This document shows, one piece after another, positions 1-64,000 of a stretch of DNA of 64,000 nucleotides (positions are counted from its first letter, which is position 1; every line of letters starts with the position of its first letter). The notes below the pieces were generated by a model. It made no database searches and was not told where the DNA came from. It worked only from the letters and a program-made list of their open reading frames with translations. The stretch lies in IMG/VR virus record IMGVR_UViG_3300027847_001698. One strand, written 5' to 3'. This DNA is from a virus (lineage: Duplodnaviria > Caudoviricetes). The translations under genes and the position numbers were made by a program.

Positions 1-540
1 GACTTAACGGACCAGTGGCGTCATGTAAAACACTTTGTTGTTTCTGGTGGGGAGCCTACTATCCAAAAGGATCTTCCTGAGTTAATAACATTGTTAAAAG
101 ACTTGGGTCATATTGTAACGATAGAAACTAATGGGACTAAATTTGTAAAAGAAATGGATCCTCATTTATACAGTATAAGCCCAAAGACATCAAATAGCTA
201 TCCGATAGAAGGAGTAAAGACTCCTACTGGTAGTTGGGAAAAGGAATTGAGAATTCATACCCGTGGAAACAAATTAGATGCATTAACAGACTATATAAAT
301 AGTGGAATAGATTATCAAATAAAATTTGTAACCCAGAATGATGAAGATTTACAAGAAATAAAAGACATGATTGAAAAATATAGTATTCCTCATGATAGGG
401 TATATTTAATGCCTGAAGGATTTACTAGAGAATTACAACAACAACGAACATCTGAAATTGCAGAGTTATGTAAGGCAGAAGGATTTATTTTTTGTCCTAG
501 AATCCATATAGATATATGGGGGGACAAACGAGGAGTTTAG
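1..540 (+). CDS. queE: 7-carboxy-7-deazaguanine synthase (radical SAM), 5'-truncated by the window edge
   Basis: Frame is open from base 1: HFVVSGGEPTIQ, then IETNGT, SISPK and C-terminal PRIHIDIWGDKRGV, all typical QueE motifs. Confidence 0.85.
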   Translation, partial: DLTDQWRHVKHFVVSGGEPTIQKDLPELITLLKDLGHIVTIETNGTKFVKEMDPHLYSISPKTSNSYPIEGVKTPTGSWEKELRIHTRGNKLDALTDYINSGIDYQIKFVTQNDEDLQEIKDMIEKYSIPHDRVYLMPEGFTRELQQQRTSEIAELCKAEGFIFCPRIHIDIWGDKRGV

Positions 541-580
541 AAAAAAAGGGAGATGGGAGTCTCTGAATGCCCATCTCCAC
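541..580 (-). terminator. Intrinsic terminator, probably bidirectional
   Basis: A7 run, then GGAGATGGG (549-557) / CCCATCTCC (570-578) stem; on the minus strand the hairpin is followed by U7. Confidence 0.75.
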
Positions 581-860
581 TTCTTACAAATTGTATCCCT
601 AAGACACCCGAGTAATTATCAGAATAGTGACAACAACAAATAAATATCACTATTCTAATACATATCCGCTCAGGAGATAGAATCCTAAAAAACTTCCGCC
701 ATCTAAGAGAATCTTCGAAACAATGGCACAGACCAATGTATTACATTGTAACAATACCTATCTCTAAGATGACGGAAATAGAATGCAAGAGTCAAGAACC
801 GAGACGATGATTAATGCGTCCCTTAAAGTTCCGTTCTCTTGCAAATTCAAATCTATTGCA
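581..860 (-). ncRNA. Candidate structured RNA or structured 3' UTR (ncRNA-A)
   Basis: No plausible ORF. Stems at 617-630/647-660 (14 bp with one G-U), 694-704/767-777 and 785-791/836-842; wobbles resolve as G-U on the minus strand. Confidence 0.35.
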
Positions 861-863
861 AAT

Positions 864-1019
864 TCAAAATTCAAAAAGTTTAAATTTCTTTGAAAAGTAT
901 CTTTCTTTCAACTTTCCTGCTTGGTATGCACTTGCACCCGTAGCAATCAAGATTATAGTGAATCTTAATACTAATACAGTCATAAAATACCACATTGGTA
1001 GTTGAAGCTCACTCATCAT
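864..1019 (-). CDS. Small single-pass membrane protein (51 aa, MMSELQLPMWYF...KLFEF), absent from the ORF track
   Basis: Manual translation: hydrophobic segment then basic tail; promoter-motif variant at 1021-1036 directly upstream. Confidence 0.5.
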   Translation of the reverse strand: MMSELQLPMWYFMTVLVLRFTIILIATGASAYQAGKLKERYFSKKFKLFEF

Positions 1020-1063
1020 AAGTTAATATATATAATAAAAAATTGTTATCCAAACCACGAAAA

Positions 1064-1501
1064 ATGAAACCAATAATATACTTATCGGCAACTGTAACGG
1101 AATTTGAATATAGAAAAAAATGTATACATGACTATTCAGATGATTTCGTATTTATAGACCCTATACACAATACTTCAAAGATAGTTTTACTTAAAGATGA
1201 TTTTCAAGGAATAGTAGATCGATCTGTCAGAGCTTCCGATACGCAAGTTATAGAAATTGTAGAGAAAGATAAAAATGATATTTTAAGTTCAGACTATATG
1301 GTTGTATATATAAATACTCCAACATTTGGAACAATAATGGAGATACTATACGCATATGAATATGATATACCTGTATACGGTATAAATCCAAATGGAAAAT
1401 ATATAAACGATATTTGGTTTAGATATCATGTGCAGAACATATATGAATCTGTCGATGAATGTTATAATGCTATTAAATTATTGGGGTATCCGCAATTATG
1501 A
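1064..1501 (+). CDS. Nucleoside 2-deoxyribosyltransferase-like protein (NDT/DNPH1 family)
   Basis: IIYLS...DP...DKNDILSSDYMVV...PTFGTIMEILYAY...IPVY pattern with the catalytic-type GTxME. Confidence 0.75.
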   Translation: MKPIIYLSATVTEFEYRKKCIHDYSDDFVFIDPIHNTSKIVLLKDDFQGIVDRSVRASDTQVIEIVEKDKNDILSSDYMVVYINTPTFGTIMEILYAYEYDIPVYGINPNGKYINDIWFRYHVQNIYESVDECYNAIKLLGYPQL

Positions 1502-2055
1502 AAGAAGTTGTTGCAATTACAGGAAAGGCGAGAGCAGGAAAAGATACCATAGGCAATTTCTTAGTAAATAATTATGGATTCATTAAGTATTCTTTTGCTG
1601 ATGCTATACGGGAAATAGTTAAAACTGCATTTGTTTTATCTGATTCCGAAGTTAGATCTGAAACATTAAAGGAAGCACCATTAGCTGATTTTCCAGAATG
1701 GTCAGTTAGAAAATTATTACAAGTCATTGGCACTGACTTATTCAGAAAATATATACATGAAGATATATGGGTATATAATGTTGCCAAGAGAATTGAAAAA
1801 AATGATAACTCTAGAGTAGTTATAACAGATGTTCGATTTCCAAATGAGCTAGATGTATTAGATACCATTCCTAATGCAAGAGTAACTACTATTAAAGTTA
1901 CTAGACATGGAAGAGATGGGGATGTAGGTCTTACTGGGCATGAATCTGAATCATATGATTTACCTACAAAATATTCTATTTCAAATAATGTATCTATAGA
2001 GTCTCTACATACTAGAATTAATCATATTATACAAGACATCAAATTGCATATTTAG
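1498..2055 (+). CDS. Deoxynucleoside monophosphate kinase (T4 gp1-like)
   Basis: GKARAGKDT P-loop, SFADAIRE, RKLLQVIGTD, ITDVRFPNE. Confidence 0.9.
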   Translation: MKEVVAITGKARAGKDTIGNFLVNNYGFIKYSFADAIREIVKTAFVLSDSEVRSETLKEAPLADFPEWSVRKLLQVIGTDLFRKYIHEDIWVYNVAKRIEKNDNSRVVITDVRFPNELDVLDTIPNARVTTIKVTRHGRDGDVGLTGHESESYDLPTKYSISNNVSIESLHTRINHIIQDIKLHI

Positions 2056-2079
2056 GAATAAATAAAAAGGAGGTTATAC

Positions 2080-2820
2080 ATGAATGAACACGTATTATTA
2101 TATACGCCAGGAATTGATACATTATTGGTGGAAGATTATCTTACTAGAAAAGGAATCACTCCAGAAAAAGTTTACTATGACATTAAAAGTAAATACTCTA
2201 ATCAAGAACTAGAAATGTTAGATTCTAGAAACAACGTAATTATTGATTCTAGTTTCAATTTTGCTGACATTGAAGATGAATGGGCATATATTCCTAATCG
2301 AAATTTACATTTTGCTTTACATGCGTCAGCAACATATGGTAATACTGTATGGGTAGGAGGAACCCAATCGGATAGAGTATCTGATAATAACAAAGAGATA
2401 TTCTCCGATTTAGGTGTAGTAATAAACAAATCTCTACCAGGTCAGAAAGATATTAGATCTCCGTTTTGGGATAGATGGAAGAGTGAAATTGTAGCGGAAT
2501 GGATTGCATTAAAGGGGGATCCGGTGACATTGTTAACTGATACGTTTTCTTGTTATTTTCCCAAATCGACATCCACTGAACATCATGGTCTTTATATTAA
2601 TGCAAATGTAAATAATTCTCTGTCATTTGAAACTTATGAATGCTTACAATGCAGAGCATGTTTTAGAAAAAGCGTAATTCTATTTGTAGCAGGAATTAGT
2701 AGAAAACATAGTAATGACCAATTAATGACATGTAAAAATGAATTTATGAAAAATGAGTCCATTCATGGAACTCCAAGATATTTAGCTACTTTAAACTATA
2801 TCAATTACAATACACAATGA
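2080..2820 (+). CDS. queC: QueC-like 7-cyano-7-deazaguanine synthase with a divergent PP-loop
   Basis: IPNRNLHF, TFSCY and CxxCxxC (CLQCRAC) Zn site; N-terminal TPGIDT where SGGxDS is expected. Confidence 0.7.
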   Translation: MNEHVLLYTPGIDTLLVEDYLTRKGITPEKVYYDIKSKYSNQELEMLDSRNNVIIDSSFNFADIEDEWAYIPNRNLHFALHASATYGNTVWVGGTQSDRVSDNNKEIFSDLGVVINKSLPGQKDIRSPFWDRWKSEIVAEWIALKGDPVTLLTDTFSCYFPKSTSTEHHGLYINANVNNSLSFETYECLQCRACFRKSVILFVAGISRKHSNDQLMTCKNEFMKNESIHGTPRYLATLNYINYNTQ

Positions 2821-3350
2821 AAAAAATATCACCTTATGCTATTCTTTCTAAATGGCTTCATGACGGATCTATGGAGTCCGAAATACCTAAACAGTTAGTA
2901 GATGACAAGAGTATAGGGTGTCATTATGTATTATATTATTTTCAAGATAGTCCTTATATTCAATATATTTCAAATACCTTTAATAATTATGAAATATTTA
3001 AATTAGATAGGCTTGAGATATTTAAGTTTATTAAACAGACGATAAGATTATGTCATCATAAACCAAGATTCATTTCTAGAGTAAACGCACAAAAAACAAA
3101 GTTTGAACAGCTTATGTTTAGAAGACATCCTTATTTGAAAAGGATGGAAATTAGAAGATTGTGTGAAGTTATTGATAGCTCTGAAAATAAAGATCTTATC
3201 TATGAATCATTAGGTTTAACAGTTACTAAGAAGTCTAAGATGACAAAGAAAGAAAAGGAAGGATTTAAATCAAAACCAGTAGAAGCAGTTCCATCTGACG
3301 CTATTTCATTAGATGTGTTTCTTTTGGATTTTGGTATTGAGGAAATTTAA
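2817..3350 (+). CDS. Hypothetical protein (weak resemblance to small clamp-loader subunits)
   Basis: 177-aa ORF coupled to queC by an ATGA overlap. Confidence 0.6.
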   Translation: MKKISPYAILSKWLHDGSMESEIPKQLVDDKSIGCHYVLYYFQDSPYIQYISNTFNNYEIFKLDRLEIFKFIKQTIRLCHHKPRFISRVNAQKTKFEQLMFRRHPYLKRMEIRRLCEVIDSSENKDLIYESLGLTVTKKSKMTKKEKEGFKSKPVEAVPSDAISLDVFLLDFGIEEI

Positions 3351-3352
3351 TT

Positions 3353-5455
3353 ATGGAAGATGAAAAGACATATTATAATCAAAACCTAATATCTATTTTT
3401 GATAGTAGGATTTCAAACAACGAAGTAAAGGTTCAGGCACATTGTAGTGAAAATGAATACGGATTAGTTAATCCAATTATACAATTTTCAGTTAATGATT
3501 ATAAAAATAGATCATTGAATTCAATATACATGCCGTTCCATGTACTAATGGAATTTATAACTCAATGTAAGAAAGTTATAACTTCTGCAAAACAATTTCA
3601 AGATGAGATAGCAAAAGATTCAAATTTTAAAAAGGCATTTTTGGTATCTAACAAGAAAGAACTTAAAGTCACAGTATGTAATAAAATAGAATTTAGTGGG
3701 ATGTGTTTTAGAGTTGCAGTATCATTAAAAGAAGGTTCTAATAATGAAGCTGAATGTTCATTTATAACTCTATATGAACTAGTGTCTATCTTTAAAGTTA
3801 TGAGTGATTTCTGTGATAACTATTCTGTGTATGTTAATTTATTCAGCCAACGATCAAGTAATGATAAAATGCTTAATGAATTAACTGACGTAAAATCTCT
3901 TTTACGAAGACTAACTCAGAAATCACAAGAGCAACCTACTCCAGTGATAACTGAATCTAAAAATTTTGTATTGAATGATCTAATATGTTCAGTATGTGGA
4001 TCACCACAGAAGATATCACCAACTGGGCCTATTTGTGATAATAACCACAATGGAGCAATGGGGATAACTAAAGAGGAATGGGAAGATGAAAATGAAAATG
4101 ATGACATGGATGATTATCTTAATACTAATCTCGATACGATTGAATTAGATTCTGATATTCAAGAAACCATTGATCATGTTCCACGTGTCCCCGAGATCAT
4201 TCAGCCATCACAAACATCATTTTTCACAGATGTTATATTAGACAAATCTACTGAAAATCTAGAGAACATGATAAACAGTTCTATATCGTCCACTACTTTA
4301 CTTCATTCAATAGTTAAAGTAATGAATACTAAAGCAGGAAAGGACGAAATGGATATAGAACATTTCTTTCCAGGTTGTTCAAATCAAGACTATTGGTTGA
4401 TGAATTACTCTAGCACAAGATTAGTAAAGCATTTCATCAATTTACACCTTAACAACAATAAAACTCTACCAAAATCAACTTCACCGTTGAGATATAAACG
4501 AGCCGAAGGAACAGAGGTTCCTGAGTTGAATCTTTGTATCATGTATGAGCTTCTTATGTATTTCACAGTTTATTCAACTGTTAGAAATCAGTTACAAGAA
4601 GAGGATGCGAATTCTACTAACAATAAAGGTGTAATATGTTTTGCATTGAAATCAATTCTGGCCCCAATGATTTTTTCTATTTTTGATTTGATTCCAAATC
4701 AAGAAATACTAATTTCTAGAGTATCTGAGCGATTCTTTAAGTGTAAAGACGAAGGAGTATTCGATCACCTATTCGATCACATAAAATCAATATACGGAAA
4801 GGAAGTTACTATATCATCTGAAACCATATCAACAACAATGTCCACATTATCAACTGCAATAAAGAAGCATCCTGATATGTTCTGGATTCCTAATTATTTT
4901 GAACAGAGAGTCAAAGATGGTTCAGTATTAATCAGACATGATATATTTGACGATGTTGAATTAACCGAAGATAAAGTGAATAAGATTTTATTATTGGAAT
5001 CTAATTTCAAAAGAGGAGGTTTTATAGATGTAGATAATTTAAAGGAAAAACATAAAATTAATAATTTTAATGATATTCCTGAAAAAATTCTTAAATTAGT
5101 TGGTGTGGAATCCTCAACTTTTAATACAGCTAATTTAACTAGATACGTTAATGAGGAGATGGAAGAAGATACATATTTATCCGAAGCACTGAAGATTTGT
5201 GAACATATTAATGAGAGCTACCAAGATCTTAAAGATGGAAAATTTGACTTTTCTAATCTTCCAAGAAACGTATTGGTCTCATTTTGTATATGGGATATGA
5301 AAGCTGATAAAAAATTATCACTTAATTATGCTTACCTAAAGAAGAAAATAGAAGAATCTTCATTAGATAAGGACTCTGCACAAGCTATACTATCAAATAT
5401 TGTAAGAAAATCTAAGGAATATATTGATTTAGTTGGAAGCCTCAACCTAGAGTAA
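3353..5455 (+). CDS. Large hypothetical protein with an internal Zn-ribbon (CxxC...CxxxH)
   Basis: 700-aa ORF; CSVCGSPQ...PICDNNH followed by an acidic linker. Confidence 0.75.
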   Translation: MEDEKTYYNQNLISIFDSRISNNEVKVQAHCSENEYGLVNPIIQFSVNDYKNRSLNSIYMPFHVLMEFITQCKKVITSAKQFQDEIAKDSNFKKAFLVSNKKELKVTVCNKIEFSGMCFRVAVSLKEGSNNEAECSFITLYELVSIFKVMSDFCDNYSVYVNLFSQRSSNDKMLNELTDVKSLLRRLTQKSQEQPTPVITESKNFVLNDLICSVCGSPQKISPTGPICDNNHNGAMGITKEEWEDENENDDMDDYLNTNLDTIELDSDIQETIDHVPRVPEIIQPSQTSFFTDVILDKSTENLENMINSSISSTTLLHSIVKVMNTKAGKDEMDIEHFFPGCSNQDYWLMNYSSTRLVKHFINLHLNNNKTLPKSTSPLRYKRAEGTEVPELNLCIMYELLMYFTVYSTVRNQLQEEDANSTNNKGVICFALKSILAPMIFSIFDLIPNQEILISRVSERFFKCKDEGVFDHLFDHIKSIYGKEVTISSETISTTMSTLSTAIKKHPDMFWIPNYFEQRVKDGSVLIRHDIFDDVELTEDKVNKILLLESNFKRGGFIDVDNLKEKHKINNFNDIPEKILKLVGVESSTFNTANLTRYVNEEMEEDTYLSEALKICEHINESYQDLKDGKFDFSNLPRNVLVSFCIWDMKADKKLSLNYAYLKKKIEESSLDKDSAQAILSNIVRKSKEYIDLVGSLNLE

Positions 5456-5472
5456 TCAGAAGGAAATATATA

Positions 5473-6105
5473 ATGTTAACACTTGGAAGTAAAGTAAATA
5501 GATCATACGGAATGCGACTTCCATTTCAAGGAGATTATGTTGATATAAATGTATTTTTCAATAAAACAAATACATTTATTGGGTTTAACCCTGACAAGAA
5601 ATTAAACGACATGTCGAGAAATGGAAAAGTTAAAATTCAATTTTTTAGAGATTTGAGTCAATCAGATTTCGCTACAACATTTTTAGATCTACAAGATTTT
5701 AAAGGACCAAATCTTGATATAAGATGTCAGTTTTCAAATATTATATCTAATCATAAAGATAAGATTCAATATTTATCAAACGAATCAATTAAATTAGCTA
5801 AAGTAACAACCAACAGTGGAACGTTTAAGAGCTGCTTATACGTGTATAGTTTTTCATTTTCAGATTATGAAGGTGACTTTATTTATGTATTAGCAGAACG
5901 TCAGCACATTGACGTAGCAATGGGGAAGAAATTAGTAAGGACAGGAGCGATCCAAATTGGAACCATAGAATGTTTAGACAACATGACAAATATGGTTCAA
6001 TATTATAATGGTGGCGAATCCAAAGATTTTGAAACTAAAGGTGAAGAAATAGATTCTATTTCGGATTTACTTGAAGGTGAACCAATAGAGGCTAGAAAAA
6101 TATAA
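5473..6105 (+). CDS. Hypothetical protein, possibly a virion neck component
   Basis: 210-aa ORF immediately upstream of the gp15-like gene. Confidence 0.6.
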   Translation: MLTLGSKVNRSYGMRLPFQGDYVDINVFFNKTNTFIGFNPDKKLNDMSRNGKVKIQFFRDLSQSDFATTFLDLQDFKGPNLDIRCQFSNIISNHKDKIQYLSNESIKLAKVTTNSGTFKSCLYVYSFSFSDYEGDFIYVLAERQHIDVAMGKKLVRTGAIQIGTIECLDNMTNMVQYYNGGESKDFETKGEEIDSISDLLEGEPIEARKI

Positions 6106-6107
6106 AC

Positions 6108-7292
6108 ATGGCAATAACAAAACCCGAAACACACCAGCACTTTTACATAAATAATTGCTTTGGTTCCTTTTTTAGAGGAGTCTTGAATTATTTTGGAGAA
6201 GTATTTTATGATAGATTTGAATACAAAGTATTAGGAAGCTATGATAAAAGTGTAGAATTCTTTAATAAAAAGAAACAACTTGGTAGTGAGGTCGATACGA
6301 ATCTGTTGCCTAGTATAACATTAGATCCAACATATGATTTTCAACCAGCAGAAGTCGGTGGCTTATTCTTTTGGCAATCCCAAAACTTTGCACCCGGTCA
6401 AGCTAGAATGTTATTTGATTCATATGAAGGCTTTGAAGATCAGAGTTTAGAAATAACTCCCATATTCAGTAAGTACCAAGGAAATTTTGAACTTATATTT
6501 TGGGTTAATTCGGTATATGAGTTATTAGATATTAGAACATATCTATTTCAATGGTCTGGCGGATATAGAAGAAAATTGAGACCAGAATTGTTTGAATCAT
6601 TTATAGTTCTTCCTGAAGGATTAACTGATTTCAAATATAAAGATATTGATGATAATGATGTAGCAATTGACTTTGATAAATCTGATTTACTTATCAAAAA
6701 AATAACTAATGTAAATCAAGATAGAAGTACAATGCCTGTGTTATTGAGTCCTATGTTTTGGTTTGATAATATTGCTGATGCATCTAATAAATATGGCGGG
6801 GATGGCATAGCAGAATATAAATTATCTGTATCCGTTTCATTTGAAATAGATATTCCTACATACGTGGTTGTAACGCCATATATGGGGCTAGAAAAATTAA
6901 ATCTATCCTTTTCAATGGATGCGGTATATAGTAGATATGGTCCATCGCCACAATATGACGAGACAAGTGGGAAATATATTAAGGATTCGGAAGGAAATAT
7001 ACCAAAAATGTATTCTAGTCATGAAATAGCAGATGAACCACCTAAAAACAATCAGTTTTCACAACGTGCATATTATTCGTTTACTGCATCAGATGAAGTA
7101 ATTACCGCTTTGCCATTTGAAATAGATAATCCATTTGATGTATCTAATGATGAAACTAAAATTATAGTGGTGTCATATTCTGGCCAATTGGTATATGGTC
7201 AAGACTGGACCTTCAATGATGACAAGTCAAAAATTTTAGTACAAGTATCACCTGTCGATGGAGAGTTAGTAGAGTTTTATTTATACTCATAA
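6108..7292 (+). CDS. Putative tail terminator/completion protein (T4 gp15-like) with a C-terminal beta domain
   Basis: LPSITLD...Y.GNFELIFW...YKLSVSVSFE topology typical of tail terminators; moderate confidence, no search run. Confidence 0.45.
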   Translation: MAITKPETHQHFYINNCFGSFFRGVLNYFGEVFYDRFEYKVLGSYDKSVEFFNKKKQLGSEVDTNLLPSITLDPTYDFQPAEVGGLFFWQSQNFAPGQARMLFDSYEGFEDQSLEITPIFSKYQGNFELIFWVNSVYELLDIRTYLFQWSGGYRRKLRPELFESFIVLPEGLTDFKYKDIDDNDVAIDFDKSDLLIKKITNVNQDRSTMPVLLSPMFWFDNIADASNKYGGDGIAEYKLSVSVSFEIDIPTYVVVTPYMGLEKLNLSFSMDAVYSRYGPSPQYDETSGKYIKDSEGNIPKMYSSHEIADEPPKNNQFSQRAYYSFTASDEVITALPFEIDNPFDVSNDETKIIVVSYSGQLVYGQDWTFNDDKSKILVQVSPVDGELVEFYLYS

Positions 7293-7356
7293 TAAGATTG
7301 TTTTTTCAATAATTGGAATAACAATAAAGGAAATTATATTTTAACGAGGAACTTTT

Positions 7357-8781
7357 ATGGCGGCATCGTCTTACGTTATAGCTGGAGTTGATACATTCGT
7401 GCAACTATTCAGTAAATTCTTAGACGCATCTAATGATGAGTTTTTGAGTAATCCCCTATTCGCATCATTTCTAGCTGATACGGTTAACAAGTATCTGTTT
7501 AGTTATGGTACAGGGATAAATTATAAAACCAAAAAACTATCTAAGAAACACGATCAACGCTTTCTCAAAGTTGTAAATAAAGTCAGATCATCTGAATTTA
7601 TGAAGGACACAAAATTATTTTGGGACTCAGGTGGATTCCAAGTAGCTCAAGGTGGAGTTAGAACAGAAGATATGCCTACATTCATGGACAATTATTGTAA
7701 CATGATCTGTGAGCACAATGATAAATTTGAACAAGCATTCATTTTAGATCTTCCACCGGGACCAGGATCAACAGAAATATTTGATAGCTACAAACAAATT
7801 GAAGATATCAATCGAATATCCTATAATAAATTTAGAACGGATATACCTGATGATATTAGGAAGAAGATTATTTACATTCATCATTTCAGAACACCTTCTC
7901 TATATAAAACATGGAATAAGTTTCTATTTGACGAGAACTTAGGGGAAGGCTATGAGTATTTTGGCACAGGGGGAATTGTAGCCAATTTAGCATCGGATGT
8001 GTTGATTCCTATAATCATATACACCATACCACTAAGTACGGTCTTGAGCTATGTTAAACAGAGAGGAATTAAAAAATTCAAGTTTCATGTATTGGGTGGG
8101 GCAAACTATGTTGATATCTTTTACCATCAATTATTCACTTATCATATAAAGCAGATTCATGACATAGAAGTAGAGATCACATATGACTCTTCTGCTATTT
8201 TCAAAGCTCTTGCTATAGGTAGATATATCAATGTGGTCAATGCAGATAAAAAACTTGTTAAGATGGATATACGGTCTGCAAACTTGCCTATGAGATTGAC
8301 ATTTGGAGACGGAACAGTTGAAGATACAGTATTTAAGTTGGTGAATAAGATAGCAGTTAAATATGGATTCAAGCCTCTGGATAAAATAAATAATCCTATT
8401 TATAATTTAGAGACTGGTACTTTAGGTAAAGAGAATCATATGTATTTGATGTGTTATGTATTAAATATATTTAAGACCATAGAAGAAGTATCTAAACAAT
8501 TTGTAGAACGCATATATCCGATATATGCAGCATCAAATAAAACAGAATTAGTTCCCGATTCATCTATAACTGAATTTGATACAATATGTCAAGAATTCAC
8601 TCAAAAGATCAATCAAGGAAAGAGAACCAAGAAGCAATTCAACAAGACATCATCAATTTTTAAATCATTACAGATACTAGAAAAATTAGATTTAGATATT
8701 AATGAACACTATGTTAAAAAGTATTTAAGTGGTGATGACGTATCCACATGGGGTGGTGGCGGCTCTATACTTTGGGAATGA
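7357..8781 (+). CDS. dpdA: tRNA-guanine transglycosylase-like protein, likely DpdA-type DNA 7-deazaguanine insertase
   Basis: FWDSGGFQVAQG (TGT DSGGFQ motif), ILDLPP, FHVLGG, TYDSS; queE and queC nearby. Confidence 0.7.
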   Translation: MAASSYVIAGVDTFVQLFSKFLDASNDEFLSNPLFASFLADTVNKYLFSYGTGINYKTKKLSKKHDQRFLKVVNKVRSSEFMKDTKLFWDSGGFQVAQGGVRTEDMPTFMDNYCNMICEHNDKFEQAFILDLPPGPGSTEIFDSYKQIEDINRISYNKFRTDIPDDIRKKIIYIHHFRTPSLYKTWNKFLFDENLGEGYEYFGTGGIVANLASDVLIPIIIYTIPLSTVLSYVKQRGIKKFKFHVLGGANYVDIFYHQLFTYHIKQIHDIEVEITYDSSAIFKALAIGRYINVVNADKKLVKMDIRSANLPMRLTFGDGTVEDTVFKLVNKIAVKYGFKPLDKINNPIYNLETGTLGKENHMYLMCYVLNIFKTIEEVSKQFVERIYPIYAASNKTELVPDSSITEFDTICQEFTQKINQGKRTKKQFNKTSSIFKSLQILEKLDLDINEHYVKKYLSGDDVSTWGGGGSILWE

Positions 8782-8848
8782 TAAATGCTTCTTTTGCAAT
8801 CCCTTATGTATGTTTTAGAATAAATTATTAAAAAGGAGTTTATACACA

Positions 8849-9154
8849 TTGCCTGCACAATCAAGATTAGGAGATATGGGAGTTGGGATTTGTTGCTGTC
8901 ATTCAGACCCCACATGTATAGGTATGGTCGGTATTCTTATAACCGGATCACCAAATCATAACACCAATTCTCTTGCAACCGCAAGAAAATATGATATTAT
9001 GTTAGGATTTTGTGGTCATATAGGACAGATGATAACAAGTTCAAATACAGCAGAAGTTAACAACAAAGGAATGGTAAGAATAGGGGATCAATTTACTGGA
9101 TGCTTTAGGGGTGTTGTAGTAAGTGGATCACCAAATACAACAACAGGAAATTAA
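8849..9154 (+). CDS. PAAR-like spike tip protein (T4 gp5.4-like)
   Basis: Three PAAR-like repeats (SRLGD, ARKYD, RIGD), Cys/His metal ligands, ends SGSPNTTTG. Confidence 0.85.
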   Translation: MPAQSRLGDMGVGICCCHSDPTCIGMVGILITGSPNHNTNSLATARKYDIMLGFCGHIGQMITSSNTAEVNNKGMVRIGDQFTGCFRGVVVSGSPNTTTGN

Positions 9155-9157
9155 TTT

Positions 9158-9748
9158 ATGGTAACATTAGAATCGTTTTTAGCAACATCAATTACAGATC
9201 AAGTATCAGTTGCAGAAAATCTCGTCAATATAAACGCTGAGATAACTGATTTAACTGGAACAAGAACAGAAGTATTAAATAGAATAATGACCCCATCGGA
9301 AGCAGTCGTTGATACATTTATAACTGCTAAGTTTACTGAGTTACAGACGGTAGGGGGTTATGATGAATTTAGAATTACTAAAGGTTCTGAATACAATGTA
9401 ATTCCTGCAATACCGGTAAGTTTATCAACACCTGGAGCATACCCAACAAGTAATCTTAGTGATTGGATGGTTGAAGCAAAACATACAGTAGACGACGAAT
9501 GGACAAATCTTTATGATTACACTAACGCGGTTACAGATGTTATAACATCTGTTATAAATGCAAATGAAGAGTTCGTATATGCATATGATTTATTAGCACA
9601 GAAGCCGATAAATTTAGATGGCACATATGGTATAAATGAAAGAATAGCAAATTTTAATAGAGTTCTAACGATTTTCCAAGCGGATGAAGATAAGTTAGAA
9701 GATACTGAAGTTATTGTACAAAGAGTATTAGACACCGAGGGAAGTTAA
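9158..9748 (+). CDS. Hypothetical protein, probably virion-associated
   Basis: 196-aa ORF between the PAAR gene and the helicase. Confidence 0.65.
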   Translation: MVTLESFLATSITDQVSVAENLVNINAEITDLTGTRTEVLNRIMTPSEAVVDTFITAKFTELQTVGGYDEFRITKGSEYNVIPAIPVSLSTPGAYPTSNLSDWMVEAKHTVDDEWTNLYDYTNAVTDVITSVINANEEFVYAYDLLAQKPINLDGTYGINERIANFNRVLTIFQADEDKLEDTEVIVQRVLDTEGS

Positions 9749-11214
9749 TGTTAACTGATCAAATTTTAAATATCATATGTATCGCATGTACATGTGAGAG
9801 TAAAAACTTTAACACTGAAATTGGTAGAAACTGCAGTGGGATATTAAAGTTTTATGATAATGATAGGGACGAAGAAATACCTCAAATTTCTTCTCTGAAA
9901 TATCAATTTGCAAAAACTGCTGCGAAATTGAAACAGGATGGGTTAACAGTTGATACTATATTAGATAGTATTAAAAGCACAAGAAAATTTGATTCATTAT
10001 CTAGTTATATTTCTATACTTGAACAAAGAGATACAACTAATTTAGAAGCACAAAAGATTTGTGAAGCAATCAAGAAAAAGAAAATGTTTTTATCTTCTAT
10101 GCATAATTTTGGGGATTTAAGAAATTTTGTGGAAACATATGAAACTGATGGGTTTAATAGTACACATGACGCAATGGATAATTACGGCAAAGTCATAACT
10201 GATATGTATTCTACATATAGTACAGAGAAGAGGAATGAAAATGTATCATCCCTTAGATCATTAGATTTTAGATCAGATGGATATGAAAATGTATTTGGCC
10301 AGATTAAAGAAAATTACTCACAGAAAAATTCAGTCCCATCTGGCTTTGGTCAAATGGACAGATGTATGAACAATGGGTTTGAACCAGGAAGATTATATAT
10401 CTTTGGGGGTATTCCTAATGATGGAAAGTCAACACTATTGATGAACTTTTGTAAAAACGCAATGTCAACCAGACGAAGAACTTCAGATGAAATTGATATC
10501 TATGTGTATATTACGTTAGAAAACTTTATAGATGAAAGTTTCCTTAGATTGTATAGTTCACTTAGAGGAACTCCCATCAAAAAGATATTAGCGAATTATG
10601 ATGATGAAAAATCAAATTGTGTATCTATATTCAAAGATATACAAGAAACAAACAATACCTGCTTGGATATGGCATATTTTCCACCAGCTAGTATTGCTGT
10701 TCCTGATATAACAATGTATCTAAAAGAAGTAGAAGAACGATATGAAGGAAAAGCAAAGATTCGTTGTCTGTATATTGATTATCTTGATTTATTGAGATCA
10801 GGAAAAACATTTGATATGCACCGTTTGGAATTAGGACAAGTTACTATTGATTTAAAAGTATTAGCATCAGCTATGCAAATACCAGTTGTTACATTGACTC
10901 AGTTGAATAGAGCTGCTTATAACAAGAAAGAAGGTCTTGGACTTGATATGGTAGGAGAATCAATTAAGAAGGTTGAACACGCTGACTTTTTTGGACTTAT
11001 TCGACATGAAGAAGATCCTAAAGATGTATATCAACAAAATGCAACTGGGAATGGAACAATGAATATTCATATTGGTAAAAACAGAAGTGGTCCTAAAAAT
11101 AAAACAATTTCATTGAGAACTGATTTTTCTACTTATTCGATCATAGATATGGACCGAAAAGATACTATGGAATTTGAAGATGTTGATGTAGATGCAAGCG
11201 ATAACATTTTGTAA
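9748..11214 (+). CDS. DnaB/gp41-like replicative helicase
   Basis: Walker A GIPNDGKS, Walker B LYIDYLD, TLTQLNR, ESIKKVEHAD, GKNRSG. Confidence 0.92.
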   Translation: MLTDQILNIICIACTCESKNFNTEIGRNCSGILKFYDNDRDEEIPQISSLKYQFAKTAAKLKQDGLTVDTILDSIKSTRKFDSLSSYISILEQRDTTNLEAQKICEAIKKKKMFLSSMHNFGDLRNFVETYETDGFNSTHDAMDNYGKVITDMYSTYSTEKRNENVSSLRSLDFRSDGYENVFGQIKENYSQKNSVPSGFGQMDRCMNNGFEPGRLYIFGGIPNDGKSTLLMNFCKNAMSTRRRTSDEIDIYVYITLENFIDESFLRLYSSLRGTPIKKILANYDDEKSNCVSIFKDIQETNNTCLDMAYFPPASIAVPDITMYLKEVEERYEGKAKIRCLYIDYLDLLRSGKTFDMHRLELGQVTIDLKVLASAMQIPVVTLTQLNRAAYNKKEGLGLDMVGESIKKVEHADFFGLIRHEEDPKDVYQQNATGNGTMNIHIGKNRSGPKNKTISLRTDFSTYSIIDMDRKDTMEFEDVDVDASDNIL

Positions 11215-11281
11215 AATCTTGTGAATAAAGGGTAAAATATAAACCCCCTATATAATATTATTAGGAGTAATAAAGACAACT

Positions 11282-12775
11282 ATGAGTAAAAATAAAAACG
11301 CAAAAATAAAGAATCCTTACCTGCAAATGGTGAAGGAAAGTTTGGTACAGATAGATAAGACCACGGTTCACAAAGGCCCAGTCGAAAATCTTATATCATT
11401 TACAGGAAAAGGCGAACTTGAAACAAGCAAGCCGGTAAAGGATGTTGTTAGTATTTTAGAAAGAATGTATGCTTTAGAAGAAATGGATGAGCCAACCGTC
11501 GCTGCAGGGCAAGGTCCTGGTGATGCGGATCCAGAGAACTCGGAAGCTGAAGAACAAGACCTAGCTGATATTGCTAATGTAGGAATAGGTAATAAGCCAA
11601 ATGGTTCGCAACCAGAAGGATTCAATGCAAATGCAGTGGATTCTGATGATTCCACTTCTGATAGTAGAGAAGCATCAGAAAAGTTCAAAGAAGAAGCAAT
11701 TGAACTATTCGAAATGGATGCTCTTCCGGATGTAGAAACTGGGGACAATATAGCCCAAGGAAATGCACCTGGGGATACTTTAGGAGATGAACAAGACGAA
11801 CTTGATTATGATGAGGATGAGGATGATGATACTTCAATGAAAAATGAAGGAGCAGATCCTGTTCTTCCTACCGCAGATGATAGTGATGATGACGATGACG
11901 ATGATGATAAAGATGATGATAAAGATGATGATGATGATGATGATGATGTTGATCTTGAATCTCTAGAAGAAGAAGGATTCGACTTTGAACCAACTCTTGA
12001 AGAAATGGAACTTTTTGAGACGGATGATGATAAAGATGATGACGATGATGATGACGACGATGACGATGATGATGACGATGATAATGATGATGATGATGAT
12101 GATGATAAAGATGATAATGATGATGATGATATTCTTGAATCTCTCGAAGGAGAAGATAAAGATGACGATGATGACGATGAAGATAAAGAAGAAGATAAAG
12201 AAGATGACGGTGATGATCAGGTAGATCTAAAGGTACCTGCCATTGACACTGACACTGATGATGATGATGATGATGTGAATGAAATGGATTATGAGATGGA
12301 TTATGAGATGGGTGATGCAGATGATGATGATGAAGCAAACCTAGATTCAGAACCATCTAAATTAGAAGATGAAACTGGAATGGAAGAAGAACCTGTAGGT
12401 ACTACAGAATTAGACCTTCCAACTGGTGAAGATGAAGATGATGATGATGAAATTCCAGGCGATGACGATGATGACGATGATGAACCAACTCTCGGAGAAG
12501 ATATCTATGAAGATGTTTTAGGTGAGATGGATGAAGATAACGCTGCTGATATTGAAGGTCCTGATGGTAAGGAATTACCAGATGAAGAAATTAATGAAGA
12601 CGAAGCAGGGCCAGCGTCTCTAGAAAACGTTATCATTGCAAGAAAAGAAATTGAAGAAAGTATTGTTGATCGTTTAATTAGAGAAATGGAAAGTTTCTCT
12701 GATGATGCAGAAAGATTATCTGAATCTACTGATGATCTTGATGATCTCGAATTCGGTGACATGTTCAACGACTAA
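11282..12775 (+). CDS. Extremely acidic prohead core/scaffold-like protein
   Basis: Asp/Glu-dominated 497 aa, many L/I-x-E sites, upstream of the portal gene. Confidence 0.6.
   Translation: MSKNKNAKIKNPYLQMVKESLVQIDKTTVHKGPVENLISFTGKGELETSKPVKDVVSILERMYALEEMDEPTVAAGQGPGDADPENSEAEEQDLADIANVGIGNKPNGSQPEGFNANAVDSDDSTSDSREASEKFKEEAIELFEMDALPDVETGDNIAQGNAPGDTLGDEQDELDYDEDEDDDTSMKNEGADPVLPTADDSDDDDDDDDKDDDKDDDDDDDDVDLESLEEEGFDFEPTLEEMELFETDDDKDDDDDDDDDDDDDDDDNDDDDDDDKDDNDDDDILESLEGEDKDDDDDDEDKEEDKEDDGDDQVDLKVPAIDTDTDDDDDDVNEMDYEMDYEMGDADDDDEANLDSEPSKLEDETGMEEEPVGTTELDLPTGEDEDDDDEIPGDDDDDDDEPTLGEDIYEDVLGEMDEDNAADIEGPDGKELPDEEINEDEAGPASLENVIIARKEIEESIVDRLIREMESFSDDAERLSESTDDLDDLEFGDMFND
11878..12200 (+). 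repeat. (GAT/GAC)n poly-Asp trinucleotide tract
   Basis: Long GATGATGAC runs encoding D-rich stretches. Confidence 0.9.
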
Positions 12776-12787
12776 GGGATATTAAAT

Positions 12788-12829
12788 AAAAAAATAAGAA
12801 AGAGTTTAATAGATTCTTTCTTATTTTTT
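12788..12829 (+). terminator. Intrinsic terminator
   Basis: AAAAAATAAGAAAGA / TTCTTTCTTATTTTT inverted repeat after the scaffold gene. Confidence 0.7.
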
Positions 12830-12913
12830 AAGGAAGTTAAATCCATAATACTTGGAATTTAAGAACAAAAAAATAAATGGAACTACAATTGAATCTATAT
12901 ACTGGAGTAGGAA

Positions 12914-13252
12914 ATGTCAGAACGGAAATTGATTTTATATCAAGTAAATTCTAGTAAACCCATTGTCATAACTGATAATGAACAGGTTAAAACTAAAATT
13001 GAAGACATATTAGTCATCATAAGAAATGCCTTAAAATCCCCGACAAATAGTTTATTTGAATTAATAAATCAAAAAGATTATTTAGGATTTAAGACTCAAG
13101 AAATAGCAGGATTCATGTTATCATCTGACAGTATGTTATCTGTTGATCTTCAAATGGATGACACTTCTAAAATCGAAGTTACACCTATACAAGAAGAATC
13201 CGCAAAGCAGGATGACTATCAAACTGAATTGGTAATTGAAGATGTTGACTGA
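12914..13252 (+). CDS. Hypothetical protein
   Basis: 112-aa ORF; GAACAAA motif at 12863. Confidence 0.65.
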   Translation: MSERKLILYQVNSSKPIVITDNEQVKTKIEDILVIIRNALKSPTNSLFELINQKDYLGFKTQEIAGFMLSSDSMLSVDLQMDDTSKIEVTPIQEESAKQDDYQTELVIEDVD

Positions 13253-13682
13253 ACTTCTTATTCTTGTATGTCTCATATTGATATACTACCAAGTAGCAAC
13301 CTTTCTTAGTAGAAAGGATAGACGTGATTTGATTATTAATAATAAATCATATTATGATATTATTGATAAAATATTAGATACTGCATATGAAAGTATATAT
13401 AAGGATCAAATAGTTCCATATTCTACATCTGGAATGACGCCCAATGATGACCAGTTGGAAACAACTAAACGTAACTGTGTAAAATTATTTATTCAATTAT
13501 GTGGACCTTCAATACATGAAGATTTAATAAATTTCTATGGATCAGAAACAAGTATAGTCGAAACTATACTTTTGAAGATGCAAGAAAAAATGGATAGTGA
13601 CGAAATTCTGGACTTAGCTAGACGTATGAAAAACAATGAAGACAATCCCGAAACTCCAGCTCTTATAAAGGATACTGAATAA
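13236..13682 (+). CDS. Hypothetical protein with an N-terminal transmembrane helix
   Basis: LLILVCLILIYYQV hydrophobic N-terminus. Confidence 0.65.
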   Translation: MKMLTELLILVCLILIYYQVATFLSRKDRRDLIINNKSYYDIIDKILDTAYESIYKDQIVPYSTSGMTPNDDQLETTKRNCVKLFIQLCGPSIHEDLINFYGSETSIVETILLKMQEKMDSDEILDLARRMKNNEDNPETPALIKDTE

Positions 13683-13684
13683 TA

Positions 13685-15775
13685 ATGGCCGATGCAAGCG
13701 TAACAAAACTATACAATATACTAAAGAATAGGATTGTTGGAACTAGGACTTCGGATGTCGATACCCAAATAGATACAGCTTTACAGTCTATCAAAAAGGT
13801 AAGTCAACAACAATCTACTAATTCGTACATGGATGTGTTTAAGGATTTAGTACATAAGGTAGGTGGTCCTGAGACAGATGATTTTCTAAAAGATATGGAT
13901 CAATCTACTGGTATTGACACTTATCAGCAAGGTGAAAGAATTTCACGTTATCACGAATATGAAGCAATTGTTTCTAATATATCCTATTGTAAAAGAGCGT
14001 TAAAGGTTTTAGTTGATAATATTTTATCTCCTGATGATATTACAAAAAGATCTTTACAAATAATAGTCGATGAAGAACTTTCAGACACTAATAAAGTAAG
14101 TGAAAATGATTCAATTGCAATTTCCAGATTACATGAAATTAGACGTGAAACTAAAATAGAGAAGCATTTAGAGTTTCTTACTTCTGTAACTATGAAAAAG
14201 GGAGACTTCTTTATAGAGCTTACCCATTCCCCTAAAGGTGAAAATGCGTTTTCTGTTGTTACTGAAGGTGTAGACAGCACAGATGATGCAGATTCTCTTG
14301 TTCAATTTGGGGTTGTAGATGTACCAGAATCAAAAAATGATGGAGATGTACCATTAAATTCTAGTAAAATCATTTTATATGAATATTCACCACCTGGAAG
14401 TTTGGGGGGAGCATTAGGTGGTCGTCCTCCAATTGTAACAGGAGCTGCGTCAGATGGAGCATTTAGATCAACTTCTAAAAAGGCCAGTACTACATCTAGA
14501 TCGAAATCTCCTCAACAGGTGAACACTGAAGAACCAGAAGAAAAATTCAAGAAGAAGAAAAAGTTTACTGCTACACATGATGAAACTTTAGGCAACAATA
14601 AACTAGCAGAACTTAAAGATATATTTATTGCATTTCATGATCCCAAATATGTAATACGGTTAGAAACTGAAAGATTTAGAATATGTTTAGGGTATCTTGT
14701 TTTCCCTAAAGTTGATATGTCCGGAATGCAAATCGGAACATATTCTGCTCAATCGTCAGATGTTGATACTATCTGTGCTAACATTGTAAAACAATTACAA
14801 GATAGAATGTCATCAGGACGAGATGTACTGTCCTCTAATGGTGATCTCAGAGATGTTGTATCTGGTTACTTGAAAGTCATTAAAGATAATGAAGATTTAA
14901 AAGTTAGATATGTTCCCCCCCACATGATGTCCCATTGGAGGATGAATGCTGATAAATTTGATCCTTATGGTGAAAGTATATTTGACAGTGTTAAGTTTGA
15001 TTGCAAGCTTCTCATGGCTTTAAAAACTGCTGTAACTATTAAGCGTCTAACTAGTGCAACAGATAAACGTGTTATTTCAGTAGAAACAGGTCTTCCTCGA
15101 AATGCCAAAAATTTAGTTGAAATGGTCAGAGAAGGATTGAGAAAGAGAAAGATATCTGTTGATAACTTTGGGAGTGTTGATACTATTCCATCTCATATTA
15201 CAACATTTGAAGATATTTATATTCCTATGAGGGATGGAAAGAAATTTGTAGAATTTGAGAATATTCAATTTGGACCAGATCCCCAACAGGATATTGAGCC
15301 TTTAAAATTTATGAGAGATAATATTGTAGGAAATCTACATGTTCCTGCGCCATTCTTAGGGATAGAGGAAAACACCTCTAATAGAGCATTATTGACAGTT
15401 GAAAATATAATGTTCGCACGAACTATAATTTCTTACCAACGAGAGTTTTCAGAGTTACTTAAAGATCTATTTCAAAAAATCTATACATTAGTATATACGG
15501 ATGTAGAAATGATTGATGGTATCAAAATCACATTTCCCCCACCAAAGGCTAGTCCATATGAACACCAAATGGAATACTTAGAGCAGGCTCAGAGAATTAT
15601 TGAATCTTTAGCTACATTAGGTGTATCTAAAACATGGGCCAAAAAGAAGTATTTACCTGATTTCCCATGGGATGAAATTGATAAAGCAACTGCTTCAGAT
15701 AGAACCAGAGAAGCAATTAATGTAGAAAAATCTGAAGATGGAGGAATGGGTGGCGGGTTTGGTGGTGGCTATTAA
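13685..15775 (+). CDS. Portal vertex protein (T4 gp20-like)
   Basis: PYGESIFD...TIKRLTSATDKRVISVETG.PR, EDIYIPMRDG, FMRDNIVGNLHVP match the gp20 pattern; head-module context. Confidence 0.88.
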   Translation: MADASVTKLYNILKNRIVGTRTSDVDTQIDTALQSIKKVSQQQSTNSYMDVFKDLVHKVGGPETDDFLKDMDQSTGIDTYQQGERISRYHEYEAIVSNISYCKRALKVLVDNILSPDDITKRSLQIIVDEELSDTNKVSENDSIAISRLHEIRRETKIEKHLEFLTSVTMKKGDFFIELTHSPKGENAFSVVTEGVDSTDDADSLVQFGVVDVPESKNDGDVPLNSSKIILYEYSPPGSLGGALGGRPPIVTGAASDGAFRSTSKKASTTSRSKSPQQVNTEEPEEKFKKKKKFTATHDETLGNNKLAELKDIFIAFHDPKYVIRLETERFRICLGYLVFPKVDMSGMQIGTYSAQSSDVDTICANIVKQLQDRMSSGRDVLSSNGDLRDVVSGYLKVIKDNEDLKVRYVPPHMMSHWRMNADKFDPYGESIFDSVKFDCKLLMALKTAVTIKRLTSATDKRVISVETGLPRNAKNLVEMVREGLRKRKISVDNFGSVDTIPSHITTFEDIYIPMRDGKKFVEFENIQFGPDPQQDIEPLKFMRDNIVGNLHVPAPFLGIEENTSNRALLTVENIMFARTIISYQREFSELLKDLFQKIYTLVYTDVEMIDGIKITFPPPKASPYEHQMEYLEQAQRIIESLATLGVSKTWAKKKYLPDFPWDEIDKATASDRTREAINVEKSEDGGMGGGFGGGY

Positions 15776-15782
15776 TCTTTAG

Positions 15783-15807
15783 AAAAAAAGACCCAAGGTC
15801 TCTTTTT
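15783..15807. terminator. AAAAAGACC-loop-GGTCTCTTT terminator family, copy 1
   Basis: Hairpin flanked by A and T runs between convergent genes. Confidence 0.8.
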
Positions 15808-16054
15808 AATTTAACGAGTGGATGTTCAACTGGTTTAGAATCTTGTTATGGATTAGCCAATCAATTTGGCTGTTTGATAACCAGTATAGAATCCCCTGGT
15901 CAACGGTCGTTATTCGATTTGGTATTTCTGTGATAATTATTGACCCGGCTGAATTGAACGTTAGGAATGAAACTCCATTTGATTTGCAAATGAATCCCAA
16001 ATTAGTAACCTCCACAAACTCATCGATACTTTCACCAATGATTTCAACCTTCAT
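15806..16054 (-). CDS. Small hypothetical protein in an antisense cassette
   Basis: 82 aa, GGAG RBS, promoter motif at 16101-16119, terminator at its 3' end. Confidence 0.7.
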   Translation of the reverse strand: MKVEIIGESIDEFVEVTNLGFICKSNGVSFLTFNSAGSIIITEIPNRITTVDQGILYWLSNSQIDWLIHNKILNQLNIHSLN

Positions 16055-16100
16055 GGCAACTCCTGTTTTGGAAATTGAGGTTCAATTGCTATTTCTTATA

Positions 16101-16119
16101 AATTAATATATATAGACAA
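16101..16119 (-). promoter_or_regulatory. Recurring phage promoter motif TTGTCTATATATATTAATT
   Basis: The same motif precedes many minus-strand genes, and one plus-strand gene at 61891. Confidence 0.7.
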
Positions 16120-16167
16120 ATATTCTATATTAATAACTTGTTAAAGAACAAAATTTAAAGACAATAA

Positions 16168-16713
16168 ATGAAAAATTTCTTAACGCGATCTAATGAACTA
16201 AAAGAACATTACTATCTAGACTCTTTGCATGAGGCAGATGATGAAGCAGGAGAAGAAGTCGAAGAAGCTCCTCCTGAAGAAGAAGAAGTCCCGGAAGGAG
16301 AGCAAATGCAACCTGAGGTAGGGGCAGAAGGAGAAGCTATTCCTGGAGAAGAAGGAACGATGGATCCAGGAATGGGCGGAGATCCTGCTATGGGTGGTGG
16401 CGGTTTTGGTGAAATGTCAGGGGAAGAAATTAAAACGCCATCTGAATTGGGTAGAATCTATGAACTTAACAAGATATATGATCGTTTATATTTGATAAAT
16501 AAGTTTCTAGAGAATAATCCAGATCATAAATTAATAAAACTTAGAAAGATGGTGGGTGAATCATTCTCAATATTCAGACTAGTATTAAATAATTTACCTA
16601 GTTTTAAAGATAAAATTGATGAAGTAATTTTGGTATACTATCAATTTATATCAAGTGTAGTATTAATGTTAGAAAAATACATGAAAAAGAAATCAAGTAA
16701 ACAAAAAGAATAG
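16168..16713 (+). CDS. Head-module protein with an acidic N-terminus
   Basis: E-rich region after an SLHE/A putative cleavage site; lies between portal and protease. Confidence 0.65.
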   Translation: MKNFLTRSNELKEHYYLDSLHEADDEAGEEVEEAPPEEEEVPEGEQMQPEVGAEGEAIPGEEGTMDPGMGGDPAMGGGGFGEMSGEEIKTPSELGRIYELNKIYDRLYLINKFLENNPDHKLIKLRKMVGESFSIFRLVLNNLPSFKDKIDEVILVYYQFISSVVLMLEKYMKKKSSKQKE

Positions 16714-16734
16714 GAAAAACACAGGCATATCATT

Positions 16735-17391
16735 ATGGTTAGATCAATACAAGAAAGTGCTGTTTTTTCTCAACCTGAAAAAATTAAAAAATATACTGAC
16801 GGCAAAGTCGTATTTGAAACATATCTTCAAGAAGCTGAAGAGCAAAATCAGAATAAGAGAGTTTATCCTAAAAATGTATTAGATGAAGGATTAAATCGAA
16901 TATCTGAAAAAGTAGCAAGTAGAAGCTTCTTAGGGGAATTGGATCATCCAATTTCTAAAGATCAAGTTCGCCAAACTACAGTATTATATTCTCAAGTAAG
17001 TCATATTATTAGAGAAGCTGGTTGGGAAGGGAACTTATTGAAGGGCGTGTTAGAAACAACTCCTTATACGTCTAATGGAAAAGCTCTATCTGGCTTAATA
17101 TTGGATAAAGTTAATGTTGGTTTCTCTCTCAGAGGATTAGCTGATGTTCAAGACAATGGAAAGAATCAAATGGTGATGTCGCCATTGATTATGATTGCAT
17201 ATGATGCAGTTAGTGAACCATCCAATGTAAAGGCTACAATCCAAGAAGTTCGTAACGAACAATTAATTCAAGTTGTAAATGAGTCTAAAAACATGATTTG
17301 TACAAGTGATGGAAAATGTTTTCTTCCAGATTACTTTGATATGCTGATTGAAAAGAATATAATTAACTTAAGAAGGAAATACTGGCAATAA
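16735..17391 (+). CDS. Prohead core protease (T4 gp21-like)
   Basis: LQEAE..NQNKRVYP, LGELDHP, VSHII, GFSLRG, AYDAVSEPS. Confidence 0.92.
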   Translation: MVRSIQESAVFSQPEKIKKYTDGKVVFETYLQEAEEQNQNKRVYPKNVLDEGLNRISEKVASRSFLGELDHPISKDQVRQTTVLYSQVSHIIREAGWEGNLLKGVLETTPYTSNGKALSGLILDKVNVGFSLRGLADVQDNGKNQMVMSPLIMIAYDAVSEPSNVKATIQEVRNEQLIQVVNESKNMICTSDGKCFLPDYFDMLIEKNIINLRRKYWQ

Positions 17392-17401
17392 AGTTTAGCT
17401 A

Positions 17402-18181
17402 ATGAATAATAATTTTATAATATGTAATTTTATATTAAATGAATCTTCATCTATTAAAGATTTTTTTAAAAATCTTGGTAGCGGAATAGCAATCTCTGCA
17501 AAAACTCAAGCATTTTTAGCTTATAATATTCCGAAAATTATCCTAAAAAATCTAAAATCCACAGAGAAATCTCCAAAGAAAACTTTAAATGAAATTAGTA
17601 AGTTATTAGATAAAGCTGCAAAAGATATCAAAAATAAAACTGATACCAAAACAAAGAATATTGTAGATATTGTAACAACTATAACACTTCTGGGATTTAT
17701 TTCTGGTATTTTTTTCGCTATAAATGCGGCATATGTTAGAATGGCAATGAATAAATGGACGGAAAAAGCACTTCGAGATGATACTCTTGAAGATACTCCA
17801 GGTAGAGATACAATATTATATATAAATAAAATTTTAGTTTATTCTATGAATGTATTAATTGCCCCTGCATTAGAAGAATTATCTAGGAATATATATGCTC
17901 GCCAAGGAAAAAGTTTTTTATATGGCCATATATTGAATATATTAGAATTGTGGCAAGCATTTGGCACAAATAGAAGATTAATAGGAGGGAGTAGCATGAG
18001 TGTTATAAAAGGAAGAATTGCTCCTACTGCGGGCCATTATGTTTTCAGTGCTGTTCAAGATAAATTAACTAAGCAGGGTCATCCTAATCTTGGCTTTTTA
18101 TGCGCTTTCATTTTACATGCATCTGGTAACTTTGTACAAGTCACTCGAGCTTTTAAGGATGGGGGAATAGTTGTAGCCTAA
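17402..18181 (+). CDS. CPBP/PrsW-family intramembrane glutamic protease
   Basis: PALEELSR (EExxR), NILE, AGHYVF and LHASGN (HxxxN) motifs within hydrophobic helices. Confidence 0.65.
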   Translation: MNNNFIICNFILNESSSIKDFFKNLGSGIAISAKTQAFLAYNIPKIILKNLKSTEKSPKKTLNEISKLLDKAAKDIKNKTDTKTKNIVDIVTTITLLGFISGIFFAINAAYVRMAMNKWTEKALRDDTLEDTPGRDTILYINKILVYSMNVLIAPALEELSRNIYARQGKSFLYGHILNILELWQAFGTNRRLIGGSSMSVIKGRIAPTAGHYVFSAVQDKLTKQGHPNLGFLCAFILHASGNFVQVTRAFKDGGIVVA

Positions 18182-18262
18182 AACTATTTATTATCTAACA
18201 AACTAGAACAAAACATTAATAAAGATTAAATTATAAATTACTTTATGGAGAAGTAACAAAAA

Positions 18263-19141
18263 ATGTTAACTAAAAAAGATCGCAAAGATTTAAGATGGGC
18301 AATGAAGGTTGCACTTCTTGAACAATCAAAGAAAATAGAAGACGCCGAAGCAAAACAGATAGTTGTTGAATTTGTAAAACATGAAGCCACTTATGAACAG
18401 CTTCTAAATCTCACATTCAACCCATTTGATAGCGAACAGGTATACGCCGAGAGTAGAGTATTAGAGAACGTTGCTATGGTTGGCATATACAATCTAAACT
18501 ACGGCAAGAAGGCTTTAATGGAAGCCTACAATGCTACTGGTATTGATGGTATTACTGATGGTAACTTATCTGTATATCTAGAAGGTCTAGGTTTATCAAG
18601 GAAAGAACGGACTATAACCAAAGCAGCACATAAGGTAATGAAGTATGATCGTGTTGCTAAAAATTGGATGCAGTCTGTTAGAGAAGAATATGTGACAGCG
18701 TTTGACAAGAAGAAAGCTGGAGCAAGTCAAGGTCGTTTAAGAAAATTAGCTACTGCTGCAAAAAAGAACGCTGGAGACTTTACAACTAGATCTAAAGCCG
18801 CATTTAACAAGGCTCGGAAATCAACTGGAGAGCAGGCAGCAAAACTCAAAGTACGAGCATCGACGTATGCAACCAAATCGAAAGAATGGACCAAGAGAGC
18901 AGCAAAGTATACGAAGGATGCATCAATAGTTGGTGCAAAGAAAATTACTCCAAAAACCAAAAAGGGCAAAGTGGGTGCAGGTATAGGACTAGCAGCAACG
19001 GCTGCTGCTGGGTTATATGCATATAAAAAGAGAAAGAATAAAGGAGAAACTAAAACCGAATCAGCTTCCATAGTGGCAGAATGTTTTAGAAGAAATGGTT
19101 TAAACGCTTCATATTGGGAAAACGTTGTAACTTATTCCTAA
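18263..19141 (+). CDS. Lys/Ala-rich putative internal head protein
   Basis: Basic low-complexity C-half, GAGIGLAATAAAGLYAYKKRK segment, L-x-E sites near the N-terminus. Confidence 0.6.
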   Translation: MLTKKDRKDLRWAMKVALLEQSKKIEDAEAKQIVVEFVKHEATYEQLLNLTFNPFDSEQVYAESRVLENVAMVGIYNLNYGKKALMEAYNATGIDGITDGNLSVYLEGLGLSRKERTITKAAHKVMKYDRVAKNWMQSVREEYVTAFDKKKAGASQGRLRKLATAAKKNAGDFTTRSKAAFNKARKSTGEQAAKLKVRASTYATKSKEWTKRAAKYTKDASIVGAKKITPKTKKGKVGAGIGLAATAAAGLYAYKKRKNKGETKTESASIVAECFRRNGLNASYWENVVTYS

Positions 19142-19178
19142 AAAAATAAGTTCTATTTTTTTACTTCTCCAGTAACTT

Positions 19179-19221
19179 ACCCGGAGGCTTGCATTAAAGT
19201 TGTGAGTCTTCGGGTTTTTTT
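19179..19221 (+). terminator. Intrinsic terminator
   Basis: ACCCGGAGGCTTGC / GTGAGTCTTCGGGT stem with G-U pairs, then a T run. Confidence 0.8.
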
Positions 19222-19260
19222 GCGTAATAAAACAATTTAACAATAATCGAGATTAGATAA

Positions 19261-19650
19261 ATGTCAGACGCGACAACATTACTTGAAGGAATATTAGAAG
19301 AAAAACTCTTTACAAAATCTAAAATGGACTTCTATTGGGAAGAACTTCCCGCTATAATGGAAGCACTCAAGAAAGCACAGAAGTTTGTAAACAAATATAA
19401 AGAAGCAGCTAAAAAACTAGATAAAGACGACGATAATATTGATGATGTAGTTATTGAAGTTCAGATTGTATCTAATTCTTTACTTAGAAATATATTAGAT
19501 ACAAGAAAAGAAAAAAAGCAAGGAAAATCTAAAAGTTTCGCTTTTTCTGGAGAAGTTAATGTTATGGATGCTAATAGAGTAGTTCCTGGGTTACTAAACC
19601 CTGATTACAGAATTGCAACAATTCCATATAAAGGTCATACTCCCAGCTAA
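19261..19650 (+). CDS. Hypothetical head-module protein
   Basis: 129 aa, LLE/ILEE near the N-terminus. Confidence 0.65.
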   Translation: MSDATTLLEGILEEKLFTKSKMDFYWEELPAIMEALKKAQKFVNKYKEAAKKLDKDDDNIDDVVIEVQIVSNSLLRNILDTRKEKKQGKSKSFAFSGEVNVMDANRVVPGLLNPDYRIATIPYKGHTPS

Positions 19651-19723
19651 ACCCTATTTCAAAATATCTCTAAGATTTATATAAAGCACATTACATATCC
19701 GCATCTAAAACAAAGGTTTACAT

Positions 19724-20020
19724 ATGCAAATGAAATTAGATTCATTAAGTTATAAATTTGGAGAACAAATAAATAATCCCTTATTTATAGATACTATAAA
19801 AGATATACTATCCCAAGATCAATATGGACTTTTGAACTTAAGGGTCAAAAGAACATTGAATAAAAAATCTAAGAGATATCAATTACAGATCGATAAGATG
19901 ATTGAAGTCAATCAAGCCGCAAAAACTAAAACTGATGAATTAAAAAAGAAGCTATTAGCTTTAAAAGCTAGTAACGAAACCGAACTCGAAAAATTAAAAG
20001 ATATTATATATGCAGGCTAA
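19724..20020 (+). CDS. Hypothetical coiled-coil protein
   Basis: 98-aa ORF in the head module. Confidence 0.6.
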   Translation: MQMKLDSLSYKFGEQINNPLFIDTIKDILSQDQYGLLNLRVKRTLNKKSKRYQLQIDKMIEVNQAAKTKTDELKKKLLALKASNETELEKLKDIIYAG

Positions 20021-20429
20021 CATTATAAATTTAGGTACAATACCTTCTACGGATTCCTCTGCAAAGAAAATCCTACTAGCGGAAGATATTATATCACAGT
20101 TGCTGCCACTCTTTCATGAAGAGATAGAAGAAAAAAAGAGCCAGCTAGAAAGAAACAGAAGTGATTACTTAACACTTAAAGATAAGATCGACAGGAATAG
20201 AATTCTTCTTAGACGTGTGAGCGTTGATACGAAGAGACAAATTCTAATAAAGCAAATATTAAATCAGATCAACACATTAGTTGAATTTGAAGTAATATTT
20301 GGTGGAAATAGAAATTCGATTATTCAAATTCTTCAAGATTTAGATTCAATGAGTATAAAGCAATTATCTTCTAGCATAAAAACACTTCAAAAAATAAAAA
20401 AAAGAAGTATTCAAAAGGTTCTAAAATAA
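20010..20429 (+). CDS. Hypothetical coiled-coil protein
   Basis: 139-aa ORF directly upstream of the major capsid gene. Confidence 0.6.
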   Translation: MQANIINLGTIPSTDSSAKKILLAEDIISQLLPLFHEEIEEKKSQLERNRSDYLTLKDKIDRNRILLRRVSVDTKRQILIKQILNQINTLVEFEVIFGGNRNSIIQILQDLDSMSIKQLSSSIKTLQKIKKRSIQKVLK

Positions 20430-20433
20430 AAAG

Positions 20434-21879
20434 ATGAAAGATTTACTCCTTGAGTCATATAAAACAACCAAGAAGTTTACTGGTCTAGATCCTTCAAAAC
20501 CTGGATGGATTCGTCAAATTGTAAACAATGACGAACATTTCGATATTTATACAAGATCGTTATGTGAGGGTTTGAAAGAAGAAGATCATAAGGGCTTTAA
20601 GCTCTTGGCTGAAAATACAAGAAAGACGCTGTTAGAGAATTCTCTATACCAGCTCAATCCATATGAAACATTAGCACTTCCTCTGTTAAGAGTTTTCTAT
20701 CCGAAAACTATTGCAAAGGAATTAGTAACTGTTATTCCTATGGACAAGCCAGAAATCGTTAGAGGGTTCGTAAGAGCTACATTTAATAGATTTGGTGATT
20801 CCAATAATTATAATGCACCGTCGAATACTGATATCTCAGCAGGGCCATCTATTGGTACCCCTGTTGTAGCTACAGCGGCAACTAATGCAACTACCGATAT
20901 TTTGGCAGTAGCAGGATTGACCGCAGACGTTGCACATATCGAGAAGACCTTCAAAATTACGAAGGTAACCGATACTGGTCTAGGTGATAGCTTAGAAGTT
21001 GACATTGAGCCTACAGTTGATGGTGAATTTTCAGCATCAGTATCACTTCCTGCCGGAGATGATGTGATCACGGGTCGTATTGATTTTAATACGGGTACTC
21101 TTGATCTTGCATCAGTCAATAGCATTGTAGATACTATTGACTTCACAGCAACAGTATCATTAGAAGAAAACACAATCAATCCTAGAGTAACATTTAATAT
21201 TGATAAGCTGAGACTATTCGCAAAGGATCGTCAGATCTCGACCGAATGGACAATCCAGTACGAGCAAGACATTAAAGCGTTGTTTAATGTCAGCACTCAA
21301 GCAGAACTTGTTTCTGTTATTGGACAGCAAATTGTATTGGATATCGACAGAGAGATTGTCAATTCCCTAATTACAGCAGCAGAGAAGCTTGCCGGTGCAA
21401 GTCACTCAGCTACATTTGCTAAAACACCACCTCCAACGTACACCTGGGGTCCGAAGCAGTGGCTAGAAAATGTCACACCTAAGCTGAACGATCTTAGTGC
21501 TGTAATTTATAACGATACAAACATAGCTGCTGGTAATGTTATTGCTTGCAATCCATTAGACGCTGCTATTTTTGAGTCCTTACAGGATTATCGTTATACT
21601 GGAGGTTCTTCAGAAGATGGTGACTTAGGTTACGAGACTGCCACGGTAAATCACGGAAAATGGAAGGTTCTAGTTTCCAATGTTGTGCCACAAGGTAAAT
21701 CAGTAATTGTTTACAAGCCAACAGAAGAAATTAGAGCGACATATATCTTTAGTCCATATGTTCCTGCCGTACTTACACCGTACCCACTTGGAAATACTCC
21801 GAGTTTAACGGTGTTAAGTCGCTATGGTACACAGTTGATTAGACCTAAGGGTATTGCTGTATTGAATATAGATCCTTGA
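20434..21879 (+). CDS. Major capsid protein (T4 gp23-like)
   Basis: ALPLLRVFYPKTIAKELVTVIPMDKP, KDRQISTEWTIQYEQD, IVLDIDREIVN, YIFSPYVP, SRYG. Confidence 0.92.
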   Translation: MKDLLLESYKTTKKFTGLDPSKPGWIRQIVNNDEHFDIYTRSLCEGLKEEDHKGFKLLAENTRKTLLENSLYQLNPYETLALPLLRVFYPKTIAKELVTVIPMDKPEIVRGFVRATFNRFGDSNNYNAPSNTDISAGPSIGTPVVATAATNATTDILAVAGLTADVAHIEKTFKITKVTDTGLGDSLEVDIEPTVDGEFSASVSLPAGDDVITGRIDFNTGTLDLASVNSIVDTIDFTATVSLEENTINPRVTFNIDKLRLFAKDRQISTEWTIQYEQDIKALFNVSTQAELVSVIGQQIVLDIDREIVNSLITAAEKLAGASHSATFAKTPPPTYTWGPKQWLENVTPKLNDLSAVIYNDTNIAAGNVIACNPLDAAIFESLQDYRYTGGSSEDGDLGYETATVNHGKWKVLVSNVVPQGKSVIVYKPTEEIRATYIFSPYVPAVLTPYPLGNTPSLTVLSRYGTQLIRPKGIAVLNIDP

Positions 21880-21998
21880 TGTTTTAAGTTTCTAGAAAAT
21901 TTTCCCATGTTGTCGAAAGACAGCATGGGGATTTTTCCGGGAATAAGAAATGAGAGGGGGTTATATATTTGTAGAACATATAAAATAAAGGAGTTATT

Positions 21999-23681
21999 AT
22001 GAAAATTGAAATCGAGAAAGCAATAGTTAATATTAATCCTAAAGGAATATCTAGATCTTTGAAATATAAACATCCAGATATTTTAACTATACTAGAAAAG
22101 CATAAAGAAACTCATAAAACATCTAATATATGTGAATCAATATTTTGGATATTAAATGATTTAATTAGCCCTCCATTATGTAGTAACTGTTTAAAAAAAA
22201 TAAAATTTAAAGGTCTAACTATAGGATATCCTGATCCTTGTGTTCAATGTACTTCAGTTAAAAGACAAAAACAGACAACATTAGATCGATATGGTGTAGA
22301 TAATATAAACAAATTAGAATCAACTAAACAAAAAATAAAAGAAACATGTTTAAAACGTTACGGTGTAGAAAGTCATAATAAATTAAAATCAGTAAAAGAT
22401 AAAAAGAAGAAAACACTAATTAAAAATTATGGGGAAGAAGGATTAAAGCATTCTGATATTTTAGAAAAAAGAAGGAAAACATCATTAGACCGATATGGTG
22501 AAGAACATCATCTAAAGACTAAACGGGGGATGGAAAAACAGAAAGCTACATTATTTAAGAATTATGGTGTAGATAGCCCAATGAGAATAAAAGGGATGTC
22601 TGAACGATTTAAAAAAGTATGGGTAGAAAAGAATTTGGAATCATATGTAAAAAGATTGATTAAAGTTAGAGGTTATAAACTAATTTCTAGTTATGTTAAT
22701 TCACATTCTAATATAACGTTAGAATGTGAGAAGGGTCACCATTTTGAAATTCTATGGAATTCATTTCAACAGGGAAATGGTACTTGTCCAGAGTGTTATC
22801 CTTTAAAGAAAGGAATATCTAAACCTGAGAAAGATATAAAAGAATATATTGAATCATTGGGTTTTGAATGTAGTCATAAAAATAGATCTATTATTACTCC
22901 ATATGAGATAGATGTTTTAGTAGACGAAAAAAAATTGGCGATAGAGTATTGTGGTCTATGGTGTCATAGTAGTGGGGGAAATGTCCCATTCACTGCTAGT
23001 CCAGATCAACACTTAAAAAAGTTAAATCGTTGTGAATCTAAAGGGTATCATCTACTAACTATATTTGAAGATGAATGGTTAAATTCAAAAGATGTAGTCC
23101 TATCTATTATAAAATTAAAGTTGGGCAACGTAACTACTAAAATTCCTGCTAGAAAATGTGAAATACGAGAGATCTCATATAAAGTTAAACATGAGTTCAT
23201 AGAATCTAATCATCTTCAAGGTGATAAGGCATCTACTCATAATATTGGCTTATATTATAATGAAGCTCTTGTATCAGTAATGTCCTTTTTATGTTTGAAT
23301 AAACAACATAAAAAATTCGAGATAGCTAGATATTGTACTACCCCAGATACAATTATACAGGGTGGTGGATCTAGATTACTATCTTATTTTAAGAAGAATT
23401 TTGATTGGACTGATCTTATTACATATGCAGATAGAAGATGGTCTACGGGTAACTGTTATCATAAAATGGGATTCGTATTAGATTATACTACAAATCCTAA
23501 TTATTGGTATTGGGGAAAATCTATAAAAGGCAGAAAGCATAGATTAAATTATTCTAAAAGATGTCTTGCACAAATGGAAAGTTATGATGACGAATTATCT
23601 GAATTTCAAATAATGACATTAGAGGGATATTCATGGATTCATGATTGTGGAAATATTAAATTTTCTATAAAAAATATCTAA
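21999..23681 (+). CDS. Free-standing homing-endonuclease-like protein: Zn finger, RYGV repeats, PD-(D/E)XK-like nuclease and C-terminal GNAT/Mom-like domain
   Basis: CxxC pairs, repeated (K/R)YG(V/E), EIDV...AIEYCGLWCHS, then EIARYC...GGGSRLL...TYADRRW...GF. Confidence 0.7.
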   Translation: MKIEIEKAIVNINPKGISRSLKYKHPDILTILEKHKETHKTSNICESIFWILNDLISPPLCSNCLKKIKFKGLTIGYPDPCVQCTSVKRQKQTTLDRYGVDNINKLESTKQKIKETCLKRYGVESHNKLKSVKDKKKKTLIKNYGEEGLKHSDILEKRRKTSLDRYGEEHHLKTKRGMEKQKATLFKNYGVDSPMRIKGMSERFKKVWVEKNLESYVKRLIKVRGYKLISSYVNSHSNITLECEKGHHFEILWNSFQQGNGTCPECYPLKKGISKPEKDIKEYIESLGFECSHKNRSIITPYEIDVLVDEKKLAIEYCGLWCHSSGGNVPFTASPDQHLKKLNRCESKGYHLLTIFEDEWLNSKDVVLSIIKLKLGNVTTKIPARKCEIREISYKVKHEFIESNHLQGDKASTHNIGLYYNEALVSVMSFLCLNKQHKKFEIARYCTTPDTIIQGGGSRLLSYFKKNFDWTDLITYADRRWSTGNCYHKMGFVLDYTTNPNYWYWGKSIKGRKHRLNYSKRCLAQMESYDDELSEFQIMTLEGYSWIHDCGNIKFSIKNI

Positions 23682-23705
23682 AAAAAAGACCCGAAGGTCT
23701 CTTCT
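23680..23705. terminator. AAAAAGACC-CGAA-GGTCTCTT terminator family, copy 2
   Basis: Near-identical to the copies at 15783, 24098 and 63298. Confidence 0.8.
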
Positions 23706-24071
23706 AAAATGATACAGAGCATGGGTCCACCATGTTGATTACTTACGGCTCTTATAGGAGAAATCCTATGCATTTCTGTCGACCGTAATGTCTAGCTTTC
23801 CACGTCACACCCCCACTTCTATTCATGGGAAAATGCCCGATCTATGCCACTAGATACCCAAAAGGAAACTTCTGCATGGATCTGATTATTTGTATGTGTG
23901 TGGGAATAATAATGTTTGGGTTACATTATTATTTGTTATGTCACATGCCATCCACATGCCATCCACAGGTTCTTCTAGTGTCAGAAGAACCTGCTTCATT
24001 CCACAGATTATTTGACTTCTCGTCAAATATGCGAAAGTTATATAGACTTCAACTCTCTTCTGCTTCATTTT
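23706..24071 (-). ncRNA. Candidate ~365-nt structured ncRNA (ncRNA-B)
   Basis: 5' AAAAUGA-a-GCAGA can pair with 3' UCUGU-a-UCAUUUU; perfect 11-bp stems at 23966-23993 and 23905-23933; bounded by a promoter variant and a terminator. Confidence 0.55.
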
Positions 24072-24097
24072 GATATATGTATAGTAGGAATACCCCA

Positions 24098-24122
24098 TAA
24101 AAAGACCCGAAAGTCTCTTTTT
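24098..24122 (-). terminator. AAAAGAC-CCGAAA-GTCTCTTT terminator family, copy 3
   Basis: Hairpin after the minus-strand gene ending at 24135. Confidence 0.7.
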
Positions 24123-24134
24123 ATGAAATGATTA

Positions 24135-24326
24135 TTAGCATTCTTTCTTTCCTAATTGTTTTTTGAAATGAGTTGCCTCTGTTCTGCCCATTCCTGATGC
24201 AATAGGTGTGGCTTCTCCCATAAATATAGGACTTCTCTTTCCTCTTACATCTTCAGCGTAAAATACAGCATACGATCCAGTGTCGTCGCCGTTGTATTTT
24301 TTAATTGAATATTTTCTAGGCTTCAT
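24135..24326 (-). CDS. Small hypothetical protein
   Basis: 63 aa; its start overlaps the stop of the upstream frameshifted gene. Confidence 0.65.
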   Translation of the reverse strand: MKPRKYSIKKYNGDDTGSYAVFYAEDVRGKRSPIFMGEATPIASGMGRTEATHFKKQLGKKEC

Positions 24327-24556
24327 CTTCTGGGTGTCCTATATCGTTAGGTAGTGGAAAGGTAGATTGGATTTTTCCACAATCTGCACAGTATGAGAAA
24401 GTTATCCGGTTACCAGATCCGATTTTTCAGTTCAGGCGGAATATCCCCTTCCCATTCAATCGATCCCATTGTAGCAGCAAACTGCTCTGTACATTTTGCA
24501 GTTACCGATATTAACCTAGTACATATATGTGTAAGTACATCGTCTAGTATTGGCAT
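24316..24556 (-). pseudogene. Frameshifted small CxxC protein (extra A in an A5 run at 24423-24427)
   Basis: AAGGAG RBS, MPILDD...PPELK; removing one A continues IGSGNRITFSYCADCGKIQSTFPLP...EA*, whose stop overlaps the next ATG. Confidence 0.6.
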
Positions 24557-24565
24557 TGTTACTCC

Positions 24566-25042
24566 TTATTGTAGTAGTTCGAATTCATATTGATGGTCAG
24601 ATATATTGAGTTGAACACCAACATCCATACAATTGATATTCTTCCAATCCAATAAAATTGTTGAATGTGGATAATTACTGTCTAATACTAATCTAATAAA
24701 CCATCCACACATGTATCTCTTTTGGACGGCTAACACATTATATATTTTGCCAGTCGTTCTTGATTTAAACCTCCTGTCACGCAACTGATGGGTATCCAAT
24801 ACTATTACTCTTTCCTTTGATTTCCCCACCGATTTGAATTCCTTTTCTACTTTTAATGCTAGACCTGCATCAAATCTATTTCTAGTTCCACTTTCAGACC
24901 ATTCAATGACGTAATCACTATGGGGAAATAACAGACCCCCACCCCCTTCCGATAATTTATTTGAAATGAGGAACGAGTAGTAAAATAGAAATATAATCAT
25001 CATGACAGTAACAACATACAATACAATAGAACCCATATCCAA
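24566..25042 (-). CDS. Hypothetical membrane-anchored protein
   Basis: N-terminal hydrophobic helix, 158 aa. Confidence 0.65.
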   Translation of the reverse strand: MDMGSIVLYVVTVMMIIFLFYYSFLISNKLSEGGGGLLFPHSDYVIEWSESGTRNRFDAGLALKVEKEFKSVGKSKERVIVLDTHQLRDRRFKSRTTGKIYNVLAVQKRYMCGWFIRLVLDSNYPHSTILLDWKNINCMDVGVQLNISDHQYEFELLQ

Positions 25043-25216
25043 TCTCCGTTAAAAATTAATGTTCAAAGATAAATATATATATAATAGTATATTAAAAAAA
25101 GGGAATTTCCTCCCCCATTCTTAGACTTAGTTAAACGAATTTATCTGTGCTAAAAGATAAATATATAAAAGATGACACCCATAGGGTACAATGAAAATAC
25201 CCTAGGGGTGTACATT

Positions 25217-25660
25217 TTAGATGCAGTTGGTAATGTCGTAAAGCTCACCACCAAACATCATTTCTGTTACTCCACGACCCAATGCCTTCCGCAACATTGT
25301 CTTTGTGCCTTTTAATGTTTTGAATTCTGCTGGTTTGAACGTCCCATTGACTTCTAAGAAGCTAACACTGATGGCATCTTCCGGGATGTCATCGAGTCTG
25401 AATTCATTGATTGTGGGTTCACTCACAAGAATTGGATCATCCTTGATGGCCAGGATGGGGGGATGAGGAGTACCCAATTCAACTACTTGAACGTCAGGAG
25501 CCTGATAAGGAGTAATAGGATACTTCTTGAGCAGTTCCCTTGTTAAACGATGTCCAGCCCCAATCAGATATTTCTTGAGGTTACTGGTCACCAACCTGTA
25601 TTGTTTGTCGTAGTCACCAATCTGCAGATTTGGATCTGGGTACATGAACTTCTTTTCCAT
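25217..25660 (-). CDS. Hypothetical protein
   Basis: ATG at 25660 with GGAG RBS; promoter motif at 25701; hairpin at 25173-25213 downstream. Confidence 0.7.
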   Translation of the reverse strand: MEKKFMYPDPNLQIGDYDKQYRLVTSNLKKYLIGAGHRLTRELLKKYPITPYQAPDVQVVELGTPHPPILAIKDDPILVSEPTINEFRLDDIPEDAISVSFLEVNGTFKPAEFKTLKGTKTMLRKALGRGVTEMMFGGELYDITNCI

Positions 25661-25700
25661 AACATCTCCATAGGATGTTGGGTTAAATGTTATATTCAAA

Positions 25701-25719
25701 AATTAATATATATAGACAA
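25701..25719 (-). promoter_or_regulatory. Recurring promoter motif TTGTCTATATATATTAATT
   Basis: Identical to the 16101 copy. Confidence 0.7.
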
Positions 25720-25810
25720 TATTGTGTTATAACGGCCCACATATAAGAACAAAATTATAATAAACTTTTTTTTAAGATGAACTTATAAAGTGATGCTTTA
25801 GGAGAATTAG

Positions 25811-26374
25811 ATGGATTTTCATGGAATTGATATGCAAGGGCCGTTTATCACGGAACGAGTTTCTGTTATTCCTCCCGCTCAAGAAGCTATAGATGAACCA
25901 GGACGTTTCATATTCAACCTAGCAGATGAAACTACTTATGTTGGAACAAGTACAGGTTGGAGAGGGGTAGTTGGAACAGGGCCAGGAATTACTAACCACT
26001 CCCAATTACAAGGATTACTTAATGATGATCATGATCAATACGCTTTAAGAACTGATTTAGAATCAGGAGGAGATCAAGATGTAGACTGGTCTAGATTAGT
26101 AAGTACCCCAAGTCAAATAACTAGTCTGTCATCTAATCAATTATTTGATGCATTAGATGCTAACTCTAAAAACATTGTTAATGTAGATAAATTAAATGTG
26201 GGTGCAGCAACTACTCCTACTGAACGAATTGAAGTTTCTAGTGCTATAAAAATTGGAATGTCGTTAGGTAGTGCTGATGGTACTATTAGATGGACTGGAT
26301 CTGATTTTGAAGGTAGAAAAGCTGGAGCATGGGTATCATTAACTGGTGCTAATGAAGGAGGGTGGTTTAACTAA
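25811..26374 (+). CDS. Virion/tail structural protein
   Basis: NHSQLQGLLNDDHDQY and RWTGSDFEG...WVSL motifs seen in tail fibre-associated proteins. Confidence 0.65.
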   Translation: MDFHGIDMQGPFITERVSVIPPAQEAIDEPGRFIFNLADETTYVGTSTGWRGVVGTGPGITNHSQLQGLLNDDHDQYALRTDLESGGDQDVDWSRLVSTPSQITSLSSNQLFDALDANSKNIVNVDKLNVGAATTPTERIEVSSAIKIGMSLGSADGTIRWTGSDFEGRKAGAWVSLTGANEGGWFN

Positions 26375-29300
26375 TGGCTAGAAATCCAGACGATCCTAAA
26401 AAAACATTACATGGTCACATTTATCTTCCCGATCTTGGAGAAAAGGGAACGGAAGCTATAACCAAATTTAATGATGCACAAGAAGACCTAGATGAACATA
26501 TTAGAACTCAAGAAGATAGATCATATGCACTACCTCCTGTTATTGCGTATGCACTAGATCCTCCAAATATTGAAGATCTATTTAGATTAGATTATCTTCC
26601 TAGTTGGCAAAATATTAGGGGATTATGGAATTTTAATGATGATAGTACAACTAATCATGCAGTTGATGTTAGTTTCTGTGGAACCTCAGGTGGAGCTAAT
26701 TTTACAGGATTAGTAAAAGAGGATAATAACTGGTTCTCTGGCGTAGCTGAAGAATGGGATGGAGTTGAATGGGATGGAGTATTTAATAATCTTCCTGCTG
26801 AGTTAGAAGGTCCATTCTTGAGATGTGACTCAACTGAAGATTTCGCCGCTGAAGTTCCTGGCGTATTACATAATCCTGGAACTGGTTTTACTATTGATTT
26901 CTGGTTCTGTCCTACTAAAGATATAGATGGCACTACATATGACGGATTCACTTATCTATTTGCTAAAGTTAACTCTGCCCTTAGAAATGTAAACAATGTA
27001 TGGATTTCAAATGAAATCTTTATGGGGGTGTTTTCTGCAATTGATGGAAATCAGGGTGGTCAACTTGGAGTATTTACTCACAGATCACCATCCGAAGGAG
27101 CTCAAGTATATGCAGTTGATGATGCTGATCCTTTATATTCTGGAGTATATACTTTAGAAAACTCATGGGGGGCTGGAACATGGCATCATGTTACTATATC
27201 ATGGGGAACAACTAATGGTCTAATATTATGGATAGATGGACAAACTGGCTGGGCAGGAAGTTCAGTTGGAACCGCAACTACAATGTATACTCCGGGAAGA
27301 AAACACAATCTAACAATTGGTGGTTACTGGAGTGGCCCATCTGAAGCATTAAATAAACCCGATATGCTAGTTTCCAATTTAAGAGTTAGCAACACCGAAA
27401 GGGATCAATTGTATGTAGATACTGTATATGGGGGCGGAGATGGTTACACAGGCTCCTATGATAGCAATACAATCGCTTACATAAAATTTAATGAAGGGTC
27501 AGGCAAAGAGGCATACAATTCAATTCCGCTTCAGTCAACCAATTTTCCTTCTTATGGTAATCCTGGAGTTGTAAAATCCGGAATAGTTTATCAAGCAGAT
27601 AGAACCGTATTAGAAGAAGAAGGTCCAACTGGATCTGCATTATTTAATGATGACAATGAAGAATATCTTGATTGTGGAGCAGAACCACATACTAATCTTA
27701 TTGCACATGAAACTAAAGTTGCAGGTGGATTCACATTTCAAACTGCAATAAAATTAAATGAATTAAACAAAGATCAATGTATCATTTCTAAATGGGATGA
27801 GTTTAATGATCAACGACAATTATATGTTGGTATTGATTCTAATAATAGAGTAGAAGTAAAAATAGGATTAGATGGATTATATGATTCTACTGCAAGTCTT
27901 TCTTCTGATGTTGTCAGCTATCCATTTATAACAGTTGCAGATGCAGGATTAGATATAGCTAATGGAACATATGTTGATCAAGAAGGTTGGGAAGGTTTAT
28001 CTCTAGATTCAACAGGAATATATGATGGTGTTCCATATCTTAAAATGGAAAATTGTGAAGATCCTACATACAATGGGGAATTTGTAACTGAAGCTGATTG
28101 GGAAACAATTCACGGAATAACCGATTCAACTCAATCATTTACAATTTCTAATGCGGGAGTGGATGATGTAAATGGAAGCTGGATGGATAAGACCAAACAT
28201 GAAGAAGTATATCCACCTACTGGAGTAATGACTGAAACTAATTTTGATACATTCGATAGTACCGCATCGTTATACGAGGTAGTGATAACTGATATTAATG
28301 ATGTAGTAGATGGAGTGTTTGAGTGGACCAATTTAACTGGAAGTGATGGCGTATCCATATGGGGTCGAGATTCAACTGCTGGATATGATTTATACTTATA
28401 CAGAGAAAGTACTGGTTGGGTAATAAGAGATGGAACTACTGACACTGATAATTTATATTACTGGTTCCATAAGCGTCCAGGTGATAGATTGGACGTTCCT
28501 CCATCTCATTGGTTTGCTAGAATTAATGAACTTGATCAACAGCTAAGTATAGGTGCTGATCGTGGGCCAACTGCAGTAGTTAGAACAGTATCTGGTCAAA
28601 TTGAAATTGATTCAGAAATAAAAACAACTGTTACATCTGCTGGAAATGATTATTTTAATGGAGATTATCTAAGACTTGGAGAGACACTAAATGGTGTCGA
28701 TATATGGTGTAGCACTATACATGATGATGCATTAATTATATGTGATTATTTATATGGTGATACTGATTTAGCTGATGAATGGAAAAAATGGTGGATGGGT
28801 ATTAGACCTAGAGATCATGGATTTGGTGGATTTAGATATCATTTTTATGCCCCATATCAAATAACTGATATTGAAGATCAAGCTCCTCCTGCATTTCTTA
28901 AAGGATATACTGGATTCAATGCTCTTGGTGAATACATCGATGAATCAGGATCTGATGCAGCACAACTTAAAACTTATCTAGAAGATGGATCAAAATTTAA
29001 TCCTGATCTAATTTGGTTTCATACGGTTGAAGGGGTTACTGAAAATATGTATCGTCATGAAGATGATGATTCTCTTATCTTAACTAAATTAAGATTGGAT
29101 GGAATGACAGTAACTCAATGGTATATGGCTCATTATACTGATTGGGATGAATTTGGATATTACTATACTTATCTATATGATAATGTAGCAGGATCTACAA
29201 TTAAGGATATTCCGTCCTCATTCAATGGGATAGTTGACAATATTCCTATTCCTATTATTATAAAAAATAATAATAAGGAAAACTTTGTTTGGACTCAAGA

Positions 29301-30444
29301 AAGTCAACCTGTATGGAGAAATGTTCAAGATTCTAATGTAATCATGTGGAATAATGTTGCATCATGGGAACCGACATATCATGGTTGGTATTTGGCTACA
29401 AGTGATATATTACCTAGACGTGATTTCACTACGCCTTATAGTGCAGATTATTTTCCAACGACATGGTATTCATGGTCTGATTTTCAAGAACCAGTATCAT
29501 TATATTATCCTCTACAGTGGACAATAGATGATAGAACAGTGTGGAGAAATACTGTTGATCCACATCTAGTTATTAGACGAAAAGATTTCGGTGATAATTT
29601 AATCTACTGGCAAATAGCATATGGGTTAGATAATAATAGAGATTATTATTTTACCGCAGATAATGTTTCTAATGATGGAAGTGTTCCTGATGGCAAGTGG
29701 GTTAATAATGCAACTCTTGCATCTACTCCACTTGCAACAGTTGAATATTTTGCATCAGATAAAATAGTTCAAACTATATCTAATCTTATTTTAAGAGATC
29801 CTGGAAGTGAACACGTATCTACTTTATCAAATAGTACTATAGATGATTTAAATTGGCATTGTATCCACGTATCATGGAATTCTCAAATTGATAACGGTAA
29901 GGCTAATATCTTTATTGATGGAGTAGAAGAAACATCTTATGATCTACGAGAATTAAATAAAGGGTCTATTCCTTATATTACACAAGATGGAACAATTCTA
30001 CCTTGGGCAAACTTGAATATCGGAAGAGTACAATCATCATCAACTGGTCTTCCTGGTAACTATCTAGATGCCAGATTAGATCTTACTATTCTATGGGGAA
30101 CATATCTAGAAACTAAAGATGTACTAAGACAATGGAAACATCTATTAGAAGGTGCTCAAGACGGAGACAGATTCTACATTGATGACCCTGGAAAGTATTA
30201 CGATAACATAAGAAAACAATTTATAAAAAGACCAGCATCTGGAGTATGGGAAGGAAACGATACAAGATTCGCAGAATGGAGACTGGATCCAGTTACTGGC
30301 TTATTTGGTTGGAATATAGTTCCAATACAAAAGATTGCTGGAGTATTCTGGAATCAATCAAAAGCAGGATTAGACTCATGGATGCCACCTGAATTTTATG
30401 AACAATTTGGAGATTATGGAGCTTCTGGTTCCTTTGCAATATAA
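26374..30444 (+). CDS. Large LamG/concanavalin-A-like domain virion protein (tail fibre or receptor-binding)
   Basis: Repeated FTIDFW...WHHV.I.W...LWIDG...LTIG and WHCIHVSW...IFIDG...LNIG LamG signatures. Confidence 0.8.
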   Translation: MARNPDDPKKTLHGHIYLPDLGEKGTEAITKFNDAQEDLDEHIRTQEDRSYALPPVIAYALDPPNIEDLFRLDYLPSWQNIRGLWNFNDDSTTNHAVDVSFCGTSGGANFTGLVKEDNNWFSGVAEEWDGVEWDGVFNNLPAELEGPFLRCDSTEDFAAEVPGVLHNPGTGFTIDFWFCPTKDIDGTTYDGFTYLFAKVNSALRNVNNVWISNEIFMGVFSAIDGNQGGQLGVFTHRSPSEGAQVYAVDDADPLYSGVYTLENSWGAGTWHHVTISWGTTNGLILWIDGQTGWAGSSVGTATTMYTPGRKHNLTIGGYWSGPSEALNKPDMLVSNLRVSNTERDQLYVDTVYGGGDGYTGSYDSNTIAYIKFNEGSGKEAYNSIPLQSTNFPSYGNPGVVKSGIVYQADRTVLEEEGPTGSALFNDDNEEYLDCGAEPHTNLIAHETKVAGGFTFQTAIKLNELNKDQCIISKWDEFNDQRQLYVGIDSNNRVEVKIGLDGLYDSTASLSSDVVSYPFITVADAGLDIANGTYVDQEGWEGLSLDSTGIYDGVPYLKMENCEDPTYNGEFVTEADWETIHGITDSTQSFTISNAGVDDVNGSWMDKTKHEEVYPPTGVMTETNFDTFDSTASLYEVVITDINDVVDGVFEWTNLTGSDGVSIWGRDSTAGYDLYLYRESTGWVIRDGTTDTDNLYYWFHKRPGDRLDVPPSHWFARINELDQQLSIGADRGPTAVVRTVSGQIEIDSEIKTTVTSAGNDYFNGDYLRLGETLNGVDIWCSTIHDDALIICDYLYGDTDLADEWKKWWMGIRPRDHGFGGFRYHFYAPYQITDIEDQAPPAFLKGYTGFNALGEYIDESGSDAAQLKTYLEDGSKFNPDLIWFHTVEGVTENMYRHEDDDSLILTKLRLDGMTVTQWYMAHYTDWDEFGYYYTYLYDNVAGSTIKDIPSSFNGIVDNIPIPIIIKNNNKENFVWTQESQPVWRNVQDSNVIMWNNVASWEPTYHGWYLATSDILPRRDFTTPYSADYFPTTWYSWSDFQEPVSLYYPLQWTIDDRTVWRNTVDPHLVIRRKDFGDNLIYWQIAYGLDNNRDYYFTADNVSNDGSVPDGKWVNNATLASTPLATVEYFASDKIVQTISNLILRDPGSEHVSTLSNSTIDDLNWHCIHVSWNSQIDNGKANIFIDGVEETSYDLRELNKGSIPYITQDGTILPWANLNIGRVQSSSTGLPGNYLDARLDLTILWGTYLETKDVLRQWKHLLEGAQDGDRFYIDDPGKYYDNIRKQFIKRPASGVWEGNDTRFAEWRLDPVTGLFGWNIVPIQKIAGVFWNQSKAGLDSWMPPEFYEQFGDYGASGSFAI

Positions 30445-31361
30445 TGAAAATTACATATCTAACTAAACAGAATTCAGATACAGCTCCACAAGTTGGAGTA
30501 GAAGTTGCTAGTTATGACTTTGAGTCTAACAAAATTGGTCCTGGTATAGTCAGTGACATTGATCAACTAAGTACCACCGAAGTTTCATTTTTGATGGTTG
30601 ATACTGGAGCCAATTTAGTTATCCCACAAGATACTAAAATTTGGTCTACTAAAGAAGGTTGGAAAGAAGCTAAACAATTAACATCTGATGACATTCTAAT
30701 AAGTGTAGAAGGGAAGAATATTGGCATTTTGAGTTGCGAGAATGTAACTCTAGGGGAACCTCATTCTTATTCTGATATTGAAACTACTCCACATCATAAT
30801 TATTTTTTAAGTGGATTACTTGTACACAATCAAGGTGGTGGTGGGCCAGCACCTAGTCCTCCACCGCCTCCACCGCCATCTCCACCGCCTCCACCACCTC
30901 CTCCACCCCCTCCTCCACCGCCTCCACCGGCACCACCGCCTCCTCCTCCTCCTCCAAGTCCACCGCCACCTAGTTCTCTACCGCCTCCACCGCCCCCTCC
31001 ACCTCCGCCCCCTTCTCCACCGACTCCACCTCCTGGACCTCCGCCTCCTCCACCGTCATCTCCTTCACCGCCAAGTCGTCCGTCCCCCCCTGCACCACCA
31101 CCTAGTCCTGCACCACGGCCACCTCCAGCACCAAGACCACCTCCAAGAAGACCAGCACCAGCACCCCCTCCTGCCCCACCAGCACCACCAGCACCTCCAC
31201 CCCCAGGTACTACACCTGTAACTATTACAGTGGGCACAAGCCTATCATTAGGTGCAAGCAATTTAACACTTAATAGAGTCACATTACAATTTGTAGCAGG
31301 TCTCTATACAGGATCAATTGTAGCTGCAGGAAGCAGTGTAGCAGTAGATGATTGTCCATAA
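30444..31361 (+). CDS. Hint (intein-like) domain fused to a poly-proline, extensin-like region
   Basis: VG.EV.SYD, GWKEAKQL...D.L, Y.DIET..HHNYF.SGLLVHN; no N-terminal Cys after the ATG; +1 residue is Gln. Confidence 0.75.
   Translation: MKITYLTKQNSDTAPQVGVEVASYDFESNKIGPGIVSDIDQLSTTEVSFLMVDTGANLVIPQDTKIWSTKEGWKEAKQLTSDDILISVEGKNIGILSCENVTLGEPHSYSDIETTPHHNYFLSGLLVHNQGGGGPAPSPPPPPPPSPPPPPPPPPPPPPPPPAPPPPPPPPSPPPPSSLPPPPPPPPPPPSPPTPPPGPPPPPPSSPSPPSRPSPPAPPPSPAPRPPPAPRPPPRRPAPAPPPAPPAPPAPPPPGTTPVTITVGTSLSLGASNLTLNRVTLQFVAGLYTGSIVAAGSSVAVDDCP
30846..31205 (+). repeat. CCN-rich poly-proline coding tract
   Basis: About 120 codons dominated by CCT/CCA/CCG; strongly C-rich island in an AT-rich genome. 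Confidence 0.9.
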
Positions 31362-31377
31362 TGAGAAATTATAACTA

Positions 31378-31872
31378 ATGTCTTTATATAAAACAACTGA
31401 AGGAAAATTATTAATTAAATCTGGCTCACTTATGGATGAGTGTTGCTGTTCATCAGATTGCAATGAAGATAGCCTTTGTAATTCTTGTACTCCACAGTTA
31501 TGTGATTCTTATACAGTAACATTTAGCGGGTTAAGTGGAGACTTAGCGAGTTATAACGGAGTTCATAGTGTATGGTTCCAATGGTCCAGCATGGGACTCA
31601 ATTGTGAGTGGAAGGTTTATCCATTTACATATAATCCATCTACAGTTAACTTGTTTTATAGTCTGTCTGCTCCCATTAGATGGGCTGTAAAAATAGACCA
31701 TTACTATGGATCAGTGGGACCGAATTGTCATAAAGAGTGGGGACATTATATTACTTTCCCTGGGGAGGAATGTGATCCGACAGATAATTATACTCAACAT
31801 GGTGCATGTATAGAGACTACTTGTGCTGGTATGTGTACAGCAAATACCGGCGGTATAGCTACAGTATCATAA
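31378..31872 (+). CDS. Cys-rich protein with an N-terminal CCC motif
   Basis: GKLL...DECCCSSDC...CNSC and further Cys pairs. Confidence 0.7.
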   Translation: MSLYKTTEGKLLIKSGSLMDECCCSSDCNEDSLCNSCTPQLCDSYTVTFSGLSGDLASYNGVHSVWFQWSSMGLNCEWKVYPFTYNPSTVNLFYSLSAPIRWAVKIDHYYGSVGPNCHKEWGHYITFPGEECDPTDNYTQHGACIETTCAGMCTANTGGIATVS

Positions 31873-31875
31873 TAC

Positions 31876-32283
31876 ATGTCTAAAACCTTTTTCGATTCTG
31901 ATCATTGTTTATCTAGATCTCATTGTAAAACATGTAGAGATATAAAAGAAGGAGATAGTTTTAGACAAAGTTTAGCTAATACGTTTTCCGATCTAGAGGA
32001 TTCGTCATTTGAATGCCCATTTGGTGTCCCATGGTCAAATGAACCAACTTTTTTAGATAAATTAAAATCTATAACGGCAGAAGTTAAAAAAGTATTATCT
32101 GCTGAAGAAAAATTAGCAGAAGATGAATTAGTTGAAAAAAGATTATCTATTTGTCAAGGAACTGAAACCATACCAAAATGCGGAATGTATAATGAAGAAA
32201 AGGATACTTGTAGAAAATGTGGGTGTATTGTGAAATACAAAACAAGATTGAAAGAAGGATCATGTCCTGAAAAGAAATGGTAA
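31876..32283 (+). CDS. Cys-rich protein with a DUF6171-like C-terminus
   Basis: HC.SR.HC..CR...CP, then RLSICQG..C...CRKCGC..K...GSCPEKKW. Confidence 0.7.
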   Translation: MSKTFFDSDHCLSRSHCKTCRDIKEGDSFRQSLANTFSDLEDSSFECPFGVPWSNEPTFLDKLKSITAEVKKVLSAEEKLAEDELVEKRLSICQGTETIPKCGMYNEEKDTCRKCGCIVKYKTRLKEGSCPEKKW

Positions 32284-32335
32284 ATAGATGATCTTCAAGA
32301 ACAAATTATTAAATTTTAATCTTTAAGTTAAAATC

Positions 32336-32902
32336 ATGAAAAATCTACTAGATATATTTATGAAGTTATTTCTTCATTCATGGATTGGTGATATACAATT
32401 CTTTAAAGCATTTCCGCCTATTATTATAGGAAACGTTAGATATAAATTGAAAGGTCACGATCAACGAAAAATATTAAAAATCTTGAAAGAAGGGGATATT
32501 TTATTACGTAAATATGATAGCTATTTGACTGGTCTATTGGTTCCTGGAAATTATAGTCATGTTGGGTTATACGTTGGGAATGATACGATCATTCATTCTG
32601 TAACCAAATATGGTGTATCAGAAGAAGACATACTAACATATCTAAGAGCAGATCATATTGAAATATTACGGGTAGAAAAATATGATCTTGATGAAATTAT
32701 AAAAGTTATAAATACTGCTAAAAGCCAATTAGGGGTAGATTATGATTATACATTTGAGGGTCATGATGATAGTAGATTCTATTGTAGTGAACTTATAAGG
32801 TATTGCTACAAAGATTATCCTAATGTTAATATTCCAACTGACGAAAAATTATCACCAGATGGATTATTAAAAGGTAAGTTTATATCAATATTTAGAATCT
32901 AA
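32336..32902 (+). CDS. Permuted papain-like NlpC/P60 (YiiX/YebB-like) enzyme
   Basis: EGDILL...YSHVGLY...YDY.F...FYCSELI, with His before Cys. Confidence 0.85.
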   Translation: MKNLLDIFMKLFLHSWIGDIQFFKAFPPIIIGNVRYKLKGHDQRKILKILKEGDILLRKYDSYLTGLLVPGNYSHVGLYVGNDTIIHSVTKYGVSEEDILTYLRADHIEILRVEKYDLDEIIKVINTAKSQLGVDYDYTFEGHDDSRFYCSELIRYCYKDYPNVNIPTDEKLSPDGLLKGKFISIFRI

Positions 32903-32934
32903 TCAAAAAGAACAATTAAATAGGTAATAGTATA

Positions 32935-33336
32935 ATGAGTGTTGACGAGTCTATGATTAATGTTGTAATTGTGTTGGGTGTCGGGGCGTTTGTAATAAAA
33001 ATAATGTTTGACTTAATTAAACCTCTTATATTTAAGGACCCTGATCAAGTGGGAAAAGTGTTAGAGAATTTAATAAACGTTGTCCATATTGAAAAAACAT
33101 TGTCGGGGTTATCTGCTAACCAACTAAGCCATTCGGCTAAATTGATTGAAATAGAAAATCAGTTTAATAAGATATGGGAAGCATTAGAACGACAAAAAGA
33201 AACTGAAGTTAGATTGCAACAAATTGAAAAACAAAGCGATAAAATATCTATGACATTGGAAGATTTAAGATCATTAGTATCAAGTCTTACTACTCATATT
33301 GAAGTTATGGCAGTTAAGATGGGAATAGTTCCGTAG
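32935..33336 (+). CDS. Membrane-anchored coiled-coil protein (holin/spanin-like possible)
   Basis: N-terminal hydrophobic helix then heptads. Confidence 0.55.
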   Translation: MSVDESMINVVIVLGVGAFVIKIMFDLIKPLIFKDPDQVGKVLENLINVVHIEKTLSGLSANQLSHSAKLIEIENQFNKIWEALERQKETEVRLQQIEKQSDKISMTLEDLRSLVSSLTTHIEVMAVKMGIVP

Positions 33337-33370
33337 AACAAATTAAAATAAAGTGTAATGGGATATAATC

Positions 33371-34267
33371 ATGATACCTGATCAAACTAGAGCCGTAGAT
33401 CCTTTCAGTTCATATGAAAGTGATAACGTAAATAAAATTACCCGCCTATTAACTGCGGGAGAAGATAGAATTGCAAGAGAGGTTGATCTCGCAGTTACAA
33501 AGTTAAATGATACTACTCTGCGTATTACTGATGGTGTGGCTATTAAAGATGATCTAATGATTCATGTTAAAGAATCTAATCTAAATGGTTATACTGATTT
33601 CGATGTTACTATTGCTGACAACTACATCGTGAGAGTTGGTGAGTCTGGATTAATGGATGGAGCAGGTGATGCGTATATGGTATTAGATTATCAGTATGCT
33701 AAAGTTGCAACCGCACCAGAAGCAAAATTAATGTTACTAAAAGATCCTGTAGATTTTACAACAGATCTATATGTATTCTTAGCCAAAGTAACTTTCAGTG
33801 CTACAAATGTAGTATCAGTAGTTGTTGATAATGATGGTGCAGTTATAAGGAAAGTAGCAAATTTAGTTGATGGGTACACTGATGTTGCTGCAAGAGCAGC
33901 GGATGCTACCAATCCTGTTACTAATCATCAAGCTGCTGCCGCATCAGATTACAACAAGATAATAACAACTAATAAAACAACTGGAGATATTGAATTACAG
34001 GCACCAGAAGCATTCTTACAACCAGGACAAAATCTTGATCTTGAATGGCCTGTTTCAGAAACCCCAGTACTAGTTACTCATAACTTAGGCATAATGCCAT
34101 TAGTTCAAATTATTGATAATGATACAGGTTCTTCTGACAAGGGAGAAGTTATCTCGGCTATTGTAAAACATACTGATACAAATTGTTTCACTGTTGATTT
34201 TGCTCCACCACAATCGTCTCCATTTGATTTTAGAGTTACATTACCAATAGTCATAGCAATTCCATAA
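33371..34267 (+). CDS. Virion structural protein
   Basis: Late-strand ORF; C-terminal THNLG..P.VQIID domain shared in type with 36498. Confidence 0.6.
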   Translation: MIPDQTRAVDPFSSYESDNVNKITRLLTAGEDRIAREVDLAVTKLNDTTLRITDGVAIKDDLMIHVKESNLNGYTDFDVTIADNYIVRVGESGLMDGAGDAYMVLDYQYAKVATAPEAKLMLLKDPVDFTTDLYVFLAKVTFSATNVVSVVVDNDGAVIRKVANLVDGYTDVAARAADATNPVTNHQAAAASDYNKIITTNKTTGDIELQAPEAFLQPGQNLDLEWPVSETPVLVTHNLGIMPLVQIIDNDTGSSDKGEVISAIVKHTDTNCFTVDFAPPQSSPFDFRVTLPIVIAIP

Positions 34268-34271
34268 ATGA

Positions 34272-35135
34272 ATGGCATTTCTTAATTGTGATGATAACGA
34301 TCGTAAAATAAACGACGCATTGTTTGTGCTATCTAATAACGCCGACGTATTAGAAAGGGCAGTAAATAATCAAGTTGAGGAAATTGATACTTATATTAAT
34401 GATGGAATACTTAGTGCCACTAGTGTAGTTGATGACGCTATAAAGGAAGTAGATGGTAAGATAAAAGGCGTATTCCCTGATTGGACTGATAGATTGAATA
34501 ATATAGATGACGCATTAGGGACATATGATAAAACTCTAGACGACTTCAAGAATGCAATATTAACTTGCAAACAATCACAGTTAGCCCCATTTATAAATAA
34601 ACTAGGAATAGAAGTTCCTGAAGGTATTATAGATCCATTTGCGTTTTCTTCATCTGAAATAAGAAAGAAGATACGAGATCTAACATTCTTTCCTACACGA
34701 TATCTACAATCTATTAAATCAGAATTAATAGAGGATGCTGTTTCTACTGTTCATGCTTTGTCTAATGATATAAGTGAATTTATAAATGGAACAATATTAG
34801 AAGAGTTTGATGATAGATTTGGAAAAAAAATAGCTAAGGTTGCTAGAGAAGTAGAGCTTTTATTGAATTGTTTTGGAGCTGTAAAATGCGGAAGTAACAT
34901 AACAAAGTTTAAAGATCGTTATGGTGAAACAATGGCAAAGCTACCTATATATCCTCCATTTGAATTACCATCTGACGGGGCATTGAAACCATTTCCCCCT
35001 TATACATTTAATAGTGGATCAGTTATAGATTCAGTTACTACTCTTACTACTACTCAAAAAACTAACTTCAAAAATGCTGCTGCATCTGCTAAAAATGCAA
35101 TGAACTACACTAGAAGTATAATAGGAAAGATATAA
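34272..35135 (+). CDS. Hypothetical helical protein
   Basis: 287-aa ORF. Confidence 0.65.
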   Translation: MAFLNCDDNDRKINDALFVLSNNADVLERAVNNQVEEIDTYINDGILSATSVVDDAIKEVDGKIKGVFPDWTDRLNNIDDALGTYDKTLDDFKNAILTCKQSQLAPFINKLGIEVPEGIIDPFAFSSSEIRKKIRDLTFFPTRYLQSIKSELIEDAVSTVHALSNDISEFINGTILEEFDDRFGKKIAKVAREVELLLNCFGAVKCGSNITKFKDRYGETMAKLPIYPPFELPSDGALKPFPPYTFNSGSVIDSVTTLTTTQKTNFKNAAASAKNAMNYTRSIIGKI

Positions 35136-35196
35136 AAATGAATAATAAATATAAGTTATAAAAAAACCATTGGGGTCATGAAGACCCCCATTAGTT

Positions 35197-35295
35197 CTAG
35201 ATGACCACCTTCTTCTTTTTGACTTTTTTTCTATTAGTCATCCTTACCAGCACCAACCCCATAAACAGGATCGAAACGACAATTTTTCTTTTCAT
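35197..35295 (-). CDS. 32-aa basic/hydrophobic peptide (MKRKIVVSILFMGLVLVRMTNRKKVKKKKVVI), absent from the ORF track
   Basis: GGAG RBS, promoter motif at 35361-35379, hairpin at 35168-35192 downstream. Confidence 0.55.
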   Translation of the reverse strand: MKRKIVVSILFMGLVLVRMTNRKKVKKKKVVI

Positions 35296-35384
35296 GGCAA
35301 TTCTCCGTTAGTTTTATTTGTATAAGTCATTTTATACAAATATTATTGTTAGTTCCCATAAATAAATATATATAGACAAAAATA

Positions 35385-35846
35385 ATGAATAAATACAAGA
35401 TATTGATACTGGAATATTTAGATCCCGAGGACAAAGAATGGAATACTGTAATAAAAGAAGTATCCATAATTAGACCTCATATAAAGAAATTTGTAAAACA
35501 ATTTCTATCTAAAAATAGAAAGTTTATACAAAGCTCTTATTTTGAAATTACAAAAGAATCTAAATATAATAATTATGAAAAGGAAGGAAGCATCGTTTCG
35601 TATACATGGAATAAACATATCAACAAAGAAAATAAACATATACTTGATACGTTTGTAGACGGAATCTGGAATATCGTAACTACTATACTTCCCAAGAAAG
35701 GATGGAAGCATATTAAAGATGAATGGGGTGGGGACCACATACATAAGAAAATAGGAAAAACTGATTTTGTTTTATCGAGATATACAGGAGACAATGATGG
35801 CAACGGTCTCGATATAAGTGATAGAAGAGAGTTAAGTGGTTTATAA
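35385..35846 (+). CDS. Hypothetical protein
   Basis: 153 aa; first ten residues end in ILE (loose CTS-like). Confidence 0.6.
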   Translation: MNKYKILILEYLDPEDKEWNTVIKEVSIIRPHIKKFVKQFLSKNRKFIQSSYFEITKESKYNNYEKEGSIVSYTWNKHINKENKHILDTFVDGIWNIVTTILPKKGWKHIKDEWGGDHIHKKIGKTDFVLSRYTGDNDGNGLDISDRRELSGL

Positions 35847-35871
35847 AAAAAAGGGCCGAAGCCCCCTTTTT
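35845..35871. terminator. Bidirectional terminator
   Basis: AAAAAAAAGGGC-CGAA-GCCCCCTTTTT between convergent genes. Confidence 0.8.
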
Positions 35872-36385
35872 ATGCCAGTTTAAACGTGTCATCTTTAAAT
35901 GGGTTGTTGTACCTATGTACAACGTTTCCGTCAAGAAGCGCAGTGACCCACTGCACCACCCCAACGTCCTGTTCATCCCATACCGTAGGAGACCCTCTTC
36001 CTCCAGCAAAGACGATGATATCGCTTCCCGGATACCTTTGGTGGAGGACAAGGCACTTCGGTTGGTAACGAGTTTCTGTTTCCGGGACGTACCGCAGAGC
36101 CAGAAACTTCCGTCCATCCGAATCAGTTCCTTGCATAACGACATCAGATAGGTTATCATATTTGACATTATCTATGTAACCAGTCATGCCTAACATGTTG
36201 TCATTCCAGAGAAGAACCGGAATCTCTCCACTAATCGACGTAGCCAATTCGATGATCTCATCGATCTTGGCAGTTGTAGCTGGAGTAGAACTAGGAACTA
36301 CTACTGATTCTACCGACTGAGTACCATTTCTGTAGACCGTTGTTGTTATAACCGATCTCTCGACATGTGGATTGTTGCTTGACAT
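35870..36385 (-). CDS. Hypothetical protein in an antisense cassette
   Basis: 171 aa, GGGG RBS, promoter motif at 36439-36455. Confidence 0.75.
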   Translation of the reverse strand: MSSNNPHVERSVITTTVYRNGTQSVESVVVPSSTPATTAKIDEIIELATSISGEIPVLLWNDNMLGMTGYIDNVKYDNLSDVVMQGTDSDGRKFLALRYVPETETRYQPKCLVLHQRYPGSDIIVFAGGRGSPTVWDEQDVGVVQWVTALLDGNVVHRYNNPFKDDTFKLA

Positions 36386-36497
36386 CTTATCCCCCTTAGG
36401 TTTGAGTTAAACTATATGCACATGTTTCTATTCATGGGTGTATATATATAGACAAAAATAAAGATTAGGTAGAAACCTTCCGAACAAAAATAAAAAA

Positions 36498-37181
36498 ATG
36501 GCATTAAGAAAAGAAAGACCAGGATTTAGATTAGTAGTTCATGCTAGAGAGTATACTGGCTCGACTTGGACTATAAATCATAATATTGAAAATAATCAAG
36601 TCTTTACACAAGCCCTCACTTTAGACTTCAAAGATATGATTCCTAAGAATATATCTAAGTCAGGGGATAGGCAGATACAAATTGAATGGCCCCAATCGGT
36701 TACTGGTATAGGTGTAGTGTTTAGAAATGCTGGAATAACTGGCAATGATAGATTGAATTTTACAAATGTGGATACAATAGATCTCTATCATAAGTATGAA
36801 AATAAAAATTTCCTAGTTCAATTTTGGGATACAAATGACAAAATAATCTACCCTAGAGTTGTTAAAAAAATAGGATCCAATATATTAAGAGTGACATTTT
36901 TTAAGACTACATCTGGATATGTAGATATGGCTCTTAGTATTAATGGAGATAAACAATTTAATGTCGCTACTACCGATTGGTCAAATCCTCATAAAAGCAA
37001 AGAAGATAGAGAACATATCTCAGCTCAATGTATTGATGTAAATGATAATTTATTTGTACCAGAAACTATTAAACGAATAGATACAAATAGAAATCAATCT
37101 TCTGATGATAATTTGATAGTGACTCTATCAACAAAAGAATCCGGAATTCTTAATGCAATTATATACGGATATAGAATTTAA
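36498..37181 (+). CDS. Virion protein with three repeated small beta domains
   Basis: WTINHN..., DLYHK..., WSNPHK... repeats, each with a VQxxD...IP motif. Confidence 0.65.
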   Translation: MALRKERPGFRLVVHAREYTGSTWTINHNIENNQVFTQALTLDFKDMIPKNISKSGDRQIQIEWPQSVTGIGVVFRNAGITGNDRLNFTNVDTIDLYHKYENKNFLVQFWDTNDKIIYPRVVKKIGSNILRVTFFKTTSGYVDMALSINGDKQFNVATTDWSNPHKSKEDREHISAQCIDVNDNLFVPETIKRIDTNRNQSSDDNLIVTLSTKESGILNAIIYGYRI

Positions 37182-37194
37182 ATAGGAATTGACG

Positions 37195-37431
37195 ATGAAA
37201 GATTTAGTTAAGATTATCGCAGAGAATATATGCGACCAACCAGATAGAATACAAATAGAAGAAGTAGAAACAAATTCTGCAAGTATTATAGAAGTTTCTG
37301 TAGCAAAAGAAGACTTAGGTAAGATGATTGGCAAAAATGGTAAAACTGCACAAGCTATCAGAACTTTAATATACGCATCAAGTTTTAAATACAACAAACG
37401 ATACAGCTTAGAAATTATAGCTGAATCATAA
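37195..37431 (+). CDS. khpA: KH-domain RNA-binding protein, KhpA/YlqC family
   Basis: MKDLVKIIAENI...VAKEDLGKMIGKNGKTAQAIRTL with a GxxG loop; bacterial-type. Confidence 0.85.
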   Translation: MKDLVKIIAENICDQPDRIQIEEVETNSASIIEVSVAKEDLGKMIGKNGKTAQAIRTLIYASSFKYNKRYSLEIIAES

Positions 37432-37519
37432 CTCGACTATCATAATAGATAGGGTTATAGACTACGAGTTGATCCCATTGAAGGAACTAGTCTATGATCC
37501 AATTATTAGGAGATAAAAT

Positions 37520-38266
37520 ATGAAATTTCATAAAGTTCACATGACAGGTACGTTCGTCAACCAAGAGATGACTACGGTTGGCAGAAATGCTGCTACTCCA
37601 ACATCTGGTCGTGCCGTATATGATACTGATCAAAATCTTCTATATCTTGGAGATGGAACTAATTGGAATTATGCAGGGCTTCCTGGTGGAAACATTTTAG
37701 GCAGAGAAGAGCTTGTAGCATCCGCAGGACAAACCCTTTTTACATTATGTAACTTTACATATGTTCCAGCCAATGAACAGATATTAGTTTTTACAGATGG
37801 TCTCTTGATGGATGAGACAACTGATTACTTAGAAACTTCTACTACTGAGATTACATTTACAGATGGAAGAAATGCAAATGAAGAAGTTACTGTAATAAAA
37901 GTTAATCCCAATTTCCCTGCTGCTGATTCTACTCTAATTCCATTTGGAAGTTTCCCACCTCCAAATCCATTAAGTGCAGCCGACAGTGGAAAATCATTTA
38001 CGAATGAAGGATCAATAGCAACTACTACTTTTAATCTCCCTTTATCTTTAGAAAATCAAGGTATGCATTTATATATACTAAAAACAGAACCAGGCCAAGA
38101 TGTTGTAATTCAATGTACAGGATCAGATACTATTAATGATAGTGCTCCTGGGGGAATACTATCAAATGTCTCTGCATCAGAAGAACATTCAAGTGTTCAT
38201 ATCATGGCAGCACCTGGATTGAAATGGATAATATTAGGCAGTCAAGGAACATGGGTAGCAACTTAA
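37520..38266 (+). CDS. Tail fibre-associated protein
   Basis: ASAGQTLFT...LVFTDGLL...DY.E....ITF repeat typical of phage fibres. Confidence 0.7.
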   Translation: MKFHKVHMTGTFVNQEMTTVGRNAATPTSGRAVYDTDQNLLYLGDGTNWNYAGLPGGNILGREELVASAGQTLFTLCNFTYVPANEQILVFTDGLLMDETTDYLETSTTEITFTDGRNANEEVTVIKVNPNFPAADSTLIPFGSFPPPNPLSAADSGKSFTNEGSIATTTFNLPLSLENQGMHLYILKTEPGQDVVIQCTGSDTINDSAPGGILSNVSASEEHSSVHIMAAPGLKWIILGSQGTWVAT

Positions 38267-38278
38267 GGATACTATATA

Positions 38279-39898
38279 ATGAGCATACATAAATTCAATA
38301 CAGATATACAACATGAAGGTAGATTGATTGTTGAGAGAGTAGCTGATATATCTGTTCTTCCATATGATTCTACTTCCTCTGTTACAGATGAAGCTAGAAT
38401 ACTATATGATGAAGCATCAGATAATTTATATTATGGAACCATCTCTACATTCAAACCAATCCAATCTGGAGCAGAACCATTTACTAAAGTAATTGATGTT
38501 GCAGGTGGTGGAGATTATTCTTCTATTGCAACTGCCGTTTCAACTGAACCAGCAGGAACATCTTTCTTTATCAAAAGTGGAACTTATAATGAATCACTAA
38601 TTACGATAACCAAATCTGGTCAATCATTAATTGGTGAATCAGAAGAAGGGGTAATAATTAATGGCCATATAGATATCAATTCAGCAGCAGGAGCAGAAAC
38701 ATTAGGCCAAGGAACTATAGTCCACGATTCTACTACTTTTAATGATTCGGCTGCTACATTTCAAACTGACGGAATTACCACTGGAGATATAATTACTTTA
38801 CATGGTGGAATATTCGAAGTAGCATCTGTTACAGATGAAAATAATCTGGAGATTACTACTCCATGGAAAGGAAAAGTTCAGTATGGAAGTACGGAGTATA
38901 GAACCAGTAGTGATTATATTAAAAATTTGACTTTAAAAAATCTTCATATCAATGGAGTTGGTGCTAATTCTGCTTTATCATTAAAATCTTGTTATAATTG
39001 CGATATATCAAATGTACAGTTAAATGGCCCAGATAGTTCTCCAACTGCATATGTTTTTAATATGAATACATGTCATACAAACAGAATTCAATTAAACTAT
39101 GCTTTAAATGGTGGATGTAATATAAATTTCGTTACCCATAATAACATATCTATAACCCGAATATCCAACTCTAGTGGATCTGGATTATTATTAGATGAAG
39201 CATTTTCAAACATAATAAATATAAAATATCTCATAGGAAATGATTTAGATGGAGTTACCATTACTGAAGCAAGATGGAATCATTTTTACATAAATGACAT
39301 CTCCTATAATAATGGATCTGGAATAGACATTGGAGATGGCGGTGATACAAATGAATTTAACATAATAAAGGCCATATATAATGATATAAAGGATTTAACA
39401 ATATCGGGTACTTCTAATATAGACTTCAATGTATTTACTGGATACCTAAACACTATAGATTTAGGAGTAGCATCAGATACTCGATTTCTTCATATTCGTT
39501 ATACTTCAATTACTGGGGGAGTTTCGACTAAAGGAATTAGTACTGTTCCATCTCAAACGCAAATACATGATCCTTTAAATTTTAGACATATATTAGATAT
39601 TTATACATCTTCAGTTGTGGTGGATAATACAACTGGTGCAGCAGAAGATATAATTATTTGTGATTCGACCTCATATATGGAAGTAGATTTGCCAGCAATA
39701 TCTTCTACTAATAAAGGAAAATCTTTTACTATTAAAAATATAAATGCTGCATCCCCAGGTGTAACAGTTGATGCCAATGGATCAGATGTAGTTGAGACTA
39801 TTGCTGCATTTGGAACTGCCGCAACTGACATTGTGGCGGCAGGCGATGCAATAAGATATATAGCAGATAATACTAATAAAACTTGGTGGTTGATATAA
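38279..39898 (+). CDS. Tailspike-like right-handed beta-helix protein
   Basis: DVAGGGDYSSIATAV...IKSGTYNE pectin-lyase-like start, Asn/Ile ladders. Confidence 0.75.
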   Translation: MSIHKFNTDIQHEGRLIVERVADISVLPYDSTSSVTDEARILYDEASDNLYYGTISTFKPIQSGAEPFTKVIDVAGGGDYSSIATAVSTEPAGTSFFIKSGTYNESLITITKSGQSLIGESEEGVIINGHIDINSAAGAETLGQGTIVHDSTTFNDSAATFQTDGITTGDIITLHGGIFEVASVTDENNLEITTPWKGKVQYGSTEYRTSSDYIKNLTLKNLHINGVGANSALSLKSCYNCDISNVQLNGPDSSPTAYVFNMNTCHTNRIQLNYALNGGCNINFVTHNNISITRISNSSGSGLLLDEAFSNIINIKYLIGNDLDGVTITEARWNHFYINDISYNNGSGIDIGDGGDTNEFNIIKAIYNDIKDLTISGTSNIDFNVFTGYLNTIDLGVASDTRFLHIRYTSITGGVSTKGISTVPSQTQIHDPLNFRHILDIYTSSVVVDNTTGAAEDIIICDSTSYMEVDLPAISSTNKGKSFTIKNINAASPGVTVDANGSDVVETIAAFGTAATDIVAAGDAIRYIADNTNKTWWLI

Positions 39899-40357
39899 AT
39901 GAGCTACATACGCCAAGGAGTATCATTTGAATATATAACTGCAACAAATTACAATGGCGTCGCTGCGGATTTAGTAAAAAAATCCGATACTGATATATCT
40001 ATTTCCTATACTTTATCTTTGTTTAATGGAACCGGATTTGATGTTAATAAAGTAAGATCTGTTGTTATGCTAATAACTTGTGATGGTGGATCAGCGGGCG
40101 CCAATGGCTCTAGATCACAGATCATTTTTACGGATCCTGCAATATATGATGATACTGCATCGCATAGTCAAGCAGCAACGTGGTCTGCTGCTTATCGAAC
40201 TACTGGTAGTGGGCATGATACAGAAACTAGCAGTTTGCAAATCTTTCCTTTAGCCAAAGGTCAAATTAACTTAGCCTATGATATGCATCACGTATATGTC
40301 CAGTACACCTACAGATGGCTAAGAACTAAAATACTTGGATTTCAACAGGTGACATAA
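39899..40357 (+). CDS. Tandem paralogue 1 of 3 (putative fibre tip/adhesin)
   Basis: Shares Y..V.ADL.K...SYTLSLFNGTG.D..KVR and YD...R.KI.GF.Q with the next two ORFs. Confidence 0.7.
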   Translation: MSYIRQGVSFEYITATNYNGVAADLVKKSDTDISISYTLSLFNGTGFDVNKVRSVVMLITCDGGSAGANGSRSQIIFTDPAIYDDTASHSQAATWSAAYRTTGSGHDTETSSLQIFPLAKGQINLAYDMHHVYVQYTYRWLRTKILGFQQVT

Positions 40358-40809
40358 TGAGTTTTGTTAGATCGTTTGAAATTATGAATTTTATAGAAGC
40401 TGTTGATTACAACTCAGTCGTTGCGGATTTAATAAAAATTCAGACTAATACCGGAACTACTAGTGTAACTTATACTATGTCATTATTTAATGGGACCGGA
40501 TATGATTCAAATAAAGTGAGAGAAATTTATATATTATGTACTGGAATATCTAGTATGTCACGCGGCAAAGAAGTTAGATTAAATTTTACAGATCCCTCTG
40601 AATTTAATGATACTGCTAGTGAAAGTCAAGCATCTACATTTTATATACTAGGCGATCAGGAAGATGTTGGAGATGATGTATATGGGAGCCAACTGTTAGT
40701 AATACCTATTAACAAAGATCAAGGCTCAATTAGTTATGATTTGATAGCCGGTGCAGGGACGAATATAAGTATGAGATCAAAAATAATTGGATTTAGTCAG
40801 GTGGGATAA
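40357..40809 (+). CDS. Tandem paralogue 2 of 3
   Basis: Same conserved blocks as paralogues 1 and 3. Confidence 0.7.
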   Translation: MSFVRSFEIMNFIEAVDYNSVVADLIKIQTNTGTTSVTYTMSLFNGTGYDSNKVREIYILCTGISSMSRGKEVRLNFTDPSEFNDTASESQASTFYILGDQEDVGDDVYGSQLLVIPINKDQGSISYDLIAGAGTNISMRSKIIGFSQVG

Positions 40810-41273
40810 TGAGTATAGTTAGAAGAACTACAAAAATAGATTTTATAGAAGCTGTGGATTACAACTCGGTCGTTGCGGATTTAATAAAAATTCAGGATGG
40901 AGATGGAACTACCAGTGTTTCATACACTTTATCTTTGTTTAATGGAACCGGATATGATTCGGAGAAGGTTAGATCTATTTTAATGCTGGCAACAGTAACT
41001 GGAGCGAGAGCGTCCGACGATCTGGTTGATATGTCACATATTAAATTTACAACTCCAACGTATTTAGATGATTCTGCTGCATTTACATATGCTAACGCTA
41101 TTGGATATGGATGGGGGGCAGCTCAAAGTGGAGTTGATGGGGAGTGGAGTAGAATTTTAAAACTACCTATAAAAAATGGGGTAACTAGTATAGCATATGA
41201 TTTAGTAACCGCAGATTCAAGTACTAGCGATTTCGCAAGATCTAAAATAATAGGATTTCAACAAATAGAATAG
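40809..41273 (+). CDS. Tandem paralogue 3 of 3
   Basis: Same conserved blocks as paralogues 1 and 2. Confidence 0.7.
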   Translation: MSIVRRTTKIDFIEAVDYNSVVADLIKIQDGDGTTSVSYTLSLFNGTGYDSEKVRSILMLATVTGARASDDLVDMSHIKFTTPTYLDDSAAFTYANAIGYGWGAAQSGVDGEWSRILKLPIKNGVTSIAYDLVTADSSTSDFARSKIIGFQQIE

Positions 41274-41284
41274 GAAAAGTTGAA

Positions 41285-41896
41285 GTGAATGAATTTGACA
41301 CATTTTATCATGTAGAACCCAACATAATTACACAACAACAATGTGAAGAAATCATAAAACAATCTGAGAGAGATTGGACTGATCGATCAACAACATGTGA
41401 TACAGGTTTAAGGTTATCAGTTGTAACATGGCTTTATAATGATTCAGATACATGGATATATGAATTGATATGTCCTAAAATAGAAGCCATAAAAGAAAGA
41501 ATTTGGCCAGATATGAATCTACAAGTATTGGATGGAATGCAATATACATTGTATTATCCACACGGGGGGAGATATGGGTGGCATGTAGATTTAATGGAAG
41601 ATACTGAGCAAGAAGAAAGTCATAGAGCGCTATCATATTCTATCATATTACAAGATTCTGATTGCTTTAGTGGTGGTGACTTCAAAATATCAAAAACAAT
41701 AGAAACAAAAACTGTTGTGAATTATGTACCTAAACAAGAAACAATTACAGACCTAGGTCATCTTACTGCTGGAAGTATAGTTATGTTCCCTTCAATTATA
41801 CCCCATATGATATCTCCTGTTACTGATAACCATAGGCGTTCCCTTGTAGGCTGGTACGAAGGTAATTTTGGAAAAAATAAAATATACGAGACTTAA
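41285..41896 (+). CDS. 2OG-Fe(II) oxygenase (prolyl-4-hydroxylase/PKHD type)
   Basis: YGWHVD (HxD), LSYSIIL, GGDF, FPSIIPHMISPV, RRSLVGW. Confidence 0.88.
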   Translation: MNEFDTFYHVEPNIITQQQCEEIIKQSERDWTDRSTTCDTGLRLSVVTWLYNDSDTWIYELICPKIEAIKERIWPDMNLQVLDGMQYTLYYPHGGRYGWHVDLMEDTEQEESHRALSYSIILQDSDCFSGGDFKISKTIETKTVVNYVPKQETITDLGHLTAGSIVMFPSIIPHMISPVTDNHRRSLVGWYEGNFGKNKIYET

Positions 41897-41897
41897 C

Positions 41898-42047
41898 ATG
41901 AAAAAGAATAAACGACCTGTTATAACAACGAAGAAGAAGAAGAAGAAATCTATTATTACTTCTTGTAATGAGAATGTGTATCTGAATAATGATAAGGTTA
42001 GAAAAGAAACTGGCCTAACAGAAAATGCCCAAATACTTATGGATTAA
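41898..42047 (+). CDS. 49-aa basic peptide, absent from the ORF track
   Basis: MKKNKRPVITTKKKKKKS... fills the gap between flanking genes. Confidence 0.5.
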   Translation: MKKNKRPVITTKKKKKKSIITSCNENVYLNNDKVRKETGLTENAQILMD

Positions 42048-42049
42048 TT

Positions 42050-42541
42050 ATGAGAATAATTGGAAAATATTTAAGAGAAGCCACAAAAAAAGATTTAGAT
42101 AAAGATACTAATAAGTATACTAAAGCAATTATAAAGAATGACGCATATCTATTAGTCCTGAGACGCAATAACGAAGCTATCGGTGGTGGAGATTGGGATC
42201 TTCCGGGTGGAGCAATCAAAGAAGACGAATCACCTGAAGATGCTGTAAAGCGTGAAACAATGGAAGAAGTTGGAATTGAAGTAAAGAATTGCAAAGTATA
42301 TGATACTATTAAGTTAGAGATTCCTGAGAAAGGAATTCATTCGACTATGAAAATTTACAAGTGTAAACCTGAAGGCCAAGGTACAGATATTTATTTGAAT
42401 CCGTCATCTAACAATCCTGACACTAGACCTGAACATACTGAATACAAATGGATTAAGTTTAAAGACGAATTGGACAGAATGCCAATGTTAAAACAATTGA
42501 AAGATTGTGTTAGAAAGTGTTTACAAACCAGGAAGGGATAA
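42050..42541 (+). CDS. NUDIX hydrolase with a CTS-like leader
   Basis: Complete Nudix box GGAIKEDESPEDAVKRETMEEVGI; leader MRIIGKYLRE/A. Confidence 0.9.
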   Translation: MRIIGKYLREATKKDLDKDTNKYTKAIIKNDAYLLVLRRNNEAIGGGDWDLPGGAIKEDESPEDAVKRETMEEVGIEVKNCKVYDTIKLEIPEKGIHSTMKIYKCKPEGQGTDIYLNPSSNNPDTRPEHTEYKWIKFKDELDRMPMLKQLKDCVRKCLQTRKG

Positions 42542-43012
42542 ATGAATCCTATATATTCTACAATTAAAAAACTGCTTACCAAGCATAAAAACCAAGAAAA
42601 TACTAATGATCATATAGTGCCGTGTTTCTTTGCGGCAGATAAAAATATTAAACCACTTAAAGTGGTTAGTTCACTTTATGGGCAATTATATTTTTCTAAA
42701 GACCCTAAAGCATCTCCTTTAATAATGATGTTATATGTTCCAGATGCTCATACTCGATTTACCAAACATGACAAAGAAAAATACACTTTACAATTAACAA
42801 AAAAGCATATTAAAAATATCAGACTTATAGATGCTCAAAAAAAAACAATAGCAGTAAAAATAAAAGGGGATTTCTATGATCTATTATGGAATAGATATAT
42901 CGGAAGTTTAGAAAAAAAACCATTCCCTGGATATTTAATGCTTAGACCTATTAATACCAAATATCATGAAGAGTTTGATATCATATTAAAAAGGTTAAAA
43001 TTGATTAAATAA
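42542..43012 (+). CDS. Hypothetical protein
   Basis: 156-aa ORF in an operon. Confidence 0.65.
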   Translation: MNPIYSTIKKLLTKHKNQENTNDHIVPCFFAADKNIKPLKVVSSLYGQLYFSKDPKASPLIMMLYVPDAHTRFTKHDKEKYTLQLTKKHIKNIRLIDAQKKTIAVKIKGDFYDLLWNRYIGSLEKKPFPGYLMLRPINTKYHEEFDIILKRLKLIK

Positions 43013-43392
43013 TGAATAATAAATATACGATAACTAAACGACATCTATGTAAAGAATTTAAACAGGAAGGCTTTCGTGTTTTTGAAGAACTAGAATCATT
43101 TAAAAGTAAATGCCAACAAGAAGAAATACTTCTTGAGATAACAGATGAATCTATAAAATACAGAACAATTCTGTTAGTTAAGAAAAAGTTAAATGATTGT
43201 AAACTGATAGATGAATTGATGTCTGGCATGAAAGAAGTTTTTAACCTACCACCTAATAGATGTTTTTTAAACGAAGTAAGAATTATGGCAAAAGTCGCAT
43301 ATTTTATAATCGTAGATAAAAAGAAAAATATTAACTATTATTATGCATATGAGTACAGTAAAGCTACTATGTATGGGCCAAGTAAAGTATGA
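43012..43392 (+). CDS. Hypothetical protein
   Basis: 126-aa ORF in an operon. Confidence 0.6.
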   Translation: MNNKYTITKRHLCKEFKQEGFRVFEELESFKSKCQQEEILLEITDESIKYRTILLVKKKLNDCKLIDELMSGMKEVFNLPPNRCFLNEVRIMAKVAYFIIVDKKKNINYYYAYEYSKATMYGPSKV

Positions 43393-43847
43393 CTGATAAC
43401 TATATAAAAACTAAGAAGATATTAGAATTATATGCACCATCTAGTGTTCGTGCTAAAATAAAACGAGCACGGAAAGTTGGCAAGTACGTGGGGGGAACCA
43501 CAGGAGCAGCAGCAACTCTAGCTATACCTATTCCTGGAGCAACCGCATCAGGAGCTTTAGCTGGATCAAAAGTAGGAGGCAGATGGGTCGGAGCAAGAGC
43601 TATTGCAAAAGATAAAGGAACCAAGATAAAAAGTATAAAGCAAATTAAAGATGCTGGCAAAATAGCAAAGTCAACAGCTAAAGCAGTAGTAGGTACAACT
43701 AAACATATAGCAAAATCTACACCCAAGGCAATCAAAGATCTATCATCAATGGCAAAAAAACTTCCAGGGCTTATGGGTAAACTACCAGGAGCAGCAAAAA
43801 AACTATCAAAATATGCTATGACAAAGAGACTTCTCAGAACAAGATAA
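43389..43847 (+). CDS. Lys/Ala/Gly-rich basic protein
   Basis: GGTTGAAATLAIPIPGATASGALAG glycine-zipper-like segment plus basic repeats. Confidence 0.65.
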   Translation: MTDNYIKTKKILELYAPSSVRAKIKRARKVGKYVGGTTGAAATLAIPIPGATASGALAGSKVGGRWVGARAIAKDKGTKIKSIKQIKDAGKIAKSTAKAVVGTTKHIAKSTPKAIKDLSSMAKKLPGLMGKLPGAAKKLSKYAMTKRLLRTR

Positions 43848-43967
43848 GCCTAGATATATCCGTTTCTCAATCCTATAAGTTACATCATGGCACTTTAAGT
43901 TATGAGAAACGGATCTAGAAACTTTGTGAATAAATTTATAAATATTAATTAACAAGGATTATTTACT

Positions 43968-44672
43968 ATGGCTTTAGGACAATCATTTTATGACTTCGGA
44001 AGACTTTCTAACTTGAAAGAGCAACGCATACAACATCAAGGTGTTGTTGTTGTTTCTCAGCAAGTAGGTCTCCCAACTGATAGTACTGGTTATGTAGGTA
44101 TGGATTTAACAGTTGGATTAATAGCTCCAATTATTGTTTATCCTATTGCTGGATACGTTGATGATCAACATCACGATTCCCCAGGAAAAATCGGTGGAGC
44201 AACGTTAACTTTCGATAATTCACTTTCATATGAAGGCGATACCGGATCAACACCAGCACCAATGGTGCCAACTGTTACAGCTCCAGATCATCCAAGAACA
44301 ACTGCAACTATCACTTCTTGTGCATTTACAAACTTGAGAAATGCTGATCAAGGAGTAACCGGAACAGTAAATGTTGAGATGATAGTTGATCCAACTAATA
44401 CAGCGGTATATGCAGATCCAGATCCAATCTTGGCTACATTTGAATATTGGAATGGTTCCGGGTGGGTAGCAATTGTTGCTACTCAAAGATGGGACTTAGC
44501 AGAAGTATTCACATATACTATTACATTACCATCAGCGCCAACAGGAACTCTACAAGTTAGAACTACTGCCAATGTAGTTGATAAGTTAGGTGGATATATC
44601 ATGTCATTTGAACTAGTAACTGATGGCGCTAGACGCTTCATTGGAACTGATGCATTTGATGTAACTGTATAA
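43968..44672 (+). CDS. Putative virion (decoration-like) beta-rich protein
   Basis: Monocistronic, TATAAATA upstream, strong terminator downstream. Confidence 0.6.
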   Translation: MALGQSFYDFGRLSNLKEQRIQHQGVVVVSQQVGLPTDSTGYVGMDLTVGLIAPIIVYPIAGYVDDQHHDSPGKIGGATLTFDNSLSYEGDTGSTPAPMVPTVTAPDHPRTTATITSCAFTNLRNADQGVTGTVNVEMIVDPTNTAVYADPDPILATFEYWNGSGWVAIVATQRWDLAEVFTYTITLPSAPTGTLQVRTTANVVDKLGGYIMSFELVTDGARRFIGTDAFDVTV

Positions 44673-44692
44673 ATATAATATCATGAACTGAT

Positions 44693-44729
44693 GCCCTCTA
44701 CTTCTTAATCGGAGTAGAGGGCTTTTTTT
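44693..44729 (+). terminator. Intrinsic terminator
   Basis: GCCCTCTACTT / GGAGTAGAGGGC stem then T7. Confidence 0.85.
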
Positions 44730-44747
44730 AATTAAAGGAGTTTAGAA

Positions 44748-45245
44748 TTGAAAAATGAAAGAGATGATTCTCTATCAGAAGAGGAAATAGAAGAGTTATT
44801 TTTTGGAGAGGATGATAAACAGCAGCCTAGTTTAAAACAAGGCCGGATAAAAAAATCTGATTCCATTAAATTTGAAGATGAAATTGAAGCCGAATTTGAA
44901 AGAAAAAAACAAATAACAGAAGAAGATTCGTCAGTAAAGGATTATATGTCTCAAGCGAGATTCCTTAAAAGATTTGAAGAAAAAATACAAAAGCGTGATA
45001 ACGCTGAGAAAAGACAGAAAGAAGAAAGAAAAGCCAACAAAGAAGCTAAAAGGAAAATAAAAGCAAAACAGGAAATGAAAGCTAAATTACCCGCAGAATC
45101 AATTATTGCACATGGTGATTATTGTACCCATGATGATATGATAGATCATACTAATGGGGCATCTATGGTCGTAGCAGCATGTAGAAAATGTTCAAGATCT
45201 AAGACTTATTCAATGTCAGAATGGCAGGCATATATCAACAACTGA
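44748..45245 (+). CDS. Hypothetical charged protein with a C-terminal CxH...CxxC Zn motif
   Basis: YCTHDD...ACRKCS. Confidence 0.65.
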   Translation: MKNERDDSLSEEEIEELFFGEDDKQQPSLKQGRIKKSDSIKFEDEIEAEFERKKQITEEDSSVKDYMSQARFLKRFEEKIQKRDNAEKRQKEERKANKEAKRKIKAKQEMKAKLPAESIIAHGDYCTHDDMIDHTNGASMVVAACRKCSRSKTYSMSEWQAYINN

Positions 45246-45247
45246 AA

Positions 45248-45964
45248 ATGGAAAAAATATCAATAATAATAACTGCACATAAACGATTTGATTTTATTTC
45301 AAATCTTTTAGCTTCGTTATTTAGATATACTACATATCCTAATTATGAAGTAATAGTAATAAATACCTGCCCAAATTATAATTTAAAATTAGATAAATAT
45401 TTAGAAGCCGAAAAAGAAAAGGGAGTTATAAAAGTAGTCAATGATGGCGAACCTCATCAATACATGGAAGCATGTCAAATGGGTTATGATGTTGCAGAGG
45501 GGGAATATATTCAATTATTGAATGATGATATGTTAATTCCTTCTTGTTCTACTACATGGCTTACTACTCTAAAAGAATACTTAGAATCTCATGAAACTGT
45601 AGGTTCTACATCATGTTACCAATACATGAATACTAAATCTATTTATACAAAAGGGGAATTGGATATTACTAAGCCGGGTCAAACTTGTGGCTCAATAGTA
45701 AAACTACAAGATCTACCTTATGAACTAGAAACATTATGGAATCCTTTTTCATGTGTCGTGTTTAGAAAATCATATATAGATGAAAATAAGTTTACTGATG
45801 TTGTTCCACCTGAACAATATCATTATGGAAGTGATTCGTGTTACTGTAGAAAAATATTAGATGATGGATTTACAAATGTAACAATAAATTCAACGTGGAT
45901 CTATCATTTCAATAATAGAAATTATACTGGACGAATCCAAGATTTTGAATATAGAGGATTATAA
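45248..45964 (+). CDS. Glycosyltransferase family 2
   Basis: ISIIITAH, YEVIVI, GEYIQLLNDD (DxD-like), GSDSCYC. Confidence 0.85.
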   Translation: MEKISIIITAHKRFDFISNLLASLFRYTTYPNYEVIVINTCPNYNLKLDKYLEAEKEKGVIKVVNDGEPHQYMEACQMGYDVAEGEYIQLLNDDMLIPSCSTTWLTTLKEYLESHETVGSTSCYQYMNTKSIYTKGELDITKPGQTCGSIVKLQDLPYELETLWNPFSCVVFRKSYIDENKFTDVVPPEQYHYGSDSCYCRKILDDGFTNVTINSTWIYHFNNRNYTGRIQDFEYRGL

Positions 45965-46240
45965 ATGCGTAAAAAAATTAAAGATTTAGTAAAAGATCCC
46001 GAATGGCAAAAAGTAAGAAAATCATTATTAAATAAATGGAATAGTGATGCTGAAAATAATTGTAAAATACTTAGACATTATCTAGGAGCAATGAATTCTA
46101 CAACTGATGATAAATTAAGAATAGTTATGAATTATTTAGTAGGAACTGGATTTAGAACTGGAAGAATTAAAAATGATTGTATTTCTGATTTACGATCTGA
46201 AATATCTATAGAACTAAGAAAAAGAAAATTTAAAAAGTAA
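45965..46240 (+). CDS. Conserved-looking phage hypothetical protein
   Basis: 91 aa, DPEWQKVRKSLL...RIVMNYL. Confidence 0.65.
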   Translation: MRKKIKDLVKDPEWQKVRKSLLNKWNSDAENNCKILRHYLGAMNSTTDDKLRIVMNYLVGTGFRTGRIKNDCISDLRSEISIELRKRKFKK

Positions 46241-46249
46241 AAGAATATA

Positions 46250-46570
46250 ATGGAACTTAAAACTGTTAATAAAAGAATTACCCCTACCGATTCAAAAGAC
46301 TCTGTTGTAGAACAAGAGTATCCCTTGTCTACACCACCTACAATGCCACAGTCTCAATCTATAGAAGCTGACGTTGAGGTATTGACATCTGAGCGCGTCT
46401 CAGATCTATTTAACCGTCTACCCGGTGTTGCATTCAAATGCCATGAAGGATATTTTAGAATACATAAGATAGACAAAAAAACAGGAACGTTCACTGCCAA
46501 GTTAATTAATCCTGTAAGGCAGAGTGGCTCTAATAGTATACCTTCCAAGAAAAAAAGAAAGAAGAAATGA
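46250..46570 (+). CDS. Hypothetical protein
   Basis: 106 aa with a basic tail. Confidence 0.6.
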   Translation: MELKTVNKRITPTDSKDSVVEQEYPLSTPPTMPQSQSIEADVEVLTSERVSDLFNRLPGVAFKCHEGYFRIHKIDKKTGTFTAKLINPVRQSGSNSIPSKKKRKKK

Positions 46571-46688
46571 TATTTACTCCTTATAAACATCTAGAAGGAA
46601 TTCATTTTCTTGGTATGCAAGTTAAAATATCAATTACTTCAAAAATAAAAAGTAATTCCATCTACGGAAGATTCACGGAAATAGAATT

Positions 46689-47006
46689 ATGAAAAGTTTA
46701 GAGGCGCAAATCCCCGACTCTCTACATCAATTGATTATAGAAAGTGGGGACAACACTGAAGATATAGTGATCGCTGCAATAGAGAATTATTTCAATAGAG
46801 ACTTAATAAAAATAGGAAATATAGCCAGATGGAAATCGGCCCTTGAACAAAAGATAGTAGACGTGCAACGTCAGCTAGATCAGTTCAAATGTGAATACAC
46901 TGATCCAACATTAGATAGTGGTCTCATTCAACGTGAAACTAACAGGAGAAATTGTTTAGATGTATCCCCTATAAGAGAAATAGATCTTCTAGACTTTCCA
47001 TTATGA
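46689..47006 (+). CDS. Hypothetical protein (ribbon-helix-helix-like N-terminus)
   Basis: 105 aa. Confidence 0.55.
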   Translation: MKSLEAQIPDSLHQLIIESGDNTEDIVIAAIENYFNRDLIKIGNIARWKSALEQKIVDVQRQLDQFKCEYTDPTLDSGLIQRETNRRNCLDVSPIREIDLLDFPL

Positions 47007-47770
47007 ATAATTTAAAATATAAACTTAATAATGGAGAAACAACATTTGGCTCATGGCTCATGACACCAAATCATGTATCTGCTGAAATAATGGCAGGGAA
47101 TGGTTTTGATTGGCTTGTTGTCGATTGTGAGCACACCGATATAACTCTTGAATCTGTTTCTAAATTTTGTCTAGCCGTTCGTGGGCAATCTACTCCTCTT
47201 TTAGCTAGAGTAAGAGAATGTGATAATCTTGCAATAAGACAAGTATTAGATATTGGCGTTGATGGCATCATAGTTCCTTTAATAAATAATGCTAAGGAAG
47301 CTGCACTTGCAGTGTCCTCAGCTAAATTTCCTCCCGACGGAATCCGTGGGTTTTCTTTTGGTCGATCTAACAATTGGGGCTCAAACTTTGACGAGTATGT
47401 TACAGAAGCTAATAACCGAACTGTGGTTATTGTAATGATTGAATCAGTTGAAGCAGTAGAAAATATTTATGAAATTCTAGAAGTCGATGGGATTGATGGT
47501 GTATTCATTGGCCCATATGATTTAAGTGGTTCATATGGGATAGTAGGTCAAACATCTCATCCAACAATTATGGCTGCAAGAAAAAGAGTAATTGACGCAT
47601 GTACCAAAACAAAAAAGTCTGCTGGTATTCATTTGCTATACGCAGATCATGATTCAATTCAGACAGCAATACAACAAGGATTTACCTTTATTGCACTTGA
47701 TACCGATGTAACTTATATATCAACAGGAAGTTTAAGGACATTAACTACCGCTAGACATATGCTCCTTTAG
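47003..47770 (+). CDS. HpcH/HpaI aldolase family protein
   Basis: GFDWLVVDCEH, LDIGVDGIIVP, PPDGIRG, MIESVEAVEN, FIGPYDLS. Confidence 0.92.
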   Translation: MNNLKYKLNNGETTFGSWLMTPNHVSAEIMAGNGFDWLVVDCEHTDITLESVSKFCLAVRGQSTPLLARVRECDNLAIRQVLDIGVDGIIVPLINNAKEAALAVSSAKFPPDGIRGFSFGRSNNWGSNFDEYVTEANNRTVVIVMIESVEAVENIYEILEVDGIDGVFIGPYDLSGSYGIVGQTSHPTIMAARKRVIDACTKTKKSAGIHLLYADHDSIQTAIQQGFTFIALDTDVTYISTGSLRTLTTARHMLL

Positions 47771-48067
47771 GAATTTTTCAACCTCACTGCGTTTTTTACA
47801 ACCTTCAAACCGTCCAACCTCTGTGCCGTTTTTAAATAGTATAACGGTTGGGAAATTCTCTACTCGATATTTATCAGATAGAGATTCTTCTGCATCGGAA
47901 TCAATCTTTGAGAAAACAATTTTGTCAGGTGATATAATTCTCTTTTCAAAGGCTACTAAATTTCTATTCATTACTCTACATGGGGGACAACCCTTAGAGT
48001 AAAAATCAGCCAACACATACTTATTTTTAAGTGCTTCGTCGAACGTTGATTCTGTAAGAACTATCAT
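47741..48067 (-). CDS. Thioredoxin
   Basis: ADFYSKGCPPC active site, FPT.ILFKNG. Confidence 0.88.
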   Translation of the reverse strand: MIVLTESTFDEALKNKYVLADFYSKGCPPCRVMNRNLVAFEKRIISPDKIVFSKIDSDAEESLSDKYRVENFPTVILFKNGTEVGRFEGCKKRSEVEKFLKEHMSSGS

Positions 48068-48068
48068 T

Positions 48069-48380
48069 TTATTTTTTTTCCAATAGGTATCTAGTGGGCG
48101 CATCGGTATACAATAAAGAATGTTCACCATATCGTTTTGCCCATGCCGTTATATGCCTATTTAGTTCTCCAAGTTCTATTGATTCTATTACTAGCTCTTC
48201 AGGAGGAAGAATTTTTTTGTTGGGTTTAGATTTATCATATTGCTTGTCATCAATTCCATCAACCCATTCTTGTAGGATCTTATTGATCAATTGGTTTATG
48301 GTAAGCTTCTTATTCGTGTGTTTCTTTAATTGATATTCAATATCATCGTTTACTTCTAAATGTAATCTATTCATACTCAT
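48069..48380 (-). CDS. Hypothetical protein
   Basis: 103 aa in an operon. Confidence 0.6.
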   Translation of the reverse strand: MSMNRLHLEVNDDIEYQLKKHTNKKLTINQLINKILQEWVDGIDDKQYDKSKPNKKILPPEELVIESIELGELNRHITAWAKRYGEHSLLYTDAPTRYLLEKK

Positions 48381-48646
48381 ACGAGTTGTACCTTACCGTA
48401 ATGCCATTTCTGACCTAAAAGTGTTATTGAACATATTAATTGAATAATCATACATATTCCTGAATAATACAACCCTAATGATATTATTACTATCATTTGT
48501 AGAAAAATTGCTATGGTTGTAAATCCTATAAATTGCCACGAAAATGCTCTCGCGTCTTTTATTTTATATATCTTTATGACTTGTGGGAAACTTGAGTACA
48601 TGAACAGAAGACTACCTATTACCATAGTTATATCTTGCCAAATCAT
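48377..48646 (-). CDS. PQ-loop (SemiSWEET-like) three-helix membrane protein
   Basis: SSFPQVIKIYKIKDARAFSW plus three hydrophobic helices. Confidence 0.8.
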   Translation of the reverse strand: MIWQDITMVIGSLLFMYSSFPQVIKIYKIKDARAFSWQFIGFTTIAIFLQMIVIISLGLYYSGICMIIQLICSITLLGQKWHYGKVQLV

Positions 48647-48830
48647 TTGTCTACCTCCTCATGTTAATTTTAACCCAAATATTTATTCTAATTAACTATT
48701 GAGTAATTCACCCACTGTAATAATTTTATATAGTCTCTAAACGGTTTTAGTTCAACTAAAAATCCAGATTTAACCATACGATGATTTTCAAAATTAACAA
48801 TGTTGACTATTAGAAGTAATTACTTTCATT

Positions 48831-49658
48831 TCATACTGCTACTTCAGCTTTTATAGCTGGATAAAACCCGTAGTTAACAATATTGAAGTCATCGTATGTG
48901 AAGCTATCAATGCTGTCCACAGACGGATTTAGCTTTAATTGTGGATAAGGGTATGGCTCTCTACTCAATTGCTCCCTGACCTGTTCAAAATGGTTATGAT
49001 AGATATGTACACTTCCGCCATTCCAAATGAAATGTCCTGGCTTAAATGCAGTGATCTGACATACCATTGATAGCAATAAAGAATATGATGCTATGTTAAA
49101 TGGAACTCCTAAGAAAGAATCACATGATCGTTGATATAAAATACAATCAAGAAACTCTCCACGTTTTAGAAACTGATAGAAGCAATGACATGGTGGAAGA
49201 GCCATTTTATCTATTTCTCCAACATTCCATGCTGATACAATTATACGCCTACAATCTGGATTTGTTTTGAGTCTATCAATAGCATTAGCTAATTGGTCAG
49301 TATGAATATGCTCATATCGTTTTGATGGTGATATATATTCATATCTTATGTGTTCCCAGTCTCTCCATTGTTTTGAGTAGACTGGTCCTAAATCTCCATT
49401 CTCGTCAGTCCATTCATCCCAAATTCTAACACCATTATCTTTTAGATATTTGATATTAGTTGAGCCTGAAATGAGCCATAGCAACTCATGAATAATTGAT
49501 TTAGTATGAATCTTCTTAGTTGTTACTAGTGGAAATCCATCCTGTAAATCAAATCTAAGAGTATATCCATTTAAGGCTCTTGTCTTAACTCCTGTTCTAT
49601 TATCTGAATCAAATCCGTTATCCATAATATCGGCTAACATGTATAAGTAATTATGCAA
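48831..49658 (-). CDS. thyA: Thymidylate synthase
   Basis: DNRTG, ELLWLISG, MALPPCH, YQRSCDSFLGVPFNIASY, HIYHNH. Confidence 0.97.
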   Translation of the reverse strand: MHNYLYMLADIMDNGFDSDNRTGVKTRALNGYTLRFDLQDGFPLVTTKKIHTKSIIHELLWLISGSTNIKYLKDNGVRIWDEWTDENGDLGPVYSKQWRDWEHIRYEYISPSKRYEHIHTDQLANAIDRLKTNPDCRRIIVSAWNVGEIDKMALPPCHCFYQFLKRGEFLDCILYQRSCDSFLGVPFNIASYSLLLSMVCQITAFKPGHFIWNGGSVHIYHNHFEQVREQLSREPYPYPQLKLNPSVDSIDSFTYDDFNIVNYGFYPAIKAEVAV

Positions 49659-49716
49659 TTAAATCTCCTTTATATTTGTTAGATGATATATCTTCAGCAT
49701 TCATTATGTAATTCCT

Positions 49717-50082
49717 TTATTCTGAGTAATCTTTCCCCATCCACTGTGGCTCATCTAGTCCTGAAATTCCATGTTCCACTACTGTTGGAAACTGTTCAGG
49801 AAATACTTTTTGTTGTTGTGGTGGATGAGCAACAGGATGATTATGTTGTTGGGGTTGTTGCTGTATAGGTTGTGCTTGAACTATAGGTTGCTTTGCAAGC
49901 TGTTGTGGTTGTTGTACAGGTTGCTGTACATGTTGTGGTGATGCTTGTTTAGCATTAGGTTTAGTTTGATCTACTAGCTGAGTCAATAGTGAAACAATTT
50001 CATCTAATGAATTATTTAGTACATCAATTTTTCGGACAATATCAGTTGCTGATATTCTAACTTCCTTCTTTTCTTTTTCCAT
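49717..50082 (-). CDS. Hypothetical Gln/Pro-rich protein
   Basis: 121 aa. Confidence 0.65.
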   Translation of the reverse strand: MEKEKKEVRISATDIVRKIDVLNNSLDEIVSLLTQLVDQTKPNAKQASPQHVQQPVQQPQQLAKQPIVQAQPIQQQPQQHNHPVAHPPQQQKVFPEQFPTVVEHGISGLDEPQWMGKDYSE

Positions 50083-50275
50083 TTGAGTTAATTCTGTTCT
50101 TGTGGTAATTAGCCTCTATTTTCAAATCCTGAACTCGTCCATTCAAAAAGTTATTTTCTTTTGTCAATTTTTTTAATAACGCAGATTGAAGTTGGAGAGA
50201 AATATCCTTAGTAATATATTCTTCTATCCAAAACTTAGCAGGCTTTCCAGCAATTATTTTATTTAAAGAGTCCAT
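50057..50275 (-). CDS. Hypothetical protein
   Basis: 72 aa in an operon. Confidence 0.55.
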   Translation of the reverse strand: MDSLNKIIAGKPAKFWIEEYITKDISLQLQSALLKKLTKENNFLNGRVQDLKIEANYHKNRINSNGKRKEGS

Positions 50276-50306
50276 ATTAAACTTTAGTTGCAGTTAGATA
50301 TGGAGA

Positions 50307-50813
50307 TTAGACCTCGTTTTCATCAATTGATTCAGAAGGATTTTTTTGTTTCCTTCCTATCTCAATTTTCATGCAATCTCCACACAAGACAGGGTAGTCT
50401 TTTTTCAAGAATACACCAGCAGTTAGACACTGAGGACATAAATAACTTTTAGTAAATTTACCTCTAGGATCTTTATCGGTAGCTACTAGTTCTTCCTTCT
50501 CATTACTCTCTCCACCATAAGAGGAATCATCTCCTCCGTATGCTGAATCATCTCCTCGTTCTTGATCAGCGAAAAAATCAGGACCTCCAAATGGGAGCAT
50601 TCCTCCTGCTTGTTTCATCATATTCAGTGTATTCATTTCGGAACTAGATCTAGTGAATACCATTTTTAAAGGTCTAGTCTCATCAAAATTTCCAGCAATA
50701 TGAGTTATATCCAATTTCACACTACCCGCCATATCAAGTTGAAAATCCGTTTCTGGACCCGAGATACAATGGATTATGTTATTTTCGCCATCGGTTACAT
50801 TAAATATTAGCAT
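50307..50813 (-). CDS. Hypothetical protein with a C-terminal Zn ribbon
   Basis: CPQC...CGDC. Confidence 0.65.
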   Translation of the reverse strand: MLIFNVTDGENNIIHCISGPETDFQLDMAGSVKLDITHIAGNFDETRPLKMVFTRSSSEMNTLNMMKQAGGMLPFGGPDFFADQERGDDSAYGGDDSSYGGESNEKEELVATDKDPRGKFTKSYLCPQCLTAGVFLKKDYPVLCGDCMKIEIGRKQKNPSESIDENEV

Positions 50814-50856
50814 TATACAATATCCTTGTTATTATTTATTTCTTAACTAAGATTTA

Positions 50857-51339
50857 TTACAGTAGACCGCCATCAGCAACTCTGGGATGTTGTGGCTGTC
50901 TTCGCTTATGTGCATCCTTTCTCATATCTTTTAAAGTCTTTTCTGATGCAACATCAAGTTTAGCACCTGGAGTATTTAATAAATTTACTCCCTGCTTTTG
51001 ATCTTCTTTGGTAATCGTATTTTTTTCTAATTTTTTGCGTTTAATTGTAACTGTTGATTCAGGTGCTGGTTCGTTTACAACTTCAGATTTAACAAACTTA
51101 TATGTATCCAGTTCTTTTACTTTATTCAAATCAGTTAACATACTTAACATTGAATTCTTTGATGCATCTAATAGATTATGATAGTTTTCCATTTTAGAGT
51201 GATTAACAATATCATTCCGGATTATTTCAGAAACTATATCATCCATAGATAACAATGGTCCATATATTTGTTTTAGTGATTGTACATCATTTTCAGTTAG
51301 TGCGATTTTGATTTTAGTTGTAGCCATTACTTTGTTCAT
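50857..51339 (-). CDS. Hypothetical protein
   Basis: 160 aa. Confidence 0.6.
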   Translation of the reverse strand: MNKVMATTKIKIALTENDVQSLKQIYGPLLSMDDIVSEIIRNDIVNHSKMENYHNLLDASKNSMLSMLTDLNKVKELDTYKFVKSEVVNEPAPESTVTIKRKKLEKNTITKEDQKQGVNLLNTPGAKLDVASEKTLKDMRKDAHKRRQPQHPRVADGGLL

Positions 51340-51365
51340 CCTTTTAGTTATTTATTCTAATTACA

Positions 51366-51617
51366 TTAATCTGCTTCTTCAGGAGCGTTTAATGTTTCAC
51401 TAAACTCTAAAGGAAGCTGTCCTTCCTTTAATTTCGTATTCAAATATTTCTTAAGGTGATGCATCAATACCTTTGTTATCTGGCCTTCGATGCTAGATAT
51501 CTGAAAGGATCTATATTGATATAAAATGGTTTTGATTTGATGGAATGACAATTTGACTGATATGACTTCTTTGTCTAATTCATCTATATCTTTTTTTGGT
51601 CTTCCTCTAGATTGCAT
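51366..51617 (-). CDS. Putative DNA-binding protein (AT-hook-like RGRPKK plus RHH-like)
   Basis: MQSRGRPKK...VISVKLS. Confidence 0.55.
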   Translation of the reverse strand: MQSRGRPKKDIDELDKEVISVKLSFHQIKTILYQYRSFQISSIEGQITKVLMHHLKKYLNTKLKEGQLPLEFSETLNAPEEAD

Positions 51618-51646
51618 TAAATATTCCTATATGAGAACAAATAACT

Positions 51647-52057
51647 ATGAACGTTATAAGTAATTATTTACAAGAAAATAAAGGAAATATAGTTCCTTTT
51701 ATTATTCACAAGCATAATCCAAGATCTGGGTCTCTACATTATGATTTAAGGTTTCTTAGTCATAAAGATAAAAAGGTTTTGCACTCATGGGCGTTTGGTT
51801 CTAAATTCCCTGATGAGTTTGAAACTAAAATTGTAGGCGTTAGAACTAAAGAACATAATCCAAGATGGTTGACCCTTAAAAGTTACCGATTAGATACGTT
51901 TGATCAAGGAACTGTGGAAATAGTAATGTCAGGAAAAAAAATCTTTGAGCTAGAATTCAAGGGTAAAATCATTAAAGGACGTTTTAAATTGTTTCATCTC
52001 AAGTCTAAACGGGGCGATAATTGGCTTCTTATAAAAAGAAAGGAAACTAGCTCTTAA
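51647..52057 (+). CDS. Stand-alone LigD 3'-phosphoesterase-like domain with a CTS-like leader
   Basis: IHKH...LHYDLRF...HSWA...TKEH...FDQGT...LEFKG...KGRF.L...WLLIK; leader MNVISNYLQE/N. Confidence 0.8.
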   Translation: MNVISNYLQENKGNIVPFIIHKHNPRSGSLHYDLRFLSHKDKKVLHSWAFGSKFPDEFETKIVGVRTKEHNPRWLTLKSYRLDTFDQGTVEIVMSGKKIFELEFKGKIIKGRFKLFHLKSKRGDNWLLIKRKETSS

Positions 52058-52101
52058 CCAGTTCCCTTTCTTTCAAATATTCGAATATTTGATAGTGTCA
52101 T

Positions 52102-52455
52102 TCAGTCCGCGACCAACTTCAACTCATCGGGACTGTATTCCTGCTGACGATGAAACATGTACTTACCCTTGGGTAGCTTGAATGAATCATGTTCGTCGTG
52201 TGTGAATGTGGCTTCATCGTCGGTTACTTCGACAAGATGGCTCTCGAAGTCATCTTCAACGGCAACTGCTTTACAGCCACCCTCTACGACATGGAAGTGA
52301 TTTGTGACCTCACCTTCCGCCACAGTGTGCATCTGTGACGACTTGAACTCTTTGTCTTTGACCAGATTGAGTAGGCCAGGAGGAAATTCATCTACACTGA
52401 AGCAGATGATGTCACCCTGTCTTGCATGTTCACCTTTTTGTAACGTTTCCATCAT
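52102..52455 (-). CDS. Conserved His-rich partner of DUF6745-like proteins
   Basis: RQGD...AEGEVTNHFH...THDEH...L.KG.Y....Q.EY. Confidence 0.75.
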   Translation of the reverse strand: MMETLQKGEHARQGDIICFSVDEFPPGLLNLVKDKEFKSSQMHTVAEGEVTNHFHVVEGGCKAVAVEDDFESHLVEVTDDEATFTHDEHDSFKLPKGKYMFHRQQEYSPDELKLVAD

Positions 52456-52491
52456 TGTACCCGTTCGGTTTGGATTTTGGTAATTCTTATG

Positions 52492-53547
52492 TTATGTTTG
52501 GATTTGTGGTGCATATGTATTATTATTCATTTTGAATGTCCACGCAACAGCATCATTTGCATTTGTCATGGTTGGTGGAACTCGTAGATAATAATCTTTA
52601 TAGTGGCCATCCGGTTCGGCTGTTGCATTGGTGACTTTCACCATACAAACATCTTCATCATCGGCAACGGGTGCCAATAACAAAGTACGATGGGTGCTAA
52701 AGTCTTGATGAACAACTTTTGCATCTGATTCTTTAATGTATCTTTCTGCTGTCATTTGTTCTAATTTCAGCCGCTTTATTTCCGCATTTGATTCATTATG
52801 GATATCATTTACACTGATTTGTTCGGGGTGTTCGATAATATAATCGTCAACCACCACGCCATTTACTGCCGCAAATCCCCACTCATCAGTGTATTGAATT
52901 GCTTTTCTTTCTCTGCTGTGAAGTCTACCCATGTCATCAAGATCAACATGCCGCATCTTGTCAGTGACAATACATACTTCATCCAGTGGGAAAAACCATC
53001 CACTGTTCGATGCAAGGTCAAGTAGACCCTGAAGTTTTTCACAACATTCCAATTCCAACAGGTTTCTAAAGAAATCATAGATCGCCAACCAACTTGCGTC
53101 GAATTGACCATAGCAAAAGTTTGAGAAGTTTTGAATACTGATGTCAGAAACTTGACCCATCAGATAATCTAGATCGTGGAACTCTTCCAAATGTGCAGGA
53201 TCGAATCCACTTTTCTTTTCCATCAGGTTCATCACCAACATTCCAGCCATCGGTGAACCTGTGAAAATAATCTTCTTCGGTGGAGGAAGATCTGCGATTG
53301 CATAGACATCTGCAACTTGCTGTTCGATTTGTGATTTGTCAATCACATCACAGTTGTATGCAATGTCTTTCCATTTATCCACGTATTTCGGGAATTGATT
53401 ACTTTGTTCATCAGTGAGATCTACTGTAACTTCCTCATGTGTACTAGACATGTCTTTCCGTTTATCCACGTATTTCGGGAATTGATTACTTTGTTCATCA
53501 GTGAGATCTACTGTAACTTCCTCAGGTGTGTTAGATGTGCTAGACAT
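52492..53547 (-). CDS. DUF6745-like protein
   Basis: GRLHS....AIQY.D.W...NG, ...HNESNAE.KR, VKVTNAT.EPDG..K.Y.LRVPP.....DAVAWTF; likely start ATG 53547. Confidence 0.75.
   Translation of the reverse strand: MSSTSNTPEEVTVDLTDEQSNQFPKYVDKRKDMSSTHEEVTVDLTDEQSNQFPKYVDKWKDIAYNCDVIDKSQIEQQVADVYAIADLPPPKKIIFTGSPMAGMLVMNLMEKKSGFDPAHLEEFHDLDYLMGQVSDISIQNFSNFCYGQFDASWLAIYDFFRNLLELECCEKLQGLLDLASNSGWFFPLDEVCIVTDKMRHVDLDDMGRLHSRERKAIQYTDEWGFAAVNGVVVDDYIIEHPEQISVNDIHNESNAEIKRLKLEQMTAERYIKESDAKVVHQDFSTHRTLLLAPVADDEDVCMVKVTNATAEPDGHYKDYYLRVPPTMTNANDAVAWTFKMNNNTYAPQIQT
53364..53528 (-). repeat. 87-bp (29-codon) near-perfect tandem duplication
   Basis: EEVTVDLTDEQSNQFPKYVDK occurs twice; copies begin at 53364 and 53451. 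Confidence 0.95.
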
Positions 53548-53788
53548 GTGACTCCATAGGTTCAACAAATGTAATTTCTTTATCTTCTGGCATTTTCCCT
53601 GAATTTTCAAGAGAGATGATAATGAGTTGATTGACATCTTCTGTATTCATAGCATCTAATAGCCTATCTATTTCATTAGCATCGATGGAGTTATCCCGAG
53701 TTGTTAATAGATCAAGCCGTTCTCTAATTAATCTTTTTCCATTTTCTATCTCTTCTAGTACTTCAGGAGGCCGTAATAAAATAGGCAT
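53540..53788 (-). CDS. Hypothetical protein
   Basis: Starts MPILLRPP; overlaps the start of the DUF6745-like gene. Confidence 0.55.
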   Translation of the reverse strand: MPILLRPPEVLEEIENGKRLIRERLDLLTTRDNSIDANEIDRLLDAMNTEDVNQLIIISLENSGKMPEDKEITFVEPMESHV

Positions 53789-54014
53789 AATAAGATTGAA
53801 AAAAGAGCCCAACTCCCCGAATATCGGGGAATCTGTCCTTCCTTCAAATCGCTATTAAAATCTGGAATTTATAGAATTTATGGCATAACTTTTGGCATCG
53901 TGTCAGAACTAGGTCTGACTTTGTAATATAATTACACATCGCCTCTCTCCTAGTAAAAGTTGGTAGTTAAAATAAGAGTTTTGTACGTATCATGAGTCAA
54001 TATATATGGAGTTC

Positions 54015-54245
54015 TTATTCTAAACAAAGTTCAATTTGTTTAGAATGGTTCCATCCATTAATATACCCGTTCAATGTATTCGTCCATTTCTCATCATGTG
54101 CAACTGTCATTACAAAATGGAGATCTCTAAGTTCATTTGGGGTACTGTCTGATATATGTTCAGCTTTCCCGTTGAATTTAAAATATGCATTGAACCGTGT
54201 AATGGCATGAAAAATAGATACTGTATCCTCCCCTATTACTGTCAT
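54015..54245 (-). CDS. Hypothetical protein
   Basis: 76 aa, promoter-motif variant at 54295-54311. Confidence 0.6.
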   Translation of the reverse strand: MTVIGEDTVSIFHAITRFNAYFKFNGKAEHISDSTPNELRDLHFVMTVAHDEKWTNTLNGYINGWNHSKQIELCLE

Positions 54246-54474
54246 AATCTAATCCTTTAGATGTTTTAGATGGTTATATGTTTTCCTTTCTCACATATAG
54301 ATATATGTAGAAGGGTCAATTGAAACCAAATAAAATTAAGGAACAAAAATTAACATTATATTAGAACCTAAAAATCACAAAAAGATGTTATATGAATCAG
54401 TATCTGTTACATTATACACAGAAAGTTTATATGAAAACTAGAGGCGTGAATGTTAACCCCCAGAAGACGCGGAA

Positions 54475-54897
54475 ATGAACCCAATACAAATATTCTTACA
54501 AGAAGCTTCACCTATACCACCTATTTTTTATCACGGATCTCCCAATCCAAGAATTAAAATACTAAGACCAAGATTAGATCCGAGAACTGGAATCACGGGA
54601 ATTTTTGTTGCTGCAGACATATATGCTCCATATGCATTTTCCTTGTTACCAATACGGCATAAATCAACAGTAAATTTAAAAACTGTGGGTGGTAAGTTTG
54701 TTTCGGGTAAAGTAGTATCCCCAGTACCCCTTAATGACAAAGGATATCTATATACTATCAAACCCCATCCAGATGATATGGTGGAGCGATTGCCAGGTCG
54801 ATTTCATTTAATCAAACCAACTCGTATAATAAAAAGAGAACTTGTAACCATAGAAGATGTGAAGAAGATGGGATGGGAGATAACAATTAAGAAATGA
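54475..54897 (+). CDS. ADP-ribosyltransferase-fold-like protein with a CTS-like leader
   Basis: FYHGS...GIFVA...Y...GYLYTIK resembles Arr/ART H-G-S/T...Y motifs; leader MNPIQIFLQE/A. Confidence 0.55.
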   Translation: MNPIQIFLQEASPIPPIFYHGSPNPRIKILRPRLDPRTGITGIFVAADIYAPYAFSLLPIRHKSTVNLKTVGGKFVSGKVVSPVPLNDKGYLYTIKPHPDDMVERLPGRFHLIKPTRIIKRELVTIEDVKKMGWEITIKK

Positions 54898-55439
54898 AAT
54901 CTATCCAGATATTTTTAGAAGAATCCACCACCCGAAAAGTATTAGCTCATATAGCAGGACCTTCGGGAAGTGGCAAGACAACTATTGCAACTGTATTAGC
55001 AAAAAAATATCCTAACATAAAATTTACAGACTTAGATGATTTTGATGATGAAGCTGAGCGATTGTTGGGATGGGATGGCATTAAGAAAAGAAAGTATACT
55101 AATAAAATGTTGTATACTCTATACAAGAAGAGACAGCAGTTACTCGACAATCATATTAGAAGTAGCAAAAAACCTATAGTATATGTTGGTCATCACTTAG
55201 AAGCAGAACATGTTTTAAAGATACCAACAGACAATAGATTTCTCCTTAATGTAGATGCCAAGACATCTGCGTACCGAGGATGGAAGAGAAGCCAATCTGA
55301 AGATCCAAAATATCGAAGACTTAAAAAAGAAATTCCTGATGATGTTCGTGCTGCTCAAGAAGATATTGATTGGTTGAAGAAAAATAAATATGTTGTAATG
55401 TCCCCTAAACAAATAGATAAGTGGATAAAAAACCAATGA
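54894..55439 (+). CDS. P-loop kinase/NTPase with a CTS-like leader
   Basis: AHIAGPSGSGKTT, TDLDD; leader MKSIQIFLEE/S. Confidence 0.8.
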   Translation: MKSIQIFLEESTTRKVLAHIAGPSGSGKTTIATVLAKKYPNIKFTDLDDFDDEAERLLGWDGIKKRKYTNKMLYTLYKKRQQLLDNHIRSSKKPIVYVGHHLEAEHVLKIPTDNRFLLNVDAKTSAYRGWKRSQSEDPKYRRLKKEIPDDVRAAQEDIDWLKKNKYVVMSPKQIDKWIKNQ

Positions 55440-56083
55440 AATCTATCCAGACATTTTTAGAAGAAGCGATTGAGAGAACTAAATCTGATCCAAAGTATCT
55501 GTATCATTATAGTGCTCAACCAAGAAAAGAAATTTTAACAAGAGAAGCACAAGGAAATATATCAAAAGATAAACTGGCTGACGAAGAATCAGCAGCAAAG
55601 TTTAGATCAGAGAAATTCATATATTCTAAACATGTATCTCTCACATTTGATCACTTACCTTTGGATATCATCTTAAAACATTTCCCATCGGACCACCATA
55701 CATACAAACCAGGAACTACAATCTATCGTCACGATATCTATATACCTGACTTAGAAGATATGTATTGGAAGGTTGGTGAATCCCCTTTAAGTACTTTTAT
55801 GGGTGATTATCTATGGATGAAATTAGATTGGTATAAAAAGATATTCTTCAAACTAAGAAGAACCGGTAGGATACTCAACAAAGAAGAAGGGCAAGGTACC
55901 CAATCCATGTTAAAAGCTTCAGCTAGATATTCTGGCACATATCGACATTACTTTCAAAAGCTGGTGGATAGACCTGACTTCCAAAAAATGACCGGCATGT
56001 ATGCTCCTAACGTGCCACACATTTTTCTATACCCACCCAATGGCAAACTCATTCCGAAGAAGATAGAGAAGGTCAAATTGTAA
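55436..56083 (+). CDS. Hypothetical (possible ART-like) protein with a CTS-like leader
   Basis: True start at 55436 by ATGA overlap, MKSIQTFLEE/A; LYHYS...HVSLT...IYRHDI. Confidence 0.7.
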   Translation: MKSIQTFLEEAIERTKSDPKYLYHYSAQPRKEILTREAQGNISKDKLADEESAAKFRSEKFIYSKHVSLTFDHLPLDIILKHFPSDHHTYKPGTTIYRHDIYIPDLEDMYWKVGESPLSTFMGDYLWMKLDWYKKIFFKLRRTGRILNKEEGQGTQSMLKASARYSGTYRHYFQKLVDRPDFQKMTGMYAPNVPHIFLYPPNGKLIPKKIEKVKL

Positions 56084-56173
56084 ATGAAAATTATTAAAAC
56101 ATTTTTAGAAGAAGCGATTGGGAGGACTAAATCTGATCCAACGCATCTGTATCTAAATTTGAAAAACTTTTAA
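56084..56173 (+). pseudogene. Truncated duplicate of the 5' end of the 55436 gene (29 aa)
   Basis: MKIIKTFLEEAIGRTKSDPTHLY versus MKSIQTFLEEAIERTKSDPKYLY; about 55 nt near-identical. Confidence 0.75.
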
Positions 56174-56193
56174 ATACACCTTAAAAAAATATT

Positions 56194-56397
56194 ATGATTA
56201 TTACCGAAGTAGTAGTAAAAAAGAAAGATGGTTACTATCTATATAGTAAGGATAAGTCAAGGAAGTTAGGAGGTCCATATGATACAATGGACGAAGTTAG
56301 AAAAAGAGAAAGGCAAGTTCAATATTTTAAACACAGAAGAGAACACTTGATCATTTCTTCAAAATTTGTTTTAGTGGATAAACTTTTAAAATATTAG
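56194..56397 (+). CDS. Small basic phage protein
   Basis: VVKKKDGYYLYSK...KLGGPY....VRKRERQVQYFK pattern common in T4-like phages. Confidence 0.7.
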   Translation: MIITEVVVKKKDGYYLYSKDKSRKLGGPYDTMDEVRKRERQVQYFKHRREHLIISSKFVLVDKLLKY

Positions 56398-56593
56398 GAA
56401 ATGTTAAAAAAAGTTTATAAGATTTAAAAGTTTTTATAACTTTATTAATCTTAAAATAACTATCTAGATATACTAGATTTAGGAGATTTATGTAAATGGT
56501 TGTAACAGCAACATTTATTCGATAACATATCTTTTTTAAATTTATAATAAAAAGTATTGTATAAATTATAACTAAAAAACATGGGGGAGTTTA

Positions 56594-56971
56594 CTACTCC
56601 CTCCCCCTGTTTTCTTCCCATTCCTGAGATACCTTCCTCCAGTATATATCCAATCGTCGTTTCTTCTTTGGTCCCGCCTTCCTCCATTCGGGTCCACCAT
56701 TCCAAAGCCTTGCGACTTCTTCAGGTGATTTTTCTTTGTACCGTTTGGCGTATTGAATACATACCCAACGGGCAAGTGATTCATGAATCATGTCTTCCAA
56801 TGTGTAATTGGTCCCACAGAACTCGTTTACATCGATAAGACAACCTCGCCGAATTTGCAAAGGCCCATATGCTCCCTCTCGAACTATGGCTGCTTGTGCT
56901 TGTTTTGTGGTCTTTGGTGACTCAACTGCAATCATCGCAGCTAACAACCCGATCCATACTGACGGTTCCAT
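56594..56971 (-). CDS. Lysozyme-like (i-type/SLT fold) protein with an N-terminal signal or anchor
   Basis: IAVES...AYGPLQI....IDVN...ARLWNGGP; GGAGG RBS. Confidence 0.75.
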   Translation of the reverse strand: MEPSVWIGLLAAMIAVESPKTTKQAQAAIVREGAYGPLQIRRGCLIDVNEFCGTNYTLEDMIHESLARWVCIQYAKRYKEKSPEEVARLWNGGPEWRKAGPKKKRRLDIYWRKVSQEWEENRGRE

Positions 56972-57015
56972 ACTACTACCTCCAGGTTAATGCATTAAAA
57001 TTTGATTTCTTAAAA

Positions 57016-57033
57016 GTTAATATATATAGACAA
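57016..57033 (-). promoter_or_regulatory. Recurring promoter motif TTGTCTATATATATTAAC
   Basis: Upstream of the lysozyme-like gene, just after the terminator of ncRNA-C. Confidence 0.7.
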
Positions 57034-57044
57034 AATCCATACAA

Positions 57045-57692
57045 AAAAAATGAGAGGGGGTCTAGTCCCTTCCCATTTTTTTGTAACCGCAATTACATTT
57101 AAGATTTTCATCCTAGTCGCCGATTGTCTGTGTATAGACCAGTTATTTAGCGTGTCCTTAAATAACATTCTTTGCTAACCACTTTTCCCGTAAAAGGAGG
57201 ATAGTTAACTTAGATACACATAGAGAAGCTCAACGTCAAACTCCTGTTACAAAGTTTAAGATTCTTCTCTGTCGGGGATAATACCGAAGTAGGAACTTTC
57301 GGTCGGACCATGGATCTTGAACCATATTGTGGGGTGACTGAGATTAATCCTAGTTTAGTTTAATACAAGTGGAACCGTCATTTACCTAAAATCTCTTTCC
57401 ACTTTAAAAACCGAACACGATAAGACTAACCGTCCCATGACATAAATCAACAATTCAAATAAAACAGATCAGTCGTAATTGGTGGCTGGGAAGTCGCAAA
57501 TACTCTCCGTTAACAATTACATCTATCCTATCGTCCTCGTCAAATGTCGAAAATACAAGGGAAATGTTTCGCCTGTATTTTCAAGTTTTCGAAAAGAATA
57601 TTACATGTACACGAATCAAAATGATTTAGCTTCTCTGCTCAGGCGAAGCTGATCAAATCGACATCATATAACAAAACTCTCGTCCTCTCATA
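57045..57692 (-). ncRNA. Candidate ~640-nt structured ncRNA (ncRNA-C) including its terminator
   Basis: No ORF of 60 aa or more within it apart from a spurious overlap at the edge; promoter variant at 57694-57710; terminator at 57042-57082; at least six local stems plus 5'/3' complementarity. Confidence 0.65.
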
Positions 57693-57758
57693 ATTTAATA
57701 TATATAGATATAGAAATCTAAAATCAGGTAGATAATACTCTACCTTATTTTTCAGTCA

Positions 57759-58430
57759 TCAATCGACCGATCCTTGATCATTAGAAGACTCTGTAGATTT
57801 AGCCATTGGATCACCATTAACGGCCTCTATGTTAGTAGGCTTCTCTGCAAGATCACTCACATCTACAAAGTCTGCAAAGTTTAGAGGAAAGCCCCCATCC
57901 GGTACTTCTTCTGTGGGACCATCTAATAATTCAAGGCCCATATTATGGTTCTCCATTTCAGTTCCTTCAGTCAATTCATTAAGAGTAGTCTGAATGATTT
58001 CAGATAATTCTTCCCCCACTAAATCATTGAGTAAATCAATTTGCATGACACTTGTATCTATTGAAACTTTTCTATATTTGATCCCTAAAGTAGAACTAAG
58101 AAATGTTACAAGATCACCGGCTTCAGCTTCAGTATACTTTTCTTCTAGAATAGGAAACATTTTTTCTCTTAACAAATCTAATTTACTCATCATTAGATCC
58201 ATAACCGTGTTTATAACTTCCGTTTGAGAATCAACTATTTCGGATTTCTTTTTTTCCAGCTCGGCTTTTAGGTCGGGATCTGTTTCCTCTCCAATAAGAG
58301 TATCAGTATTTTTTACTCCAAATGATGCAATTGCACTTATGATCGGATCGGATTGATCTTTGATAAGATCTTCATCATACATAATTTCTACTAACTGTTG
58401 ATGTGGGGTCTTGGTGGTCGAGTCGGCCAT
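57759..58430 (-). CDS. DUF2059-like protein
   Basis: EEKYTEAEAGDLVTFLSSTLGIKY resembles the DUF2059 core. Confidence 0.55.
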   Translation of the reverse strand: MADSTTKTPHQQLVEIMYDEDLIKDQSDPIISAIASFGVKNTDTLIGEETDPDLKAELEKKKSEIVDSQTEVINTVMDLMMSKLDLLREKMFPILEEKYTEAEAGDLVTFLSSTLGIKYRKVSIDTSVMQIDLLNDLVGEELSEIIQTTLNELTEGTEMENHNMGLELLDGPTEEVPDGGFPLNFADFVDVSDLAEKPTNIEAVNGDPMAKSTESSNDQGSVD

Positions 58431-58536
58431 TTGAATACTACCTTTGTTTTTAATTGTAATAAGAAACTTATATTTATTTTATAAGAAAAAACAAGGAGGG
58501 GAGTTACCCCCCTTTGCTTCTTCTCATGGAGGCGAA

Positions 58537-59028
58537 CTATGCCGCCTTCTTCTCGTCCTTCTTCTCGTCCTTCTTCTCGTCCGTCATCTGGAACTCGAGG
58601 AAGCGGGCGAAGACTTCTTTCTGGCCCTCGGTATTTGTCGGAATTTCGACGGAATGGTCCTTCTTTACCATCCACTTGTGAAACTCCGATGATTCATTCT
58701 GGAGGTACTTCAGAGCATCCTTCAGTAACTTAGTCGCTTCCGCCTTTTCCTGTTTTTGGGCGAGCACATTCAACCCCTCCGCGTCTGGTGTCGGACTGAA
58801 CGCCGCCAAGATACGGCACCGATGATTGTTCAGCGCTTTCTCCTGACGTTGGAGATTCGAGATTAATTCATCAGCCTGTTTCTGGGTGAGCCGACCAACA
58901 GACACCAGTGCATTGATGTCGTCTTCCCGCCAGACGAAGGAGTCGCGGCGACGGATGGAACTGATCTGGCGGGAGTTATTGACAACCCCCAGTAACAGTA
59001 ACACGTTGATAATTGATTGGACTAGCAT
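58537..59028 (-). CDS. Hypothetical protein (GC-richer than its neighbours)
   Basis: GGAGG RBS, promoter motif at 59127-59145, DEKK repeat tail. Confidence 0.75.
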   Translation of the reverse strand: MLVQSIINVLLLLGVVNNSRQISSIRRRDSFVWREDDINALVSVGRLTQKQADELISNLQRQEKALNNHRCRILAAFSPTPDAEGLNVLAQKQEKAEATKLLKDALKYLQNESSEFHKWMVKKDHSVEIPTNTEGQKEVFARFLEFQMTDEKKDEKKDEKKAA

Positions 59029-59337
59029 GATTTTCCTCCATGCGTTTATGGTGAACTTAGGCTGTAAACAGCGACTTTAATGGCGATGTCCATTAAAATC
59101 TACAACCTATTACTTTCCTATTCGTAAGTTTATATATATAGACAACATCTTTATATACCAATTAAACGTGTATCTATACTATTTTATTAATACTGATCGC
59201 ATTAAATAATATAAATACATATAGTTCTCGTAACCAATACCATATGTCTGTTTCATTTATAGATTTACCTATAACGATGTGAAGACTTGTTCTTGGATTA
59301 GAAAGTTCCCCCAATCTAACCATTCATCTAAATTCCT

Positions 59338-59382
59338 AAAAAAGAATGGGGAAATATTCATTAACCTTTCCCCATTCTTTCC
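59338..59382 (-). terminator. Intrinsic terminator
   Basis: AAAGAATGGGGAAA / TTTCCCCATTCTTT inverted repeat. Confidence 0.75.
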
Positions 59383-59470
59383 ACCATAAACGCCGCATTA
59401 CTACGAACGAAAACATTAATTCCTTTCTCATATATTGATATACATACTTTACGATTTCTTTAATAATAAG

Positions 59471-60073
59471 TTATATCTTCATATGAGATAGTTCACCTAA
59501 ACATCTGAAATTAGTTCTACCCATCTTGCGGTTAATATCAACATGCCAGTGACCAAATATCCAAATGTCTGGTTGGTGTATCTCGTACATTTGTTGTAAC
59601 AATTGACCAGTCCTGGTCTCTATTTTGGTTAAAGTAACTTTTGTTGTAACCAAGAAGTTTCTCATTACAGTTGGACAATCATGAGTTATCATCAAGCTAG
59701 GTTTAGTTTTTGCATATAAATCTAATGCATCATAACCTTCAGATATTGTAAGTTCTTCTTTCTCCCACCATGATTGATCCGGTGTTCTCAAATGTTTGTC
59801 AATCGAAAATGCACCTCTAACAAAAAAGAAGTCTATATCCCCTAACTTTGTAAACCCGTAATCACCAATACAGTTAGGACAATCATATAACTTATCATAA
59901 TTATCATGATTGCCGGGTAGAAATTTATGTCGGGTAGAATCTACTGATTCCAGATGTGAGTAATCAAAATCCATATCTCCTATCTGCAACGAGCAGTAAT
60001 CTTCCATGAAATCTAGTACTCTAAAATATCCTTCTTTCTTACCATGTACATCTCCTATTAAGACTAATGCCAC
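59471..60073 (-). CDS. Calcineurin-like metallophosphoesterase
   Basis: GDVHG, GD, GNHD, ITHDCP, FGHWH. Confidence 0.92.
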   Translation of the reverse strand: MALVLIGDVHGKKEGYFRVLDFMEDYCSLQIGDMDFDYSHLESVDSTRHKFLPGNHDNYDKLYDCPNCIGDYGFTKLGDIDFFFVRGAFSIDKHLRTPDQSWWEKEELTISEGYDALDLYAKTKPSLMITHDCPTVMRNFLVTTKVTLTKIETRTGQLLQQMYEIHQPDIWIFGHWHVDINRKMGRTNFRCLGELSHMKI

Positions 60074-60085
60074 ACATAACTCCTT

Positions 60086-60285
60086 TTAGTTATCTATTTG
60101 TATTTCTAAGTTTTTCCTGAAACTGATTTCTTTTTTCAGTATATTTTTGAATTTGTTTCTGAATCTTCTACGAACTATAGTACACCCATTTCTTTTGTTA
60201 CTTCTTAATCTTCTAAATAGAAATCTGAGTTGGTTAAAAAATTACGGTGATCTAATATTAATTGAGTTTTGTAGAAGTTGTTCAT
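60086..60285 (-). pseudogene. Basic protein split by a -1 shift at U-UUU-UUA
   Basis: 26-aa ORF whose -1 frame continues 50 codons and ends just before the AAGGAG RBS of the phosphoesterase gene. Confidence 0.3.
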
Positions 60286-60603
60286 AATAAAAAGGATGGT
60301 AATTATGTTTTAATTTGTTCTAGTATATTGGATTTCATACTGGTAATTTGCCTAATCATTACATTATAATAAAATTTAGTTTGCATTGAAGGATTATTAA
60401 TTCTAAAAGAAGGAACTAGAATTCTTCCTTTAGTTACGTATCCCCCAATTGCAACAGTAGTACCTGAGAATGAATAATAACAAAAAATAATCAATCGTGG
60501 ATAGTTCATAAAAAAAACAAGGGGTAAACCCTATTTCAAAGGTTACGTGTGAAATAACATGTCATCTCATAAGTTAATATGTATAGACGGAACAAACCTA
60601 TAT

Positions 60604-60969
60604 ATGAAAATTATACAGGAATATTTAAACGAAGCAAATATCTTCAAGGACATTTTATCTGATGTCAGAAAGAAGGGAAAAGATCTAATCCAAAAATTAA
60701 GCAAGAAAGCTGCTATTGAATTAGAAAAGGATATTAGAAAGAGCCTGACTGAAAAGGGATTAATTATATCTAATCTCAAATTAAGTCTTGGTAAATTCAG
60801 AGGAAGTTATTTTGTCACTTCATGTAAGTTATCAGTGAAGCCCAAAGGACGTATTTTTAAAACAGATACACAAGCAGAAAAACTATTAGTTTTTCTGCAA
60901 TCGGACTTTAGTCCAAAATTCAAATTAAAATCAGTTTCAGATGGTGAAGCTCATTTTAATGTGAGGTAA
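60604..60969 (+). CDS. Basic hypothetical protein with a CTS-like leader
   Basis: ATG at 60604, MKIIQEYLNE/A; GAACAAA at 60590. Confidence 0.75.
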   Translation: MKIIQEYLNEANIFKDILSDVRKKGKDLIQKLSKKAAIELEKDIRKSLTEKGLIISNLKLSLGKFRGSYFVTSCKLSVKPKGRIFKTDTQAEKLLVFLQSDFSPKFKLKSVSDGEAHFNVR

Positions 60970-61126
60970 TCGATTCTTCTTTAACATTTCTTTCAATCAC
61001 TTGAATGATAAAGTTTAAAGTTTTATAGGTAAGGTATATACCAATGATAGTGACCGTTCCTGTGATAATGGCAACTACCAGGATGGTTGCTGCAACGATT
61101 GCAAATATGAGTTCTGCTCCAGTCAT
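60956..61126 (-). CDS. 56-aa single-pass membrane protein, absent from the ORF track
   Basis: GAGG RBS; MTGAELIFAIVAATILVVAIITG... Confidence 0.6.
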   Translation of the reverse strand: MTGAELIFAIVAATILVVAIITGTVTIIGIYLTYKTLNFIIQVIERNVKEESITSH

Positions 61127-61472
61127 AATGATTCCTCTGTTTGATTAAATGGTATGTCGTAGTCTGGATTTAAACCGAAAAATTTGATCTGTCGATTTCT
61201 CAATCAAGATTGTCATCACAGTCTTGGTCATCAATATTTTGATAACAAATTGAGTTGTGTGGACCTTCCCGCCAGAACTAATGCCTGAGGTATCAGACAT
61301 ATGATGTTGTCAGTTATTGATGTATTAACTGATCAAAATATAATAGTTAAAAATAAAGCTCTCCCACTTTTATATATAAGTAATAAAAGATGGAATTTCA
61401 AATCCCATCAATTATTGATATATGTAGACTATCTAATATATAATAAGGAAATAAAAAAAGGACCGAAGCCCT

Positions 61473-61739
61473 TTAGATTACCTTTTGAAGACGCGACATA
61501 TCGCCTTCGCGTTCCTCCTCGCTTACGAAGCAACAGTGAGTACCGATTCTTTTGGTTTTTACCACTCTCCAGTCTTGCCAGAGCCCGTGTTCTGATACCC
61601 TCAGAGCCCATGTGTGTGTCTCACTCTCGGTGCCAAAAGCTAAGTAGTTGGTTTCCCATCGTCCACTACGTGCGTACTGTACTTCAAGAGCCCAGTAATG
61701 TGTTTTACTGCGCCGTGTGCCGAGTCGTTTGGTTTTCAT
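61473..61739 (-). CDS. Hypothetical protein
   Basis: 88 aa, promoter motif at 61814-61830, hairpin at 61452-61475. Confidence 0.65.
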   Translation of the reverse strand: MKTKRLGTRRSKTHYWALEVQYARSGRWETNYLAFGTESETHTWALRVSEHGLWQDWRVVKTKRIGTHCCFVSEEEREGDMSRLQKVI

Positions 61740-61890
61740 CCTGGCCTCCTTTTTGGTTACTATAGTGCGATTTTTCTAATCCTTCTCAGATTGTTAAGTG
61801 TGTTTCTTCACTCAAATATATATATAGACGTTACCCATCCATACCCATCCATAACAATAAATAATATTACATTAAAAAGGGGGGGGGTTA

Positions 61891-61909
61891 TTGTCTATAT
61901 ATATTAATT
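61891..61909 (+). promoter_or_regulatory. Recurring promoter motif TTGTCTATATATATTAATT on the plus strand
   Basis: Inverted copy pointing at the plus-strand gene 62026; fixes the motif's orientation. Confidence 0.75.
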
Positions 61910-62025
61910 TATGAGAAACAACAATTCTAACTCATGGGATATCTTATTTGGGTTGTTCATTGTCTGACTGTAATTGATCTGTCAGATGTAACCAGGAAAG
62001 ATTAATCAACTGAAGGAGCACAGCG

Positions 62026-62208
62026 ATGAAAACGATTATTCGAGTTTGTGTATTCACCTGCGTAATCTGTCACATCCTGCAGGTGCTTGCCAAAATGACC
62101 CAAGACATGCCGCCAGCAGCGGCGAACAGGATCAAAAAGATTGCTGATTATGTCAGCAGTCCGAAGTTCATGGACGATGTTCTAACACAGTTGGATCATC
62201 AGTACTAG
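62026..62208 (+). CDS. Small hypothetical protein
   Basis: AAGGAG RBS; terminator GGGGC-TTCG-GCCC-T8 at 62208-62227. Confidence 0.75.
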   Translation: MKTIIRVCVFTCVICHILQVLAKMTQDMPPAAANRIKKIADYVSSPKFMDDVLTQLDHQY

Positions 62209-62435
62209 GGGCTTCGGCCCTTTTTTTCTTGAAGTTTTTTTAGCACTTTTTTAAGATTATATAAGTATCTAAAAGTTCCAATGTGTACTAACTAATAGAA
62301 CAAAATTTAATAATAATTTTTATAATTCCATTATACATGGAATATACAATTGATTATAAACATGAATGACAGATATACACAATGCAAATTGTCTATTAGA
62401 AGCTAACAATCCAAACTTCTCAGAGAAAAAATAGC

Positions 62436-62675
62436 ATGACAAGAAAAGAAGTAATGATAATAGCTATCAATGAGATGAATACATCATTGAAGCTTGATTC
62501 AGTATTCGAAGACTGTGAGCTCATAAATATTAGCGGACCCGAAAAGGATAGTAGCGGATCAAATAGTTATGACTTAAGTCTAAACTACAAGGGAGGAGAA
62601 TACGCTTTTTTTGTAGAGATTACAGTTCAAGGGGACATTCGATGCGAGTGTTGGTCAGTCCCTAATAAAGAGTGA
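62436..62675 (+). CDS. Hypothetical protein
   Basis: 79 aa. Confidence 0.55.
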   Translation: MTRKEVMIIAINEMNTSLKLDSVFEDCELINISGPEKDSSGSNSYDLSLNYKGGEYAFFVEITVQGDIRCECWSVPNKE

Positions 62676-62773
62676 TTTTTTTGCCGTTTTTTTAAGATTA
62701 GTAAAAATACTTGTATTAGGAAAAAACAATCAGATAGATGAAAATGATGTACCAATCAAGAGGGGTGTAGATA

Positions 62774-63109
62774 ATGGAGAAAGAAGAAAACAACTTAAGT
62801 CTGAATGAGTCAGCCAACTTAACGATAGACGTTAAGAGTTTGGTGGGGATGTGTGCAATGATTCTATCAATGGCGGGTATCTACTTCAGCCTGACCGCAC
62901 AAATAGCACAACTTCAATTAGACGTTATCCGTATGCAAGACTCCGTTGCAACCAATGAAGAATTTCGTATCAAGTGGCCCCGTGGAGAACTTGGAGCTTT
63001 ACCCGATGATGCGGTTCAGGATCTAAACATTGAGTACATTCAAAAAGAATTGGCAAAGATTCAAAGAGAATTTGATGATCACATGGATGAACCACATCAA
63101 AGCAATTAA
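62774..63109 (+). CDS. Membrane-anchored coiled-coil protein with a KWPRGELGALP motif
   Basis: TM helix, then IKWPRGELG.LP.D..Q...IE, a pattern I recognise from small marine phage proteins. Confidence 0.65.
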   Translation: MEKEENNLSLNESANLTIDVKSLVGMCAMILSMAGIYFSLTAQIAQLQLDVIRMQDSVATNEEFRIKWPRGELGALPDDAVQDLNIEYIQKELAKIQREFDDHMDEPHQSN

Positions 63110-63297
63110 GACACAAGAAGTGAAAGAAGCTTAGAACCATAATCGAATACATACAAATGTAGCAAATGAATTTCTATACGAAGGATTCTTTTTCTAATCC
63201 AAAAAATATAAAAAATTTTAAAATTCAATGATACTCTATTGATAAACTATTTTAGAGGATCATTAAATAATATACAAGGAACTTAATTTAAGGAAGT

Positions 63298-63323
63298 AAA
63301 AAAAGACCCGAAGGTCTCTTCTT
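63298..63323. terminator. AAAAAAAGACC-CGAA-GGTCTCTT terminator family, copy 4
   Basis: Same core as the 23680 copy. Confidence 0.8.
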
Positions 63324-63718
63324 CAACACCCATTTCCTGGACCGTTGTAATCAGTATTGTAGCCATGATAGGCTACGCTCCCGCTGCCATAATATGGATG
63401 AACCACATCAAAATCAGGAGCGTGATAATCAGGAGCGTGATCATCCCCATAGTCTACAGTCATTATCAGGTGGATAAGCAATGCGGTTCTCTTATCCACC
63501 AGATGTTGCTTCTTTGTCAACCATCGAGACATGTCTTCCGTAATCTGATGGGTATGCAGACTTGATCTCTTTTCCTTTCTTTGCTTGGCTACAAATAAAG
63601 GAAATGAAGTAACACCCATCTCCTTCAATGTATTTCTGGTGCTCTCCGCCAAGTACTCCCAGCACCCCGGGTTCTCCTCTATCATTTCTGTCAACAGTTT
63701 CTCGTGTTTGTGTTTCAT
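63323..63718 (-). CDS. Hypothetical protein
   Basis: AAGGAG RBS, promoter motif at 63757-63775. Confidence 0.75.
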   Translation of the reverse strand: MKHKHEKLLTEMIEENPGCWEYLAESTRNTLKEMGVTSFPLFVAKQRKEKRSSLHTHQITEDMSRWLTKKQHLVDKRTALLIHLIMTVDYGDDHAPDYHAPDFDVVHPYYGSGSVAYHGYNTDYNGPGNGC

Positions 63719-63809
63719 GATAGTACTCCTTTCTTTGTTGGATTGTTGTTTCTTATAAGTAAATATGTATAGACGACATTTAGCAAGAAAGACTAGTATA
63801 AGTATTAGT

Positions 63810-63990
63810 AAAGATTATGGGGTCTAGAAGGTTTTGCTAAAGGTACTAGAAAAGATTATGGGACCTAGAAGGTTTTGCTAAAGGTTGCTAAAGGTTGCTA
63901 GAAAAGATTATAGGGACTAGAAGGTTGCTAAAGGTTGCTAAAGGTTGCTAGAAAAGATTATAGGGACTAGAAGGTTGCTAAAGGTGCTAG
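63810..63990. repeat. Nested non-coding tandem array: four 41-52 bp units built on the 10-mer AAGGTTGCTA
   Basis: AAGATTAT unit heads at 63811, 63852, 63904 and 63954. Confidence 0.9.
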
Positions 63991-64000
63991 TAATGAAAAA

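Follow-up and report, generated by a model that had tools for sequence, protein, structure and literature searches.

On balance, positions 23680 to 24071 of the minus strand are best regarded as a stand-alone gene for an abundant noncoding RNA (ncRNA) of about 390 nt, designated ncRNA-B, in an uncultured marine jumbo phage of about 229 kb. Positions are those of the window, that is, the whole 64,000-nt stretch of DNA that was analyzed. An earlier note on this DNA had proposed an undescribed phage ncRNA at this site. The independent, expressed, ORF-less unit and the lack of an Rfam match bore out this proposal, whereas a conserved specific fold and a pseudoknot were not supported.

Transcription unit and genomic neighborhood

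Read along the minus strand, the 63-aa gene (24135-24326) ended at 24135 and was followed by a hairpin with a U run, the word CTATACATATAT, about 390 nt, and a second, nearly identical hairpin with eight U residues. The first hairpin (24095-24125, UUCG-type loop and U run) is the intrinsic terminator of the 63-aa gene, and the promoter-family motif CTATACATATAT lies just past it at 24073-24084. The second hairpin (23680-23705) is the terminator of ncRNA-B, a strong canonical one with a 10-bp stem and U8, whose U run is overlapped by the stop codon (23679-23681) of the endonuclease gene. Both hairpins are copies of one family. The terminator unit AGAC(C/T)TTCGGGTCTTTTT was present at 23700-23683, 24116-24099, and 63317-63300, on the minus strand in all three cases, compared with 0.12 copies expected by chance in the 64-kb window. 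A fourth, slightly diverged hairpin of the family was detected at 15783-15808, between two plus-strand genes.

The promoter-like word CTAYAYATATAT was matched 13 times in the window with at most one mismatch, 12 times on the minus strand, and the match at 24084-24073 was perfect. The aligned strong members of the promoter family read (T)GTCTATATATAT, of which the ncRNA-B copy is a variant, and sites of this family precede small minus-strand genes as well as ncRNA-C, a second unit in the same window. At six or seven of about fifteen family sites, an ATG was located 2-10 nt past the motif, with or without an ORF (sites concerned: 24073-24084, 35364-35375, 36440-36451, 54000-54011, 54299-54310, and 57702-57713). 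This recurrent ATG may belong to the signal by which the phage polymerase initiates. The transcript of ncRNA-B would start a few bases past the motif, at about 24071-24066, and would end in the U run at 23687-23680, giving the predicted length of about 390 nt.

The proteins encoded on the flanks were looked up in public assemblies. Many contigs were 100% identical in DNA sequence, and two diverged alleles were obtained, one in L022 (the same as in L034) and one in L039; a search for further ncRNA-B alleles through the neighboring proteins found only these two and that of the window. The longest contig carrying the 63-aa gene measured 229,015 nt, and the major capsid protein shared only 24% identity with its counterparts in phiR1-37-type jumbo phages. 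ncRNA-B is located at the end of a minus-strand accessory island of 160/147-aa, 158/156-aa, 48-aa, and 63-aa genes. This island interrupts a plus-strand block of late structural genes, with the capsid gene (20434-21879) and the endonuclease gene on one side and tail-fiber-like genes (187 aa and 1356 aa) on the other.

The 63-aa gene upstream of ncRNA-B was identical in all three alleles. Its product had no Pfam or PHROG match, and the proteins that its ESM Atlas model resembled were small viral ones of AP2/ERF-like and DUF2188-like type (TM 0.58-0.60). As a lead only, this resemblance would point to nucleic-acid binding. The 156-aa neighbor was an orphan for which no relatives were found. The small genes further upstream differed by allele, with a 48-aa gene in the window (24408-24529), 54-aa and 91-aa genes in L034 (5492-5930), and a 66-aa gene in L039 (342-720); the island is a local hot spot of gene turnover in which the 63-aa gene is unchanged.

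On its other side, ncRNA-B is convergent with an endonuclease gene, as the earlier note had described; the gene lies on the plus strand at 21999-23681 and encodes a 560-aa homing endonuclease (phrog_3339, E 9e-115). It belongs to a swappable cassette (window 21938-23673; L033: 328-2031; L017: 4655-6063). From the capsid terminator (about 21938) to 23673, contigs carried either this endonuclease gene or a pair of genes, on the strand of the RNA, for a 99-aa protein and a 439-aa protein that contains several zinc fingers of the C2H2 type. Toward the RNA, homology ended at 23673, and many assemblies broke exactly there. In L017, L019, L033, and L035-L039, the 99-aa and 439-aa genes came about 100 nt after the ncRNA-B terminator, on the strand of the RNA, and no promoter word was found between the terminator and these genes. 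A single ncRNA-B allele, 100% identical, accompanied both arrangements, and this speaks against a function linked to one cassette or the other. Over the last 86 codons of the capsid gene (21617-21938 versus L033: 1-327), the two cassette forms encoded an identical protein in DNA that was only 82% identical, compared with about 99% in other parts; it looks as if the target of a homing endonuclease had been recoded synonymously.

The promoter variant and the bounding family terminator were thus found on the minus strand where the earlier note had placed them (motif 24084-24073, terminator 23705-23680), and both were intact in all three alleles and in both neighboring gene contexts. As is generally expected of a stand-alone ncRNA gene, ncRNA-B has a promoter and a terminator of its own, as judged from the sequence and with a predicted start site.

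Expression in seawater and coding potential

Public runs were searched with positions 23600-24400, an 801-nt query that included the 63-aa gene and the end of the endonuclease gene, and six seawater metatranscriptomes from six studies were matched. Contigs from four of the runs, each from a different study, were placed on positions 22000-26000. Each run contributed one contig, and all four fell inside the unit (23730-24058, 23749-24048, 23793-24041, and 23782-24045), so that the part covered extends from 23730 to 24058. The contigs were 249-329 nt long, matched the window at 99-100% identity, and had no loose ends. No contig from the four runs was located on the 63-aa gene, the endonuclease gene, or the other island genes within 22000-26000. 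Lack of contig cover proves nothing by itself, and it was used here only together with the presence of uncovered neighbors in the query; because the uncovered 63-aa gene and endonuclease end lay in the query, the confinement of the contigs to the unit is not merely an effect of the choice of runs. The longest contig stopped at 23730, short of the terminator and of the 3' strand of the closing helix described below. ncRNA-B appears to be expressed, and the contigs fit an RNA whose abundance or stability far exceeds that of the neighboring mRNAs. The earlier note had made its proposal depend on a discrete transcript of about 365 nt. RNA of the expected place and size class was present in four studies, in contigs that carry no strand, ends, or level.

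On the minus strand, the longest reading frames in ncRNA-B were 70 and 60 aa; the longest on the plus strand was 82 aa. Gaps of 34, 3, and 1 nt in L022 shifted both the 70-aa and the 82-aa frames. The 60-aa frame met TAG after codon 23 in L022 and L039; its 23 N-terminal codons (MKQKRVEV...) were kept in all alleles with one nonsynonymous change. Among 5.8 billion proteins, the 60-aa frame matched only itself. When 1.84 billion representatives were searched exhaustively with HMMER, the frame itself was recovered together with two repeat-inflated matches, one to a GYR/YLP repeat protein, with a weak score summed over many repeats, and one to a trypsin-domain protein; both were judged spurious. 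The ATG of the 60-aa frame is located 4 nt past the promoter word, as is also the case at several other promoters of the family that lack an ORF.

The earlier note had dismissed the overlapping ORFs of 60-70 aa as spurious, partly because they lack a ribosome-binding site. No such site precedes any ATG in ncRNA-B, but this argument is weak because only 26 of the 71 long ORFs of the phage (37%) carry the core Shine-Dalgarno word. The dismissal itself held: as in ncRNA genes generally, no reading frame was conserved, the frames being shifted or truncated in the natural alleles L022 and L039, and no credible protein relatives were found. Conservation of the reading frame among homologs, which that note had named as evidence against an ncRNA, was not observed. 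By the available tests, ncRNA-B is noncoding, and a 23-aa peptide is possible. Another minus-strand unit of the same promoter family (35170-35375) contains the promoter word, a perfect 10-bp hairpin, a GGAG ribosome site, and a terminator; its frame of about 32 aa, which was outside the ORF list owing to its size, encodes a small membrane-type peptide (MKRKIVVSILFMG...).

Predicted fold and allelic variation

In the minimum-free-energy fold, the 5' end of ncRNA-B (24071-24059) paired with its 3' end (23718-23706) to form a predicted closing helix of 12 bp around one A/A mismatch; in one allele, a U-to-C change at 23712 breaks an end pair. Within this helix, an 8-bp hairpin with a GAGAA loop (24009-24029), invariant among the alleles, is followed in the window allele by a 13-bp hairpin (23994-23965). 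An A/U-rich 11-bp hairpin with the loop AACCCAA comes next and is invariant together with its 5' flank (23905-23940). The 3' domain (23719-23876), also invariant, contains UUACGG/CCGUAA around an AUAGGA-UUUC-UCCUAU hairpin, and a CAUGG-UGGAC-CCAUG hairpin. The fold holds the hairpins at 23933-23905, 23769-23754, and 23732-23718 as well as the UUACGG/CCGUAA pairing. All helices that the earlier note had listed, including the closing helix and both perfect 11-bp hairpins, were recovered in it, and the main helices had pair probabilities of 0.8-1.0 in all three alleles. The paired ends and the mature ends stay predictions because the contigs do not define the ends and all stop short of the 3' strand of the closing helix.

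Two of the 10 perfect hairpins of at least 10 bp in the 64-kb window are located within the 390 nt of ncRNA-B. Compared with shuffled sequences, the folding energy gave a z value of -3.65 for the window allele and of -4.27 and -3.02 for the other two, and 64 control windows from the same phage had a mean z of -1.0 (sd 1.4). The minus strand folded 9 kcal/mol better than the plus strand. The thermodynamic signal is real; it is modest and not unique, because 3-4 of the 64 control windows reached the ncRNA-B value and the plus strand of ncRNA-B folds nearly as well. Analysis of the three alleles with RNAalifold showed a compensatory change in none of the 106 predicted pairs, which, with alleles so nearly identical, is not evidence against the fold. 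Conserved structured RNAs such as OLE, GOLLD, ROOL, and RNase P have helices that are backed by compensatory changes, and no helix of ncRNA-B is so backed. The covariation check suggested in the earlier note therefore left the helices as predictions and gave no support for a conserved specific fold. The same note had suggested a pseudoknot between CCCACACAC and GUGGGGGUGUG. This pairing was rejected because two alleles have a different sequence in place of the first, C-rich strand but retain the second, G-rich strand unchanged.

Outside hot spots, the L034 lineage differed from the window by 0.8%. The identity of the 5' 70 nt and the 3' 200 nt of ncRNA-B among the alleles is no sign of selection because, at an overall divergence of about 0.8%, drift suffices to explain it. 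Hypervariable patch 1 (23941-24000) could not be aligned between alleles. In the window allele, it contains the 13-bp hairpin, flanked by CTGTGG repeats, and a tandem GTGGATGGCAT; it is replaced by 26 nt in L022 and by 49 nt with a different small hairpin in L039. The 34 nt that L022 lacks are exactly the 13-bp hairpin between two CTGTGG words, and the small hairpin of L039 stands between 9-nt GGATGGCAT repeats. The variation in this patch also includes a tandem 11-nt duplication, and its inserts look like products of slippage or insertion. The absence of the 13-bp hairpin from two alleles implies that at least part of the predicted structure is dispensable.

Hypervariable patch 2 (23877-23904), which includes CCCACACAC, showed about 13 differences in 28 nt (about 45%). 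Between the two patches, the 36-nt block with the A/U-rich hairpin was invariant, and this contrast with its variable flanks is the one comparative sign of constraint. Coupling between the patches was assessed from double differences in folding energy between native and chimeric combinations; the values obtained (ddG of +0.7 and -4.8 kcal/mol, null sd about 3.3) were not significant. The energies from duplexfold of the variable arm against the allele-specific upstream genes were uninformative, with no clear cognate preference. The longest complementary words in the window were 12-13 nt, as expected by chance.

Relatives, alternative explanations, and possible role

No match to Rfam 15 was obtained at gathering scores over the whole window. 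Below threshold (E up to 10), the best models for 23400-24400 were snoRNA and miRNA models at 15-24 bits, compared with cut-offs of 40-70, which is the level of chance. ARAGORN identified no tRNA or tmRNA gene in the window. The failure of the earlier note to match the sequence to tmRNA, RNase P, SRP, 6S, or a group I intron was thus upheld. Of the checks that it had named, cmscan yielded no family and a blastn search with distant settings matched nothing in 50,697 phage records. Short words were searched in larger collections. A 17-mer of the invariant domain gave nine chance matches only in IMG/VR, where the hairpin 23-mer gave none; a 22-mer was found in two JGI metagenome contigs, both from the same phage, and a 20-mer was absent from GTDB genomes. 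The hairpin 23-mer led in GTDB to an exact match of 25 nt (L051: 7236-7260) on a 778-kb contig of a Nitrosopumilaceae MAG. This match spans the invariant A/U hairpin stem and the AACCCAA loop, lies in an ORF-poor, repeat-rich stretch with no other similarity to the window, and was judged to be probably due to chance. Around the capsid genes of distant relatives (L001-L005; 36% identity), neither such an island nor any similarity was present, and relatives of the 63-aa gene in other phages (55-67% identity) were directly followed by protein genes, with no such RNA. As far as can be seen, ncRNA-B is confined to one phage population.

Two specific classes were considered and rejected. A group I or group II intron would interrupt a host gene, possess the ribozyme core, and enclose the endonuclease ORF on its own strand. 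Neither such an intron nor a remnant of one fits, as no intron model matched, the endonuclease gene stands by itself beyond the unit and on the other strand, and no split gene flanks it. Sponges of the CsrB/Rsm type carry GGA words many times more often than expected, chiefly in the loops of hairpins. Some GGA words of ncRNA-B are located in predicted loops (GGAUG and UGGAC), as in CsrB/RsmZ, and GGAUGGCAU is duplicated in two alleles; in contrast, the number of GGA words is at expectation (6 observed versus 6.4 in shuffled sequences). GUGGA was enriched in the window allele (5 versus 0.4) but occurred only twice in the other alleles.

To our knowledge, phage ncRNAs of several hundred bases have been described in only a few cultured jumbo phages, and none of them has a known function. 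ncRNA-C (57042-57710) in the same window resembles ncRNA-B in its promoter family, its minus-strand orientation, its lack of an ORF, and the pairing of its 5' end with its 3' end beside a U-run terminator; it is longer (about 600 nt versus 390 nt), and paralogy of the two is unsupported because their similarity is limited to a 10-nt word. The large RNAs in Rfam (GOLLD, ROOL, HEARO, IMES-1 to -4, 6S, tmRNA, and RNase P) share with ncRNA-B abundance in marine libraries, multiple hairpins, and end-to-end pairing, but ncRNA-B matches none of them and does not have a covariation-supported architecture. The jumbo phage PA5oct transcribes four orphan, ORF-free RNAs of 236-619 nt with no known function (ncRNA001-004), two of which are among its most abundant transcripts; this phage relies on the RNA polymerase of its host, and RNA-seq of infected cultures served to define its ncRNAs, for which no promoters were known (Lood et al. 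2020, PMC7318152). ncRNA-B is similar to these RNAs in being an ORF-free jumbo-phage RNA of comparable size without sequence relatives or known function. It differs in coming from an uncultured phage and in having a recognizable promoter word and terminator, and no sequence similarity between them was found in the search of 50,697 phage records. Transcript mapping in the giant phages 201phi2-1 and phiKZ revealed sRNAs in short promoter-to-terminator units, one of them kept by position in related phages; these sRNAs are shorter than 250 nt, and most of them are 5' UTR products of transcription that ends prematurely, upstream of a gene (Microb Biotechnol 2024, PMC11512511). In contrast, ncRNA-B is larger and free-standing and has no conserved downstream gene.

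Several other explanations of the unit were weighed. It is unlikely, though not negligibly so, that ncRNA-B is a transcribed but functionless remnant, that is, a decayed small gene or spacer whose hairpins and repeat-flanked inserts arose by neutral palindromic insertion and slippage. The hairpin flanked by 6-nt repeats, the tandem 11-nt duplication, and the L039 insert flanked by 9-nt repeats would suit unconstrained DNA, as would the lack of covariation and relatives and a flank identity that low divergence explains. Neutral decay, however, does not predict a 36-nt hairpin block that is invariant between patches differing by about 45%, and the presence of ncRNA-B but not its neighbors in four RNA libraries requires a strong promoter, a stable RNA, or both. 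The retention of the unit with intact signals in all three alleles and both gene contexts also speaks against a remnant. We regard it as improbable that the transcript is the mRNA of a micro-protein, encoded either by the shared 23 N-terminal codons, perhaps leaderless, or by frames of 24 and 31 aa in the invariant 3' domain. In its favor, those 23 codons are kept in all alleles with one nonsynonymous change, the absence of a Shine-Dalgarno word says little in a phage where only 37% of long ORFs have one, and a small membrane peptide is encoded by a unit with the same type of promoter (35375 to about 35170). That unit, however, has a clear GGAG site, whereas ncRNA-B has none before any ATG. 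The 23-codon frame runs on for 37 codons in one allele and stops in the others, no protein relative was found, and about 300 nt would be left untranslated; moreover, an ATG soon after the promoter word recurs where no ORF follows.

A cis-acting element, serving as an attenuating leader of the 99-aa/439-aa cassette or as an antisense silencer of endonuclease read-through, seems quite improbable. In other contigs, the 99-aa and 439-aa genes do follow on the same strand about 100 nt past the terminator with no promoter word between. Because the endonuclease stop codon overlaps the ncRNA-B terminator and no U run is present on the plus strand, endonuclease transcripts must enter the RNA gene in antisense. 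One 100%-identical allele nevertheless serves both arrangements and so is tailored to neither, the terminator is strong and canonical, and no riboswitch or leader family was matched. Least credible is an element that works as DNA, for example, a site of replication or packaging or a target of recombination or homing, with the RNA as an incidental product. Perfect palindromes fold equally on both strands, and the unit borders the swap junction at 23673; on the other side of the cassette, the end of the capsid gene encodes an identical protein in recoded DNA (82% identity), as at homing sites. Nevertheless, the junction lies outside the RNA, separated from the variable region by about 200 invariant nt, and the largest palindrome is missing from two alleles; in addition, the promoter, the U-run terminator, and the G-U pairs are strand-specific, and the RNA was found in metatranscriptomes.

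If ncRNA-B is a stand-alone RNA gene, as we favor, the 12-bp helix joining its ends and its string of hairpins would stabilize the RNA. The conserved 5' and 3' parts may form a scaffold, and the hypervariable central arm may be either dispensable or the part that confers specificity. During infection, the RNA might work in trans, either as a base-pairing RNA or as a decoy or sponge that captures a factor of the host or the phage; this mechanism is a guess. A more specific version, in which ncRNA-B is an early and highly abundant effector RNA, acting as a decoy or sponge for a factor of host defense or RNA handling or as a base-pairing regulator, and its invariant scaffold displays alleles of an arm engaged in an arms race, is speculative and rather doubtful. 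The equally variable small genes of the same island would fit this arms-race picture.

With clean gene signals, signs of expression at sea in four studies, and three alleles that localize variation to one arm around an invariant hairpin, ncRNA-B is a well-delimited candidate for RNA work rather than a new principle. A widespread uncultured phage appears to spend promoter strength on at least two ORF-less RNAs, ncRNA-B and ncRNA-C. If the variable arm is a specificity element, ncRNA-B would be an RNA counterpart of fast-evolving anti-defense proteins.

Follow-up and report, generated by a model that had tools for sequence, protein, structure and literature searches.

What is made from a long stretch of phage DNA in which no gene can be called? 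This question is raised by a gap between two minus-strand genes, which encode proteins of 223 aa (positions 57759 to 58430) and 125 aa (56594 to 56971), in a 64,000-nucleotide stretch of viral DNA from IMG/VR (referred to here as the window). An earlier reading of the letters alone (the original prediction) had described this gap as a large, end-paired, structured RNA with its own promoter and terminator, possibly of a new class. Here, we ask whether the gap is devoid of coding capacity, whether it is a transcription unit in its own right, whether its product exists as RNA, and what such an RNA might be.

The window derives from a marine jumbo phage that has not been cultured. Its portal protein is of the T4 type (Pfam PF07230), and the nearest cultured portal relatives are found in the AR9/PBS1 group and among other jumbo phages, at only 24 to 26% identity; no close portal relative was found in IMG/VR. 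Proteins of the window were also found on metagenome contigs of up to 229 kb. The gap sits in a variable stretch of small minus-strand genes, and both of its flanking proteins are lineage-specific ORFans, so that synteny is of no help in the search for homologues.

No frame of the stretch reads as a gene. Stops of all three kinds occur in six of six frames, at 14 to 24 per frame, and the longest ATG-initiated ORF (52 aa) extends through the terminator described below. A three-periodic Markov model, for which 49 long ORFs of the window served as the training set, gave the stretch between −9.5 and −14.3 bits per 100 nt whichever frame was read, with negative scores in all sliding windows, whereas each of six real genes used as controls (including genes of 49 and 67 aa) had one frame at about zero or above. 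Further, the small ORFs of the stretch were never called among 15 billion proteins, the 787-nt gap was left empty by gene callers on 10 of 10 metagenome contigs, and searches of the stop-free pieces against Pfam and PHROGs returned nothing significant. The RNA unit is therefore without protein-coding capacity, in agreement with the earlier statement that it holds no credible ORF, and no relic of a known family was seen in the stop-free pieces.

The transcript might still be taken as an mRNA for one or more micro-proteins, candidates being a 33-aa ORF at 57311 to 57210 and one of 12 codons whose ATG lies at 57691. We consider this extremely unlikely, as these tiny ORFs have no convincing ribosome-binding site and are covered by the negative sliding-window scores and the empty protein search given above. 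In addition, the ATG at 57691 is part of the promoter consensus and is common to five of the nine promoter copies in the window, and the ORFs that follow those promoter ATGs end within 2 to 18 codons where they are read through.

The composition of the gap also sets it apart. No other ORF-free gap of the window is as long (656 nt at a 60-aa ORF threshold), and with a GC content of 0.36 to 0.38, compared with 0.35 for coding DNA and 0.24 to 0.31 for most gaps, this gap is among the most GC-rich ones, as had been noted from the letters. A long GC-rich intergenic region in an AT-rich genome is the feature by which GC-IGR screens select candidates for structured noncoding RNAs (ncRNAs), and the gap is such a region.

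Signals on the minus strand delimit the stretch on both sides. The upstream 223-aa gene is closed by a terminator-like hairpin of its own at 57726 to 57745 (minus strand), with a 7-bp stem followed by a U-rich tail (−9.8 kcal/mol, z = −3.6), and the RNA unit is hence no run-on of that gene. An early-type promoter follows at 57688 to 57712 (minus strand), consisting of the core CTATATATATTAA at 57707 to 57695, then ATTATG, and then A57688 as the predicted start. The promoter that had been placed at 57694 to 57710 is thus recovered, with its core at 57695 to 57707, and the core is overrepresented: with one mismatch allowed, the 13-mer has nine copies in the window compared with 0.75 expected (at 1023, 16103, 25703, 35363, 57017, 57695, 59129, 60574, and 61895). 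When aligned, these nine copies yield the consensus TTGTCTATATATATTAA-yTTAyG-A/G, with a purine 7 nt past the core in nine of nine; the copy at 57695 to 57707 is without the TTGT that is found ahead of most other copies. A sigma-70-like promoter at 57691 to 57663 was also considered and was rejected, since its start would fall near 57656, at odds with the RNA end observed in the libraries described below.

At the other end, an intrinsic terminator lies at 57043 to 57082 (minus strand), comprising an A7 run, an imperfect 9-bp GC-rich stem, a 7-nt loop, and U8, which corroborates the terminator originally placed at 57042 to 57082. The hairpin itself (57075 to 57051), flanked by the A7 and U8 runs, has a folding energy of −17 kcal/mol on the minus strand and −18 kcal/mol on the plus strand, and the element is predicted to work on the plus strand as well. 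Directly after it comes the next copy of the promoter core (57017 to 57029, minus strand), which serves the downstream 125-aa gene. As that gene has a promoter copy of its own, it has no need of read-through from the RNA unit, and the position of this copy directly after the terminator means that the ORF-free stretch is not the leader of the 125-aa gene. With the terminator of the upstream gene, a promoter, a hairpin-U8 element, and the downstream gene's own promoter all in place, the ORF-free minus-strand stretch is an independent promoter-to-terminator transcription unit, which upholds this part of the original prediction. Other ORF-free cassettes of the window showed no similarity to the unit except for the promoter.

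Another of these promoter copies, CTATACATATTAA, which lies within 60510 to 60586 on the minus strand, is located at the start of a gene on the opposite strand (60559 to 60969, plus strand), and about 55 nt downstream of it there are a weak GGG/CCC hairpin and a T8 run. These elements could specify a short antisense RNA.

The early promoter of phage AR9 has the form AAATATATATTAT-(6N)-G+1 and is read by the virion RNA polymerase without new protein synthesis (PMC5312081). The promoter core of the marine unit agrees with this early consensus in 10 of 13 positions, with the same 6N-purine spacing; in this comparison, made at the level of sequence, it shows both the AT-rich extended consensus and the purine 6 nt downstream that characterize AR9-type early promoters. 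The promoter therefore resembles the early class that is read by AR9-like virion RNA polymerases and may belong to it, and by the spacing in AR9, transcription would start at A57688. The likeness to the early units of AR9- and phiKZ-type phages comprises the promoter motif and its spacing, and the portal of the marine phage is distantly AR9-like. In contrast, the AR9 early units described drive protein genes, and the word "noncoding" is absent from PMC5312081, whereas the unit considered here yields a noncoding RNA. A candidate late promoter motif of the window, AGAACAAA, includes the AACA that forms the core of the late promoter of AR9, AACA-(6N)-TA/G.

Is the unit transcribed? Words of the stretch are present in 15 metatranscriptome runs, nine of which hold at least half of the sampled words, and the libraries containing the RNA were filed in 2019, 2023, and 2025. 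Contigs of four of these runs (X9, X10, X12, and X18) were placed on the 20 kb around the unit. Their spans are 57086 to 57672 in X9, 57087 to 57663 in X10, 57119 to 57663 in X12, and 57089 to 57677, in three pieces, in X18, which was filed in 2025. The contigs of the first three runs are 545 to 587 nt long and come from libraries that were filed in 2019 and contain only 190 million to 330 million letters each. The predicted product thus exists as RNA, with contigs over 57086 to 57677 in public metatranscriptomes. The RNA runs were chosen for holding this stretch, so that their contigs provide no valid ranking of expression and abundance cannot be derived from them. In X9, X10, and X12, nothing but the RNA contig covers the interval from 56007 to 58007, which, in runs selected in this way, is no measure of relative abundance; likewise, its depth in X12 is 58 compared with 2 to 5 for the few other phage contigs, and contig depths cannot rank genes.

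The libraries also reveal where the RNA begins. In X10 and X12, the plus-strand contig passes straight into the Illumina Read-1 adapter GATCGGAAGAGCACACGTCT after 57663, which indicates that many inserts end at this position and that it is a defined RNA end; as the plus strand has an A at 57663, the last base of the insert may instead be 57662. A minus-strand RNA with its 5' end at 57662/57663 fits this arrangement, given that Read 1 is antisense in common stranded protocols, and the orientation of the adapter together with that of the promoter and terminator points to the minus strand. The observed end lies about 25 to 30 nt inside the 5' end that had been proposed. Taken together, the contigs of the four runs assemble an RNA body at 57086 to 57663 (minus strand) with its main 5' end at 57662/57663. 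A short 5' leader (57664 to 57687, minus strand) is present in some RNA contigs, which reach 57672 in X9 and 57677 in X18, and is absent from the adapter-marked main species; contigs of this kind are expected if 57688 is where transcription starts and processing occurs at 57663. At the other end, the contigs of three RNA runs break off at 57086 to 57089 without a loose end where DNA contigs continue; this fits either 3' trimming or the drop in cover that is usual there, and is at most a weak hint of where the 3' end lies. No joint between 57663 and 57086 was seen in the RNA contigs, so nothing suggests a circular form. On this evidence, we are highly confident that the product is a discrete noncoding transcript.

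We hypothesize that an RNA polymerase injected with the phage genome reads the early promoter, by analogy with AR9, and that transcription would start near 57688 and stop at the hairpin-U8 near 57043, so that the primary transcript would measure about 645 nt. The RNA that accumulates would start at 57662/57663, either through removal of a leader of about 25 nt or because a strong RNA end exists there, and would run at least to 57086. No protein would be made from it; instead, a stable RNA would act in trans early in infection, as a scaffold or decoy for a host or phage RNA-binding protein rather than as an antisense regulator. The window encodes a full-length KhpA-type KH protein (37195 to 37431, plus strand; Pfam PF13083, E = 5.5e−21), and this protein may be one candidate partner. 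The timing in this scheme is borrowed from AR9, and the stability of the RNA is likewise presumed.

The explanation that we favor, with modest confidence, is therefore a stand-alone gene for an early, trans-acting long ncRNA that is trimmed at its 5' end and stable, with a scaffold or decoy as its most likely mode of action. That the RNA is functional as an RNA seems to us probable; the scaffold or decoy role as such is a guess, and a tentative one. A bolder version would make it the founding member of a new family, i.e., large early RNAs of marine AR9-like jumbo phages that are made by the injected polymerase within minutes of infection, are shortened at their ends to a stable RNA of about 580 nt, and serve as a protein-sequestering scaffold or self-assembling particle with the KhpA-type protein as candidate partner; we regard this as speculative and rather unlikely.

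A scan of the whole window with cmscan at gathering score gave no hit to any Rfam family, and in the 951-nt region around the unit, only two noise hits (sraA and sR11) appeared at E ≤ 10. The scan covered ROOL (RF03087), GOLLD, OLE, and all other 4227 families, which we take to include HEARO, raiA, and the marine IMES RNAs. The original prediction, which could match the RNA to none of ROOL, GOLLD, and OLE, is borne out by this proposed comparison, which stayed empty of all but noise even at E < 10.

Homologues were also sought in IMG/VR and in JGI metagenome contigs, and none was found. By blastn in distant mode, no homologue was found in 50,697 phage records, and the same was true of plasmids. 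None was found by nhmmer or blastn in 15 IMG/VR loci located via the neighbouring metallophosphatase, by BLAST in 11 whole IMG/VR records, or on the contigs of the nearest metallophosphatase relatives (48 to 51% identity). Exact-pattern scans of IMG/VR returned no homologue and a single chance match, in a coding region; JGI metagenome contigs gave only chance 19-mers in GC-rich genomes, and GTDB genomes gave only chance 18-mers in unrelated contexts.

The claim of a large ornate structured RNA fared less well than that of a transcript. The folding z-score of the whole RNA was −2.6 (578 nt) or −3.2 (545 nt) and reached −3.66 when the terminator was included, compared with a mean of −1.54 (standard deviation, 1.33; minimum, −4.9) for 16 sense-strand coding windows of the same length from the same phage. 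Mean positional entropy was 0.94, compared with 1.12 ± 0.26 in 30 controls, and ensemble diversity was also inside the control range. Folding energy and definition are hence no better than those of mRNA of the same phage, and the stability or definition beyond background that marks structured ncRNAs was not seen. At the local level, every one of the stems listed earlier is present in the predicted fold, several of the predicted hairpins are well defined (p ≥ 0.9), and the hairpin at 57584 to 57547 is strong on its own (z = −5.96).

The long-range features that had suggested paired ends dissolve on closer inspection. The 8-bp pairing of the 5' AUGAGAGG with CCUCUCAU in the terminator arm is matched by 10% of shuffles; it loses three bases if transcription starts at 57688 and is absent from the species that starts at 57663. 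A second proposed pairing near the ends, GUCGAUU with AAUCGGC, is equalled in 18% of shuffles. The description of the RNA as end-paired is accordingly at chance level, with the start at 57688 and the main end at 57663 cutting the AUGAGAGG arm away in part or completely. With an 8-nt loop and a z-score of −0.14, the T-loop-like hairpin is again at chance level. A leader-trailer duplex that might act as an RNase III processing stem was rejected, a colinear duplex being equalled in 9% of shuffles. Internal repeats of the RNA are only 9 to 13 nt long, and GGA motifs are not clearly enriched in a count made by eye.

ROOL and GOLLD, the RNAs with which such a molecule would be compared, were reportedly described by Weinberg in 2009 and 2017. 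They are encoded by phages or prophages, measure roughly 580 to more than 800 nt, may reach high abundance, have been studied by cryo-EM, and often, but not obligatorily, lie beside tRNA genes or islands (PMC12286853). The marine RNA is like them in its phage origin and its size class (about 580 to 645 nt), is seen as RNA, includes the well-defined hairpins just described, and has a folding z-score of −2.6 on the minus strand compared with a less stable −1.0 on the plus strand. All of this would suit a large ornate RNA whose ends pair, whose tertiary fold is specific, and which founds a class comparable to ROOL or GOLLD. However, it matches neither covariance model, nor any other in Rfam, at E < 10; its end pairings and T-loop-like hairpin are at chance level; its global z-score and entropy are ordinary for the phage; and the tRNA-island setting is not found, ARAGORN having detected 0 tRNA genes in the whole 64 kb. 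Such an ornate RNA is, in our judgment, improbable.

Natural variation offers another view of the unit. Ten contigs of the phage population are 99.9 to 100% identical across the locus, with the RNA unchanged, and the length of the cassette is equal on all contigs, with promoter and terminator intact, whereas neighbouring genes vary. One contig, L025, is 98.4% identical and has a single inserted base in the 578-nt RNA body, compared with 16 changes in the 378-nt neighbouring gene (Fisher P = 3e−6); against the noncoding flanks, which have 3 changes in 184 nt, the contrast with the RNA body is weak (P = 0.046). Since 15 of the 20 differences in L025 cluster within about 200 nt (56787 to 56984), a recombination patch is no less likely to explain the contrast than selection on the RNA.

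These observations bear on the main rival to the favored explanation, namely, that the unit is the transcribed relic of a dead gene cassette: an early promoter-gene-terminator cassette would have lost its ORF and would now yield a functionless RNA as a by-product. In favor of a relic, small ORFan genes elsewhere in the phage are flanked by promoters and terminators arranged in the same way, both neighbours are lineage-specific ORFans in a variable region, the folding statistics are mRNA-like, and homologues were not found. However, with 14 to 24 stops per frame and no residual coding signal, the decay would have to be old, and promoter, terminator, and length are nonetheless intact on every contig. 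Further, the GC content is above the coding mean, and near-full-length RNA contigs from small libraries would be at odds with the rapid degradation presumed for an untranslated mRNA. We therefore consider a relic unlikely, though it deserves to be weighed seriously.

Two other roles can be assessed from the same data. An early, independently transcribed RNA with many hairpins could regulate mRNAs of the host or the phage by base pairing, or could be the precursor from which several small RNAs with such targets arise, and sRNAs are known in jumbo phages (PMC11512511). The RNA contigs, however, are continuous over 545 to 587 nt, and complementarities within the window are only 14 to 17 nt long and at chance level (E = 0.44); we hold this role to be quite improbable. 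Alternatively, the DNA itself might be the functional element, as an R-loop-primed replication origin or a packaging signal, with the RNA being secondary. A long gene-free stretch with a strong promoter is what is found at oriF and oriG of T4. Against such a cis-acting element, the region has no iterons or notable repeats, the cumulative GC skew does not turn here, and the stretch is GC-richer than other gaps rather than AT-rich, which makes this reading very unlikely.

The favored explanation, an early ncRNA gene, has its closest counterparts in other jumbo phages. In PA5oct, the orphan ncRNAs ncRNA001, ncRNA002, and ncRNA004 were recognized from RNA-seq; they are 236 to 619 nt long and of unknown function (Lood et al. 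2020, PMC7318152), and ncRNA001 and ncRNA002 are highly transcribed and were reported to be without similarity beyond the closest isolate (PMC7318152). The marine RNA likewise comes from an ORF-free transcribed region of a jumbo phage without relatives outside its lineage: it has no plausible ORF and no outside similarity, and its transcription is documented by RNA-library contigs and an adapter-marked end. The PA5oct ncRNAs are transcribed by the host RNA polymerase and have no known promoter, whereas the marine unit has a phage-type early promoter and an intrinsic terminator; the marine RNA is also known from environmental RNA libraries and not from an infection time course. It has no sequence similarity to any phage record. 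Our best reading is that it is an early, lineage-specific long ncRNA of the same kind as these orphan RNAs.

In the giant phage 201phi2-1, 10 of 92 units that run from a transcription start site to a terminator are without a coding sequence, which was taken as a hint of unannotated ncRNA (PMC11512511). Such units in 201phi2-1 and phiKZ are alike to the marine one in being start-to-terminator units of jumbo phages without a coding sequence (PMC11512511); the sRNAs of these phages, in contrast, are shorter than 250 nt and mostly derived from 5' untranslated regions, whereas the marine RNA is 580 to 645 nt long and free-standing. Jumbo phages have repeatedly been found to make large lineage-specific ncRNAs of unexplained role. 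The marine RNA is an orphan of this kind, real as a transcript and unproven as a structure, but it is a defined molecule that can be synthesized and probed without a cultured host, and, should it have a function, the early takeover of the host by phages equipped with a polymerase of their own would gain an RNA component.

The genes around the unit provided some additional observations. The 125-aa protein (minus strand) has a hydrophobic N terminus; the AVES...GPLQIR that comes next looks, by eye, like the catalytic motif of lytic transglycosylases, and a search of the protein against Pfam and PHROGs gave nothing. Its only relative is a 95% variant, with 7 synonymous and 6 nonsynonymous codons, in which the differences cluster in the N-terminal third. 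In a minus-strand gene of 163 aa, a low-complexity repeat that codes for (KKDE)n (58545 to 58582) is not of constant length among metagenome contigs, 12 nt being inserted in L018 and 12 nt deleted in L022 and L023; this repeat also draws unrelated metatranscriptome contigs, so that read depth there is unreliable. In the plus-strand array at about 54400 to 55450, gene content differs among the otherwise 99.9% identical contigs L016 to L018: L018 has an extra 170-aa gene, and in L017 a 110-aa gene replaces the 181-aa kinase of the others.
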